A stretch of DNA of 63,514 bases, filler included, from Stramenopiles sp. TOSAG23-2 (lineage: Eukaryota), in assembly GCA_900128395.1 (NCBI GenBank). It is 8 parts of 8 records of this genome, joined end to end, with 100 filler letters (N's around TTAATTAATTAA, not from the genome) between each part and the next. Parts side by side here need not be neighbours in the genome. Positions count along the whole stretch, not along the records: positions 15,975 to 23,837 come from LT650266.1; 7 more parts are not named here. One strand, 5' to 3'. Below, piece by piece: positions 1 through 63,514 of the stretch. Below the pieces are notes generated by a model. The model was not told the DNA's origin, did no database searches, and was given only the letters and a program-made list of their open reading frames with translations. The position numbers and the translations under genes are program-made. Each line of letters opens with the position of its first letter. Within the stretch, counting starts at the first letter, position 1.

Positions 1-1
1 A

Positions 2-1918
2 ATGACCCTAAACGATTGTGCAGGTAGAAATTACCATGATATGGCTCAATATCCTGTATTTCCGTGGGTGTTACGTAATTATAAATCTGATTCTATAGAT
101 TTGAATTTAAGATCCAATTATAGAGACTTATCAAAACCTGTAGGTGTGCAAAACGATGCAGCGACTGAAAAATACAAACGAAAATATGCACAAACAAAGG
201 ATATGTATGAAGCTGCTAAAGCAAATGGTAGTCAACTGGATGGTATTGTTTTGAACGGCTTTCCTAGGCATTATGCTACACATTATTCCTCACCGCATAG
301 TGTCATTTGGTATTTGAGCAGGGTGGAACCGTTTGCAAGCTTAGCTATTGAATTACATGATGGTTCGTTTGATAAGCCGGATAGACAATTTTTAAGTGTT
401 GAAAAATGTTGGGAAAGTTGTGCCTCGCCTTCATGCGAAACAGATGTGAAAGAATTGATTCCAGAAATGTTTTATCTTCCGGAAATGTTTGAAAATATAA
501 ATCGTTTTAAATTTGGAACGACACAAAACGGGGTGGAAGTGAACCATGTCGAATTACCGCCGTGGGCAAATAATTCCCCTGATCAATTTGTCCAAATTCA
601 TCGACAAGCGTTAGAATCTGAATATGTTTCTATGAATTTACATGCATGGATTGATTTGATTTTTGGATTTAAACAACGTGGTCCGTATTTAAAAAATGGA
701 AGTAACGCAGCAGAGGAAGCATGTAATGTTTATTTTCATTTAGCATATGAGAATGCAGTTGATGCAGAAAAGTTAAAAAAAGAAAGACCGGATCTTTTCC
801 ACCTCGTACGAAATGTAGTGAATAATTTTGGACAAACTCCATCGCTTCTATTTCGTCGTCCACATCCTAGACGGGATGAGAAAAAATTAACCATTTATCG
901 TATGTTTAACAGGAAAGAATATAAACAATTTCCACCTATTTTGGTTTACAAAGCAATGCGTGTATGTGAGAAATCAATTGGTTTTATTCATATTGAAGAC
1001 GAACTGTTGGTTATTATCGATGCCACGCGGCGCATTGGTTTCCATAAATGGAAAACATTAGATCCAGAAATTGATCCACCGTTTATCATGCAATTAAATA
1101 AAAATAAAAATATTTTAAATACTACTGTATCTGAATATAATGGGCGGAAAGAACGAGTAAATATTTATTCATCGCAATATGGTGTAATTGGTGGCGATAT
1201 GTTATTTAGTTGTGGTCGTGGTCGTAGTGCTACACAAGTTATACAACTATCGTTAGGCAAAGTTGTACATACAATAGAAGACGAAGTGAAATGCCTAACA
1301 ACGGGCAATAATTATTTAATCACTGGTAGCACTAATTGCTCGATTATAATATGGGATATTATGAATTATACACCGAAGCACGTATTAGTTGGGCATGATG
1401 GTCCAATAACAGCATTGAGTGCACAACCAAAATTAGATACATTAATAAGTGCAAGTGAAGATGGGACGGTAATTGTATATAACTTTCAAAGCGGGGAATA
1501 TATACGTACAATTATGATCGGAAGTGTAATCGAATGGGCTGGATTATCACCAACTGGTAATGTAGTTACATATCAAGAGGAGACATTAAATTTATACAAT
1601 CTCAATGGAAAATTACTTGGGACGATTCCAATTCCACGAGATGATGTATTAACATCAATTGCATTTAATGAAAATGGTAATTATTTAATAACCGGAGGTC
1701 GACAAGGTATACTTCGGGTGTATGGATTATATGCAATAAATCCATTGCAAGAAGTAGAAAGTATTCAATGTGAAAGTAGTATAACTGCGATTTATTATAC
1801 GGAGGAGGAACGTCATTTATTGATTGGATTATCCTCTGGTGTTTTACAAATTAGAGCGTTGGATAATAAATATTTACGTGATCGTTTGAAAAATCGATTG
1901 CAATCGATTGGGTTGTAG
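2..1918 (+). CDS. BEACH-domain + WD40 protein (neurobeachin/LvsC-like), C-terminal part, 5'-truncated by contig end
   Basis: BEACH motifs GRNYHDMAQYPVFPWVL, HYATHYSS, FDKPDRQF, DVKELIPEMFY, LPPWA, HRQALESEYVS, WIDLIFGFKQRG and FGQTP, followed by WD40 repeats (LVGHDGPITAL...SASEDGTVIVY). Confidence 0.95.
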   Translation: MTLNDCAGRNYHDMAQYPVFPWVLRNYKSDSIDLNLRSNYRDLSKPVGVQNDAATEKYKRKYAQTKDMYEAAKANGSQLDGIVLNGFPRHYATHYSSPHSVIWYLSRVEPFASLAIELHDGSFDKPDRQFLSVEKCWESCASPSCETDVKELIPEMFYLPEMFENINRFKFGTTQNGVEVNHVELPPWANNSPDQFVQIHRQALESEYVSMNLHAWIDLIFGFKQRGPYLKNGSNAAEEACNVYFHLAYENAVDAEKLKKERPDLFHLVRNVVNNFGQTPSLLFRRPHPRRDEKKLTIYRMFNRKEYKQFPPILVYKAMRVCEKSIGFIHIEDELLVIIDATRRIGFHKWKTLDPEIDPPFIMQLNKNKNILNTTVSEYNGRKERVNIYSSQYGVIGGDMLFSCGRGRSATQVIQLSLGKVVHTIEDEVKCLTTGNNYLITGSTNCSIIIWDIMNYTPKHVLVGHDGPITALSAQPKLDTLISASEDGTVIVYNFQSGEYIRTIMIGSVIEWAGLSPTGNVVTYQEETLNLYNLNGKLLGTIPIPRDDVLTSIAFNENGNYLITGGRQGILRVYGLYAINPLQEVESIQCESSITAIYYTEEERHLLIGLSSGVLQIRALDNKYLRDRLKNRLQSIGL

Positions 1919-1991
1919 ACTCGAGAGTATAATTAAAATGTTTTTTTAAAAAGATTTTTATTTTAAAATATACATTATATATTATATATTT

Positions 1992-2897
1992 TTATTTTTT
2001 ATTTGTTTGTTCTTTTGTAAGTTTGTTTACAAGTTTATATAATCTTGATCCGCCTTTCACTGCTTTTTGTGTCTCTCCCACTTCTCTTGGAATTAATTTG
2101 TATACATATGTTACTTCAATATTCATGTTTAATACTTTGTTTCGAATCTTTCTCTCTCCAAACAAATTTACAATTTTGTAAAATTGGATCGCAAGTCTTT
2201 TTATGTGTTGGTTGTCTTTGTAAGCATTGTACGCTTTTTCTTCAGTCTTATTGAAACTATTTTTCATTGTGACAGCAGTTTGACTACTATTTTTTTTATC
2301 AAATCTACGTGCTTCATTAAGTTTATCACCTAATTTTTTTCCTTCTTCGTGTGCATCAAACCAAGCTAAACCAGCTAAATATAATGTATACGTCGTTCCA
2401 TTTGCTGCCTTTGTGATATTAGACAATTTTGCCATTTTTTCCTTTATACTGAATTTAGCATAGTCTTCGAGTGTGATTCCACCTGTTGGCGATACTTCAG
2501 ATGATTGTGCAAAACTTTTTGTAAATTCAGCAAGTGCAATTGCAACTTTCTCATCATTACTAATAGTAGTTTTAGTTGTTGTTGTCGCTGCCGTACGTAC
2601 TGTTGCTCCAATTGGTTTAACATTTTCTTTATCTTTCAATTTATGTTCAAGCAATTTATATTTTTCTATCAACATAGTATTCTTCTCTTTCAATCTTTTG
2701 TTTTTACCCAATATTTTCTTAATGACAGCATTCTGCTCCAGTAATTTCTTTGTCAATTCTATCATTTCTACTTTTATAGCTTCCATTTGTCTTTCAGCAA
2801 ATTGTTTACATTTCTCTAGCGCTTCAGATGATTGTGCAATTTTGTTTTCGTATTCTTCGACTGTGGCTTGGCAGCATACATTTTTGATAGGATCCAT
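1992..2897 (-). CDS. Hypothetical 301-aa protein with N-terminal coiled coil
   Basis: Long ORF with an ATG in A-rich context and Lys/Glu-rich heptads; no family recognised. Confidence 0.6.
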   Translation of the reverse strand: MDPIKNVCCQATVEEYENKIAQSSEALEKCKQFAERQMEAIKVEMIELTKKLLEQNAVIKKILGKNKRLKEKNTMLIEKYKLLEHKLKDKENVKPIGATVRTAATTTTKTTISNDEKVAIALAEFTKSFAQSSEVSPTGGITLEDYAKFSIKEKMAKLSNITKAANGTTYTLYLAGLAWFDAHEEGKKLGDKLNEARRFDKKNSSQTAVTMKNSFNKTEEKAYNAYKDNQHIKRLAIQFYKIVNLFGERKIRNKVLNMNIEVTYVYKLIPREVGETQKAVKGGSRLYKLVNKLTKEQTNKK

Positions 2898-3558
2898 TTT
2901 TCTTTGTTTTGATTTATATAAAAATTAAAATTTTTGTATTACGTTTTTTGTTTTATGTTGTATGTTTGGTGGGTATATTATTATTATTTCTATGTTTTAT
3001 GTTTTACATAAATAGTATATATTTTTGTATATATTATAGCAAGTAAATATAAAAGAAGCAAACTTTTTTAGGGAGGGTATAACATACGACGGTTTCAACA
3101 TTTTGCGATTCAATCGAAAAACAAAATGTTTTGTTTATTTTAACAATACTATTCCGGTGTTATTTTATTCTCTTCGATCTACAGCCACTCATTTGAACGT
3201 TAAGAATGGTGACAGCCTTTTTTTAGTAATACCTAGTAAATAGCCTAGTAAATAGAAGAAAAGAAAGACTGAACTTTTAACAGCAGCAAAAAAACACCCC
3301 GAATTTTAGTTTTTTTGTTTTTAGTAGGACCCCGGGTTTTTTCTAATGCTATTCCCATGCTAATTTGCGGCAAATTAATAAAAAAATTGCTATGTTTCGC
3401 TGCATCTTCTAGTTTCAATGTCTGCGCCTCAATATAGTTTTTTTTATCAAAAACAAAAATCACCAGCTTAAGGTTAAATTTAGCATGAGCATAGCATTGT
3501 AAATCTACCAAAAATATTATTCTCTCTCAACAAAAATAAAAACATATATCAAAAAATT

Positions 3559-3590
3559 ATAGATAGATAGACGGATAGGTAGGTAGATAA

Positions 3591-3637
<47 letters not shown>
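3559..3637. repeat. (ATAG)n microsatellite
   Basis: About 19 imperfect ATAG units seen directly. Confidence 0.95.
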
Positions 3638-3638
<1 letters not shown>

Positions 3639-3782
3639 AGAAAAGAAAGAGAAAACAAAAAAACAAAACAAACAAAACAAACAGAACCAAAACAACGAAA
3701 AAAAGAAACAAAGAATCGAATTATATCAATTAATCAAAAACAATGTCATTAACCGAAAATAATAATTCTGTTAATAATCCTG

Positions 3783-4244
3783 TTAATAATGTTCTTGGTT
3801 TTCCCTTCGAAACATACGTATACGCCTAAGTCGTTTTGTAATATATTGCTTATCTTCATTGATTAAACGTCTTTTTTCCATCTCTTCACGGTTTTTCACA
3901 GTTAACATTTCATTTTGCTTTTGAACAGATTTTGCACGCTCTTCTTTTAATTCGATTTTTAACGATGTATCAATCCATTTATTTAGAAACGTACGTTGTA
4001 CTTTAAGCCATGATTGTTCATTATTATCTGCTATATCTTCTTGCTTTTTCTTTACAATAGCTTCCCGTTCCATCGTTCGACGATGTAATTCTTTTTGAAT
4101 TAACTCTTGCTTTGCCCCCATAGAACTTTTTCGATCACGTTCTTTTCGCTCCCATTTTACAGTATGTACAATCTGTTTATGCAATAGCGCTTCATCTTTC
4201 TTTAATGAAATTAAACTGTCTCGTAATGCTTTTAAATCATCTGC
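3783..4244 (-). pseudogene. Start-less coiled-coil gene fragment, inverted relative to the flanking coding sequence
   Basis: The frame is open from 4244 (ADDLKALRDSLISLKKDEALLHKQ...) with protein-like composition and no start codon at its 5' end; it abuts a plus-strand fragment. Confidence 0.5.
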
Positions 4245-4892
4245 TTATGTAAAGTAGATAATGTGCCTGTAAGCACATATCCATTTATTTCATTTGAATG
4301 CTGTGGTATGGCGGAGGAGGAAAAGTCTGATGATCCAGGTGAGATTAAAGTTAAGAAACGAGAATTAGCGGGTGGAAGAGCGTGTATTCCAATTAAACAG
4401 TTTTGGGAAAATATTAGAAAATCTATTGATAAACCATCTGTAACCGTATTTGGTCGATTCAATAGAATTAAAAGGTTGCTAAAACGTCCTCAGAAAAACA
4501 GTGGTGAAACAGGTTATTTGTATGTAGATAATTCGACACAAATAACAGATATCAGTGCGGATCTTGCATGCGGTCCATTTTTAAATGCAGATAGAGGATA
4601 CGATGCTTTACTTGATTACATCGATAAGAAAAATGAAATTTTAAAACGCATTAAAAGCGTTATCAGGGATGAGAATGGCGGTTATGTTATGATATTTTGG
4701 ACAGTAATTTTTGTATTGGTCATTAATTATATGTACAAAAAGAACACCATATATACACAACGAATTGCACATAGTGAACGAGAAGGTGCATTAAGAAATC
4801 AAGCAAATGTATTGATGGGTCGTGCAAATGATTTACAACGAAAGTTAGATTTAAAGAAGAGACAAGCAGCAGCTGCTGTTGGTTTGAAATAA
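4236..4892 (+). CDS. C-terminal part of a hypothetical protein with one TM helix and a terminal coiled coil
   Basis: Open frame with hydrophobic YVMIFWTVIFVLVINYMY; the 5' end is probably missing (candidate native start ATG at 3743). Confidence 0.55.
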   Translation: MICLCKVDNVPVSTYPFISFECCGMAEEEKSDDPGEIKVKKRELAGGRACIPIKQFWENIRKSIDKPSVTVFGRFNRIKRLLKRPQKNSGETGYLYVDNSTQITDISADLACGPFLNADRGYDALLDYIDKKNEILKRIKSVIRDENGGYVMIFWTVIFVLVINYMYKKNTIYTQRIAHSEREGALRNQANVLMGRANDLQRKLDLKKRQAAAAVGLK

Positions 4893-5307
4893 AACCGGTC
4901 TTTGTCTTATATAAAACAAAATGTGTGACAAAATGTGTGAAAAACAGATAATATTTTATATTTTAAATTAAAAATTTGTTGTGATTCTAAAATTCTCTCG
5001 TCGTACTCTCTCCGCTCCGCCGTATACAGTCTTTCTGTCATATATAATATATCTATAAACCATCAAATCTATAAAACACGAAGAAAATTACGAAAGTAAT
5101 ATATACGTATTTATTTGCACCTCGTCCATTCGCACGTATCACCATATATTTTTATATTCTCCTACTTTTACGAAATTTGTGTACGTACCTGAGATTATAA
5201 ATTATTTAAAATAATTTATATAATATACTCGTGTATATATTAACTTTTAGATTTTAACCACATCAATATACATATGATATGTAAAATATTAATAAATGAT
5301 GTGGATA

Positions 5308-6780
5308 TCATCGCGGTTGATGGGTTATACTCAATATTCTTTCAACTGTACGCCCATTTGGATTCACTGCACGTGGTGAATTTTTAACTAATTGATCAAT
5401 AGGAATATACACAACTTTATTATTAACTAACGCAACACTAAAACCACTATATCCCGCCATTACACCATGGACACTATTTTGTCCTAATAGCAAACAATAT
5501 ACATTATCTGCACCATTAGCCGGTACACTTCGTATCATATATGATGGATCAATATACTTAACAGTTGCATTTATATCTTTCTCTTTTAAATATTTTTTCA
5601 AACGTTCTTTTATCCATTGTCCAATTGGTGGTAATTTTGGTTGAACACCTTGTGCATTTGTTTGATGTTTAATGGTTGTGCCTTCCGTGACTGCTCTTTT
5701 CATCAATGGTTTTGCAAATTGACTAGATTCTTTGATTAATATATCTTCTCCAGCTCCTTCTGCTACCACTACAACTGCATGGCCATTGTTCAAAATAGCT
5801 TTTTTAACATGTTCCAAACAATTTTTTGGATCACCCGGATTTACATTTACTGGTAATTCAGGTATCAATACTAAATCAACATCACCGCTAGCTAATGTAG
5901 CATGTACAGCAATGAAACCAGCATGTCTACCCATTAATTTAACAATTCCTACGCCATTAGGTGCACATTCCGCTTCCGTTTTTGCACTTTTTATCGCATT
6001 TCGTGCTTCTTCAATTGCAGTTTCAAAACCAAATGATCGATCGATAATATCAATATCATTATCAATAGTTTTTGGTATTCCAACAAATGCAATCGGTTCT
6101 TTTCTTTCTTTGGCTAATTCATGCAATTTCAAAGCACCACGATGTGTACCATCCCCACCAATGATAAATACGATATTTACGTTCCAATTTTTAATTGCAT
6201 TGAATATTTTCTCAGAATCAAAACCTCCACGTGCAGCACCTAATATGGTTCCCCCATCATGTTGTATACCTTCTACAAGTTTTTCTGTTAATTGCAATGG
6301 TTCTACACCATTGTAAAAACCATGAAAACCACCTCGTATACCTAAAATATCTTCTACGCCATATAATTTGATTAAGGATGATACTATATGATAAATGACG
6401 GTGTTAAGTCCAGGGCATAAACCACCACATGTTACTATTGCTGCTTTAGTTGTTTTAGGGTCAAAAAATGTTTTTCGTCTTGGTCCTGCTCGAAGAAAAG
6501 ACCTGATAATTTTGCTACTAGTAGGCCTTTTGAATTGTTTATTATCGTTGCGGTCACTATTATTATTATTATTATTATCATCATTCGTATTACTTTTTTT
6601 CCTACATATATCTGCTAATATATAATCATCTTCCCCCATATAATTTGCATAATTCGTTTTACTATGATCCCTAAAATTATCTAAATTTTTATTTTGTTCT
6701 GGTATATAATGATGTAAATGTGGTACATTTACTAATTGTACTGATAATGTAGTATTTTGTTGATTTGCCATTTCCGTCAT
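5308..6780 (-). CDS. PFK: ATP-dependent 6-phosphofructokinase (plant/protist PfkA group X type)
   Basis: AAIVTCGGLCPGLN, GGTILG, IGGDGTHRG (GGDG = ATP-type), GIPKTIDND, KLMGR and KYIDPSYMIRS. Confidence 0.95.
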   Translation of the reverse strand: MTEMANQQNTTLSVQLVNVPHLHHYIPEQNKNLDNFRDHSKTNYANYMGEDDYILADICRKKSNTNDDNNNNNNSDRNDNKQFKRPTSSKIIRSFLRAGPRRKTFFDPKTTKAAIVTCGGLCPGLNTVIYHIVSSLIKLYGVEDILGIRGGFHGFYNGVEPLQLTEKLVEGIQHDGGTILGAARGGFDSEKIFNAIKNWNVNIVFIIGGDGTHRGALKLHELAKERKEPIAFVGIPKTIDNDIDIIDRSFGFETAIEEARNAIKSAKTEAECAPNGVGIVKLMGRHAGFIAVHATLASGDVDLVLIPELPVNVNPGDPKNCLEHVKKAILNNGHAVVVVAEGAGEDILIKESSQFAKPLMKRAVTEGTTIKHQTNAQGVQPKLPPIGQWIKERLKKYLKEKDINATVKYIDPSYMIRSVPANGADNVYCLLLGQNSVHGVMAGYSGFSVALVNNKVVYIPIDQLVKNSPRAVNPNGRTVERILSITHQPR

Positions 6781-7125
6781 TATATATAATAGTTTTTATT
6801 ATAATTTTGTCTTTTCCAATTTTCTAAATAATTTTGTTTCTTAATATTATATATATATATATATATACTTTAAAAAATAAAAAAAAATTGCGGCGTGGTA
6901 TTACTGATATTATTGATTAACAATATATACTATTTTCTTGTTATTTATTTTTAAATTTGTTCTACTTTCTTCTTCTCCATGTTTCTGGAGCATAGACGAC
7001 AGACATTGCCCGGATTGTGATGGATGAGAATCTTCATTTATATTTTGTCGTAGGGTATATATAGTATATAGTCATTTGTGATGACGCTTCAACCACACAG
7101 AATTCTTCCAGCTGTGGAGGATTAA

Positions 7126-7394
7126 TTTTTTTGATGTGTAAAATACCAAATGGAGGATGTGATAAATTTAATTGGGGCAAAGAATGCAATGGTATACCGA
7201 TACAAAACAGGATGGGGACGATTTTTTAATGTTAAAAATGATATTACCTTGTAATCAAATTTCCATTTTTATTGTTTCACCACTTGGTATTATTTTTTTT
7301 GATGTAAAATACCAAATGGAGGATGTGATAAATTTAATCGGGGCAAAGTATGCAATGGTATACCGATACAAAACAGGATGGGGACGATTTTAAT
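7126..7394. repeat. Imperfect ~100-bp direct repeat (7126-7230 and 7293-7394)
   Basis: Both copies read aaataccaaatggaggatgtgataaattt...caggatggggacgatttt, with few differences. Confidence 0.9.
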
Positions 7395-7668
7395 ACCTAA
7401 TATTACCATGATTCCCATTTTGAGATATCTTGTTTTCTATATATCCGAACAATTTTCTGATCCCAAATAACACTATTCACTACTGAAAATAATTACTTCT
7501 TTACAAATATCTAGTATTCTAATATACCTTTCAAGTATACATTATTGGTCATTTCATAGGGTGGAAATCGATTGACTATAGCAATGTTTCCAAATAAAAA
7601 AAATAAACCCTATAGTAATTCCTTTATTTCATTTATTTACAGAGCTAGATACATGTTTGCCTTAATGA

Positions 7669-7782
7669 ATTCAGATAGGTAGTGAAAGTATACAAAATGG
7701 TCGTGCTATTCCACCATAATTTTGCCCTAAATTATGGTGGAATAGCACGACCATCTTGTATACTTTCACTACCTATCTGAAT
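7669..7782. repeat. Foldback palindrome: 54-bp arms, 6-nt loop, 1 mismatch
   Basis: attcagataggtagtgaaag...ccataattt-TGCCCT-aaattatgg...ctacctatctgaat. Confidence 0.95.
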
Positions 7783-7890
7783 AACAGGGGATTTCGACGA
7801 TGACTAGAATCTGGCCCAGGGCTGGTTAAGACGATGACTAGAATCTGGTTAAGGGAAAATAAACTACACGGCTTATATAGGCGTGAGTTA

Positions 7891-7990
7891 NNNNNNNNNN
7901 NNNNNNNNNNNNNNNNNNNNNNNNNNNNNNNNNNTTAATTAATTAANNNNNNNNNNNNNNNNNNNNNNNNNNNNNNNNNNNNNNNNNNNN
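7891..7990. other. Artificial contig spacer
   Basis: N44-TTAATTAATTAA-N44 (stop codons in all six frames). Confidence 0.99.
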
Positions 7991-7992
7991 AG

Positions 7993-10398
7993 AGTGAGCG
8001 CAACTTACCTATATATGTACTTGAAGAAAAAGATGAAAATGGTCAAGAAAAAAAATATGAAGATGAGGAAGAAGAGAAAAAAATAGAAGATGTTACATCA
8101 CCATGGGTTATTTTACATGGTGTGACTGTGAATTTAAAGTCAGGAAAAGCAGAAGCAAAATCAAATGCAGATTTAAGACATGTGCTACAGCGAGGGAAAT
8201 TAATATCATTGGATCATGAAGTGTTTACAATAAAGCAATCAGGTGATTTTACATCTACAAAAATACCACTAGATGAGATATGGCCGCATCAAGATAGAGA
8301 TGGTGTACAAATTAAAATTAGACGTAGAGATGCAGATCATATGATAAATTTATTACATGCTTCGTTTCGTGTTCTTGGAATTAAAACAGATAAAAGTGGA
8401 ATTAAAAAAGATTTTGGTATGCAAGTTAGTATTGGTGGTCGTACTACTACTACTAGGCGCAGAAGTAGCAGCGGTGGGCGAATGACCATACAATATCATC
8501 ATCATACAAACGAAGATGATGGCAGTGATGGAGAAGATAATGGACAAAATTCGGAGGACGGAGACCTAGAGGAAGAAGAAGGAGAAGAAGGAGAAGATGA
8601 TGAGAAAGAAGCGCCAGAGGTAGAAGAAGATAGAGAATATTTTGTACCACATACAATCGGTTGTCAAACAAAGATGTCATTTGCTCAAATGGAAAAACTT
8701 CTGTCAGGGAACCTTGGTGGGGGTAATGCGGCAAAAGGCAAAAAAGTTAGAACGAAAAAAATGCATAAAAGTGCTGCTGATAAAGCAGTTGGTAACATGA
8801 ACAAATGCATTGATAAATTTAAAAAATTGAAACGAAAAAACTTATTGCCGAAACGAATAGTATTGAAAACAATTGCGTTAATTATTGCGGACAAAATTTC
8901 AGCCGATACAAAGGATTTGAATGATCGTGGGCAGGAATCCATGCCGCAATATTTAATTGATTGGTTTTTCCATAAATATGGTATGAAAAAAATGGCTGAT
9001 AAACAATTGGCACGATTTGTCGTATCTATGTCTAAAATGAAAAAACATCCTCGTGTCAATTTGTTTCAAAAATTAATTGGCGTGCATCCAAGTGGTGACA
9101 ATTTACATCAACTTGCTGATATGAAATTAGCATTTAATTGTTTAATACGGGTAAAAGGCAGTGCGTTAAACGGAATTCATTTTCTTCATGAGAAGCATAA
9201 AAAAAAGGAACATTGTCCACTAGAGTGTAGCATGGTAGTAGCATACGAAATGTTGCGAAAAGGATTAGTACGGTCTTCCCAATATGCAAAGGAATGTGTA
9301 TTTGATCAAAGAACGTGGCCTGATTTGACAAAAGTTACGCCGCCACCTGAAAATGGCGAGGAAACAAAAGAGGTAGATAATATTGAAAATTTTCTATCGA
9401 ATTCATTTGCCAGCATTACAAAACTTGGAAAGAAAGCATCAGGATTGGAAAAGGTTGATGAAATACGTAAATTTGTATATGTTAAAAGGGCATTAGGGAC
9501 ACATGCAAGGAAAGATTACAAAAAGATTATATCTAAATGTGTAAATCTATACACATTTGTTGAAAATTATGTGTATTTAATGAAAAAATCTGGTCGAATA
9601 GAAGCAGAAGCTGCGCGTACTCATTTGCGTGCAGTATATACCCAATTTGATGAAGGTTTAGATGGGCAAATAAACTATGATGAGTTCAAAATTTTTGTAG
9701 AAGAAACTTTTGGTGGTTTAATTTCAAATTTTTCGAAAAAGAAACGAATGCGAATGTATAAACGTGCTTTGACTCAAAAAGATGATTCTGGAAACATGAG
9801 CGAAGGATCCTTCATGGAAATGGTTGATAAATACTTTACAAATCAGGATCTTGCAGAGTTGATGAGAGTTAAGCAAGTTGCTCCTGGGCCGATAACTCCA
9901 GGTGGTTCGAATGTGGAAGATGGTGCTGATGAAGGACCACGCCCAGAGGATGATGAAGACGATTTCGACCCTAGAAAAGCAAATATAAATATGAGAGATG
10001 AATTGGATGATGATTCAGATGATGAAGTGGGAGATAAACCTGTCTTAAGTGCAGGAGAATTGAAGAATATTGCTGACTATGAAATTATACTTGATGCATG
10101 GGAAGATGAACAAGATATCGTCACTGCGCATGTTTATCGATTACAAAAGGCTAAATCGAAAGATAGTGAAAATTTTGTATCCATGGTAACTGCATTTAAA
10201 AAGACATTAGCTTTAAAAAGTCCAGAAAAGTTACAAGAATTATGGACAGTATTTCGTGCCGTTACTACCATGGCTAGACGTGAAAAAGCATATCAAGGTT
10301 TACGCACAACGTTGAAAGTGAAAAGATTTGCAGCAAATTTAATGCGTAAAACAGCACAATCGAAATTAAAACGATTAACTGAAACTTTGACTAGTTAA
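7993..10398 (+). CDS. EF-hand-containing protein, 5'-truncated by contig end
   Basis: Frame open from the contig start. It has an EF loop FDEGLDGQINYDEF, acidic tracts, and a 'YLIDWFFHKYGMKKMAD...PRVNLF' segment resembling TSNAXIP1-like ciliary proteins. Confidence 0.75.
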   Translation, partial: SERNLPIYVLEEKDENGQEKKYEDEEEEKKIEDVTSPWVILHGVTVNLKSGKAEAKSNADLRHVLQRGKLISLDHEVFTIKQSGDFTSTKIPLDEIWPHQDRDGVQIKIRRRDADHMINLLHASFRVLGIKTDKSGIKKDFGMQVSIGGRTTTTRRRSSSGGRMTIQYHHHTNEDDGSDGEDNGQNSEDGDLEEEEGEEGEDDEKEAPEVEEDREYFVPHTIGCQTKMSFAQMEKLLSGNLGGGNAAKGKKVRTKKMHKSAADKAVGNMNKCIDKFKKLKRKNLLPKRIVLKTIALIIADKISADTKDLNDRGQESMPQYLIDWFFHKYGMKKMADKQLARFVVSMSKMKKHPRVNLFQKLIGVHPSGDNLHQLADMKLAFNCLIRVKGSALNGIHFLHEKHKKKEHCPLECSMVVAYEMLRKGLVRSSQYAKECVFDQRTWPDLTKVTPPPENGEETKEVDNIENFLSNSFASITKLGKKASGLEKVDEIRKFVYVKRALGTHARKDYKKIISKCVNLYTFVENYVYLMKKSGRIEAEAARTHLRAVYTQFDEGLDGQINYDEFKIFVEETFGGLISNFSKKKRMRMYKRALTQKDDSGNMSEGSFMEMVDKYFTNQDLAELMRVKQVAPGPITPGGSNVEDGADEGPRPEDDEDDFDPRKANINMRDELDDDSDDEVGDKPVLSAGELKNIADYEIILDAWEDEQDIVTAHVYRLQKAKSKDSENFVSMVTAFKKTLALKSPEKLQELWTVFRAVTTMARREKAYQGLRTTLKVKRFAANLMRKTAQSKLKRLTETLTS

Positions 10399-10996
10399 AA
10401 AGAGAGAGAGAAGAGAGTAAAAGGCAGAGAGAGAGAGAGAGAGATGGAACTGTAGATATTATATACTAATACGTATAATATAAAAACAAAATATAATTAG
10501 TTTTGCAACAAAACTTAAACTGTGCGGGGTCTTTTTTTTTTTTTTTTAAATACGGACCCCCGCATCAGGAGATTTTCCTTTCCGTATACATATAGCATAT
10601 TGTAGCAGTAGTGTTAGTGAGCAATATAGTATAGTAAAATAAATAAACACAAAAGTGCAAGGATAATACCTTAACCTGTAAATAGAGATGATGAAGGATG
10701 AAGGATGATGTTGTTTTTGTTGTTTTTGTTGTTTGTTGTTGTTGCAAATTGCAAACCTCAGTCGTCGTCAACTATATATAATAATACAAAAACACATGAG
10801 CACATCATATAATTACTCATCAATATCAGTATAGACAAAGATATTACAACCAGAGATACATATTTATATAAATATAATCCATCAAGAACATATAGACCAG
10901 AGGTAGGTATTGTTGTATAGTTATATATATATATATACATATATATACATATACGTGTGTGTGTGTGTGTGTGTATATACATTCATAATATATAAT

Positions 10997-13828
10997 ATGG
11001 CATCTAGAAAGAAAAAAACGAGGAAAGGTAGAGGTAGGAAAGGTAAAAAAACTAAAGGTAAAGATGGAAATAATAACGAAGAGGAAGATACAAATGCGAT
11101 ATTCCATGATGCATTTGATAAAATATGGACCAAAAGGGAATTACCAATGGAAGATCACCTGCCACCAAAACCATCAAAGCAAGCCATGCAAGATACATTC
11201 ATGGAAAGTTATCACTTTGAAGAGTCTCAAAAGGGTGCACCATCTTGGGCACGTCATAGATATTTTTTAGTTAATTACGGTATAGAAATGTTAGAACATT
11301 ATCAAACACAGCGTAGTTTGCATATGGATTTGATCATCTATACCTTTTTCGTCGTTCAATTTTGTATATATACATTTAACAATGTAACTGTTAACGATGC
11401 TGTACATATTAAAGATGCATTTAGTCAATCCCTCGTAGATTTTCCATATATCTTAGGAAACGAATCGTTTGATGAAAGGGCTGGTGCTGCTCCACGCAAA
11501 ACGATGTGGAATGTTAAAAATAGGGCAGATATTATGCCATGGATTGATAAAGTTTTAATTGGTTCTCCGTATGGCCCATTCGGCAGTGGTGGTGTAGCGA
11601 ATACTTCTAATTTTGGGATGGTTGGTGATCAAAATGTCGTTTTTGGTAAAATTCGTATACGCCAAGTCCGTACAAAGCCTGATTCATGTACAATGCATCC
11701 TGTTTTAGGAACTGTATTGACGGCACGTGCATGCTATGAAAGTCATAGTCCACAGTTTAAAGATACTGCTTCATTTGGTCCAGGAACAGCGAAAGCGGCG
11801 TGGAACGATTCACCTATGCCGGAGAGAGGGGAAGATGGGAAATATACGTATCGCACGGCAAGGGAGCTGTCGCTTATTAAACGCACGACTCCAGTCGATG
11901 GTAAAAGTGAATTTTATGCGACATTGGTATCACCATTTTTTTACGGGGTATATGGTCGTTATGATTTCGGTGGATATGCCGTTGATTTGCCAAAAGGGGA
12001 TCCAAAACATGCACATCAGATAGTCAAACAACTGATTAGTGATAATTGGATCGATGAAGGCACAGCATTTGTTACTGTATCAATGACTACATACAATCCA
12101 CAAGCAAATATGTTTATGTATTGCCAACTTTATTTTGAAGCGCCACCAAGTGGTTTTGTATCTCCAGGTGCTACCTTTAGACCTTTTCGAATGCCTGGAC
12201 TAAAATTTAAAACTCCTGGTGGATCAGATAGTTTATTTGATTATTATTTAAATCGTGCAATATTCAGTATATGGGTATTGTTTTGGTTTACACGTCTATG
12301 TTTAAAAGGATACCATGATTATCGCTCATTGGATATTTGGGATGTCGTTGATCTTGTAAATTTATTATTGCTTACATGGCAAATTTTAAATCGTTTTCAA
12401 TGGGAAACGAACTTTACAATGGTAACAACCTTTGATTCATACGCAGGTCATCCAGATTCTTACATGGATTTTTACCATTTATCATGGCTATTTGAATCAG
12501 AACGTTTGCTGACAGGAATCAATGGAATTTTAGTGTTCATTAAATATTTTAAATTAACACGCGTAGTCGTACGTCTATCTATGATTGTGCATGTCATGGA
12601 AATTGCTGCGAAGGAGCTTTTTAGTTGGATTATCATTGCAGGAATGTTATTTGCATCTTTGGCATTTGCTGCGCACATCAGTTTCGGTGCTACATTAATT
12701 GAATTCCACACATTAGTACGCTCCTTTATGACTTTATTTAATTATTTAATTGGATTGTATGAACAAGCACCAGATTCGGAAATGGATTTGACGATGAAGA
12801 CAGGGTATCGTTCTTTGCATTATGCCGGCTTACATGCGCATGTATTTGTTGCTGAAGGTGGTTTTTTCTTTGCATTTTTCAATTTATGCTATTACTTTTT
12901 ATTGACACGAATCTTAGTTGCCATTTTAATATCTGCATATTCTCGCGTATTACGGGAGATAGAGCGAGATGAAGAAATGGAAAAAGAGTTGAAAAAAATG
13001 AGAAGTTCCACTGATGAGCATGTGACGAAAACGTGGCATGATACATGGTATGGTAAATTATGGTTTTTATATTTCGATACAAGTGATGAAGTGAAAGTAT
13101 TAGCCCGATTAAAAAGTACGCCGGAACTTATGGAAAGAGGTTATTTAAGTTATGTAGAGTTAAGGGAAGCACTGTCAGGTACAGTTAAAAAAGAAGAAAA
13201 TTTAGATCCAATATGCAAGCGTTTAATCAATTTACAAAGGATACATTTGCATCGTGTCCCGGACATTACTGGCGTTTTAAAAGATAGGAAATGGTCAAAA
13301 GCGACATCATTAGAAACGTACATGCAACAACATCAAGGAGAACATGTTCAAGAAATTAATGATGCAATGATTGAGAAATTAAAAGTCGAAGAAGGTGTAT
13401 TTGCTATGGAACATTGGGATAGGGATATTATGAGTGGAGATGTGTTGCATAGTGCAATTTATGTCTTTCGGAAACATTTGGATGATGAATTTAAGAAATT
13501 CAGTGCTGTATTAAAAAGACAACAACGATCTTTACGCCAAATTATGGAACAACTGATTTTAATCGAAACGCGTATTGGACGTGCATACAGTTATTATACA
13601 GGGGAGAAATTGCAACATACGTTTTATACATCTGAAGAAGGCAAAGCATTATTTGAAGAATACCATGCAAAAATATTGCAAGAAAGGGAAGAGAAGAAGA
13701 GAGCTGAAATTGAAATGATGGAAGGTGAAAATGAAGGTGAAGATATTGAATCTGGAAGTGATGATGATGATGATGAATCAAAAGATGTTGATGTTGGAGA
13801 TATTGAAATGGTAGAGACGAAAAAATAA
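10997..13828 (+). CDS. PKD2: Polycystin-2/TRPP-like cation channel
   Basis: Polycystin (TOP) domain motifs RIRQVR...C, YDFGGYAVDL and WIDEGT...YNPQANMF; S4-S5 KYFKL...RLS; pore region FG...EFHTLVRSFMTLF; S6 LVAILISAY. The likely ATG is 10997 (the ORF track starts in a microsatellite). Confidence 0.88.
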   Translation: MASRKKKTRKGRGRKGKKTKGKDGNNNEEEDTNAIFHDAFDKIWTKRELPMEDHLPPKPSKQAMQDTFMESYHFEESQKGAPSWARHRYFLVNYGIEMLEHYQTQRSLHMDLIIYTFFVVQFCIYTFNNVTVNDAVHIKDAFSQSLVDFPYILGNESFDERAGAAPRKTMWNVKNRADIMPWIDKVLIGSPYGPFGSGGVANTSNFGMVGDQNVVFGKIRIRQVRTKPDSCTMHPVLGTVLTARACYESHSPQFKDTASFGPGTAKAAWNDSPMPERGEDGKYTYRTARELSLIKRTTPVDGKSEFYATLVSPFFYGVYGRYDFGGYAVDLPKGDPKHAHQIVKQLISDNWIDEGTAFVTVSMTTYNPQANMFMYCQLYFEAPPSGFVSPGATFRPFRMPGLKFKTPGGSDSLFDYYLNRAIFSIWVLFWFTRLCLKGYHDYRSLDIWDVVDLVNLLLLTWQILNRFQWETNFTMVTTFDSYAGHPDSYMDFYHLSWLFESERLLTGINGILVFIKYFKLTRVVVRLSMIVHVMEIAAKELFSWIIIAGMLFASLAFAAHISFGATLIEFHTLVRSFMTLFNYLIGLYEQAPDSEMDLTMKTGYRSLHYAGLHAHVFVAEGGFFFAFFNLCYYFLLTRILVAILISAYSRVLREIERDEEMEKELKKMRSSTDEHVTKTWHDTWYGKLWFLYFDTSDEVKVLARLKSTPELMERGYLSYVELREALSGTVKKEENLDPICKRLINLQRIHLHRVPDITGVLKDRKWSKATSLETYMQQHQGEHVQEINDAMIEKLKVEEGVFAMEHWDRDIMSGDVLHSAIYVFRKHLDDEFKKFSAVLKRQQRSLRQIMEQLILIETRIGRAYSYYTGEKLQHTFYTSEEGKALFEEYHAKILQEREEKKRAEIEMMEGENEGEDIESGSDDDDDESKDVDVGDIEMVETKK

Positions 13829-14003
13829 AATACGTAATATATATATATTATATATATTGTGTACTCTAAATATGTATTTCTTTAAATACCTTCTTTTATT
13901 TTTTAAATAAAAATACAATATATAATATCAATATGTGTGTAGTTTAAAAGTTTTAAGAAAGCCATAAAGTAAAAATTAAAATAAAATACATTTAATATTC
14001 GAC

Positions 14004-14312
14004 TCATCGTTTTTTTCCAGATGGTAGTTTTTTTTCAGTGAATAATACATGTTGACGAACTATCGGGTCATATTTACTATATGGACATATATATAGTATA
14101 GTGGTGTGTATGTTTGAATCATGTTAGTAAGTTATACAACAGTGTATTATATGTATGTGTATATATATATATATATATATTATAATATTTACTTACCGAA
14201 ATGCTAATTTCCTAGTAACCGTACGTGGATTCTTTCGTGTAGTATAAAAGAAACCAGTCCCAGCTGTACTTAAAAGCTGTATCAAGACTGTCTTTGCTTT
14301 GCCTTTTGCCAT
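14004..14312 (-). CDS. MRPL33: Mitochondrial ribosomal protein L33 (bL33m), 2 exons: 14312-14197 and 14076-14004
   Basis: Hand translation gives [62 protein letters not shown], with a 120-nt GTAAGT...TAG intron at 14196-14077. Absent from the ORF track. Confidence 0.95.
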
Positions 14313-14494
14313 GGTGAATGATTAACTTTTTTAAAAAACAGCTACAAATCGATGTTTGTAATTTATATTTTGTATTATTTATAATACAACATTTCTATTG
14401 TGTTTTATTAATTATTTTATTTTTGTATTTATTATATATGAATGGTGAGTGTTTTGGTGGTGGTATTCTTCCATATTCCATATCGTACTATTAT

Positions 14495-14692
14495 TGGAGC
14501 ACAATAATTAGAATCTGTACTTGGTCCTATCAGATTTGTATACTGAGGATTTTAACGAGATTTTGATCGAATTTGGACCCTTAAACCAAGGGCAACCACA
14601 CTGGAGCACAATAATTAGAATCTGTACTTGGTCCTATCAGATTTGTATACTGAGGATTTTAACGAGATTTTGATCGAATTTGGACCCTTAAA
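14495..14692. repeat. Perfect 91-bp direct repeat with 16-bp spacer
   Basis: 14495-14585 equals 14602-14692 (tggagcacaataattag...ggacccttaaa). Confidence 0.93.
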
Positions 14693-14934
14693 ATATTATT
14701 GGATAGATAGGAATATTGATGGTGTAAAAGTATACAAGTTAATGATACTAAAACAGACTTGCATTTCCAATTTTCCAACACATTCAATAAGCCAGTAACG
14801 GGATAGGATTTTTATGAAAAAATATATTTTTCATATATAACAAAAAGCATGTAGTATGTAAGTTCATATCGTTAAATGTATTTAAGCAATAATGTTTATA
14901 TATATATGGAATATATTTGAATGGATTTTAATAC

Positions 14935-15365
14935 TCATCTCGTGAAAATTACCATATTTTGCATTTTATGTTTTGCATTACCTCCAGTCCCTATCATTGC
15001 CGTACTGACAATAATATCCTCCTCCTCCTCCTCATCTTCCTCCTCATCTTTCTCCTCGTCTTCTTCATCGCGTTTCTTGCCTTCCCCATCCTCGTTCCTT
15101 CCCTGTTTTGATTTATTTCCATCATGATCTTCCTCCTCATTGTCTTTCTTGCCTTCACCATCCTTGTTCCTTCCCTCTTTTGATTTGTCTACTTTAAATG
15201 ATTTTCTGTATCATTTTCAGTTTCAAAACTATCAATTAATATGCCACCCTTTTCCAACTCATTGATTATGCTTTGGCTATTATTAGTACTATCATTATTA
15301 TTATTATTGCTTTGACTATTATCATTATTATTACTTCGGTATTTTGGGTATATGCAATCACTCAT
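14935..15365 (-). pseudogene. Frameshifted low-complexity (Asn-rich, then acidic) gene fragment
   Basis: MSDCIYPKYRSNNNDN...ENHLK* continues in a shifted frame as KVDKSKEGRNKDGEGKK...EEEED...FTR*, with an internal ~40-bp duplication. Confidence 0.4.
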
Positions 15366-15413
15366 GCCATTTTCTGTGGCATGATAATATATATTATTAG
15401 GAAAGATTATTTA

Positions 15414-15655
15414 CAAATATACCAAACCTAAAATGACTGAAAAAACGACCTAGTGATAATTAAACGAAATACGCAAATGACTAAGGCTTTTTATTGAACC
15501 GTTGGTTTGTGGATTCAATAGAAATATACGATGTCAAATATACCAAACCTAAAATGACTGAAAAAACGACCTAGTGATAATTAAACGAAATACGCAAATG
15601 ACTAAGGCTTTTTATTGAACCGTTGGTTTGTGCATTCAATAGAAATATACGATGT
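15414..15655. repeat. Tandem duplication, 121-bp period, near-identical
   Basis: caaatataccaaacctaaaatgac...gaaatatacgatgt x2. Confidence 0.93.
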
Positions 15656-15874
15656 TTGTATAATGTATGAAAACTTTAACGGTTTAGATTTTTTATTAAA
15701 ACGTTAAAAAAAAATATATGTGTATATGTCTATTGGATGATATATCTGCTATATAATTATAGATTATTTATAAATAGTATATATATTATAATTGATAACA
15801 ATGTAAAAAATGTAAATGTATCTTTCCATCCGCAATATGTTTTGGAGAGGTTTTTTTTAAGGGATTGCCTAAAA

Positions 15875-15974
15875 NNNNNNNNNNNNNNNNNNNNNNNNNN
15901 NNNNNNNNNNNNNNNNNNTTAATTAATTAANNNNNNNNNNNNNNNNNNNNNNNNNNNNNNNNNNNNNNNNNNNN
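15875..15974. other. Artificial contig spacer
   Basis: N44-TTAATTAATTAA-N44. Confidence 0.99.
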
Positions 15975-16327
15975 GTGCATTTGATGTTATCAATGTATTG
16001 TTAAAATATCAGAAATGAAGGACAACGTATATTTAGTATTTGTATAAACACGTGTGTGATTTGTCTACTTTATATATATATATATATATATATATCATTC
16101 CATGTTGCATAAGATTATATATCGTGTGTGTGAAATTTTGGCTCCCTTGAAACCAAAAGGATCTTTCTCATTTAAAAAAAATGTAAAAAAAAATACGTAA
16201 AGTAAAAAGCTAAAAGTATATATATATAGTCAATATTTTAGGAATAATTTTATTTAGTATAATATACCTTAAAATACAATAGACTCTGATGCTTCCTTTT
16301 TTTTTACCAACTCTTTTGAGAAGCAAT

Positions 16328-18073
16328 TCATGGTTCTTTGATACAATCATTCGGTTCATTTTTGCTTCCTCGGCATTCGCCACGACGAAATTGATGATAT
16401 GCATTTCTCCATTTCAACCACTTCGGGTATTTTTCATGGATCTGAAATAAAAGCGGCCCAGGTCCTTCTTCTTTAGCAGCAATTGGCAATGTCGTAAAAG
16501 TTGATTCATGTTTCATCGTTTCAAAATTTGAACTACGTAGAATAACACTTTGTGCTAATACCTTCCCAGCAAAAATAATTTCTTTCTCCTCTGTCTCCAA
16601 GAAATAATTCATTTTTTCTTGATGCATTTTTGCAACCAAATCGAATTCAGTGCAACTTACAACGATACAATCCGTTGGAACAGATTTGAGAAGTTGAATA
16701 AAAGTATCGAATGCGGCTGACGAAGAAGCTCCAGTACTTTTTATATCAATAATTGCTTTTTGACTGAGATTTTGAATTTTATCATCCAATTTCACGATAC
16801 CTGGAATTCGTCGGTATGGGCTCATCCCATCAATGTCACCAACAATTTTACTACCTAGCACCGCTACTGATGAAGTAATATGCCGTCGATAAATCTCGTC
16901 AGCAACGCACTGAATGATTGAAATAAACGTGCAATTGCTACCTTTCAACCACAATTGAATGTTCGTTTCGAGAACATGCAATGTATTGCATGCTAAGGCA
17001 ATGTAATCGACTTTTTTTGCCAAATCCTTTACAATCCTTTTAATTACAGGTAATAATTTTGTTTCCCGATCTTTCCAAGTGCTGAGTAAATGCGGCCCTC
17101 CAACTCTAGCATCACTCACCATTTCGAGTGAAATGGAGTCTCGATCACTAGGAAGTGTCCCACCAAAAAACTCACGCTGCGATTGAAAAATGAGGTCAGC
17201 CAAGTTCACACCAGCGCTTGGACCACTTCCTCCAATCACCCCAACCCACTTTTTTGGAATTTCTGACAATGACAATGCACGACAAAAATTTGAGTTATTC
17301 GAACGTGTGGCATGCACAAAGTAAACATTCTGGTACCATTCGCCGTCATCGCCTTTTACAATTCTTAGGTCATCTGGATTTTCAGCATTAAGGTGTTGGT
17401 AACACGCCAAAATATCACGATGTTTTTGACCAATTTTCAACTTCGCTGTCGATACAATTCTCCAGTTTTTACTACCAAAGGATTGATTAAGCATTCGTTG
17501 TGTCTCCTTCCAGGAAGATACAGACCTTCCAATCGTCAAAAGAGAGCCCCCAGGTCGAAGACGTGACCGACTTCCAGAAATCACCATGTCGAGGACGCTC
17601 CGGCCACCATCTGATGCATGGTACCATGCATGACATTTTCTTTCGTTGAGACCCTCAACAATTGGAGTCTGCGGTGGATTTGATACGATAAGATCAAAAC
17701 CATCATCATTTGATTTCTTTCCTTCATCAAATGCAGCAAAACCATCTGAAATCTTGGCCACAAGTCGAGAGTTACAATCTTTTAAATTCCATTTCCAATT
17801 TACATTTGTCAGCTGTATACAGCTAGGATCAACATCGTACGCATGACATTCTTGAAAACCTAGCCGCGCAAGTACCATCGCAATATGTCCATGTCCACAA
17901 CCCATATCTAGGCCAAACTTATTTGGAAGACCATTACGCTTTCTTTCCCCTACAATTTTAATCAATGGCTCAACAATTGCAAGTCCTAAGCTAGATGGCG
18001 GCGTTGCACTCGTGTCGGAAGTGACTTTCAATACAGTGCCACCTGGTAGAGGCGGTAATTTCAATGGCAACAT
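16328..18073 (-). CDS. Fusion of a class I SAM-dependent methyltransferase (HemK/MTS-like) and a PLP-independent Asp/Glu racemase
   Basis: Residues ~50-256 carry LDMGCGHG, AYDVD, FDLIVSNPPQTP, DGGRSVLD and LRPGG. Residues ~275-512 carry VGVIGGSGPSAG, IALACNTLH (Cys362), VAVLGS and IVVSCTEF (Cys474). Confidence 0.85.
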   Translation of the reverse strand: MLPLKLPPLPGGTVLKVTSDTSATPPSSLGLAIVEPLIKIVGERKRNGLPNKFGLDMGCGHGHIAMVLARLGFQECHAYDVDPSCIQLTNVNWKWNLKDCNSRLVAKISDGFAAFDEGKKSNDDGFDLIVSNPPQTPIVEGLNERKCHAWYHASDGGRSVLDMVISGSRSRLRPGGSLLTIGRSVSSWKETQRMLNQSFGSKNWRIVSTAKLKIGQKHRDILACYQHLNAENPDDLRIVKGDDGEWYQNVYFVHATRSNNSNFCRALSLSEIPKKWVGVIGGSGPSAGVNLADLIFQSQREFFGGTLPSDRDSISLEMVSDARVGGPHLLSTWKDRETKLLPVIKRIVKDLAKKVDYIALACNTLHVLETNIQLWLKGSNCTFISIIQCVADEIYRRHITSSVAVLGSKIVGDIDGMSPYRRIPGIVKLDDKIQNLSQKAIIDIKSTGASSSAAFDTFIQLLKSVPTDCIVVSCTEFDLVAKMHQEKMNYFLETEEKEIIFAGKVLAQSVILRSSNFETMKHESTFTTLPIAAKEEGPGPLLFQIHEKYPKWLKWRNAYHQFRRGECRGSKNEPNDCIKEP

Positions 18074-18560
18074 AAATCAATTACAAATTATTTGTGTCTT
18101 TGCAGTGATAGATATTGTTGCTTTGCTTTTCTATAATAGAACAATTGTATATGGTCTAGACAAAATACAAACGTATTAATACTTTCTGTATAATTGTGTG
18201 AATATAGTCGGTAAAGGGGAAAAAAGTGTAGTGTTCGCTCTTTTGTGTGTGACCGTATATAATAAATATTAATAATACTGTGGTACAGTACAGCTGAGCT
18301 ACTGGAAATTAGCAAAGTTTCGACCGGATCCACATACAAGAAAACAAGAAAACCTTTCTGCTTTATTATATAATAGCATCGCAATAGCACTACTGCAGCA
18401 GCCTTCCCGTGCGATAATATTAATATGCACACAAGTTGTGTATAATAATAACCCACAAAAGGGCCAAACATAAATATATATCTATACATATACGTGACAC
18501 CACTGTAAAAAATCAATCGACAAAAACAATATCCAATTTTAATATCAATAAAATAAGAAA

Positions 18561-18902
18561 ATGCTTTCAAAAGAAATAAAAAGCGCAATTCGTTGTTTCT
18601 ATCGAACAATTATAAAAAAGGGGCATGAAAATAATGAACCGATAAAATTAGGATATGTATCTAGTTTAAATCTAAAAACTTATGAATTATATGACTGGTC
18701 TTGTGATAATCCAGACTTTCCAGATTTTTTTAGCGGCGGATCCAATGGTAAATACAATTCATTACGCGATACATTAATTTTATTATCAAAACAATCTGAA
18801 GGACAAGATGACATTAATGATTTAAGATCAGTCACTGCTGGAATTCGTAATGATTTGTATAAATCAAAACCTCCAAAATTAAATAAGAAATTTATTACCT
18901 AA
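18561..18902 (+). CDS. Short hypothetical ORF or gene fragment
   Basis: 113 aa with protein-like composition; no family recognised. Confidence 0.35.
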   Translation: MLSKEIKSAIRCFYRTIIKKGHENNEPIKLGYVSSLNLKTYELYDWSCDNPDFPDFFSGGSNGKYNSLRDTLILLSKQSEGQDDINDLRSVTAGIRNDLYKSKPPKLNKKFIT

Positions 18903-19324
18903 AGTATTATGATTATGTGTTTTTAAATCTCTGTAGACTCGTCATTGAATTGATGGGTTGTACAGTTGTACACAGAGGTTATATATTTTTGCTCTGGTTG
19001 GTATGGTGGATTTTCCATTAATTATATTTAAAATTTAACTTAACTTTAAGATTTTAGTTAATATTATGATATGTGATGATGGGTTGTTTATTTTTTTAAA
19101 TTTTTACTCGAGACATCTGATTTTTAATTTCTACACACTTCTCCAAATGTACCTAGGTATCATACCGTAATATATATGCTTATAAATTATTATAACTTCA
19201 AGATTTTAACGATACATTTATATGATTAAATATGTACGAGTTACGTACAATAATTGTTCACCATACTGCAATTTATTATGTACACACTGTATAATATATA
19301 AATTTTACACACGCATATGATACT

Positions 19325-19400
19325 ACATTTTGCTTTAAACTGCTGCTGCTGCACCTTCCTTATTTAATAAAATAACTTTGTTTAGTCCAGGTCCAGGCAA
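19325..19400 (-). repeat. Degenerate copy of the 3' end of the sulfatase gene
   Basis: acattttgctttaaactgctgctgctgcaccttccttatt...ccaggtccagg parallels 19544-19607. Confidence 0.75.
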
Positions 19401-19541
19401 AATACCAAAATTAAAACTTGATATTCAGGCACACTATAAAAGCGTATAATATATATATATATACTCAGGCAGGTTTGATCGTTCCAAAAACCTCAGGCTG
19501 ATATGATACCCTTCGCTCCACAAACAAACCTCAGGCATCGA

Positions 19542-21062
19542 TCACATTTTGCTTAATACTGCCGCTGCTGCTGCAGCTGCACCTTCCTTATTAATGCCAG
19601 GTCCAGGTTCAGGTGCAGGAAAAATTTTTGGACGTATTTCACCTATTCGCTCCATTTCATTTGACAACATGGTACCCAACATTTTTCGAATATCAACAAG
19701 TTCTGGTTTGCAAACGAGATTTACTAATTGATTTGGATCTGTATCATTGTCATAAAGAAAATCTTCCACATACGATTCTGATCCTATTGGTGGAGGATGA
19801 TCCCGTAATTTGCGCCACCGTTTCCCTTTTGAATCAAATCTCCATGGACTCCCAGGTATACGGACACTATATGTCCATCGAGCTGTTCGTATCATTCGAC
19901 CAACTTGACTTTCACTAATTTGTGCAAGATGCCCGCTACGCCATGGCTGAAAATTTGACGTGTTGTTGTTAGCATTTAACTCTTGCAATGGTCTGCCATG
20001 CCAATCAGGTGGAATTGGAATATTTGCTGCACGTAGCAAAGTAGCTGATACATCTGTAAGGGAAACAAGATCATGGCTTACGAAACCAGGGGTAAAATTT
20101 GACAAACCTCGTATTACTAGAGGAATTCGAATAGAGGAATCATGGCAACTACGTTTGTAATGTGCATTCCTTGTTCTAAAATGGCATCCGTGATCTGATG
20201 CAAATATAACTACCGTATCCTCTGCAAGCCCAAGTGTATCAAGGTGTTCCAAGACACGGCCTAGGGAATGATCTAAATGGTGAACACATGCAAGATAATT
20301 GGCATAATGTTTCTTTGAATCACCACCAAGCGCACGCAAATCACCAGGCAACTCTGCATCTTTAAACTTCCCCGCCAAACCGTTCGGTGGCTCATATTCA
20401 TTTGTGTCGTTCTGATGATGCGGCTCTAGAAAGGATAAAAAAAGAAACCATGGTGCTGCTTCTTCTTCTTCCTCATTACCTGAGTTGTTGCTAAAATTTG
20501 TCATCATCTCCAAGAACTTATCTGTCATATAATCAACACGATGTGTATCTTTGCCAAATTCATGCTTCTTCATACTTTCATCAAAAAGAAAGCCCCCATA
20601 CCCATGGCTTGTGAATTCCAATGCATCTGCTGCAAGCCATCCATCGGCAAATCCACCTCTTCTACTTGGTGGTACCGCTTTGATATGGTATGGACTTGCC
20701 CAAGAAGAGGCTAAATGCCATTTACCAACGTATCCACAACGATATCCAGCAGAACTTAATTCTTTTGCCGTTGTTGCGGTGTCTTCAGGTAAATATATAT
20801 TATTGATATGCACCCCGGTTGTTGTTGGATAACGTCCACTGACTAATGCAGACCGAGCTGGGCCACATACTGGATTTGGTGTATATGCATTATTGCAACG
20901 TATTCCTGATGCAGCTAGTTGATCTAAATTAGGCGTGGTGGACGGACAATTAATTACGTTCGTTTGCCCATAACAAGATGCAGAATCAGCACGTTGTTGA
21001 TCCGTGAAAAATACAAGTAAATTTGGACGACGGCGTTTTGTGGTTGGGACATGCGTTTCCAT
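19542..21062 (-). CDS. Formylglycine-dependent sulfatase (S1 family), bacterial-like, no evident signal peptide
   Basis: RPNLLVFFTDQQR, CGPARSALVSG (CxPxR), GYVGKWHL, EPH, FASDHG, SIRIPLVI and LYD...DPNQLVNL. Confidence 0.93.
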   Translation of the reverse strand: METHVPTTKRRRPNLLVFFTDQQRADSASCYGQTNVINCPSTTPNLDQLAASGIRCNNAYTPNPVCGPARSALVSGRYPTTTGVHINNIYLPEDTATTAKELSSAGYRCGYVGKWHLASSWASPYHIKAVPPSRRGGFADGWLAADALEFTSHGYGGFLFDESMKKHEFGKDTHRVDYMTDKFLEMMTNFSNNSGNEEEEEAAPWFLFLSFLEPHHQNDTNEYEPPNGLAGKFKDAELPGDLRALGGDSKKHYANYLACVHHLDHSLGRVLEHLDTLGLAEDTVVIFASDHGCHFRTRNAHYKRSCHDSSIRIPLVIRGLSNFTPGFVSHDLVSLTDVSATLLRAANIPIPPDWHGRPLQELNANNNTSNFQPWRSGHLAQISESQVGRMIRTARWTYSVRIPGSPWRFDSKGKRWRKLRDHPPPIGSESYVEDFLYDNDTDPNQLVNLVCKPELVDIRKMLGTMLSNEMERIGEIRPKIFPAPEPGPGINKEGAAAAAAAVLSKM

Positions 21063-21470
21063 GATATTGTGTAAAAATAGATGTATTATCGATATGTATA
21101 TATATATGTATGTTTTCTTTGATATTATTCTATATCTATATATATGTCATGTATACCACATCAATGATTATATATTATTATTTTTTATATTAATAGAGGA
21201 GTATTTATTAATAAATAGTCATCACTTTTTTGGTTAAGGTTTAAAAAAGTGTAATTTGTGGTTTTGGACCGGAACCCCGACTCGAACCATCTTTGTAAGG
21301 CTATTTGCATACTATGATATAATTAATATGGACACAGCACTAATGTCAATTGAACCAACTAAAGTAATCTATTCCGAAATGAGAAACTCAATCTATAACG
21401 ATTGAAGTTTCTAGCTTAAGTTTGAACGCTCCTCAGGCGATTCATCTTTTTTATTTATTGTTATCAAAAA

Positions 21471-22640
21471 CTATGCGAGTTGGTAAATGTTCAAACTATG
21501 AACGAAACATGATAGTAATGCATGATGCTTGTTACAAAAGTGGTGTTTCAAATGGTAGAAAAGACCCCTTTTTGTGTTACTAACAACAGCATTTGCTTCA
21601 CACAGCTTACACTCATATTTCCCTGACAGTGCTTTGGTTGCACATACCAAAGAGTTAATGCCATTTGTAAAAGAGGATACAATTTTATTTTTCATTTCAT
21701 TGTCAATGATTTCATTCATTATTAGATCATGCTTATATACTTTGCAAAGGTACATACCAGTTTTCACATCAATTTGCTTAACTTGCACAGTTTCTTTGTA
21801 CAACAATTTGCAAATCCAACAATACTGATATTTGAAGTGCTTTAGCTTAACATAATCCATTTGACAATTCAATACCAGACCTTTGTTATTTACACATTCT
21901 ACACAGTATGTCAAACTTGATTTCTCATTGTATTTGTATTTTTTCCAATGTTCCTCAAGGGTAGTAGTACAAGCAACACACATATTTGAATTATATGTTA
22001 TTTTTTTTGAAATTAAACTTGTTACCTGATGCTGGTCATTTCTTAATTTACATAATGTATCTTGAATATTAAATTCCCTAAACACTATGTTTTCCACATA
22101 TGTTCCAAGTCCTTTGAACCACATAACACGTTTCTTCCTGTGTTTACCATTTTGTTGAATGAAGGCAAAATGAGCTAAAAAAACTTTCAGAATTTTGATT
22201 TTCCTGGATTTGCTCATACCCTTCTTTTGGTGTTGATTTAACATTATAATAGGCATTTTTTCACCTTCCCAGCCACATGTACAACCTTTTGGATGTTGTA
22301 ATTTTTTATATTCTTGAAAAGTACAGAAAATGGTTTTTGAATCTACTACATCATTAGTGCAAATATCAATTTGGTCATAAATTTTTGAAAGTTGTTCAGG
22401 AATCTCATCTACATTCATAATATCCTGAATATCATCAACAATATTGTTTGCAAAAGGACTCTCTGTTTCTTTTATATTCAGCAATTTGCACAATTTGCTC
22501 CTTAGATCACCCAGTGTTTCCTTTGAAACTGTTTCAGCTATGTTTTGTAAATTGAAACTGACAAGACCTGTTTCATACTTCCCTTCTAAATTACTTATGA
22601 ACCTTGTTGAGAGAGATACACCTGTATTGCCTGAACTTTG
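21471..22640 (-). CDS. Cys-rich orphan ORF (several CxxC motifs), start-less; probably mobile-element or viral derived
   Basis: The frame stays open upstream of the annotated TTG to about 22640. It contains CVAC, CVEC, CWIC, CKLC and HFCNKHH, and is almost CpG-free. Confidence 0.55.
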   Translation of the reverse strand, partial: QSSGNTGVSLSTRFISNLEGKYETGLVSFNLQNIAETVSKETLGDLRSKLCKLLNIKETESPFANNIVDDIQDIMNVDEIPEQLSKIYDQIDICTNDVVDSKTIFCTFQEYKKLQHPKGCTCGWEGEKMPIIMLNQHQKKGMSKSRKIKILKVFLAHFAFIQQNGKHRKKRVMWFKGLGTYVENIVFREFNIQDTLCKLRNDQHQVTSLISKKITYNSNMCVACTTTLEEHWKKYKYNEKSSLTYCVECVNNKGLVLNCQMDYVKLKHFKYQYCWICKLLYKETVQVKQIDVKTGMYLCKVYKHDLIMNEIIDNEMKNKIVSSFTNGINSLVCATKALSGKYECKLCEANAVVSNTKRGLFYHLKHHFCNKHHALLSCFVHSLNIYQLA

Positions 22641-22927
22641 ACCAAGGACATAGTGTCTACAATCAACAGAATGAAGTTGAAGAAAAAATTAAAAAATTAT
22701 TTGCTGAATTGAAGGCTAGCGGTCGTAGTAAAGTAACACAAACATTACATGAATGTATATATAATGAGAGTGATTCATTATTGCCAACAGATATCCCATT
22801 CCCGATGTATGGAATTAAAAGTTCACAATGTTGTGAATCTACAAATAGTGCACAGAAAAGATTTGGAGAAAAATTTGGGAATGGTTTTCATGCTCTAAGA
22901 GCAGGAGCAAGGGCACCATCTTGGTAA
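22637..22927 (+). mobile_element. Possible Mutator-like (MULE) transposase fragment
   Basis: MYGIKSSQCCESTNSAQK resembles the YG.xTSN.xES.NS motif around the catalytic Glu of MULE DDE transposases; this rests on one motif. Confidence 0.4.
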
Positions 22928-23401
22928 GTAAAACAAACAAACAAAAAAACAAAAGAAATCGTTAGAAACAATACTATATTCAGGGGAAATATAATATATA
23001 TACATCTACCTTATATTATATACATATATATATATATATCATAATCCATCGTGTTTGTGAATAATCTTGTGATTTCATAATATATATACATTCAGTGAGA
23101 AGGTATTTTAAAGATATAATAAATATTATATTAAATAAATCATCTTTCAAGATTATAATATATATATATTTTGAAATAATAATTATGAAAAAAGGTTTTT
23201 TAAATATGCAAATGTGTATGCAATGACTTAAGCATCACAAGGAATGTGTTCAATAATCGTTATAGCACAAACTCTTCTTATGTTAGTGTAACAAGTAGGT
23301 TAATTATTATATTACAGGCTAGAAAAAATAGATTTTGTGAAAGTTGAAAATTATTTTCATTTTAAAATAGTAACGATATTCCATTACCATATTTTCAGTC
23401 A

Positions 23402-23617
23402 TTGTTGTTATTACCAGGTGTTTTAGTTTTATATTATAATAAACGACGTTTTTTCAAAGAATATGTTGGAACATGGCCATTTTCTATGCTATGTGGAATT
23501 GGCGGGTTTTTATTTGCATTAGATTATCTACACGATGCATATTACGTTTATTTCATGTTTAATCTTGTGATATTTTTAAAAAATAGTTGTTATGTATTTA
23601 GAAAGAGGGGTGTGTAA
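23402..23617 (+). CDS. Possible last exon of a small membrane protein
   Basis: Hydrophobic ORF followed by the TACG-rich 3' flank seen after real genes in this window. Confidence 0.3.
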   Translation: MLLLPGVLVLYYNKRRFFKEYVGTWPFSMLCGIGGFLFALDYLHDAYYVYFMFNLVIFLKNSCYVFRKRGV

Positions 23618-23837
23618 AATGAAAAGTGAAAAAAGAGTGTGTGTGCTGTTTAAAAACACATACATGATGCGTGGTGGTAAAAACTCGTGTAATTAAAAAA
23701 GAAATTTTTTATCAGAGTGTACATAATTTTTTACGAATATAAAAGGTACGTATTTTTTTTTTTTAACACAAAAGTACCCGCCCACGATGTGTTTGGTATT
23801 ATTCTACGCGTACCTGTAAACGCTCTCCCCCCCCCCC

Positions 23838-23937
23838 NNNNNNNNNNNNNNNNNNNNNNNNNNNNNNNNNNNNNNNNNNNNTTAATTAATTAANNNNNNN
23901 NNNNNNNNNNNNNNNNNNNNNNNNNNNNNNNNNNNNN
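23838..23937. other. Artificial contig spacer
   Basis: N44-TTAATTAATTAA-N44. Confidence 0.99.
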
Positions 23938-23991
23938 TTAAGTGCAAATAAGAATACTAAATTTTCATAGGTGCCAAGTCCACATCTAGTA

Positions 23992-24232
23992 GGGCTGGCC
24001 TTAGGGCTGGATTGATTATTAATATTAAGATTACCTCCCCCTGGATAATTGCCAGATTGCCAGCCCAGCCAGCCCGGCCAGCCCTAAGGCCAGCCAGCCA
24101 GGCCAGGCCAGCCAGCCCTAAGGCCAGGATTGCCAGCATGGGCCAGCTGGGCCAGCTGTGGGCTGTGGGCCAACTGATGGGCCAGCCCAGCCACAGCCTT
24201 ATTGCTGGATTGCCAGATTTGTCGAATGGCCA
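23992..24232. repeat. GC-rich CCAG/GGCC low-complexity island
   Basis: gccagcccagccagcccggccagccctaaggccagccagccaggccagg... in otherwise AT-rich DNA. Confidence 0.85.
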
Positions 24233-25258
24233 CATATACTTTATGTATACTAATTACTATTGATTACCTATACAACACGATGTAATGCTATGTCATGCTA
24301 CTGGAAATAGTGAGACCCATTTTCTAATAGTGAAATAGTGTATCGATATAATTTATTGATGTTTTTTAGCCCATGCTGTGTGTCGTCTGCAACGGCCAAT
24401 TTTGAACTTAGCATGGAATAACATTACTAATGGTGTGTATATTCTAGAAAATTGTAGTGAGTGCTGTGTCATGCTATCTCGTGGCCATTATTTGTTTGGC
24501 CATTTATGAAACCCTGTAGGAAAGCCTGCCAGCCTGCTAAGGCATGTAGGCCAAAATATCGCAGGAAAAATTATCGTTCTCTCTAATTTTCCATATTTTT
24601 GGAAAAACTATAAAATATCCGTAAAATATTAAATATAATAACTATTATTTTTAACTTATAAAAACTTATAAATACTATCATGATTTCCATAATTATATTT
24701 TCAGATTCCCAAAATTTGAACAATTTTATCGAATCTAGCATCGACACAGCATTGTTGGCCTCAATGCTATTCCAATTCTAATAATAGCATTTTTCCACAA
24801 AGTTGATTGTGTGACACAAATATTATTTTAATTTAGCATAATCACAGCAACCATAATAAATAAATCCTTCCAAGCTGAATGAGGTAGATCCAAAAAGGGA
24901 TACAATGTACATAGTACTAGTACCAGGTAGACTACTATGTATTTTTTTTATTTGCATATCAATACATACACTCTGTATATATATATGTGTATAATAATAG
25001 ATAGTAATAAATAAAACCATTTATTGAAACATTTCGTCCGTAAATACACTTCCAATTTCATCGATACACTTCTTATAATACAAATACAGTTAATTAGCAC
25101 ACGGAGAATGCCTCTTTAATTGCTGATTTATACAAGCGTTTATAACAATATTTGTGCAATAATAAGTAAAAAAAGTTCTTAATTTGGTTGTTTTTAATAT
25201 ATTATTGTGGAATTTCGTTAATATAGACGACTATCAAGTATTCATACGAATATATTAT

Positions 25259-25305
<47 letters not shown>

Positions 25306-25393
25306 TATACAGAAATATTGTATACGACATTGTTCTGAGATATTTGAATCTTGTATATTATCTGACGTAGTACATATCTAAATAGTTCGTACG

Positions 25394-26359
25394 ATGGCAA
25401 CAAATAATAATACTACTACACATAACAACGAAAATATATCGCCAGATGGTAAATATGAAAGGACGACAGATAAACTAGGCGAAGGTGCTTTTAAACAAGT
25501 GTTCAAGGCAGTTGATACCGAGGAAGGTATTACGGTAGCATGGAACGAAGTTGATATCCAAGCATTACCAGCATCAGAAAAGAAGCGTGTAATTGAAGAG
25601 GTCAAAATTTTGCAGCAGGTGGAACATGATAGAGTCATGAAGTACGTCAAGTCATGGTATGAACCAGCTACCCACCGTGTCGTAATTATTACAGAAATTT
25701 TAACTGAAGGAACCCTGAAAAATTTTACGCAGCGTGTGAAAACAATGCGTTTACGTATGGTTCGTAAATGGTCAAGGCAAATACTAGAAGGTTTGTCCTA
25801 TTTGCATAATTTAAAACCTCCAATTATTCACCGTGACTTAAAATGTGACAACATCTTCATCAATGAAAAAGGTGATATTAAAATTGGCGACTTAGGATTA
25901 TCAAAGCGTAGCGGAAAAGGCGAGCAAACAAAGACCGTATTAGGGACACCTGAATTTATGGCACCAGAGCTATATAGCGAGGCATATGACGAGACAGTTG
26001 ATATATATGCGTTTGGTTTGGCATTGTTAGAAATGGTAGGAAAAGAAACACCATATAGTGAATGTATGAATATAGGTCAAATTATTACTAAAGTTAGTGC
26101 CGGAAAAACACCTGCTTTATTAAACAGAGTAACCCATCAAGGCTTGCGGGAATTTATATTTTATTGTATAACGAAATCAGAAAATGGCAAACGACCATCT
26201 GCTCAACAATGCTTGGATCATATTTTTCTTAACTCGGATAAGGATGATGGTGATATAGCGGGGCTAATTGAACCAATAGAGAAGATGGAAGATATTGCTG
26301 AAGAGAGTGAAGGTAAGACGACTGGTAATAGTAATAATATTAATAATAATAACAATATC

Positions 26360-26394
<35 letters not shown>

Positions 26395-28645
26395 TGATAG
26401 TAAAAAAGTGACGAAAGTAAAAAGTGATGAGGATAATTTTGATGTCAATGGAAAGTCAAAGAAAAACGAAGATGGTGGTGTGAATCATGTAAAACAAAAA
26501 CAAGAAAGTGATACGAACGACATAACCAAGGAATCAAGTACAATTAAAAATGAAGCCCCTGCAGCTAATGTCGATGATAATGATGATAATAGCGACAATA
26601 GCAATAACGACAGCAAAGATAATAACGTTATCGATAATAGTAATCAACAAAAAGCTAATAATGAAAAACCGAAAGTGATGCAGGAAAATGAAACAGTAAA
26701 TGATGTTGATAGCACGAAAAAAAAGTCCGCGCCAAAAGATTTGAATGTTGATACTAACGGAAAAAAAGTTGAAAACGACAATATTAGTACAAATGTGGAA
26801 GAATCAACTGAAGCGGATGATATGGCGGAGATGCAACGTGAATTTAGACAAAGCCAAAAAGACGAAGCAATTGAAAAAGAAAAGCAACTACCTAAAGATG
26901 ATCAATACTTTTCCCAATTGAATTTTAACGACACAGAAGAAAAATCAAAGGTATCAGATAATAGAAACCAGAAGAAATTGAACAAAAAGAACAACACTCA
27001 AGTGAATGGTAATGCAGGACCTGGAGCAGATGGCGAAGTAAAAGTAAAAGACACATCGTCACAAAAATGGACTTTATCATATCAAAGAGGGAAAGACGGA
27101 CAAAAGGTGGACACAGATGGTGTACGAAAAATCAAATTGGTTTTGCGTCATGCACATGGTCATAATTTAAGCCAATCCGATAAAATTCCTGCCATTAAAT
27201 TCGACTTTGATCTACATAAAGACGATCCATATACATTAGCGTCGCAAATGAGTCGCAAAGGCTTAATTTCAGAATCTGAATTGATTGGAGTTGCAAATTC
27301 ATTAGCAAAACTTCAAGTAAAGCACAGATATACATATGCAATGTCTCAGCAAAATCAAGTTAAAAATATTTTCACTGATTTAGCAACGCCGGAGTCATTC
27401 CCCGTCCATGTCAAATCATCAAATAATTCGCTTATTAGCCCGAAAGGAAGCCTAGAAGTTAAAACAAAGTCTACATCTATATCCGATTCAGCAAATAATG
27501 CTAAAAATAATAGTCAAAATGAAACCAAAGTGTCTGCAACAACTCCACCATCCGGAGCCAATCGAAATAACATCAATAACGACGCAGGAAAAGCCGAGGA
27601 AGTAAAAGCAAAGCAAAAACAACAGACATTGGAAAAAATACGCCTAGACGTAAGCCAGGGATTAATAAACGTTAAACATTTGTTGCAAGAAGTAGAAAGT
27701 CTTGCGAAAGAGAAAGACAGGGAAGCAACTGTTGCAGAGCAAAAGAAAAAAGAGGAACAGGAAAAGTGCGGAAACATTCAATTGTCACAAGCGTTGGGTA
27801 AGGAACTCTTTGTTCTTAATAATTACTCTAAAAATTTAGCAAAAATTATTGAAGAAATAGAAGAGAAACAAGATAAGTGCAACGAGATAGAACGACGCAT
27901 GGAATCGTTAGATGCTGGTATTAATAACACAGACATTGATGACCGGGAAGATGAGAACGATAGGCGCAAAATAAAAGAGCTACGAGAGAAACTAGCGAAA
28001 GATACAGAAGAGCGCAAACGTGTATTGAAGCAAATGGAATCGCAGCCTGCTACAGTTAATATTCCAAGTCAAATTAACGAAGAAACGGAGGAAAAAGACA
28101 ATATAGGTGTAGCTGTTCATATTGATATAAACAATAGCAACAATAGTGTCAACGGCAGTAGTAATATGAATTTAAACAGGGCCCCAAGTGGATCTTTTGA
28201 ATTTGCAAAGACGGAATTGCAAGTGAATGTACAGCAAGCTGTCGTTGATCAAGTGGTAAAGAGCAACAATGATGTTTCAGTTACACTTCAAACCAGCACG
28301 AATGCAATGCAAGGTCAAAGTATTTCAAGGAATCAAACTCCAAGGCCTCAAATTACAGAAGAAAATGAGAGCAAGGCTAGCAAGAGCACTAATGATACAA
28401 TTAAAGTTGATGGTGCTAGTAATGATTTGAATACCAATAAAGTAAATAATGTAGATACAAATAATGCCAGCGGAGGATTAGTTAATAAAATCGACGCTCC
28501 CAGTAATGGAACCAACGATACTCGTTCTAATAAAACTAATACCGTAAATCAAGAAGAATCAAAAATTAAACCCGTCGCTAATAATGTAGATAACAGTGGG
28601 GTATTGAAGAAGAAAGATTCAACAGATAATTCCAGTAATCAATAA
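25394..28645 (+). CDS. WNK: WNK-family Ser/Thr kinase with a long low-complexity/coiled-coil tail
   Basis: LGEGAFKQVFKA (Lys in subdomain I), VAWNEV (no Lys in subdomain II), PPIIHRDLKCDNIFI, KIGDLGL, GTPEFMAPE, and an IKFDFDLHKDD CCT-like motif. Confidence 0.95.
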
Positions 28646-28812
28646 AAAAATATACGTACTAATATACTCGCGTATATATATTTAGAGGGAGGAGCATATG
28701 CTGTTGGTACCATTCGTATTATGTACTTCGTATTACATTTGTATTACTTCTCTCGTATATACGGTTCGTGTATAGGAAGTTCGTATTATGTATGCATACA
28801 TGTATATATATA

Positions 28813-29138
28813 ATGATGGTTAAAATCTTAAGTTATACGTAATAATTTTACTTCTCACATGTTTTAAATAATATGCTCAATACTCAATCTCGAGAATAAA
28901 TATTCTATCCTACTATAGTGTTAAAGCTTTAACGCACGTCTGCAAACTAATACTCCACAAGCACGAGTAGGTTTCTATCCTTCCTGCACTCGTTGAACGG
29001 GCTGGACGTCGGGTTCACTCGAAAGCGATGAGGCTGTCAAAGTGAAAGATCCTGTTGTGAACAACAACCGATAACTATTTGGATAAAGATCTCGAAGTGC
29101 ACGGTTGTGGCAAAAAGCCGCGGTTTTGATCACCTTAC
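28813..29138 (+). mobile_element. Short structured interspersed element (SINE-like), copy 1, flanked by (TA)n
   Basis: 28818-29092 aligns, with scattered substitutions and indels, to the reverse complement of 36696-36966 on another contig. Confidence 0.75.
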
Positions 29139-29161
29139 ATATATATATATATATATATATA

Positions 29162-31797
29162 AGTGAAACAGGTGCCACACAAGGCTGCCCGCTGGCAATG
29201 ATGCTTTTTGCATATGCCTTCTCTAAAGTCTTCGAGAAACTACGTGATATTTTAGAGCCGGAAGAGGCCAATACCGACCCGGCAGACAAGACATTTCTGG
29301 GAGCAATTGCAGATGATGCAGCCATTATTGGTACGCCGGATAAAGCTGTTCTTATGTATCTGCACATGCAAAAAATTGCAGATGATGATTTCAACTTAAA
29401 ATTTCATACCTCAAAATGCACTGCTTTCTCCTTTGGGATAATTAAGAATGACATGATAACAGCCATGGAAGAGGCCCAGAATGATATACTACGTAACAAT
29501 CATTCACTACACCCGTACCGCATTGATTTCGGGGCACTAAATATATCTAATGATGGTATACGTCTATTAGGAGTTCCACTTGGTTCTACTGATTTTAAAA
29601 TTCAATACATGGAGAAAGTATTTGACGTAGTGAAAGATGACTGGCAAAAAGTGTTAGCTAAAGTTTCAAACCATAAATGGAGACTTGATTTGCTGAAATA
29701 CTGTTTAAATCCGCGCTTTAATCACTTATTTCGCTGCGTGGAACCGGAGGTTACATCACAAATAGCTGATAAACTGGACAAGTGGTTTTTTGACCAAGTT
29801 TGTGACTTCGTTTGCCCACACTGGGAGAAAACGGACCACGCGTTATTCCGCCATTTTATGACTCCAATATCGTACGGCGGCTCTGGAATGACTCCTTTTC
29901 GCACCAAGGTTGATGTTGCATATGTTGCTTCCTGGCTTGATTGTCTATTTGATAAAGGAATTGCCTCCAATGGAATACTACCGGATGGTTCTAAGCCATT
30001 TTCAGAAATGCACGGTATATTCGCTCCATTGGCTCTCACACGACCTGAGTTACAAATGGCACCTCTAATGATACAACCAGGGAGCTCACACCATGATCGT
30101 CTTCAAATATGGGCATCGAACTCACAGCTAATGAATTTTAGTGCTATGGATGCAGATGTTAAATCATTTACAGCATTCCAAGATTCCTGTAAAAGGCTAA
30201 TGGCAGTCCCTGAAATTCGTAGAGCTTGCTTTGAATCACCGTTAGCATATCATGCCATCAATGGTAAGCATTGTCACATTCATCCGCACCTTGGTATTCC
30301 GCTTCCGTCACGTGCAACTATCTCCGGAGCTGCTATATGGGATAATGCCCAGCATCGCCAATTTGACAGTTTACCAAAACATAAACGTGACGACGCTTTG
30401 CATTTTGCACATAGCAATTTTAAAAAGTCAACTGCACATGAAAAGATACCTTCTAGTGTTTGTCATATTCTGATTGATATTGCAAAAGATTCTTATGCTC
30501 AGCACCTCTCATCTGGAGAATGTTTGATTTGGCTTTTAGGACGCCCTGATGATGATGGTTCCTCATCTGCACCTTTTTGGAAAATTGATACCATCCCAGA
30601 CGGTGTCGATGACGATGGTAACCCTCAATTTAAACCTCTGGCTCCTCGTAAACGTGTGCAATCCATATTGCAACGACACCTCATGGACTCCATCATGAAC
30701 ATTTACCTTGATGATCGATATCCGGATATTTCCACGTTTGCTTCCCCACGTGATTGCATATCTGATGATCCAATTCAACTATTAAGTTCGTACAAACCCA
30801 TGTCCAAGGAAAGACGAGTATTAATGTATACTTCATTAACTGGAGCCAAAACAGGATGGTCATTGTTCCACTTGTCAAATCGACCAAATTGGGAACTCAG
30901 CAACTCGCGGACTTTTTGGCATGCCATGGACATGAAATTTCAGCGTTTCTTGAAAGAATATCGTGAACTCTGCATACACTGCAAGGAGCGTTCCCATCTC
31001 GGGTTTTGTCCTGGTGCAACTCATGCTGGTGCGGCGCATCCGAATGCACGCCAAAATGCACGAGGTGGCAGATGCCTTAACAACTGTACCAAGGGCGGGA
31101 AATATGCACTTCATGATGCAGTCCAAAATGCTTTAGTTAAAGCTCTGAATGGTGACAATATCAAAGCTGTTGCGATTGAAGCCCACCCATATTCGACCGA
31201 AACGAATCGCACAGATATTTCGATTTCCTCTGCAGAGAAGCCAGATGAACTTCTATTTTATGTCGATACAACAATTACAAACAAAACCCAACCTAAGATA
31301 CCAAAACTACGAAAATTAACCGTCGAGAATGATCCTCTTGACTGCTGCCAAAACTTATTGATGAATACGATAGTCGTTGACAACCACATTTTCCAAGCTT
31401 CAAAATTAAAATTACAAAAGTACAAAAGAAGCCATGATAATGCACGTGCTAACGGTTCTCGCTCTAATGCATCAATAGTTCCATTCGCAGTCGATACGCT
31501 AGGAAATTTTTGCTCTGTTGCTATTACCTTTTTAAAAGCAATCGCTAAAACAAAATTTGCAAAAGTCTCGAACAAAGCCGAAGTAAAGGAGCTCGCAGCT
31601 TCCAATTGGATTTCTACTACGTGTAGAGATATACAAACCGCGATTATTAAAACTTGCGCCTATAATAATCGTTTTGCTTTAAAATGTGCATTTGGTGAGT
31701 CGTATAATGATTTGTACCCTGGTACAATTTATTCTCCGCCTTCCTATGATGTCCGTTTTCCATCAGCTATTATGAGTAGTTGATACTATCTATTTAC
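29162..31797 (+). mobile_element. 5'-truncated CRE-clade non-LTR retrotransposon (RT + Cys/His region + restriction-like endonuclease); ORF ends at 31783
   Basis: RT motifs GATQGCPL, AIADD and GIRLLGVPLGS; PRFNHLFR; TPISYGGSG; C-terminal CTKGG...HDAV...E...RTD...VDTTI...KLQKY...PFAVDTLG. It begins right after (AT)n at 29139-29161. Confidence 0.88.
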
Positions 31798-31897
31798 NNN
31801 NNNNNNNNNNNNNNNNNNNNNNNNNNNNNNNNNNNNNNNNNTTAATTAATTAANNNNNNNNNNNNNNNNNNNNNNNNNNNNNNNNNNNNNNNNNNNN
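31798..31897. other. Artificial contig spacer
   Basis: N44-TTAATTAATTAA-N44. Confidence 0.99.
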
Positions 31898-31899
31898 CA

Positions 31900-34428
31900 C
31901 ATATTAAAACGACATTGGATGGTGGATCTTCTCTCGATTTAACACAGTTGTATACATCTTCAGGAGATATTATTACTGCGTCGCCATGGGAACCTTCCGT
32001 GACATCAATTAATTGGTCAAATCAAAGCGCAGCTACAAAAGGCGTCGGAAAAAGTGGGCGTGTAGAAGGCCAATTTGAAGTAGTGTTAGATCCACCAGAA
32101 TCGCCACGGAACCACATAAACTTCACCCCCGGTGGCATATCAAAGAACGGTATTAATTCACGTTTGGCTGCATGGCCGCATCTAAAAGGTGCAAAAGCTG
32201 GTGCGGGAATATTTCCATCATTTACAATGCCTGATGGTCAAGTTATGTACTTTTATGAAGTCGATCGTTTACAAGAAGCCCATATGCCCGCAGAAGAAAA
32301 GCCTCAGGTTCCTCAAAATGATTCACATTTTGGATCCCCAATATTCCCAATAAGCAAAATGCCATTGTGGTATTCACATGATGACCCACCAAGACTACGA
32401 AGTTTGCCCCCACCTGTTGCTCCACCATGCCCACCAACTAAACTAGATGAAATATTAGAAAAAGCTATGGCAGATATGATTTGTTTTGGATTTAAAAAAC
32501 ATACAGAAATTAAGTTGGATATGCACGACCATGCCCCAGATCCAAATGCATGGACATTGAAAAAATCAGTATTCGCTCCAAGGGAATATGATAATGACTC
32601 TGGAACATTTTGGGATGATGCCGAAACTGAACACGTTGCATTCGATTTAGATTGGCAGCGATGTTGTGATAAAGTTGGTTTTCGTCAATTTTTAGTGGAT
32701 GAACATCACGAAATTCACCCATTTTCAATTGGCGATGAAGTTCACGGGGTAGTGCATCAGGGAACAGGTATGTGGAAAATTGGAGTTGTAACCAATATTG
32801 ACCACAGTGGACATGCCACTGTGAAGTTTATTGATACGGGCGAGGTAGCACCAAGTATGTCTATGTTACATTTGCGTTTTCCAGGCGGTGAATGGGGTGG
32901 ACAAGGCGGCACAAATCCAAGAATTGGGAAACACTCGAAAATTATAGAGGTTGACCATATTTTGCCTGTAGGGATTATAAAGGATCTTCAAGGCTTGAAA
33001 AAAGCAGAATTAAGGCGACTGGAGCATTTTACGCATTGTGAATTAATATGCCCTCGTGACAAGGAATTAGAGGACTTAGATGAGGAAATGTCGAATGCAG
33101 TTATCAAGCTACGAGGATACGAAGAGCTGATTGAAGGAGGAGAAAGATATTTAGATGACTGCATTGATATTGCACGAGTTAAACAAGCCTTATTGCACCA
33201 CATTGAAGTCGCGTATAATGCATTTCATTATTTTAAAAGTATTGGAAATGGTGATTGTGCAACGATACAAGAAAACGAATTTTTAGATTTTATACATTTA
33301 TGCCGTATTAATAACGAGAGTTCTAACGTTTGTAATTTGGCACAATGTAGAAATATCTATCAAAGAGTTTTAACACCTGCAAAACATTACGATGAGAGTG
33401 GGCATATTATGGTTCATCATGTAAAGCATTATGGTAGGAAAACTAAAGCGTTGCACCGCTTTGAATGGCTAGAAGCGTTGGTAAGACTTGCTGATATAAA
33501 ATATAGAAACGAAGCCCATTCTGTTGCTGAATGCGTTGAATTTTTATTTCGTCGCCATATTGAAAAATATTTAATCTCTGAGGCATCTCGGAGTAGTAAT
33601 TATTTCCGTGATGAAAGATTATATTTTGAATCTGTTGATAAGATATTTAAGAAAAATCTTCCAGATTTGGCAATAATTTTTTCTGCGTATGGTGGAACTG
33701 GCATAACCGGTAAAAATGAATTTTACATGACACCAACTGAGTATGTTGATTGCATACGGGATGCACATATGATTAACCATTTATATACAATACGACAAGC
33801 GCATTTTTGTGCATCGTGGAGTATGCAGTTGGTAATTGACGATGTAAAATTTCCAATTCGGGCAGGTGGTATGACATTTGTTGATTTCTTAGAATGTCTA
33901 TGCAGATCGTCTGAGATTTTCAACATACCTTCTCCTGCAGAGCTACAAAATAGTAAAGCTGCAGATATTGTTGAATTTTATGAACACAATTTACGGAGGG
34001 AGACGCAAAACATTCATAAGGTTAGTGCTAATCAACCAAAGTCGAAAGATAAGCACCAAGCGAGACTTGAAGCAGTGAAAAGCTTGTTAAATCATTCGGA
34101 AGACAAACATTTGGTCAATGGAGTACATATGGATGCAGAACACGGTTTAACAACAGCAGAAAAATTAGACCAATTCTTATTGTTATTTATAACAAGGACT
34201 AAAAAACATGCTGGTAAATTAAGTCGCGATGGTGTTGGATGGAAAGTAAAAAATATTCTTGGACAGCATAAATACCGTAAGTTTCCCAAAACACGCGATA
34301 GGCGTTTTAAAATAAATCGTAAACATAAACATAAAGCATTGATGTTTCATGGAAGTGGTGCTGTAACACACCCGGAGCCAATTACATTTAAAGGTAGCAA
34401 TATAATTGGTGATAAAAAGGAAGAATAA
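31900..34428 (+). CDS. Hypothetical protein with a Tudor-like segment and degenerate EF-hand-like repeats; 5'-truncated
   Basis: Frame open from the contig start. FSIGDEV...WKIGVV...TVKFIDTGE is Tudor-like; RFEWLEALVRLADIKY and MTFVDFLECLCR resemble repeats of protist flagellar-associated proteins. Confidence 0.7.
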   Translation, partial: HIKTTLDGGSSLDLTQLYTSSGDIITASPWEPSVTSINWSNQSAATKGVGKSGRVEGQFEVVLDPPESPRNHINFTPGGISKNGINSRLAAWPHLKGAKAGAGIFPSFTMPDGQVMYFYEVDRLQEAHMPAEEKPQVPQNDSHFGSPIFPISKMPLWYSHDDPPRLRSLPPPVAPPCPPTKLDEILEKAMADMICFGFKKHTEIKLDMHDHAPDPNAWTLKKSVFAPREYDNDSGTFWDDAETEHVAFDLDWQRCCDKVGFRQFLVDEHHEIHPFSIGDEVHGVVHQGTGMWKIGVVTNIDHSGHATVKFIDTGEVAPSMSMLHLRFPGGEWGGQGGTNPRIGKHSKIIEVDHILPVGIIKDLQGLKKAELRRLEHFTHCELICPRDKELEDLDEEMSNAVIKLRGYEELIEGGERYLDDCIDIARVKQALLHHIEVAYNAFHYFKSIGNGDCATIQENEFLDFIHLCRINNESSNVCNLAQCRNIYQRVLTPAKHYDESGHIMVHHVKHYGRKTKALHRFEWLEALVRLADIKYRNEAHSVAECVEFLFRRHIEKYLISEASRSSNYFRDERLYFESVDKIFKKNLPDLAIIFSAYGGTGITGKNEFYMTPTEYVDCIRDAHMINHLYTIRQAHFCASWSMQLVIDDVKFPIRAGGMTFVDFLECLCRSSEIFNIPSPAELQNSKAADIVEFYEHNLRRETQNIHKVSANQPKSKDKHQARLEAVKSLLNHSEDKHLVNGVHMDAEHGLTTAEKLDQFLLLFITRTKKHAGKLSRDGVGWKVKNILGQHKYRKFPKTRDRRFKINRKHKHKALMFHGSGAVTHPEPITFKGSNIIGDKKEE

Positions 34429-34935
34429 AAAATAATAACACACAAGTTTTCAGGAGTTAGGCTATAACTCGGTAGACTATTAAAACTGGCACAGGCACAG
34501 CATTGCAGTTTAAATTTTTAATCCACACTTTAAGATCCATTACGATAACATATGATAGGAATCGTCTCGTTATTAAACTACTAAAGTAAAAAAACACTAT
34601 TATATTATGCACCTACTACTCTCGTAGAATTTTACTCATTTTTTTTTTAGTACGATTATTATTCTACTGTAATTATACGTGGCAGGTAGCTATTATTAGA
34701 GTGCTGTGGAGTGCTGGAGTGCATCATATATAATCATATGTAATAGATACATCTGTATATAGAATATTATATGATACAGTAGTATGCTTAATTAATAAAT
34801 AATTAATAATATGAATATATGATAGATATTTTAAGATATATACATGACTAATACCATGGATTGTTATATCCTTCATACATAACTGTTTGAATACAATACG
34901 GTTCAAATAATAATAAGAAAAAGCAACTATTAAAA

Positions 34936-36345
34936 ATGATGGAAGAAGGGGATAATAACGATACCACCAACACGGAGAGTAGCACCAATGATAATAATAA
35001 TGTTGACTCATCTGTAGATGCAGAGGGAATAGCTGAGTGGGAAAATACAACAAAACTATCAACATTGACAATATTAGTCAATGATCCTATCACTGACAAA
35101 TCATTTCGTCCTGTGACAACATATGCAGTCAACTCAACTTGCCCAGGAAATGAAACTTTGAATACAACAGTGAGAAGGCGATATTCAGAGTTTGAATACT
35201 TATGTTTATTGCTAACGAAGCGTTATATTGGTGTGATATTACCTGCATTGCCAGAAAAAAAATTACTTGGTAAAGATAAACGTTTTGTAACGTTACGTAT
35301 GAATGCTTTAACTAGATGGTTTAATAGATTAATTGAAAATCCATACTTAAAAAGCGATCCTACGCTACAAGAGTTTCTATCGTGCCAAGCAGATGGGAAA
35401 GAATGGGATGGGTTGAAAAAAGCTTGGATGGAAGATGCAGAAGCTAATTATTTGGATCGTCCACATATCAGAAGATGGAGAATAAAATTGGATTCTTTGA
35501 GTTTACCAGATACATATGAAAGTGTTATAGCTAATGCATATGAGAAGTATACTGCTCAACTTGCAGCTTTGCAATCTAAATGTTTAAGTGCAGCTACTAC
35601 GGCAGAAACGCGTACAAAAGCGCAAGCTGCAGCAGTTTCGACGTTTCAGACTTCTTTATTCTCATGCGGTGATGTATGTAACGAAACAGCAAAAAAGGAA
35701 GGTGTTGCTGATGAAACAAATGCGGATGCTGTTGGTAGTATCCAAGCTGTCGCAGAATGTTGGTTGTTATTATCAAATTGCTTCGAGAGTATAGCCAATG
35801 TAACAAGTGGTGCATCCCAACGTGTTTATTCTGATATATTGCAAGTGATGATAAAAGAATTTGCGGGTGGGTATCAAAGTGCTATGAAGGTCATTGAAAA
35901 TATTAAAACTCTTCAATATACGATACAAACAACTGAATCGAATTTAAAATCTACAGAGCAAACTTTAGAAAGTTTAAGAGAAACAAAAGGGGAACAAGAT
36001 CCGAAAGTAGAAGCAACTATTTTGTTGATCAAACATGGTAAAAATGCATTAGAATCATTACGTGCTGAAATTGTTGCCTTACGCAAAGCGTTGGTTATGG
36101 AGCAATTATATATCTTTGGTGAAAACGTGGCGAAGGACTGTAATGTTTTAATGATAAAAGTATCCGCACTCCATGCGGCAGTTGCCCATGAGCGAGCACG
36201 TTCATGGAATGCATTAGCAGCAAACGTAACCCAATCTTCGAATGTTGTAGGAAAAAGACAACAGGAAAATCCAGCATTTATTAGTGCTAAGACTAGTAAA
36301 AAATCCAGGACTATTTCGATGGCATCAGGTTTACCAAATGTGTAA
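34936..36345 (+). CDS. Sorting nexin (PX + BAR-like helical domain)
   Basis: VRRRYSEFEYL, ILPALPEKK, RMNALTRWFNRL and LQEFLS, followed by a long helical region. Confidence 0.9.
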   Translation: MMEEGDNNDTTNTESSTNDNNNVDSSVDAEGIAEWENTTKLSTLTILVNDPITDKSFRPVTTYAVNSTCPGNETLNTTVRRRYSEFEYLCLLLTKRYIGVILPALPEKKLLGKDKRFVTLRMNALTRWFNRLIENPYLKSDPTLQEFLSCQADGKEWDGLKKAWMEDAEANYLDRPHIRRWRIKLDSLSLPDTYESVIANAYEKYTAQLAALQSKCLSAATTAETRTKAQAAAVSTFQTSLFSCGDVCNETAKKEGVADETNADAVGSIQAVAECWLLLSNCFESIANVTSGASQRVYSDILQVMIKEFAGGYQSAMKVIENIKTLQYTIQTTESNLKSTEQTLESLRETKGEQDPKVEATILLIKHGKNALESLRAEIVALRKALVMEQLYIFGENVAKDCNVLMIKVSALHAAVAHERARSWNALAANVTQSSNVVGKRQQENPAFISAKTSKKSRTISMASGLPNV

Positions 36346-36692
36346 AATAGAATATATATATGTACGTATATGTATTAAATGATACGAATATATATATATA
36401 TAATAGGGGTATCATATCATATGATATGCTAAATACTCTTTTTGAAATACAGTTCTGTGTGGTGTGGTGAGATACTATTTAATATTACGCCGTATGATTT
36501 ATCATATGATAATTCGTATGCATACATACGAAAAATTTACTCGTAATTTTTTAGAGAGATTTTAAAATATTTTTAAAAAATATGATATACGAAGTATGAT
36601 ATATATATATATATATATAAACTACGAGCTCGTAATTTTTTAAACTTTTATATTTTTAATAAAATTAAATAAAATAAAATAAAATTACCTCT

Positions 36693-36977
36693 TTTAGATC
36701 TTTATCCGGATTAAGTTGTTGTTCACAACAGGATCTTTTTCACTTCGACAACCTCACCGTTTTCGAATGAACCCGACGTCCAGCGCGTTCAACGAGTGCG
36801 CACGGAAGGATAGAAACCTACTCGTGCTTGTAGAGTATTAGTTTGCAGAGGTGCATTAGAGCTTTACTATTTAGTAGGATAGAATATTATTCTTGCGATT
36901 GAGTAATTGAGCATATTACTTAACACGGGAAGTGTAAAATTATTATATAACTTAAAGATTTTAACCGTGTACATCAT
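36693..36977 (-). mobile_element. Short structured interspersed element (SINE-like), copy 2, with an 11-bp target-site duplication
   Basis: Flanked by aaattacctct at 36682-36692 and 36978-36988; homologous to 28818-29092. Confidence 0.82.
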
Positions 36978-37149
36978 AAATTACCTCTCTTTTCGTACCA
37001 GTATACGCTCTCACAACCTAACACAATTATGGGGGTGTATGCATATTATTTTTTTTTTATAATTATTAAAATATATATGAAATATAAAATATACGAGTCC
37101 GTATAATATATTATACTTCGTACGAGCTCGTACTATATTACGAGTACTT

Positions 37150-38071
37150 TTATATATTTTTAAATCCTTTTGAGGATATGTTAAACACCAATAAAATTAT
37201 TAACAAAAATATACAAACATATAAACCACAATTGCCTTGAACTTGCTTTTGCAATACTTTCGCTTTTTGCGTCCGTTTTTGCAAGGATCCATCAGTTTTA
37301 TCAACTCCTTTACCTATATCATCAAGTAATGCAGATGTTAAACTGACACCTTCACCAATTGCTACTCCAATGTTTTTCAAATCACCAATTCCACGAGACA
37401 ACTCACTTAAATCTTGATCTTGTTTTGCCATCATTTGCTCTTGTTGTCGTAAAAGTGATCTAGTATCTTTTTCACGCGTATTTGGGTCCTCGTATTGATT
37501 CGGTGTCCATGAATTCCTATTTTTACTATTATTATTACCACTACCTGTTCCAGAATATAATTGATCTCTATTTATACTTCCGTATGTATCTTTACCACTC
37601 GCCATGCGTGAAAGGCTATTTTTAGATCTTCTCAAATCAGCAATACATCCTCGACGACGGTCAACTTCACTTGGGGTGCTGTTTATCAGGCAACAACAAA
37701 AATATCGATATATAAAGTGAAGTATATATATATATAATATTGTTAGTATTTTATTATGTAGGTTATGTATGTCAAAATATATATATCGCTCCATATGTTA
37801 AGGAAATATGCTATTATATATTTGTGTGTATATTTCTAAATAATACTTACATTCCATAATTAGATGGATTTCTTGAAAGGCGATTTAAATCATTTTCCAT
37901 ACTATTTAATTGTTGATCTAAACTACTTAACTGTTGACGACTGCGCCTGGCATCAAAACCTGCCGCACTACCTCCCTCACGTCTCAATCTATCCCTTTCT
38001 GACATACTATGTTGTAAAGTTTTTATTAATGCCCTAGCAGCTTGTAGTTTCTCTTCAAAGTTATTCGACAT
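37150..38071 (-). CDS. STX8: Qc-SNARE, syntaxin-8/SYP5-like, 2 exons: 38071-37851 and 37678-37150
   Basis: A GTAAGT...CAG intron at 37850-37679 joins ...SNYGI|TPSEVDRRR in frame. SNARE motif QQEQMMAKQDQDLSELSRGI...LLDDI and a C-terminal TM helix; 249 aa. Confidence 0.88.
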
Positions 38072-38278
38072 TATGATTTTTGGTTTGTATTTTATATTTA
38101 TATACGTATATTATGATCAAAAATAGCTAAATTTATTATATATATATATTGATATGATATATAAGTGACAACTATCTTCTTCAATATATATATATTGTAT
38201 ATTATATATTCGAGTGATTAATTAATTATAATACATTAATCTAATTAAGCACTTAACATATAATAATAATAGAAATAA

Positions 38279-38388
38279 TAGAGTTATCTACATTAAAGAT
38301 GGCGAAAAAATTTTTTTTTTTTTTTTTTTTTCAACTTTTTTTTAAAAAAAAAAAAAATTTTTCGCCATCTTTAATGTAGATAACTCTA
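38279..38388. mobile_element. MITE-like foldback with ~29-bp TIRs, TA-flanked
   Basis: TA-gagttatctacattaaagatggcgaaaaa...poly-T/poly-A...tttttcgccatctttaatgtagataactc-TA. Confidence 0.65.
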
Positions 38389-38684
38389 ATAATAATTTTT
38401 TTTTTTTTTGGTTTTGATGTTTTGTAATATTGAGGTGTTGTTTGATAGGCTTATACATTTAGTTTGTACTTATTGGTATAATGAATGAATGATAAAATGT
38501 ACTTAAAAATACGTCTCGCGTACTTTCCGTATTTAAAATATATAAAATAATCAAAAGGAGAGAATATTAATATCATATACGGAGTATATAAACGTTTTTT
38601 TCAAATAAAACATTTTTAAATTAAAGCAAAAAAACAATTTCCTTTTTTTTCTCTCTCTCTCTCATTCCTTTTCTTCTCTTTTTT

Positions 38685-39731
38685 TTAGAAATTAAAATTA
38701 TCCAACAACAATTTTTTACACAACTCATACGCGGTCCAACTTACACCTAATGCAGGTGCGTGTGCCAACATACGTACACCAGAGCCACGCATCAATGCCA
38801 TTGGTCCTTCTTCTTTCGCAACCGTGACTATTGTGTCGAACAGACCATTATATCGCACTGCCCCACTAGATGATGAATACATATGTGCATGTTTTTGTTT
38901 ATTGTTATTGTTTTTAAATACAGGTTGTACAATATTACCATTACCAAAACCTTTACCAAGCGTTTTTTTCGCTGATTTACTTAAACCTCGTAAACCACCA
39001 CCACCCCCACTACTATTACCTCCAGGTGGTTTCCCACCACCACCACCATTATTATTATTATTATTATTATTCAAAGGATACATATTTTCACATGCAACTT
39101 TAATCGATTGCGTTTGCAAACGTGTTTTTGCAACATCTAATGGAGTTGTCACCAATGCCGAGATTGCACCAGCAATCCCACCACTTAACAAAAATGTATT
39201 CATATTGTATTCACCATTTGGACTAATAAATTTTCTTGCACTTTCATTGACTGCCACATTCACTGCGGAATATGGCATATTCATTAATAATGTTACAGGC
39301 AATGATCTAATAAAAGCATATGAACCTTCCTGTTTTGCTATACATCGAGCACAATCCATCACGCCATTATGACAACCTAACTGCAAACGTTGTTTTACAA
39401 CATCTAATGGTGTCATAAATAGATCATGTGCCATCGTAGCACATGCACCAGAAGCAGCAGCTGCAAAAGGGTGGTGACCTTCTAAATTTGCACCAAATTT
39501 TTCTTTTGTTATTTCATATACACTAAAAAATGCAGAGTGGGCTGGAATGACACCAGCAAACACGGCAAAAATGCCACGATACATCCTTGACAGACCTTGT
39601 GATGATATAGCATTTTTCAATGCATTCCTACCTGCTGAATTATTATTATTATTATCATATCGTATTTGTAAATATGTTTTCATCGTATCAATTGGATACA
39701 CTATACCATGTTCAGCTACACCAGCACATGA
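38685..39731 (-). CDS. Mitochondrial carrier, mitoferrin (MRS3/4, SLC25A28/37)-like; 5'-truncated
   Basis: AGVAEHGIVYPIDTMKT, PAHSAFFSVYE, AHDLFMTPLDVVKQRLQL, LLMNMPY and TTPLDVAKTRLQT. Confidence 0.92.
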   Translation of the reverse strand, partial: SCAGVAEHGIVYPIDTMKTYLQIRYDNNNNNSAGRNALKNAISSQGLSRMYRGIFAVFAGVIPAHSAFFSVYEITKEKFGANLEGHHPFAAAASGACATMAHDLFMTPLDVVKQRLQLGCHNGVMDCARCIAKQEGSYAFIRSLPVTLLMNMPYSAVNVAVNESARKFISPNGEYNMNTFLLSGGIAGAISALVTTPLDVAKTRLQTQSIKVACENMYPLNNNNNNNNGGGGGKPPGGNSSGGGGGLRGLSKSAKKTLGKGFGNGNIVQPVFKNNNNKQKHAHMYSSSSGAVRYNGLFDTIVTVAKEEGPMALMRGSGVRMLAHAPALGVSWTAYELCKKLLLDNFNF

Positions 39732-39733
39732 AC

Positions 39734-39833
39734 NNNNNNNNNNNNNNNNNNNNNNNNNNNNNNNNNNNNNNNNNNNNTTAATTAATTAANNNNNNNNNNN
39801 NNNNNNNNNNNNNNNNNNNNNNNNNNNNNNNNN
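39734..39833. other. Artificial contig spacer
   Basis: N44-TTAATTAATTAA-N44. Confidence 0.99.
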
Positions 39834-40733
39834 TATTCACAAGCAATGTGTATTATGCAATATACGAAAGGTAAAAATGTTTGTTTTTGGCATAGCGACG
39901 AAAACGACGTATAAATTTATCTTTTTATTAGTTACTTACTCAGATAGCGCAAATATTATTGGAATTATTATCGGGATAATATTCACCATTGCATTTATTG
40001 CCATTATGTAGAAGAAAGCCATATATTGTTGGAAATTGGAAAGCCTGGAAAGGTGCAACAAAAAAAAAAAGTAAATAATAATAGTGCATGCCAGGCACCA
40101 GGCATGCAATAATAATTAAAATAATAATAATAATATAATAGCACAATCCAGCAATAGACTACCAGACTAATATAAATAATAAAAAATAAATCACGTCTAA
40201 TAATTCTAATAATACAGTAGAAGAATGCTGGAATGCATCATATACCGGTATTCCTGGTATAATAGCTCTATTATATTATTTAATACAGTATATCAGAGAG
40301 GATCAGTTTTTCTTGTCAGGTTATAATACTGGATTACTGGCAAGGAAAATCTATATGGTGTCCACCAGAGTAGATCATAAATAAAAATGTGTTGCTACGA
40401 ATATCATTATCCAATATGAAGTATGCACGTATCTCAGAGAAAATATTCTCGTTTATTTTTTAATATTTTTGTTGTATATTATAGTGTAGGAGTATAAAAT
40501 TTATACTCTAAGAGTACAGCTACAGCGTGTTAAATAAATGGCTGGTCTGATCTTTTTGGCTGCCACTTATGTAACTTACATTTTAACCAGTAAGATATGC
40601 ATAATATGTACGTTATATGATACGAAAATAAAAAACTTTTTGTCAACTATTTTCCAAATATTTATAACATAATTAATATATATTTCATGTGATATGATAT
40701 CATTGGTGACACCCAACATCTCTTCTAAACGTT

Positions 40734-43700
40734 TTAACCAACCATTTCAACCAGATCTATAAGTCCTTGGACAAATGGAGCAGGTGACTTTGAATCAAGG
40801 GCCCAACGAGCAAATTGTTTCGCCGATATATAATCAGGATCGTAGTTTTTACCACTATTTTTCTTTTTACTTCGTTTCCTAGAAGCGCGCTTGAAAGCGC
40901 TTTCAACTAGGTTTGAAACACCATCACTAGATAATACTGAATTCATATATTCAATTGATGGTGCCCTAAAATGCAATTTGGATACGGAGGTTAGGCAACA
41001 CCTAATTAACATACCAACATGACGTTTAGATAGCTTGTTTGTTCCTTCGCGGTCAAAAAGTCCAAAACAAAATCTCAAGCGATCCTCCAAAGGCCCACAT
41101 GCTAACAAAGATGTTGCGACGAAACATTCAAACGCATCAATGGAGTCATAGTTTCCATTGGAAATCTTTACTTCTTCACTTTTGTCATTTTCAAAATTGT
41201 TCCCAATTTTTGCTTCCGGAGACAACAATGCGAATACCGCTTTCACTTCAACTGGAGACGCACCATATATATATGCCAGCAATGGTTTTGATATCAGAAA
41301 CCCTGATGTCGATTTTGAAAATCTTAATAAACACCTATGAATTGAAGATAACGATCGGCCGGCTAAGCATGACCAAGCATCGTGTACATATTTTTCCTTT
41401 TTCTGTCCAAATTTAGCATTATCCACCCTAGGATCGCTTTTGTTTTGTAAACGATCATCCATATTTGCGCCATGCGTACTAGCTGGGCTTTGCCGCAACA
41501 CTTTTGTTGGCATTGATGGAGATAGCATGGGTTTCGACGGTGGTGACAGCGGCGCTGGCGGTGGAATATCTTTTACCTTGGATTTTTTGGACCATGCTTG
41601 CGCTTCGCGCAAACGTTCATGCGAACGACGTGGTGTTGGAAGCTTCCCTATGGCCATAACATGATCATCATCCAACAAACCTTGTTCGTCAATGATGGTA
41701 GATGGTCGCATTGACGACCCATTTGATGTTGGGCGTCGTTTTTCCATTTCAGGTGGATTTGACGTTGGCGGCTCAACGCTTCGAGCACGTTTCAATATCT
41801 TGTCCGCATTAGCCAAAGACGCAGCAGCTCTTTTCACTACCGTGTTGCTATTGTCATTTTTATTCTGTAGCATACTAGTTTTAAGTTTATTTATTTTACT
41901 TTTATCAATATTATCTAAAGTCTTATCGATATCACTACATGGCACAGTGGATTTGTTGGTGTTATTTTGAGTCAACTGTATCTTATCTTGTTCCATTTTC
42001 AATGCCTTTTCAAGTTCAGCTAGTCTTTTTCTATTTTTTGAGTTTCGCCTGTCGTTTGAATTTTCAATAGCATTACGAGATGAGCCTTTTTCTGTCTTCG
42101 TACTTAAATCTGAAGTATCCATTTTTGCGTACGCATTACGCATTCTACGACTTTTCATTTGTAAATTACTTTTGATGGCAGTTTTACTATTGAAATTTCC
42201 TTTTTTTTTATGTTTACCATTCTTCTGATTCTTCGCATTGTTACTAGATGGAATATCCATATCGCTGCCGCTTTTTCTGCTTGCGATTTTTTTACTAGAT
42301 TTCTCCTTTTTGCTATTTATACGGCGGGTGCTTTTTTTTCTGCGCATCTCTTCTTCAACTTGTTTTAATTTTCTAGAAACTAACGATATGTCATCGCATA
42401 AATCTTGGGCTTTGTCGCCTCGAACCTGTTTTTGCGCATCGACAAGTAATGAACGTTCCTTTTCCAGCGTGTTGTATTTTCTTTGCAATTTTGCCATGTA
42501 CTCTTTTTGAAATTTAGCGCTTACTTTTGCACCATTTGAATGGAAACTAGCCTTTTGCACTGCTTGTTTCATATGGTTTGAGCAAAAGTTGGTTATCATT
42601 GTAGCTATGGCTTTATGCCCATGACGCTGCGCTATAAACAATGCCGTAGTACCATAGTTCGTAGTTTTCATAACATCATCACTAGATGATCGAGTTAACA
42701 ATATACGAACGATTTCAGTATGTCCTTGTTCTGATGCCATATATAAAGGGGTTTTATTTAATGATGTAGGAAGAGAGACGGCACAACCAGCATTGACGAG
42801 CGAATTGGCTATTGCCACATGCCCATTCTCGGCTGCAATAAACAACGGGGTTTTACCAGAATCCCCTTGGAGATCAATATCAACTGAGAACGGGAATTGT
42901 TTTTCCATATTCACTGTATTATTCTCCATTCTTTTTAAATTGTTTTTTTCAGCTTCTATCTTCTCTTCCTCATAGTTTTCATGATTTGGTGGTCTAAATT
43001 TTAAAATGGATCGTACGCATTTCAAATGCCCACCTTCTGATGCTAAAAATAATGGACTTCGCTTATCTGTACTTAATGCGTTTACATTAGCATTACATTG
43101 CAGCAATATTTCTAAGCAAGTGATACGACCATTACATGCCGCCGCACACAAAGCAGTGCCTAGTTCGGGTTTTTTCAATGTACCCATAGCTGCAGTGGAA
43201 GCTTCAATATCAATAGGCAATTTGCTTTTTTCTATGATTGTCGGAACGGCATCAAACTTAAGTCCATTCACATCGCCATTTTTGCAAATCAGCTTATCTT
43301 CTTTTTCATCCAGGTTTCCATCATCACTGTTGCCATTTATAAGACTATCATTCTTCTCTTTTTCCTCAATAGCAAGAACATCATCCCGTCTACCACCAGC
43401 ACATAACAATACCTTCACAATTTGCTCATATCCACGTCCAGAAGCTTCATATAACATTGTTCGTCCTGAACTTGAAGTGCGGTTTATATCAAAACTTATA
43501 TTTTTATCCTTTGCTACTTGTATAAGGGTAATTAATCCAATCACTGCGTTTTTAATCACGGCACCATGCCCAGCGGTCTGCCCACGTATATCAGTCGCAT
43601 TTAAGTCTGCACCACGTTCAAGTAACAGCTTGATGGTCTCAACGTGATTATTTCTACAAGCTACGTGTAATGGGGTTGTGCCGTCTGCGACATAAATTTC

Positions 43701-44201
43701 ATCTAAATACAGTCTTTTTTCATCAGGTATTGTTTCTAATTTATTAAGAACGGATATCAAAAACAAATGATAATTTCTTGCAGCAGCCCACATCATTAGC
43801 TGTACAACTTCATTCCGTTTGTGCAAATTCCTGATTCTATGTATCATTTTTAACTCTTCTTGAACAGTTCCAAACTCGGGCTTTCTACGCAAGCAAAAAT
43901 CTGCATATATTCTACTAACAGCACCTTCATAAATCACACTCCAGTGTTCGCATGTTTGTCTACATATTGCCAATTCTTTCACAGATAAAAATCTAAATAC
44001 GTTTTCTTGCAAATCATACGGAAGTGATTCAAAATCAAAAGTACCAGAGTACCATCTTACATTTCCTTTTCCAGGCACGTAGTTAACACCAAATTCACCA
44101 ACTTCTCCTTCTGCTGTAAAGTCATATGCTGCGCTTAACGGTCGTGAAGATGATGAGCTGTTGCTCCCTCGACTAGACGTACGTGGTGAAGCTTTACTCA
44201 T
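40734..44201 (-). CDS. F-box + ankyrin-repeat protein with a C-terminal calcineurin-B-like EF-hand region
   Basis: F-box FESLPYDLQENVFRFLSVKEL...TCEHW; about 8 ankyrin repeats (GTTPLHVAC, GKTPLFIAA); IDAFECF...EDRLRFCFGLFDREGTNKLS. Confidence 0.85.
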   Translation of the reverse strand: MSKASPRTSSRGSNSSSSSRPLSAAYDFTAEGEVGEFGVNYVPGKGNVRWYSGTFDFESLPYDLQENVFRFLSVKELAICRQTCEHWSVIYEGAVSRIYADFCLRRKPEFGTVQEELKMIHRIRNLHKRNEVVQLMMWAAARNYHLFLISVLNKLETIPDEKRLYLDEIYVADGTTPLHVACRNNHVETIKLLLERGADLNATDIRGQTAGHGAVIKNAVIGLITLIQVAKDKNISFDINRTSSSGRTMLYEASGRGYEQIVKVLLCAGGRRDDVLAIEEKEKNDSLINGNSDDGNLDEKEDKLICKNGDVNGLKFDAVPTIIEKSKLPIDIEASTAAMGTLKKPELGTALCAAACNGRITCLEILLQCNANVNALSTDKRSPLFLASEGGHLKCVRSILKFRPPNHENYEEEKIEAEKNNLKRMENNTVNMEKQFPFSVDIDLQGDSGKTPLFIAAENGHVAIANSLVNAGCAVSLPTSLNKTPLYMASEQGHTEIVRILLTRSSSDDVMKTTNYGTTALFIAQRHGHKAIATMITNFCSNHMKQAVQKASFHSNGAKVSAKFQKEYMAKLQRKYNTLEKERSLLVDAQKQVRGDKAQDLCDDISLVSRKLKQVEEEMRRKKSTRRINSKKEKSSKKIASRKSGSDMDIPSSNNAKNQKNGKHKKKGNFNSKTAIKSNLQMKSRRMRNAYAKMDTSDLSTKTEKGSSRNAIENSNDRRNSKNRKRLAELEKALKMEQDKIQLTQNNTNKSTVPCSDIDKTLDNIDKSKINKLKTSMLQNKNDNSNTVVKRAAASLANADKILKRARSVEPPTSNPPEMEKRRPTSNGSSMRPSTIIDEQGLLDDDHVMAIGKLPTPRRSHERLREAQAWSKKSKVKDIPPPAPLSPPSKPMLSPSMPTKVLRQSPASTHGANMDDRLQNKSDPRVDNAKFGQKKEKYVHDAWSCLAGRSLSSIHRCLLRFSKSTSGFLISKPLLAYIYGASPVEVKAVFALLSPEAKIGNNFENDKSEEVKISNGNYDSIDAFECFVATSLLACGPLEDRLRFCFGLFDREGTNKLSKRHVGMLIRCCLTSVSKLHFRAPSIEYMNSVLSSDGVSNLVESAFKRASRKRSKKKNSGKNYDPDYISAKQFARWALDSKSPAPFVQGLIDLVEMVG

Positions 44202-45143
44202 ACTATTTCATTTGTAAGAAGAGAAGTAAAAGTAAAATAGAAAGTTGTTTGTATTATTACTCTGTGTGTGTGTGTGTGTGTGTGTGTAATTAATTCTAAT
44301 TCCTTACCAGGATTACTTCAAGACAATATGACAATAGAAGGCGGCGTTTTGAAATATTATTATCATCATACGATGGAATACGCGAGGCACCTTCTTTTTT
44401 TTTTTTTGAATTTGATTTGCATTTTTGTTGTTTGGCTTTTTGAAATAATAATAACCGTAGAAATGTAGAAATATGAGAAAGAGTATAGTAGAAATAGAAA
44501 TATTTGTGTAGAATACCTTAAAATGCGACGGAGGTTCAGTTACAATAAGGAAAATAGCGATATGGTAACATCTCAAACTACCGGAGAGGGCGCTTTGTTG
44601 TAAATTTTGCAGTACTAATTACACACAATTGGAAAAGTACAGTACTATAGCCCCGCCATCCACGCCCGCTGGACATGTTGTGCACGCCTAAGTTTCAATC
44701 ATCCTTAAGCACACTTCGAGTATCAAGAAGTGAGAAAGAATCGTCCCTTGGCCTTTTTGGCCTTATTTATTCAAACAGATTTAGTGTATCAATTTATGTA
44801 TTTTTATATATGCAGTATTGGATAATTCATAAAATCCAAAAATGAATGTTATTTTGGATGAAAATATCAGAATATCCGATTTTGTATTTATGATATTTCA
44901 ATACGACGTAATAATTATTAATTTATTGTTATTATATTACTTGTTATAGTTGCTATCTGGCTATCCTGGATATCCAGCTAGCTATCCAGGCTACTACTGG
45001 CTATAATTATTATTTCTCTTCTTGATATATATCAGAATATAATTATAACGGTTTTGCATGTGTGCATTCTTGATGTGCTATTCTTGCAATTGACACGATA
45101 TGTAAAAAAAAGAAATTATAACATAAGTCAAAGAATCATTTCA

Positions 45144-46949
45144 ATGGATGCATTGGAATTATTTGCTGGCGAGTCTATTGATATTGAACTGAACGATAAA
45201 AGAAATGACGAATATATTAATAATAATAATATCGATAAGAGTAATAATAATGAGAATTTTTCTTCTAAGTTTTTTAATAATAATGTAAATGATATATCTA
45301 AGCATAATACAACTGTATATGATGTTACAGAAAACGAGCGTTTGGCGGGAGAACAGGGTAGTAAAGATATTGAAAATGTAGAATACGATGATGCTCAATT
45401 AAAAGAAGATCTACTTGATGATCTAGCTGGAAAACATGGCAGTGATGTCTATGAAACTGATAGTTTTGAATCTAAATATGTAGACCAACAGACTGAAGTG
45501 GAAACACAAGTAAGATATCGAGAAAGTAATAAAAATGTAGATAAAAATGTTAATAGCAAAGATGATAATAACAACCAATTATTCAAGGAAAAGATGTTTG
45601 TTTCGTTGGATACTATGTCGCCATCCATTCGATTCTATAGCCATGTCCGTCTTTCATCTGTTTTAGACCATGAAGTAATGTTACTTGCAAAAGGTCCGGA
45701 TAATTACCCTTGGAGTAAACACTTTAGACAAGCTGTTCTTGTACAACATAAAACGCCAATACCCCCATACTTCAATCAATTGCCGTCCGGTGAAAGGCCC
45801 GATACTTTGATCGTACATTCTATACCTGCTATATGGTTTTTAGATGAAGATGATGATGATGTTGAAGAGGAATTAGATGATCGTTTGTACAACTTTACAC
45901 AACGTGGGGCAACTATTTTAGAAGCTGCATTTTTAAGATTTGGCTCAGTAAAAGCCGTTGATCTGTTATTTGAAATGGTTAATCGAGATCAAGAGGATTC
46001 GTTGACTTTCGATGCATATATTCAATTTGAAAAATTTGATGGTTTTTCTAAAGCTTTTTATGCGTTGAACAAGGCAATTATGTATGATGATAGAAATCCA
46101 AAATCACAAGCTTTATGCATATCAAAGTTTGATACTTCTGGTTATTTTTGTAGACAAAATCGTCGTTTACGTGCTGCAAGGCGAGATTTAGCTAAACAGG
46201 AACGAGAACAATCTGAAAAGGCAGCGAAAGTAAAAGCATATCGCAAACATCGTGCTATGAAAGATAAATATAATACATTAATGAAAGAATTTAAAAAATG
46301 CCAAGATAGGTTTGACGCTGTTAATGAAAATGCTAATCCTATTGGCTATTTAAAATCTGTGAAGCATGGTCTTAAAGAAGCTATGACAGCTATGCATATT
46401 GCTGATAAATTATATGAACTAGCAGACAATTATAATGCATTTGGTAAAGCTATTAAACAATTGAAATTATTATTAACTAATGTTGAAAGAATAGTTGATA
46501 AGGAGGTTGCCATTTCGAAATTACGCGTTCCTACGATTTTTGAGGCATTGGAAAATCATCACGCATATACTTTTTCAGACATAGTTCGTTTAAAATTACA
46601 TTCTAATCCGAAATATTTTAATGGTTGCACAATCTTTGTTCCACCTGATCATGCATTTCTAGATGAATATACTGATACATGGGAAGAAGAATGTTGGGGC
46701 ACGCATATAATAAAAGGTCCGTATCATATGCAAGATCTATATATTCTTGGTAACTGTGGTCCTGGCACAATGTTATGTGCCAATATGGCATTTTCTTTAA
46801 ATTGCCGTTTAAATGAAGCTGGGGAATATATAGTATGGTTGACAAAAAGAAAACAACCACGTCGTGTCGTTCGTGTAATTGCATCAGATGTTAAAGTTGA
46901 AGGTGGCTCAATATTGCATTTTATAGACAAAATTATATATCCCGATTGA
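45144..46949 (+). CDS. AKAP17A/XE7-like RRM + coiled coil + C-terminal fasciclin (FAS1) domain
   Basis: GERPDTLIVHSIPAIWF...FLRFGSVKAVDL...FDAYIQF...FDTSGY matches the AKAP17A RRM. TIFVPPDHAF (H1) and DVKVEGGSILHFIDKII (H2) match FAS1. Confidence 0.75.
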   Translation: MDALELFAGESIDIELNDKRNDEYINNNNIDKSNNNENFSSKFFNNNVNDISKHNTTVYDVTENERLAGEQGSKDIENVEYDDAQLKEDLLDDLAGKHGSDVYETDSFESKYVDQQTEVETQVRYRESNKNVDKNVNSKDDNNNQLFKEKMFVSLDTMSPSIRFYSHVRLSSVLDHEVMLLAKGPDNYPWSKHFRQAVLVQHKTPIPPYFNQLPSGERPDTLIVHSIPAIWFLDEDDDDVEEELDDRLYNFTQRGATILEAAFLRFGSVKAVDLLFEMVNRDQEDSLTFDAYIQFEKFDGFSKAFYALNKAIMYDDRNPKSQALCISKFDTSGYFCRQNRRLRAARRDLAKQEREQSEKAAKVKAYRKHRAMKDKYNTLMKEFKKCQDRFDAVNENANPIGYLKSVKHGLKEAMTAMHIADKLYELADNYNAFGKAIKQLKLLLTNVERIVDKEVAISKLRVPTIFEALENHHAYTFSDIVRLKLHSNPKYFNGCTIFVPPDHAFLDEYTDTWEEECWGTHIIKGPYHMQDLYILGNCGPGTMLCANMAFSLNCRLNEAGEYIVWLTKRKQPRRVVRVIASDVKVEGGSILHFIDKIIYPD

Positions 46950-47665
46950 GCTGATGTGACATGACGGTCAGATGTGTCGTCAGACCGGTTTTTCTGAGAG
47001 AGGACTTCCAGTTGTCAAATAAAATTTCATCAAATACTAATAAGTACAAATTACACATATTTTACTATCAAATATGATTTTTGCAAGATCTAATACGAGA
47101 ATAGCAGAAATAACGTACGAATCATTTTTTGAAAATTTATTACTGGATATCCCTAGGGGTTCAAATTTGGTGCATATGCACCAAATTTGATTCGTGGGCA
47201 TTATTTCCACAAGATAGACATACAGTAGCATTACTAAAATGTTCAAAGCTATAATTCTATGTTTTATAAACTGTCCAAAATGTCATTTCCTTCCCTCTGC
47301 TATCTCCATACTAATATCTAAATATCCTATGACTGTTAAGGATTTTGCGCAATTTTATGGGTATTTGCGTATCTTTTTTATAAAGATTTTTTTATTGTAA
47401 TTGTAAATTTTACATCATGTTGTCTATAGTTTTTTCTTCTCATTGTAAAAAATATTCCTCAGACTTCTCAATCTGGAATTTCTATACGATACCAAAAATG
47501 CAATAAAAATCCAGTTTTTACAACACAAGAAATTTAATTTGTTTTTGTGTTGGAAGAGGTGGTCTGGAGAAGTTTTAGTGAGTTGCGAAAGGAAATGTTT
47601 TTATTTCTACCAGTCTACATCATTTATGTTTATTGTTTTACTTTGTGTAAAGAAATTTTTCCATA

Positions 47666-47765
47666 NNNNNNNNNNNNNNNNNNNNNNNNNNNNNNNNNNN
47701 NNNNNNNNNTTAATTAATTAANNNNNNNNNNNNNNNNNNNNNNNNNNNNNNNNNNNNNNNNNNNN
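47666..47765. other. Artificial contig spacer
   Basis: N44-TTAATTAATTAA-N44. Confidence 0.99.
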
Positions 47766-48056
47766 TCTCCTATCAATAACACTACTAACAAGTACAAACA
47801 ATAATATCTATTTTTTGATGATATAGCTAATAATGCTATATTATTATTATTCTAATTATAAATATTAATATTAAATATATATATTATTTGGCATACACAG
47901 GTAGAACAAAAAACATAATAATAAATAAAACATTTTTTCATATCACAATAGTCTAATGGAACAAAACAAAACAAAACAACAAAAAAAACATCATCTGCAA
48001 TCACACACACACATATATATATTCTAACATTACCACCACCACGCCATCATACCACA

Positions 48057-49694
48057 ATGACAAATCGTATGAAACAATATGTAAAACAAAAAATTCAATA
48101 TAATACGAATCAATATATACGACAAATTAATCATAATTATAAAGAAAAGAATCAACCATTTTCTTTCAACATTCTATCATTTTCAACAACTACTATTGAT
48201 GAAATAGAACAAAAAAAAACAGCGATGAGAACCCATACATGTGGGGAGTTAACAGATGCAAGTGCAGGCGAAAGTGTTACACTTGTTGGATGGGTACAAT
48301 CATTACGAAGTGCGAAAGGTGGTATGGCATTTGCTACTTTAAGAGATGCATATGGTGAAACACAAATTATAAAACCTGCATCAGTTATGATAAATAATAA
48401 TAACGACAACGACGACAATAATGAATTACCATTAGAATCTGTTGTGTGTATCAAAGGTACTGTGCAAGCAAGGCCAACAAATCAAGTGAAGAAAGATAAA
48501 TCTACTGGTACGATCGAAGTGGTAGCTGATAATATTGAAATATATAATAAAGCAGATTGGGAAAATGTTCCTTTGGTTCAAAAACAACATTTTAATCCAA
48601 AAAGTCCATTAGCATCTGAAGCTTTGCGCTTGAAATATCGACATTTAGATTTGCGTAGGCCTGTAATGCAACGAAATTTGCGCCTTCGTGCTGCTGTTAC
48701 TTCAGCTGCACGCAATTCGTTAGAAACGTTAGGATTTGTTGATGTCGAAACTCCATTGCTTTTTAAAAGTACACCTGAGGGAGCACGTGAATTCCTCGTC
48801 CCAACACGTACACCGGAACGTTTTTGGGCATTGCCACAATCCCCACAACAATATAAACAACTTTTAATGGTAGCAGGTTTAGATCGATATTATCAAATAG
48901 CACGTTGTTTTAGGGATGAAAGTGGCCGTGCTGATCGACAACCAGAATTTACACAATTGGATATTGAAATGTCATTTATTGATTCAAATGATATCATGTT
49001 AGTAGTTGAATCAGTAGTTGAAAATATGATAAATGCATCGAAAGAAATATTAATCACTCATCGTAATAATAATAATAATACTGTAAAACAAAATGATAAT
49101 AATAATACCAATACTGACAAATTTGAAATTTCTAAAATTACATATGAAGAAGCTGGATGTGATAAACCAAATTTACCAGGATATACATGGGTAACTGAAT
49201 TTCCTTTGTTTGAATTGAATGAAGAAACGGGAATGATAGAATCTACACATCATCCTTTCACTAGTCCACATCCGGATGATGAACATATATTATGGGAAGC
49301 AATTAATAATAAAGATCCAATGAAAGCTTTGGATGTGCGTGGTTTGCATTATGATCTAGTTACTCAAGGTGTAGAAGTAGGTGGTGGATCAATACGTATT
49401 CATGATTCTAAATTGCAATTAGGTGTATTTGAAGATATATTAAGACTTTCACCAAATCAAGTCGGTTCTTTTTATCATTTACTAGATGCATTAGATCATG
49501 GTTGTCCTCCACATGGTGGTATAGCACTTGGGCTGGATAGATTTATCTCCTTGCTATGTGGTGACGAAGTGGAAAGTATACGTGATGTCATTGCATTTCC
49601 AAAATCAACTGCTGGAGAGGAAGTTATGACAGGTGCACCTGGTATGGTAACAAAAGAACAATTAGATGAATATCATATTGTAACAAAAGTTTAA
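48057..49694 (+). CDS. DARS2: Mitochondrial (bacterial-type) aspartyl-tRNA synthetase with N-terminal extension
   Basis: RTHTCGEL, RLKYRHLDLRR, STPEGAREFLVP, LPQSPQQYKQLLM, ARCFRDE, DRQPEFTQLDIEMSF, HHPFT, GGGSIRIH, PPHGGIALGLDR and IRDVIAFPKS. Confidence 0.96.
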   Translation: MTNRMKQYVKQKIQYNTNQYIRQINHNYKEKNQPFSFNILSFSTTTIDEIEQKKTAMRTHTCGELTDASAGESVTLVGWVQSLRSAKGGMAFATLRDAYGETQIIKPASVMINNNNDNDDNNELPLESVVCIKGTVQARPTNQVKKDKSTGTIEVVADNIEIYNKADWENVPLVQKQHFNPKSPLASEALRLKYRHLDLRRPVMQRNLRLRAAVTSAARNSLETLGFVDVETPLLFKSTPEGAREFLVPTRTPERFWALPQSPQQYKQLLMVAGLDRYYQIARCFRDESGRADRQPEFTQLDIEMSFIDSNDIMLVVESVVENMINASKEILITHRNNNNNTVKQNDNNNTNTDKFEISKITYEEAGCDKPNLPGYTWVTEFPLFELNEETGMIESTHHPFTSPHPDDEHILWEAINNKDPMKALDVRGLHYDLVTQGVEVGGGSIRIHDSKLQLGVFEDILRLSPNQVGSFYHLLDALDHGCPPHGGIALGLDRFISLLCGDEVESIRDVIAFPKSTAGEEVMTGAPGMVTKEQLDEYHIVTKV

Positions 49695-49933
49695 AGAGGA
49701 GAGAGAGAACATAGAGCGTGCTGTAATGATAGATATCAAAACACATAATATAATAAAAATATTTTTTTTAATATCCTCTAGTTCGCTGGTTCGCTGGTTC
49801 GATACACTCGTACACGTTCGTACCGCTTCTGGGTATTATACTCTTTTTCTATCTCAATACATTACGCATAAATATTAATATATTACATATGCACGTCGTA
49901 TCATTATTTTACGAATATTACGTACCACATTTT

Positions 49934-52569
49934 CTACGATGAAGATGTATTATTCGTGCCATTGATACTAATATCTCCATTTGATGAATTTTGATTCCAT
50001 TTCATAATAGTTCGTAATGATATTTCATTTCCATCATGTTTATCATTGGATAATGTAATACACATTTCATCTAATACCGCATTTGTGGATTCTAAATCCC
50101 AGCTACCATCGTCACTTGTTTCTCCATCATTTGCTGAATTTACAAATTTAGCAAAGGATGCTGCATCTTGAAAAAATAATGGTGAATTTCCACCAGCAAT
50201 ACACATGATTCCCTTTGCAGTTAATTTTGCATTTACACCTTTATACTTTATAGCGCAAACTTTTCTACCAACTTTATTAAATATAAGTTGTAAAGATTTC
50301 GGATTGATTGCTGCTTGGTCTAATTGAGACGTCGTCGTTGTTATTGATTTTTCAACAACTTTATCCCATATATCGTCCCATTCACCATCATCAGTTCCAT
50401 CTTTATTATTATTACTACTACTATTATTATGAAGATGAAAACTATCTACAACATTATTTTGGTTTGAGTTATTATTATTATTATTGTTATGATTGTCTAC
50501 ATCCGTTGTATCAAAATTACTATCTGCAAATGGATCCTCATCGTCATCCTCTTCATTGTTGTTATTTACAGTATCTACCATTATATCAAAAACATCATCT
50601 TCATTGTCATTATTGAAATCATTAACGTCGAATGCATCAAAAACATCAGCGGAAGATGAATGATGTTTGTTTACACTACTGCTAGTCATCACGTCTTCTG
50701 ATTTCATTTTATTGCTTTTTTCTTCAAAAACATCTTCTACCTCTTCACCATCATTATTATTATTGTTATTATCTTCAAAATCACTATCCCAATCGTTAAA
50801 ACTAACTCCAACATTTGAATTTGGAGAGCCCCTCCCTTCTATTGAACTACTTTGCGATGCACGTCTTTCATTTACCTCTGGTGCAAATGCTGATTCATCT
50901 ACAGGAAAATCATTAAATGCATTTAATTCATTGTTATTATTATTATCATTTTCCGTCGACCAAACCGTATCACCCCATCCATCATCAGCATCATTATTTT
51001 CGTTTATTTCTTTTGGTTTACTACTATTCTTGGTATCAAGCTGTTGATTATTATTATCCATTTGTTCAAATGCATTTTCATCATCAAAAATATTTTCTTC
51101 ATTATTATTATTATTAGTAGTAGTAGTATCTACATTTTCAAATGGATTGTCATCAAACATAATTTCCTCGTTTTTTACTTCGACTACTGCAGCTTCTATT
51201 TCTTTTCTTTTTTTCTTCGTTTTTTTTCCCTTTTCTGCAGGTGCTGCTGTTAATAACATAGCAATTTCTTCATTCTTTTTGTTCAATTCTTCATTTAATA
51301 ACTTTATTTTCTTACCATATTCCTTTTCCATCTTTTCTATAATCTTCGTTTGTTTTTTCATATTATTCTGAATCTCTGATTTAGAATTTACTTTTTTATT
51401 TAATTGAGATATTGTCTGTTTGTATTCACTTTCCTTTTGTTCCATCATTAACTTGTGTGACTGTTCTGTATCAACTTTAATCTTAGAAATCATTTGCTTT
51501 GATTTTTCTTCAACTTCTATAATTTTTTTCCCCATCTCATTCTTGTATTTTTCAATAATTTTTCGTTCCATTTCTTTTAAATCTTTCTCTTGCTTTTGTT
51601 GTTGTTGATGTTGATGTTTTTGGACACTATTATTATTTTGATTGAATTGTATTTTTAATTGTTTAATTTCATTTTGATGTTTTGTATTTAAATTTTGTAT
51701 TTCCAGTTGGAATGTATTGTTTTGATTTAACTGTTCCTGTTTTAACTTGTTTTTAAACTCGTTTTCTATTTTTGCAAGGTAGCTTTTTAATGTTTTTGTA
51801 CTTTCCATTGCATATTCGTCTTTAAATGTCTCCAATAATGCATCATTCCGAGATTTTTCTGCTTGCAAAGCTTCATTTAATAATATTTCTTGACGAGTTT
51901 TCTCTTCTTTAATCATTCTTTGATATTCTTCATCTTTTTGTTTTTGAAACATATCATATTCTTCTTGCTTTCGCTTCACTTCATTTTCAACACGTAAATT
52001 TGCTTCATCGTGCAATTCTTTCATAGCATTTTCATGTTGCACACGTTCATTTTCTAAAATTTCATCTATTTTATTTAATCTATTTTCCATGATATTTTTT
52101 CGGAGAGATGATATCTCTATATTATGACGTTCCCGTTCCTTGTCAATAAATTGTTCCATATCTTTTTGCATTTTCTTTTGTGCGTTAATGAGCGCATTGT
52201 CTATAGCTTCTTCTTTACTAGCACGTTCTACTTTCAATGCCTTTCTCATACTATCAACGACTTCCTCCCAACGTTCTCTTTCTTGATTTACTGCATTTAT
52301 TAATAACATTTTATTGACTTCTCTATTTTTTTCTTGTGAATTTGCCAATGCTTCATTCATTAAACGTCGTTCTTCCTCTGCACGTTTTTGAACACCTTTC
52401 ATGGCTTCTAAAACTTGAGCATTTTTCCTCAATTCTTCAGTAACTTCTTGTAATCTTGAATGGCATTCAACGTATTTAACCTCTAACTTTTCATAATCTA
52501 TTAATGATTTGGTCAATGCTTGACGAAGGGCATAATTGGTAATAGCATCGTTGTTATTGTTGTTGTTGT

Positions 52570-52601
<32 letters not shown>

Positions 52602-52927
52602 ATACTATTATTTTTCTGATCCACTTTTTGTATTCCATTATTATTATTATTATTGTTATAATTATTATTATTATTTCTATTCTTATTTGACTTCAATGTT
52701 TCACGGCCATCTTTTGGTGGACTACGTCGTTTATATCTACTTTTTTTTTTCACTTTGACAGTTGATATTTTCATATATGGTGGAATACTATTTGCTGTCG
52801 ACTGCAATGAAGCAGGTGGCATATTATTCATTCGTTGATAAGGCCTTGGTTGGTCAAGTTCAGAATGTATATCATATTTAGGTATTTCAAATTGTTTCCC
52901 ACCACCTTGTCGTGATGACCAAGACAT
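49934..52927 (-). CDS. Large coiled-coil protein with an acidic tail bearing NPF/DPF/W-acidic motifs
   Basis: 997-aa ORF with long heptad runs and DDNPFE, EDPFAD, DDGWGD and EWDDIWD motifs. Confidence 0.75.
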
Positions 52928-53325
52928 GTTGTTGTATTATTATAGATATATCTGCTTTTGATTCTTTCTCTTCGCTTATATTACTACTATTATTACTACT
53001 GTTCTTTGGTACCCCTTTTCTGTTTTATTTATTCTTCTTCAGCACACCACACACAGCAGAGACGACTTCGACTGTATTTACTATCGATCATATCTAAATT
53101 CCAATCAATTCTTTTTTTTTTCTTTCCTTCATAGTAGCGAATGATTTGATCTAAGTACAACATATATATTCATTTAACATATACACAACATCTCAAATAT
53201 TAGTATACGATAATACATACCTACCAACTTTCCACTCATTAAAAAATTCAACAAAGCACTTTACCTGGTATCAATAATATCGACGACATCGAAAACGAAT
53301 AAATAAGAAAAAAACGAGATCATCA

Positions 53326-53562
53326 AAATTTCATTCAGTATGTTTTTGGTATTCTAATGCCTAATGTCATCCTATCAAGAAGAGCAAAATCTCGAAATCT
53401 CGAAATTTCATTCAGTGTTATAGTATGTTTTTGGTATACTATTCTAATGTCATCATCCTATCAAGAAGAACAAAATGCAAAATCTCGAAATTTCATTCAG
53501 TATTATAGTATGTTTTTTGGTATTCTAATGTCATCCTATCAAGAAGAACAAAATCTCGAAAT
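53326..53562. repeat. Three degenerate tandem units (~77-85 bp)
   Basis: aaatttcattcagt...tctaatgtcatcctatcaagaaga.caaaatctcg starting at 53326, 53403 and 53488. Confidence 0.85.
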
Positions 53563-53893
53563 TATTTCGCTTTTTTTTAGCTAACTATTTCGTCTCTAAT
53601 AGTATTATTATGCTAATTGTTTATATTAATTTCTTGTTTTTCCATAAATCTAGAATAAAGGTGCATATTTTTGAGTTGTTCACTCAGGGCACCCATATAG
53701 GAATAGTATGGGGAACTAACTATATATCCGGCTTTTTGGATCAAAACAACAACCGTTATAGCTTCCAATTATACACATATTAACAACACATGATGGGTAC
53801 AAATTCATATAAAACCATCTCTCTCATTCCATTATCCATACACCTACTCATACCTCCACCACCACTACACAAACAAAATAATAAAACATAAAA

Positions 53894-54667
53894 ATGGCAC
53901 AATATGGTATTGTTGATTATTGGAACAAACGATATACAGAAGCAGATCATGTTACGTTGAAAATAATAAAAGAATATGATTGGTATGTAGATGCGGAAGA
54001 TGCGAAAAATTTAGTCATATCCTATTTAGCTGGAAAATTAGAAGCTAAAATTTTAATAATCGGTTGTGGTATATCGTTGTTAACACGTGAATTGTATAAA
54101 GAAGGATTTAAAAATTTAACAGCAATTGATTTTTGTGAAGAAGCCATATCAATTATGCGAGAACGAGATAAAGATTTAGAAGGTTTACAAATATTAGTCA
54201 TGGATGTACGTAATTTAAGTATGTTTCCTGACCACGCTTTTGATTGTATAGTAGATAAAGCATGTATCGATGCCGTCATGTCCAGTAATAGTTCCATTGA
54301 AGCAGCACATAAAGCATTGGAAGAGACCTCGCGAGTATTAGCACCAGAAGGTATTTTCCTATCATTTTCATATGCAGATATACAATCTAGATATCCTCAC
54401 TTAAAAAAAGATCAATTTGAATGGACAGTTGGTCAAACTAGTATGTCGACTGGTATTGATAATGATATATCATATAGTGTCTTTATAGCAACAAAATGGA
54501 ATGCAAAACAAAAGGCGGAATGGCAAATAGAGGAAGATAAACGTTTGGAATTATTACAAATAAAACTTGAAAAACAAAAAGCAGAAGAAAGAAGATTACC
54601 TGGTGAAGATACAGATGATGAAGATGATATAAAGAAACTTGAAAATGTGAAAAAGGAAAAGAAATAA
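53894..54667 (+). CDS. METTL13/EEF1AKMT4-like SAM-dependent methyltransferase
   Basis: YWNKRY, YDWY, ILIIGCGISLL, MDVRNL, VDKACIDA and RVLAPEG. Confidence 0.88.
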   Translation: MAQYGIVDYWNKRYTEADHVTLKIIKEYDWYVDAEDAKNLVISYLAGKLEAKILIIGCGISLLTRELYKEGFKNLTAIDFCEEAISIMRERDKDLEGLQILVMDVRNLSMFPDHAFDCIVDKACIDAVMSSNSSIEAAHKALEETSRVLAPEGIFLSFSYADIQSRYPHLKKDQFEWTVGQTSMSTGIDNDISYSVFIATKWNAKQKAEWQIEEDKRLELLQIKLEKQKAEERRLPGEDTDDEDDIKKLENVKKEKK

Positions 54668-54983
54668 AATATATGGCATATATATATACGTATATGAGAT
54701 ATGAGATATAGATACAGATAGTCGTCTACTATGAAAAGAATGAATGATTGCCTTTTTTTTGTGATACGGACCGTAATAAAAATAAATGTGTGGGGGGGAA
54801 ATCGTTTTCGCGTATATTTTCGTACGTAGTATTATTTTTTGATTTTAATTTTTTTCTCAACTGCAATATCCACATACATAAAACATCTCTCTAAAAATCT
54901 CTCTTTACACACAAGGCCACATGTCAAATGTCAAAATTGATGTTATATCTATCATGGAATTTCGTACGAGCTTGTATATTTTA

Positions 54984-55117
54984 TCAAATACATATAAAAA
55001 ATAAAAATAAACACATTTGAACTGGTGATGATGGACTCTCATCAATATCTTCACCCATCATTACTTTCGGTTTGAACCCCAGCAGCAGGTATTTGGTCTT
55101 GTGTATGTTTTTAAAAA
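54984..55117 (-). repeat. Degenerate copy of the 3' end of the adjacent methyltransferase gene
   Basis: aaataaacacatttgaactgg...tatcttcacccatca...gtttgaac parallels 55201-55257. Confidence 0.7.
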
Positions 55118-55178
55118 CGCGCGCGCCATATTATACAAAACACATCTCTATTACATATAATCATGTACATAATAATGA

Positions 55179-55592
55179 TCAAATTGATGTAGAATCGTAT
55201 AAATAAACATTTGAACTAGTGGACATATTATCTTCACCCATCACTTTTGTTTGAACAGGTTTTAAAAATTCAACAGGCCATCCAATAACAACACACCTTT
55301 TACGCATGCCATCAATATCCTTTTTACTATTCAAAAATTTCAAAAATATATCTTTCAAGATAGTAAATGAATCTGGTATTAAATAAACAACAAGTATAGT
55401 AATTGGATCAAAAAACGTATTATCCAATTTAGTAGCATCACCATGTATAAATTCAATACGCGTTGCAGGTATATTACGTTCCTTTGCATTTTTATTTGCA
55501 CGAATAATTAATTTCTCATCGATATCAATACCAATAGCTTTTTTTGTATTGAAGCGTTGTATTGCCCAAATAGGAATTCTACCATCACCACA
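55179..55592 (-). CDS. FAM173/ANTKMT-like lysine methyltransferase, 5'-truncated
   Basis: Frame open from the contig end: CGDGRIP...AIGIDIDEKLI...IEFIHGDA...VVYLIP...VVIGWP. Confidence 0.8.
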   Translation of the reverse strand, partial: CGDGRIPIWAIQRFNTKKAIGIDIDEKLIIRANKNAKERNIPATRIEFIHGDATKLDNTFFDPITILVVYLIPDSFTILKDIFLKFLNSKKDIDGMRKRCVVIGWPVEFLKPVQTKVMGEDNMSTSSNVYLYDSTSI

Positions 55593-55692
55593 NNNNNNNN
55601 NNNNNNNNNNNNNNNNNNNNNNNNNNNNNNNNNNNNTTAATTAATTAANNNNNNNNNNNNNNNNNNNNNNNNNNNNNNNNNNNNNNNNNNNN
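55593..55692. other. Artificial contig spacer
   Basis: N44-TTAATTAATTAA-N44. Confidence 0.99.
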
Positions 55693-55796
55693 ATTTTTCC
55701 ATATTTTTCAAATAAACGTTCCAATATAGTATTATCTTCTTCCGTAACGGACGACAATGTCGTGCATGCTTTCATGTTTGATGATGATAATGCCAT
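55693..55796 (-). CDS. N-terminus of an unknown gene running off the contig
   Basis: aaaagaATG start, MALSSSNMKACTTLSSVTEEDNTILERLFEKYGK..., open to the contig edge. Confidence 0.45.
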
Positions 55797-55999
55797 TCTT
55801 TTATTGTTTCTCCACTTTTAATATATATATATATTATATTTATATCTCTACTATTTTTCACTCACTATCACAGACGACTCTTGTCATTCAATTCAATTTC
55901 TATTAATAATACTTCGTACATATTTTATATAAATAAAATAGCAAGCCTGGGCAAGCAGTATACACAAAGATATAGAAAGGAAAAAAATTGCACACTAAT

Positions 56000-56203
56000 A
56001 TACAACATATAATATCATTTGTTCTTATCGAATTATTCCCATCGTCAATACATTTTATATAAAGAGTTTATAAAGATACTACTATACAACAACAATAAAA
56101 AATACAACATATAATATCATTTGTTCTTATCGAATTATTCCCATCGTCAATACATTTTATATAAAGAGTTTATAAAGATACTACTATACAACAACAATAA
56201 AAA
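56000..56203. repeat. Tandem duplication, 102-bp period, immediately upstream of apaG
   Basis: atacaacatataatatcatttg...caacaacaataaaaa x2. Confidence 0.93.
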
Positions 56204-56204
56204 T

Positions 56205-56780
56205 ATGAGTCGAGTCCAACTTAAAAAAAAAATACATTTCTTAAAACGCCAATTAACAAATAGTGATGAATATACAACTAAAATTGAAATTACCCCAATT
56301 AAAATTCCTGTTAAATCAGAATGTATCACGGAAGGTATTAAAATAAATGTCCAAAGTTTGTATCTAGAACGAGAATCGTTGCCGGAGAGAAATTATTATC
56401 AATGGATATATCAAGTAAATATCAAAAACGAAGGGGACGAAACTGTACAATTAATTTCGCGTCACTGGATCATTAATCATAATAATGGTAAGACGGAAAA
56501 CGTTGGCCCTAAAGCCCCTGGCGTAGTTGGTAAATATCCAGTTTTAAGACCAGGTGATAGTTTTGAATACAATAGTGGATGTCCATTGAGAACACCTTAT
56601 GGATCAATGTCAGGTTCATTTGAAATGGTAGTATTGGAGGAAATAAAAACAGATGATGGAAGGGTAGGATATAAACATACAAAAGAGCGATTTGATGCAT
56701 TTGTAGCTCCCTTTGGTCTTACGATGGATGGTAAAGATGCTATTATGCCTCAAGAACAAGTAGTAGGAGAATTAGATTGA
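56205..56780 (+). CDS. apaG: ApaG-domain protein
   Basis: ITEGIKINV, YQWIYQVNIKN, TVQLISRHWII, GVVGKYPVL, FEYNSGCPL and GSMSGSF. Confidence 0.92.
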   Translation: MSRVQLKKKIHFLKRQLTNSDEYTTKIEITPIKIPVKSECITEGIKINVQSLYLERESLPERNYYQWIYQVNIKNEGDETVQLISRHWIINHNNGKTENVGPKAPGVVGKYPVLRPGDSFEYNSGCPLRTPYGSMSGSFEMVVLEEIKTDDGRVGYKHTKERFDAFVAPFGLTMDGKDAIMPQEQVVGELD

Positions 56781-56905
56781 ATTATACACACAACAAACAC
56801 ATATAATTAAGTGTTCACTAATTTTTGTGATAAATTTAAAAATATAATATGCTGAGAAGTACGAACCGTATTATATATATATATATTATACGAATATAAT
56901 AAAAA

Positions 56906-59046
56906 TTACCACATTGATTGACGTCTACTAACTTGATGATTTCCTCCAGTAGAGGATGTATTAATAGCTGATGCCAAATCAAATGCACGAGTTTGCCTTC
57001 TACGTTTAGTACCAATGTGATTCATATTGCCACTACCGATATTGGTATTGGTGTTGTTGTTATTAAACCGATCTACATACAATGATGGTGCATATTTTGC
57101 TTTAATTTTCTCTTCCTCATTTGTCCATAATGCAATTAATGGTCGAAATCGATGTGTCGAAGGTGCCCTATTTACTACTTTTTCTAGAAACTCATATTGT
57201 CTTTGTTCAGATATACCATCGTTATTCCAAAAATCACTTAAAATACTTCTATCAACATCGCGATCATGTTCACTTTTCTTCTTTATCTCCAATGCCTTTT
57301 TCATCTTTAAATATTCTTCTTTCAATTGCAATTCTAATTCTTGCACACGTTGTTTCTCTTCCGTAAGTTCATTTCGTATACGTAAATCATTCATTTCAAT
57401 GTCTTTGATTTCTAAATTCAATACACTAATCTTTTCCATATGATCTTTTTTCGCTTTTTCTGCTACTTCACTTTCAATCCCATCCATCATGTTGTATAAA
57501 TCCTTTGTAAACGTTTCAACTTCACTTTCTATTTTTGCTATTTTACTGATATGTACATATAATATATATATAATAAAAAGATATTGTATAAATCCTTTGT
57601 AAACGTTTCAACTTCACTTTCTATTTTTGCTATTTTACTAGCATAATGATCTTTCGTTGCATGTGTTATCTTATCATACAAATCTTGGCGGGTTTTTCTA
57701 TCTACCATAGCATGTTGTTCATTTATTGCTTTGATACGATTCAATTCATTTTGTTTACTTTGTATCTTCGCTTGATTAATGAAACTTTTAATATTTAATG
57801 TTATTTTTAATTCTTTTATTAACTTTCGTATTTCTCGTGTTTTGTTAAATGTTTTTGATAATGATATTTTTAATTTCTCTTTACCAGGTGATAATTGTTC
57901 TTTTAACACTTTAGATGAATGTACTGAATTATTATCTACAAATAAATCTGGGAATCCATATTGAAATGATAACAAACGTTTTGTCTTGTTGTTGTTGTTG
58001 TTATTATTTTCCCCTTTCAATACAACATATGTCATCAATATTGCTAAATTTGTACGTTTAGTTAAATGATAATTGTATTTCAATTGTTTATATAATAAAC
58101 TATTTGTATCATCATTATCGATGACAACATTTAATGATTTTGATCTTTCAACTTTAATTAATTGCTTCGTAACACGTACTATATCACACATTACGCCTTT
58201 AATACAATTTAAATTTGCATTGGCTAATGTTGATATGAATTTTTCCAATGTAAATGGTGTATTGTTGAACTTCTTATCATTATTATCATCTTGATCATTA
58301 TTAGTACCATCATCATCATCATCATCATGAAACAAACTTTGTTGGATAAAGTATGATGTTGCCCATTCATAGATATGTTGCCATTTAAATGGTGCCAATT
58401 TACAAAATTGGTTTAATGCATAAATTATATCATCTACCATTAATTGCTTGTTATTTTGACTTGCTACTACATTATCTTGCAATAGATGAAATGTTTCTTT
58501 CCATCCTTTAACTAAATCAAAATTTCCACTTCGATATGTATTTTCATATATAATATTCAATGCATTGCGATCTTCACTTAAAACCGTTTCCAGATCATCC
58601 ATTAAATCAAGCTCATCCTCCTCATCATTATTAGTATCTTCCTTTTCCACATTCGTTTCCATATCACGAGCTTTGTTGCTATTATTATTATTATTATGTT
58701 TATCATTTTGTTGACGAACTTGATTCATTGTAATTTGTTGTTCAACATCATGTTTAATACTTTGAAATTTTTGTAATATTGTATTTATTTGACGTACATA
58801 TGGTACAAATTCTTCAATGTCCGAATCGGATACGTGTGGTAATGAATCATGAAAATGATGAATGGAATCAAATAATTTTTGCTCCAATGTTGATACATCA
58901 TCATTTCTTGCTTCCGTTTGCATTTTCAATGTTACATTAAATTCCTCGATCAATTTTTCATAATATACTTTTACATGTTTAAAATCTTTTAAATATGCCC
59001 TTACACTTAATGGTAATTTTGAACTTGGTGAAAATAATGATGTCAT
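56906..59046 (-). CDS. Coiled-coil hypothetical protein split into two ORFs by a 92-bp duplication/insertion (57548-57639)
   Basis: Removing one 56-bp repeat and the 36-bp insert joins ...ETFTKDLYN|MMDGIESE... in frame. Confidence 0.7.
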
Positions 59047-59057
59047 GTTTTTTTATT

Positions 59058-59330
59058 AAGGCGATAATATGCAACAAATCCAATATATGTATGTATATCT
59101 AATATCACCACGAAATCGAAGATTGTATATAAGATATGAGTATATATATGGATACTACTATGCTTGCAAAGAAGGCGATATGCAACACAAATCTGATATA
59201 TATATATGTATCTGATATCACCACGAAATCGAAGATTGATATATATGGATACTACTATATGCTTGCAAAGAAAAGGCGATATGCAACACAAATCCGAATA
59301 TATATATATATATAGATATTTATCTAATAT
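59058..59330. repeat. About 2.5 degenerate tandem units (~105-115 bp)
   Basis: aaggcgat..atgcaac.caaatc...tcaccacgaaatcgaagattg...ggatactactat..gcttgcaaag repeated. Confidence 0.85.
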
Positions 59331-59506
59331 TCCAATGTAATCCCAATACAGGATATGTACATATATAATATATATAATAAAAAGATATTATGTAGAATTA
59401 TTATTATAGAATATAAGTATATATATAACTATCTATCTATAATAGTTTGAAGCATAAATTCAATAAAAAGTAATCAATCTTGCATCTTAAGTCTCGTATA
59501 TATATA

Positions 59507-60601
59507 TCAAATTAATGATACATATACATATATATATATATAAATGTGTACACATATTTTTGGATCTCCGTGTGCGGAGTAAACATCATTCAAGTTTGCT
59601 TCGTTAACACCGTCTTGGGTGGCGGCCTCTTTTGCTAAACCGGGTAATGATAAAAATACCACTACGACCCTACGCCTTTCATTTTCAAATTGTGAGTTAG
59701 CACCTCTTGCCCGGATAATCGGTGGGAGGTATGCCGATGCAATCTCAGGACACGTTGCTAATTCTGCTGAGTATGTATCAATCATGCTTCCACGCTTTGA
59801 CATTCTTCTTTGTGTTTGCTCTTCATTTTCCTCTTCGTCCTGAATATCAGCATATTTCGTCTCCCTTGTAAGCGTCAATCCACCATAACATTTTACTGTT
59901 CCGGCTTTTGCCCTATCTAGAAGACTGGCTGCGATTTTGATGGGACGACCGGCAATCAAGAACCATCTTTGTTGACTTCTCTCAAATTCAGCCTTTGACA
60001 TGATACTTTCATCGACCCTTTTCATTCTCTGCCTTGCACTGTTTGACCTTGGCGATGATCCACGAAGCTCCTTTAAATGTATTCGTTGGAGTTGTCCAGA
60101 GGAAGCTAAGCCACCATGTAAATCGAGCTCTGGATTTGTATCTTTGACAATTTTTAGCATTTCAAGCGCACATTCTTTCGCACGCTCGAACGATTTTTCA
60201 TCTCCCATATCTTCAGGGTCTGACGGTATTGCTGAAAAAGTACAAATTAGGTAATCGCCTGCAATTTTGACTACTTCTCCCTCGTATCGATGGGTTACAT
60301 TTACCAACGCGGATATTGCGGCTGACATCTGTGCTGCAAATTCCTCCGCACCTTTTGCATCACCATATTCTGCAGTCAATTTTTCTCCCAGCGCTGTGAA
60401 TCCAGATATATCAGCAAGAAATAAACAAGCACCAATTAATTTCTTACTTGGTGCGTCCATTAACTTTCCATGCTCAATGATTTCCAATCTCACACTACGT
60501 GGAATCATCCCCGCATTCTTTGCGGACATAAACTGTTCCATTTCGCTACCTTTCGTTTCGTTGCCTGGTAAATCCAGGTCGACCTTGTATTTCTCTGCCA
60601 T
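59507..60601 (-). CDS. Soluble adenylate cyclase (ADCY10-like) N-terminal part, truncated in the second cyclase domain
   Basis: LFLADISGFTALGEKL, YEGEVVKIAGD and LHGGLASS; then YLPP...ENERRRVVVVFLSL (start of C2), after which the frame runs into a TA microsatellite. Confidence 0.78.
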   Translation of the reverse strand: MAEKYKVDLDLPGNETKGSEMEQFMSAKNAGMIPRSVRLEIIEHGKLMDAPSKKLIGACLFLADISGFTALGEKLTAEYGDAKGAEEFAAQMSAAISALVNVTHRYEGEVVKIAGDYLICTFSAIPSDPEDMGDEKSFERAKECALEMLKIVKDTNPELDLHGGLASSGQLQRIHLKELRGSSPRSNSARQRMKRVDESIMSKAEFERSQQRWFLIAGRPIKIAASLLDRAKAGTVKCYGGLTLTRETKYADIQDEEENEEQTQRRMSKRGSMIDTYSAELATCPEIASAYLPPIIRARGANSQFENERRRVVVVFLSLPGLAKEAATQDGVNEANLNDVYSAHGDPKICVHIYIYIYVYVSLI

Positions 60602-61040
60602 CTTCTCTGTTTAACCTGTTAGTTCTTTTATTTCTAAAATATGATTATTCTGTATTTTTTCTGTCTTTAAATCGTGTTTTTGTATTTTGTATTTCTTGTT
60701 TTTTTAAATAAGAATTTTGTCTATTAATTATTTGTTGCGCACCAGCATTATTATTTGTAATAATTTTATTTAAATAGCATGTAAATACAATGGGAGATTC
60801 CTACCGGAAGATCTTTACATTTTTGTACGGTGCTATCGATATACCCGGTATCGGTTGCATACTATGTCCATAGTAAGGAGCTGAGTGGTTGCCCCATTTT
60901 GGTAATCTTGATACAAACCTGTATGGTATATAAAGAATACGTCATATGAATACGTAATCCAGGTAATGTACTAATGTACAGTTCTGAAAATCTTATTAGT
61001 CTTGAAATATATACTTGTTAGAGCATACAGACGCGTAAAT

Positions 61041-61218
61041 CAAAACTGTGCACTAACAAAATAACACTATTCACTATAGGAAATATATGTATATAATTCG
61101 TTTTCTAAAATGCCAATTTTATTTTTCATGTATTTGTAAAAAATATCAAATATCCGAAAATATAGAACAAATGATGAATATTTTCCCCATAGTGAATAGT
61201 TTTAAGTGCACAGTTTTG
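61041..61218. repeat. Imperfect inverted repeat (degenerate MITE-like)
   Basis: caaaactgtgcact...actattcactat versus atagtgaatagt...agtgcacagttttg. Confidence 0.6.
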
Positions 61219-61573
61219 TTACGGTTTGCACTTTGCACAGTTCCTCGTATGTCACGCTTTAATAAATTTTCTATTGGATCAGATTGAGTTGATAGGGGAT
61301 GGAAGAAATCGTTATTTTACGGTTATTATTTTGACAAATATTTAGACTAAATATGTATAAATATATATATTATGTTACTATATCGATAATACAAATTACA
61401 AATCTGATGTGCGTGCATCTATAGATACATATATACTACACTATGAGACATAGAGAGAGAGAGAGAAAGATTGCATGGTGTATTACGTATTATAGAAGCT
61501 AGATAGATAGATACAAAGAAACATTAACCCCGTACAAAAAAAAAGTTGTTTTTCGAACTTGAACAAAAAAAAT

Positions 61574-61870
61574 ATGTCAACCGCTAAAGATGATGAAGTA
61601 AACCAGGAGGAGGATGAAGAAATTGAGGAACAGTCGGGTAATGAAGAAGAAGAAGAAGAAGAAGAAGAAGGAGAAGAAGAAGAAGAAGGTGACGAGGATG
61701 GCAGTAATAATAATAACGATGAAAATAGCAATAATAGTAAAGACGATGATGATGGTAAAACGGAAGTTACAAAAGATGCGGAGAATAAATTGTACCAGGG
61801 TACAAATCATTATACGACTCACCAAATGCACATTTTAAAGCAAAACGATTATTATAGGCGCAAGTTTTAA
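61574..61870 (+). CDS. Short acidic ORF; possibly the first exon or a fragment of a gene
   Basis: aaaaatATG start, poly-Glu, and host-like Asn/Asp tracts. Confidence 0.45.
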   Translation: MSTAKDDEVNQEEDEEIEEQSGNEEEEEEEEEGEEEEEGDEDGSNNNNDENSNNSKDDDDGKTEVTKDAENKLYQGTNHYTTHQMHILKQNDYYRRKF

Positions 61871-62143
61871 TAATCGCGGTTTGTATATCTCTTTCATTTT
61901 TAAAATATATCATATTATTTTGGTATGTGAGTAGAGAGAGATTGATGAGATTGATACGCGCGTGTAAAAGAGAGAGAGGACAAAATGTGTGTTATAGTAA
62001 CAGTGTGTGTCAAGATTTTATGATATTTATAAAATATATATTATATTATTACATACGGTATAAAATATGATACACGAAGAGTATGATATAATGTATAATA
62101 TACTGTGTACGAAGTTCGTATTTAAAAATTTTACGATCGTATA

Positions 62144-63028
62144 TCATACTATGCATAATTTTTTGTTCACACTATCATATCTATATTCACGTTTTCCACC
62201 TTTTGAACGTATAAGATCAATGATCTTTTGTTTAATTGGACTTTTATTATTATTATATGCCCAGTCCAGGGGAGTGGATCCCCTGGACCCGGTCTTCTTA
62301 TTAATGCTATTAAGAGACATATTAGTTAATAACAACTCAATCAACTCCGTATCCTTTTTGTTATTACGTGCTGCATAATGTAATGCATTACATCCAATAC
62401 TATTTGCAATATTAGGATCAGCTTCACATTGTTCAATCAAATATTTAATTATTTGGAAATGTTCGTTCCATGCAGCTATCGTTAAAGGTGTCCATCCATT
62501 ACCCCACCTATCTTTACCGACTTGATTCACGTATTCTTTCAATGTCATATTATTATTATTATTACCATTACTACCATTCACATCATTATGACCTGTAATC
62601 AATAATTTCACATCCTCAAAACGTCCTTTTTCACATGCACATACTATTGGCGTACCGTTTGGAAATTCTTCTTCGTATTTAATCTTTAATTCATTCGCCA
62701 ATTGTATTTTAAATTGATGTTGTATGTCTTTACATAGTTGATATAATGTATCATCGTTTCGATTTTTACAAAATAATTGAATAAAGGATGAATAGATCAA
62801 TGACCTTACTGATTTCATATCTAACATACTAAGGATGGTATAAACAATATTCCGCCCAGCACCACCACTTGGCAATATATCAATGAATGATGGATCATCT
62901 TTGATAATTATATTCATTTCACTCATTTCTTGAATAACATTAGATTCCATAACTTCTACATTGTTATTCGTAATGTCTTCACCTTTGCTTTCATCATCCT
63001 TGTTATTATTATTTGCAACGGATGTCAT
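62144..63028 (-). CDS. Ankyrin-repeat protein
   Basis: GTPIVCACEKG, GWTPLTIAAWNEH, GCNALHYAA and GSTPLDWA. Confidence 0.9.
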   Translation of the reverse strand: MTSVANNNNKDDESKGEDITNNNVEVMESNVIQEMSEMNIIIKDDPSFIDILPSGGAGRNIVYTILSMLDMKSVRSLIYSSFIQLFCKNRNDDTLYQLCKDIQHQFKIQLANELKIKYEEEFPNGTPIVCACEKGRFEDVKLLITGHNDVNGSNGNNNNNMTLKEYVNQVGKDRWGNGWTPLTIAAWNEHFQIIKYLIEQCEADPNIANSIGCNALHYAARNNKKDTELIELLLTNMSLNSINKKTGSRGSTPLDWAYNNNKSPIKQKIIDLIRSKGGKREYRYDSVNKKLCIV

Positions 63029-63349
63029 ATTTACTTAATTTAATTGCGTATACATATTATATGATGTATATATGTATATTTAGCTAACGTTTGAAAACTG
63101 CAATATATGATCAATGTTCAATTTTTTTTTAATTACACTCAAGTCATATATTAAATAATTGAAGTGTGAAATCTAAAAAAATAAAAAATATAATACGTCG
63201 CGGTAAGAAAAAAAAAAAATAATACTTATAATACTTTTCTATTAGACTAAAACTAAAACACTGTAATATACATGTAGGTCTGTGTATGTATGTATATGTA
63301 AAATTAAAAAATTAAAAAATCATTTTCATGTATAATCTCACACATAATT

Positions 63350-63514
63350 CTATTCTCTTGCACGTTTTCCACCTTTTGAACGTATAAGATCAATGATCTT
63401 TTGTTGAATTGGACTTTTATTATCATATGCCCAGTCCAGGGGAGTGAATCCCCTGGACGTCTTCTTATTAATGCTAGTAAGAGACATATTAGTTAATAAC
63501 AACTCAATCACCTC
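63350..63514 (-). CDS. 3' end of a tandem paralogue of the ankyrin gene, truncated by the window end
   Basis: EVIELLLTNMSLTSINKKTSRGFTPLDWAYDNKSPIQQKIIDLIRSKGGKRARE*, closely matching the C-terminus of 62144-63028. Confidence 0.88.
   Translation of the reverse strand, partial: EVIELLLTNMSLTSINKKTSRGFTPLDWAYDNKSPIQQKIIDLIRSKGGKRARE

Follow-up and report, generated by a model that had tools for sequence, protein, structure and literature searches.

A rare fusion of a SAM-dependent methyltransferase and an aspartate-type racemase in a marine stramenopile, a candidate for methylated D-amino acid chemistry

Methyltransferases that act on amino groups typically carry an N-P-P motif. Among enzymes of this kind, MTQ2/HemK2/N6AMT1 (KMT9) is an eRF1 glutamine-N5 and histone-lysine methyltransferase, while MJ0882, RsmC and RlmG are MTS-domain rRNA guanine-N2 methyltransferases; the MTQ2/RsmC-type group is not known to modify anything but proteins and RNA. 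In the PLP-independent aspartate racemase of P. horikoshii (PDB code 1JFL), Arg48 and Lys164 are the basic residues that hold the side-chain carboxylate of the substrate. Both domain families are known mainly from prokaryotes. Marine organisms are known to contain free D-amino acids and N-methylated forms of them, and the primary paper on the animal D-aspartate N-methyltransferase activity is reportedly that of Shibata et al. (2020). A literature search returned no gene for aspartate N-methylation, and the available text of PMC12162812 cites D-aspartate N-methylation as an enzyme activity only, with no gene named. A further member of the racemase family PF01177, CuyB, racemises cysteate, according to the available text of PMC11193023.

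The gene described here lies in a window of 63,514 nucleotides from the assembly of Stramenopiles sp. TOSAG23-2 (GCA_900128395.1), in which contigs of ~7.9 kb are strung together with N44-TTAATTAATTAA-N44 linkers. Because the window is a concatenation, most apparent neighbours of the gene are unlinked to it, and physical linkage holds only within 15975..23837. The gene and its setting comprise the following features:

16328..18073, minus strand: whole coding sequence, 581 residues plus a TGA stop (16328..16330); single exon, ATG start, no internal stop
15975..23837, no strand: contig bearing the gene, its ends being N44-TTAATTAATTAA-N44 linkers
19542..21062, minus strand: sulfatase, the nearest linked gene
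21471..22493, minus strand: unassigned 340-residue ORF, the other linked neighbour, on the same contig (15975..23837)
16324..18137, minus strand: transcript-like contig X12 from a polyA metatranscriptome, reaching 64 nt upstream of the ATG and 4 nt past the stop
17252..17302, minus strand: inter-domain linker, aa 258-274 (SNNSNFCRALSLSEIPK), 17 residues between the domain limits, collinear with the linker of the homologue P0063
16331..16513, minus strand: C-terminal tail, aa 521-581, with no family match

The uninterrupted, intronless ORF of 581 residues given in the preliminary description was confirmed, running from ATG to TGA on the minus strand, which that description did not specify, and the motifs named there (LDMGCGHG, YDVD, NPPQ, the GxxGGxGP loop, ACNT and SCTE) are all exactly in place. 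With the base composition of the window, 581 codons would stay open by chance with a probability of ~4e-20. The GC content of the ORF is 0.41, compared with about 0.28-0.39 in 2-kb windows, and the gene is flanked by long, AT-rich, repeat-bearing DNA unlike that of bacteria. Its only linked neighbours are the sulfatase and the 340-residue ORF. A public protein collection holds a 581-residue protein (P0002) which is 99 % identical, with 3 substitutions and no frameshift. The last 90 residues have no Pfam match, and matches to the tail (aa 521-581) are near-identical copies of the protein itself, such as the 98 % identical fragment P0003.

Both domains are encoded in one unspliced transcript, with the 17-residue linker between them. 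The X12 contig (1817 nt) covers 16324..18137 with 6 differences, no gaps and no joints; contigs cannot prove true RNA ends. The domain junction (17252..17302) is spanned by three contigs: X12, X16 from a second RNA study (17213..17591) and X4 from an independent seawater metagenome (16433..17744). In all, four runs, each of a different study, contributed independent contigs that either cross the junction or cover the ORF. Residues 256-275 are therefore crossed by a gap-free polyA contig as well as by further RNA and DNA contigs, and the fusion is not an assembly chimera. The gene turns up in RNA libraries, and the runs that contain it belong to 13 studies of marine samples; the assembly it comes from is eukaryotic and marine. 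The product is probably a cytosolic two-domain enzyme of an uncultured marine protist.

Because MAFFT --auto aligns racemase rows onto the methyltransferase half, the two domains were folded separately. By sequence and by model, the N-terminal half is predicted to be a class I SAM-dependent methyltransferase with its cofactor motifs intact:

17303..18073, minus strand: SAM-dependent methyltransferase domain, aa 1-257, with an MTS/HemK2-RsmC-like core and a family-specific C-terminal strand-helix-strand
17888..17911, minus strand: SAM motif I, LDMGCGHG, aa 55-62; 34 family sequences show no or almost no variation at G58, G60 and G62
17828..17839, minus strand: motif II, YDVD, aa 79-82; Asp80 is invariant
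17663..17680, minus strand: motif IV, NPPQTP, aa 132-137; N132, P134 and P137 are invariant and P133 is conserved in at least 90 %
17588..17611, minus strand: DGGRSVLD, aa 155-162; G157 and R158 are invariant and D162 is conserved in at least 90 %, giving a G-R...D pattern as in MTQ2/N6AMT1 (GRNGREVMD)

Pfam MTS (PF05175) matches aa 54-202 (E 5.1e-10, 39.7 bits against a cut-off of 23), and an HMM of the family to which the domain belongs matches aa 11-261 with 222 bits. The AF2 model (pLDDT 92, pTM 0.91) is most similar to N6AMT1 (Z 22.2, rmsd 2.3 over 199 aligned residues), followed by PrmC (21.0), MJ0882 (20.9), RsmC (20.4) and RlmG (20.3). Lower among the matches listed are Asc-Orf2 (Z 17.9), the nearest small-molecule N-methyltransferase there, and the Met S-methyltransferase MmtN (16.6). 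Profile matches in the PDB are led by MJ0882 (94.9 bits), with N6AMT1 (61 bits) and PrmC (60.8 bits) behind it. By structure and profile alike, the nearest solved relatives are all nitrogen methyltransferases, which supports the original assignment of the N-half as a HemK/PrmC-like nitrogen methyltransferase and places it in the HemK/MTQ2/RsmC group.

The domain nevertheless scores far under the NCBIfam cut-offs for the named members of that group: 30.4 against 199.1 bits for PrmC (TIGR03534), 21.4 against 87 for HemK2/MTQ2 (TIGR00537) and 43.3 against 162 for PRK14968. The N-terminal helical substrate-binding domain of PrmC is absent, the methyltransferase core starting at the protein N-terminus, and PrmC can be aligned only from its residue 73 (structure) or 100 (profile). 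HemK/PrmC and MTQ2 carry [DNS]PP[YFW], with an aromatic fourth residue; here this residue is Gln (NPPQ, aa 132-135). Across the family the consensus is N-P-P-x-x-P, and in 64 aligned family rows the fourth position is usually one of T, V, Q, A, S and L, with F or Y in a few rows. The NPPQ motif of the preliminary description was thus correctly placed and its N-P-P is conserved, but its Gln varies. Since Q135 is not a family feature, the suggestion of S-methylation from an “xxPQ” motif is baseless here, and MmtN (Z 16.6) lies below the N-methyltransferases (Z 20-22).

All traits of the N-P-P-x-x-P family, as delimited in this analysis, are found in the domain: the motif itself, the G-R...D segment and a C-terminal R-I-F/Y...W-Y...A extension. 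PrmC-like genes match the family HMM with about 90-112 bits, in the core only. In the methyltransferase tree the protein falls in a clade of 6 rows with 97 % SH-aLRT. These comparisons show that the N-domain belongs to an undescribed family which branches from the MTQ2/HemK-RsmC/MJ0882 nitrogen-methyltransferase group, and the alignments indicate that this family kept the N-P-P of motif IV and lost the aromatic fourth residue.

The C-terminal half comprises these features:

16514..17251, minus strand: PLP-independent aspartate-type racemase domain, aa 275-520, from Pfam, PDB profile and AF2 model
16988..16990, minus strand: predicted catalytic Cys362 (ACNT, aa 361-364), aligned with Cys82 of 1JFL and invariant in 53 sequences
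16652..16654, minus strand: predicted catalytic Cys474 (SCTE, aa 473-476), aligned with Cys194 of 1JFL and invariant in 53 sequences
16739..16741, minus strand: Lys445 (IKSTG), aligned with Lys164 of 1JFL and conserved in at least 90 % of the family
17090..17101, minus strand: GGPH, aa 325-328, at the place of (I/V)P(D/S)R of 1JFL and true CuyB

Pfam Asp_Glu_race (PF01177) matches aa 280-488 (E 1.1e-9, 38.8 bits against a cut-off of 31), with the N-terminal loop GVIGGSGP at aa 278-285. The AF2 model of the domain (pLDDT 93.9) displays the two-domain alpha/beta racemase fold, with highest similarity to 3s81 (Z 25.4), 1jfl (24.6) and 5hra (23.3), each over 217-222 residues. Its Z-scores to aspartate racemases (20.2-25.4) exceed those to glutamate racemases (at most 17.7), hydantoin racemase (15.5) and maleate isomerase (14.6), and the family profile finds the aspartate racemases 5b19 (88 bits) and 1jfl (85 bits) in the PDB. 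The earlier reading of the C-half as a two-cysteine Asp/Glu racemase is upheld by the alignment of Cys362 and Cys474 to 1JFL and by the nearest folds, which are aspartate racemases. Sequence and model together place the domain, as a predicted PLP-independent two-cysteine racemase, in the aspartate-racemase branch, and the predicted catalytic Cys pair is present.

The substrate is less firmly indicated. The top NCBIfam model for the C-domain is CuyB (NF052483, 64.8 bits; relatives 63-99), ahead of the amino acid racemase model TIGR00035, and both cut-offs are missed (190 for CuyB; 29.7 against 93.1 bits for TIGR00035). The Arg column of (I/V)P(D/S)R is occupied by Pro327, followed by His328, and the domain has no equivalent of Arg48; this replacement points to a side-chain pocket unlike those of known aspartate and cysteate racemases. 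In the racemase tree the protein is one of 23 mostly unannotated sequences that form a clade of their own, within a wider clade of 65 rows. With the cut-offs missed and the Arg absent, aspartate is no more than a plausible racemase substrate.

To place the architecture, homologues were surveyed in 1.84 billion representative proteins, taking the best 150 of 402 matches, and 20 of the 150 were scanned with Pfam. The architecture is rare, not unique: P0063 (519 aa) is the only protein collinear across both domains among the best 150 of the 402 matches, aligning in one segment (aa 15-481 to 11-472, 23 % identity, E 7e-20) with the same domain order. A literature phrase search found no publication on a methyltransferase-racemase fusion. 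The possible newness raised in the preliminary description does not extend to the domain order, which P0063 shares; of that interpretation as a whole, the real fusion and the domain classes stand, and the uniqueness of the architecture and the “xxPQ” argument fall. A common origin of the two fusions is not rejected for the racemase halves (AU p 0.48) and is favoured for the methyltransferase halves, where the constrained tree is 16.6 lnL better (p 0.73); independent origins, hinted at by the racemase tree, were set aside, as the AU tests do not reject a single clade.

Further fusions were found among the 20 scanned proteins. P0127 joins a methyltransferase of the N-P-P-x-x-P family to an aspartate-ammonia-lyase-like domain (NF008909 500.5 bits against a cut-off of 510, aspA 441, fumC 373.5), and this aspartase link is a single representative protein, possibly a merged call of two adjacent genes. 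P0037 and P0083 join a racemase to a type I asparaginase and lie in another racemase clade than the query. P0117 also pairs a racemase with a class I methyltransferase, but an unrelated one (Methyltransf_31, 36.9 bits) and with the domain order reversed; placing its racemase in the query's own clade found no tree support, and the likeness of its methyltransferase to EgtD is marginal (PF10017, 24.6 against 23 bits; TIGR03438, 21 against 291) and serves as a lead only. P0063, P0127, P0037, P0083 and P0117 are unannotated predicted proteins, none of them characterised. From their sequences, the fusion partners of the relatives point to aspartate metabolism and to racemase-methyltransferase pairing.

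Other searches returned little. A word-indexed search for full-length homologues gave only P0002, 1 match among 7999 scored candidates; the N-domain had 15 weak generic matches among shorter proteins, automatically named release-factor methyltransferase; and a family-alignment search confined to proteins of 595-2000 aa gave one unrelated HemK-like protein (P0168) without NPP. A profile scan of genome contigs found 80 loci, 79 of them PrmC/PrmB-like (at most 112 bits to the family HMM, core only); the other, L001, is a family-like gene (155 bits) which adjoins a GCS2 ligase and a haem-oxygenase-like gene and is too distant to use. No true member of the methyltransferase family was among the 15 loci of a metagenome scan, and profile searches at E <= 1e-35, run without a positive-control genome, found the family in 0 of 400 scored genomes in the class of G002 and 0 of 351 in the phylum of G003. 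None of these scans yielded the gene neighbourhood of a true family member. A tblastn search of plasmids with P0086 gave one weak partial match, and in the ESM Atlas the matches were generic clusters only, labelled “methyltransferase family” and “Asp/Glu racemase family”. Complex prediction between the two domains, run without alignments, scored 0.00, which argues neither for nor against contact.

We propose that both domains may share one substrate, a small, free acidic amino acid, aspartate being the leading candidate. The racemase domain would interconvert the L and D forms, and the methyltransferase domain would move a methyl group from SAM to the nitrogen of the same amino acid, so that one polypeptide would yield an N-methyl-D-amino acid, for example N-methyl-D-aspartate (NMDA). 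The aspartate-linked partners and the racemase-methyltransferase pairing in relatives favour this coupled reading, as do the intact state of both domains and the retention of the fusion in the divergent P0063. Against it stand the characterised close relatives of the N-domain, which all act on macromolecules (protein Gln/Lys, rRNA, tRNA), together with the missed NCBIfam cut-offs, the Pro327-His328 in place of Arg and the position of the asparaginase fusions in another clade. From sequence and models, we tentatively regard it as a realistic possibility that a free acidic amino acid is racemised and N-methylated by this protein in a coupled fashion. That the product is specifically NMDA is rather unlikely. 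The other product named in the preliminary description, an amide-methylated D-Asn/Gln, is speculative, and so is the use of any such compound as an osmolyte, signal or deterrent. Equally speculative is the fullest form of the proposal, in which a widespread marine protist would have a one-polypeptide route from L-aspartate to NMDA and the N-domain would found a family of free-amino-acid N-methyltransferases, derived from MTQ2/RsmC-type macromolecule enzymes and repeatedly fused to aspartate-handling enzymes (racemase, aspartase).

A fused racemase-methyltransferase with open-ocean expression can be cloned directly as a candidate for methylated D-amino-acid chemistry, and its N-domain could define a new small-molecule N-methyltransferase family within a protein- and RNA-modifying group. 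If the NMDA route is true, the gene would make biological NMDA synthesis traceable by sequence and would point to plankton as a source of an NMDA-receptor agonist.

An unlikely though serious alternative is that the target of the methyltransferase domain is a macromolecule, be it rRNA, tRNA or a glutamine or lysine of a protein, and that the fusion serves co-expression or regulation, with no shared small-molecule substrate; the protein would then be little more than an unusual combination of domains, of modest interest. The nearest structures and profiles (N6AMT1/KMT9, PrmC, MJ0882, RsmC, RlmG, TrmM and PrmA) are in keeping with this, as are the best NCBIfam matches (archaeal MTQ2-like PRK14968 models and PrmC) and the 90-112 bits which PrmC-like genes still obtain from the family HMM. 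However, the aromatic residue of NPP[YFW] is gone and the family shows free variation where it stood, the N-terminal domain of PrmC is missing, and the aspartase-like fusion of P0127 and a racemase fusion kept at 23 % identity are hard to square with a translation-factor or rRNA enzyme.

Coupled action on a free amino acid might also concern a sulfonated or other acidic substrate such as cysteate, in an N-methylated D-sulfonate or D-cysteinolate-related osmolyte pathway, which we judge quite unlikely. Sulfatases cleave sulfate esters, not sulfonates, and a single neighbour in a eukaryote is weak evidence, which tempers the finding that the nearest linked gene is a sulfatase. The organism is marine, the GGPH motif suggests a changed side-chain pocket, and CuyB, the PF01177 racemase of cysteate introduced above, is the best NCBIfam model for the C-domain and its relatives; yet all their scores are far under the cut-off of 190, and a true CuyB (L096, 266 bits) displays GGMGP and VPSR like 1JFL and unlike the query, and branches outside the 65-row clade. 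D-cysteinolate is abundant in the sea as an osmolyte, its biosynthetic pathway being given as unknown in the available text of PMC12814064, and a sulfonate substrate would be relevant to the question of how D-configured marine osmolytes arise.

It is more doubtful still that the domains cooperate on a free amino acid but methylate its oxygen or sulfur, the product being a methyl ester or sulfonium compound. The non-aromatic fourth residue of motif IV and the presence of MmtN and several O- and C-methyltransferases among the structural matches would allow it, but N132, P133 and P134 are conserved in the N-P-P motif characteristic of transfer to amino groups, and the structural scores favour N-methyltransferases over MmtN. 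That the fusion is an artefact, whether through a chimeric assembly, contamination of a single-cell assembly by a bacterial contig or loss of function of the gene, is scarcely credible. The window does consist of concatenated short contigs of a fragmentary assembly, and both domain families are mainly prokaryotic. Yet contigs come from four runs of four studies, a polyA-RNA contig matches the ORF almost end to end, the full-length 99 % variant differs by just 3 substitutions, the flanks are unlike bacterial DNA, a search of 751 bacterial genomes, run without a positive control, did not turn up the methyltransferase family, and all catalytic motifs are intact.

Compared with known systems, the N-domain is closest in structure to N6AMT1 (Foldseek TM 0.80 on the target, in addition to the top Z of 22.2), with which it has in common motif I, N-P-P and the W..GG..GR.V.D segment. 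It differs in having no aromatic residue after NPP and in adding an N-terminal beta-hairpin and a C-terminal strand-helix-strand of ~55 residues, and the substrates of N6AMT1 are proteins. MJ0882, the top PDB profile match, resembles the N-domain in its N-terminal hairpin and 'Q/S..G' segment but lacks the C-terminal extension of the query's family. MJ0882, RsmC, RlmG and PrmC are tied with N6AMT1 in structural similarity (Z 20.3-21.0) and act on rRNA or release factors, and PrmC/HemK has its own N-terminal helical domain, absent from the query.

The aspartate racemases (P. horikoshii 1JFL/2DX7, Salmonella 3S81, P. torridus 5B19, E. coli L-Asp/Glu racemase 5HRA and McyF 5WXY) display the same fold as the C-domain (Z 20-25; profile E 1e-15 to 6e-24), and the query has equivalents of Cys82, Cys194 and Lys164. 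It differs from them in GGSGP for GGMGP, in GGPH for the IPDR loop and in its separate clade. CuyB of Bilophila wadsworthia, described in the available text of PMC11193023, is the top curated model and shares the superfamily and the two-cysteine mechanism; the query reaches 64.8 bits, compared with 266 for the bona fide CuyB L096, which has GGMGP and VPSR and branches outside the query's clade. Lastly, the animal D-aspartate N-methyltransferase (“NMDA synthase”) would carry out the very reaction which we propose for the N-domain.

The methyltransferase-racemase fusion is genuine, expressed and rare, and combines two known kinds of enzyme. Its 581-aa ORF, uninterrupted as the preliminary description had claimed, lies on the minus strand (18073 to 16328) and runs from ATG to TGA without an internal stop; the probability of 581 codons staying open at this DNA composition is ~4e-20. 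All six motifs named there sit at the residues assigned to them, and Pfam recognizes a domain in each half:

Features of the fusion protein
aa 55-62, LDMGCGHG
aa 79-82, YDVD
aa 132-135, NPPQ
aa 278-285, GVIGGSGP
Cys362, within ACNT
Cys474, within SCTE
aa 54-202, MTS (PF05175), 39.7 bits against a cut-off of 23
aa 280-488, Asp_Glu_race (PF01177), 38.8 bits against a cut-off of 31

Contigs from four public sequencing runs, belonging to four studies, were placed on 15975..19500. A single 1817-nt contig from X12, a polyA metatranscriptome, covers 16324..18137 with six differences and no gaps or joints; it comprises the ORF plus flanks of 64 nt (upstream) and 4 nt (downstream), which shows the extent of the contig rather than the true RNA ends or an expression level. 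Contigs from X16, a second RNA study, and from X4, a seawater metagenome, cover 17213..17591 and 16433..17744. The preliminary description had proposed looking for sequences that span the domain junction (nt 17252..17302): two RNA contigs and one DNA contig (3/3) cross it, which rules out an assembly chimera. No spliced joint within the ORF was reported among the placed contigs of the four runs, and the public protein collection holds a 581-aa protein 99 % identical to the query (three substitutions). The fusion gene has two intact catalytic domains on a single transcript. At window 18232-18300 and 16193-16249, X4 has 31 different letters in place of 67 nt and a single letter in place of 55 nt; these are indel polymorphisms of the AT-rich flanks, and the ORF is intact.

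Pairs of 44-N blocks around TTAATTAATTAA recur in the window every ~7.9 kb. These regular N44-TTAATTAATTAA-N44 linkers (7891-7990, 15875-15974, 23838-23937, 31798-31897, 39734-39833, 47666-47765 and 55593-55692) identify the window as joined ~7.9-kb contigs of decreasing size rather than one piece of chromosome, so gene order across them carries no meaning. The fusion gene's contig and its only linked neighbours are:

Contig bearing the fusion gene
15975..23837, the contig, bounded by linkers
18561..18902, plus strand, small ORF (113 aa) upstream of the fusion gene, a possible third linked neighbour
19542..21062, minus strand, sulfatase
21471..22493, minus strand, 340-aa ORF with no assigned family

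The sulfatase has an SGSH_C (sulfamidase-type) C-terminal region, with no evident functional tie to the fusion gene. Pfam gives no match for the small ORF; contigs from the RNA libraries X12 (18621-18847) and X17 (18546-18738) lie over it, and within this region (18546-18902) the ORF could belong either to a UTR or to a short transcript running divergently. Other contigs of the assembly encode clearly eukaryotic proteins (BEACH/WD40, a polycystin channel, F-box/ankyrin, PX and an OSR1-type kinase), and the stretch is present in public runs of 13 studies, six of them RNA and several polyA-selected, labelled as marine or seawater metagenomes and metatranscriptomes. Together these support both "protist" and "marine".

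A HMMER search of 1.84 billion representative proteins returned 402 matches at E <= 1e-3. Among the best 150 of the 402, 63 matched the N-half alone, 85 the C-half alone, one corresponded to part of the query's own tail, and one, the 519-aa predicted protein P0063, matched both halves; further fusions could lie among the remaining 252. BLASTP aligns P0063 with the query in a single collinear segment that runs through the linker (aa 15-481 with 11-472, 23 % identity, E 7e-20). A common origin of the two racemase halves is not rejected by the AU test (p 0.48), and for the methyltransferase halves the tree uniting query and P0063 scores 16.6 log-likelihood units above a free quick search (p 0.73). 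P0063 and the query's six-row clade also have in common a G-x-G-x-G-H variant of motif I. The fusion is conserved, and on these alignments and trees the pair reads as one old fusion that would have been retained over a long divergence. A phrase search of a literature library found no paper on a racemase/methyltransferase fusion.

We aligned the 63 methyltransferase-type matches listed by the exhaustive search with P0063 and the query. They form a coherent family of ~240-aa proteins with G58, G60, G62, D80, N96, N132, P133, P134, P137, G157, R158 and D162 (nearly) invariant in a 34-row alignment. Motif IV is N-P-P-x-x-P, its fourth position mostly Q, T, V, A, S or L, with F or Y in a few rows; the "NPPQ" of the preliminary description is therefore one variant rather than a signature. 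The family has a W..(A/G)G.DGR.(V/L)LD segment resembling N6AMT1 and its own C-terminal extension, R-I-(F/Y)...G.W(Y/F)...(Y/F).(I/V).A. Its HMM scores members at 150-280 bits (query 222) and PrmC/PrmB-like genes at <=112 bits, across the core alone. The N-domain falls below the curated NCBIfam cut-offs for PrmC, HemK2/MTQ2 and PRK14968, and is thus related to these families without belonging to them; its own family is undescribed. Genome and metagenome scans yielded no true members, and neither did 751 sampled bacterial genomes, in a search run without a positive control. The only family-like methyltransferase detected in reference genomes, in a Solirubrobacterales MAG (L001:4804-7699), divergently adjoins a GCS2-type carboxylate-amine ligase and a haem-oxygenase-like iron enzyme, an arrangement that could represent a small biosynthetic cluster.

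A confident AF2 model covers aa 1-262 (pLDDT 92, pTM 0.91), and its nearest solved structures are a set tied within about 2 Z units, all nitrogen methylators: N6AMT1/KMT9 (Z 22.2), PrmC (21.0), MJ0882 (20.9), RsmC (20.4), RlmG (20.3) and TrmM (19.7). The small-molecule carbamoyl N-methyltransferase Asc-Orf2 follows at 17.9 and the Met S-methyltransferase MmtN at 16.6.

Fusion partners of the relatives were surveyed with Pfam, and in some cases NCBIfam, in 20 of the best 150 matches, mainly long ones. In P0127 (787 aa), an N-P-P-x-x-P methyltransferase that groups with P0086 and P0125 (100 % support) is followed by a Lyase_1/FumaraseC domain that fits aspartate ammonia-lyase models best (NF008909 500.5 bits, cut-off 510; aspA 441; fumarase 373.5). 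Its standalone sisters P0086 and P0125 have a ~60-residue insertion within the C-terminal hairpin. P0037 and P0083 are racemases fused to a type I asparaginase, so that aspartate-making enzymes are fused to both families. P0109 and P0123 have a YbaK-type aminoacyl-tRNA-editing domain ahead of the racemase. In P0117 the racemase precedes an unrelated class I methyltransferase (Methyltransf_31, 36.9 bits); the pairing has therefore also arisen with a non-homologous partner. The racemase relatives P0041, P0077 and P0095 have long extensions without a Pfam match. Each type of fusion is represented by one or two predicted proteins that lack annotation and may be merged gene calls, although gene adjacency would itself be informative, and the asparaginase fusions fall in a racemase clade other than the query's. 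These partners provide the main support, circumstantial in kind, for a small-molecule substrate that the two domains may share.

The C-domain is a predicted racemase of the aspartate type. A 53-sequence profile matches solved aspartate racemases first (5b19, 88 bits; 1jfl, 85; 2zsk, 78; McyF, 77; 3s7z, 76) and glutamate racemases at <=36 bits. The AF2 model (pLDDT 93.9) is closest to the Salmonella putative aspartate racemase 3s81 (Z 25.4), 1jfl (24.6) and 5hra (23.3), ahead of glutamate racemases (<=17.7), hydantoin racemase (15.5) and maleate isomerase (14.6). Cys362 and Cys474 do not vary among the aligned sequences and correspond to Cys82 and Cys194 of 1JFL, the Pyrococcus horikoshii aspartate racemase, and Lys445 aligns with its Lys164.

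Through its Cys362/Cys474 pair the racemase would bring the two enantiomers (L and D) of a small acidic amino acid into equilibrium, and the N-domain, perhaps as the second step, would use SAM to methylate a nitrogen of that compound; methylation would draw the equilibrium toward the methylated D-product. We hold this general scheme tentatively. N-methyl-D-aspartate would be the leading candidate product, an identification that is in itself rather unlikely. It is unlikely that the methyltransferase acts on a macromolecular target, and the partner fusions give circumstantial support for a small molecule. A sulfonate or other non-aspartate substrate is distinctly unlikely; it is suggested by the CuyB-like score of the C-domain, by its altered GGPH loop and by a marine setting in which D-cysteinolate occurs, the biosynthesis of which is described as unknown in PMC12814064. 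Methylation on O or S is very unlikely, the closest structures being nitrogen methylators, and an artefactual fusion is extremely improbable given the junction-spanning contigs. Coupled racemisation and N-methylation is a plausible interpretation of a confirmed observation, with the preliminary description mistaken in details of its motif argument; the architecture, which it did not recognise, is not unique, since P0063 carries both halves collinearly.

For the racemase tree, 19/85 racemase-type matches (fragmentary or partial) were dropped prior to alignment, and a further three rows (P0014, P0117 and L101) before the tree was built. P0009 is the query's sister, within a 23-row group (SH-aLRT 95) marked by GGP(H/R) inside a 65-row clade. 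In locus L098 (691-2283, G102), a 531-aa open frame with a CuyB-like racemase match of 149 bits at its end is Gly/Ala/Arg-rich over its first 260 residues; this frame is probably over-extended in GC-rich DNA and not a fusion. The nearest curated model for the query's C-domain is the cysteate racemase CuyB (64.8 bits). A bona fide CuyB (L096) scores 266 bits, above the cut-off of 190, carries the classical motifs GGMGP and VPSR, unlike the query, and branches outside the 65-row clade, so CuyB is the nearest curated model and nothing more. Compared with the classical enzymes, the query has GGSGP where they have GGMGP, and GGPH in place of the (I/V)P(D/S)R loop, with Pro327 occupying the Arg48 column and His328 next to it.
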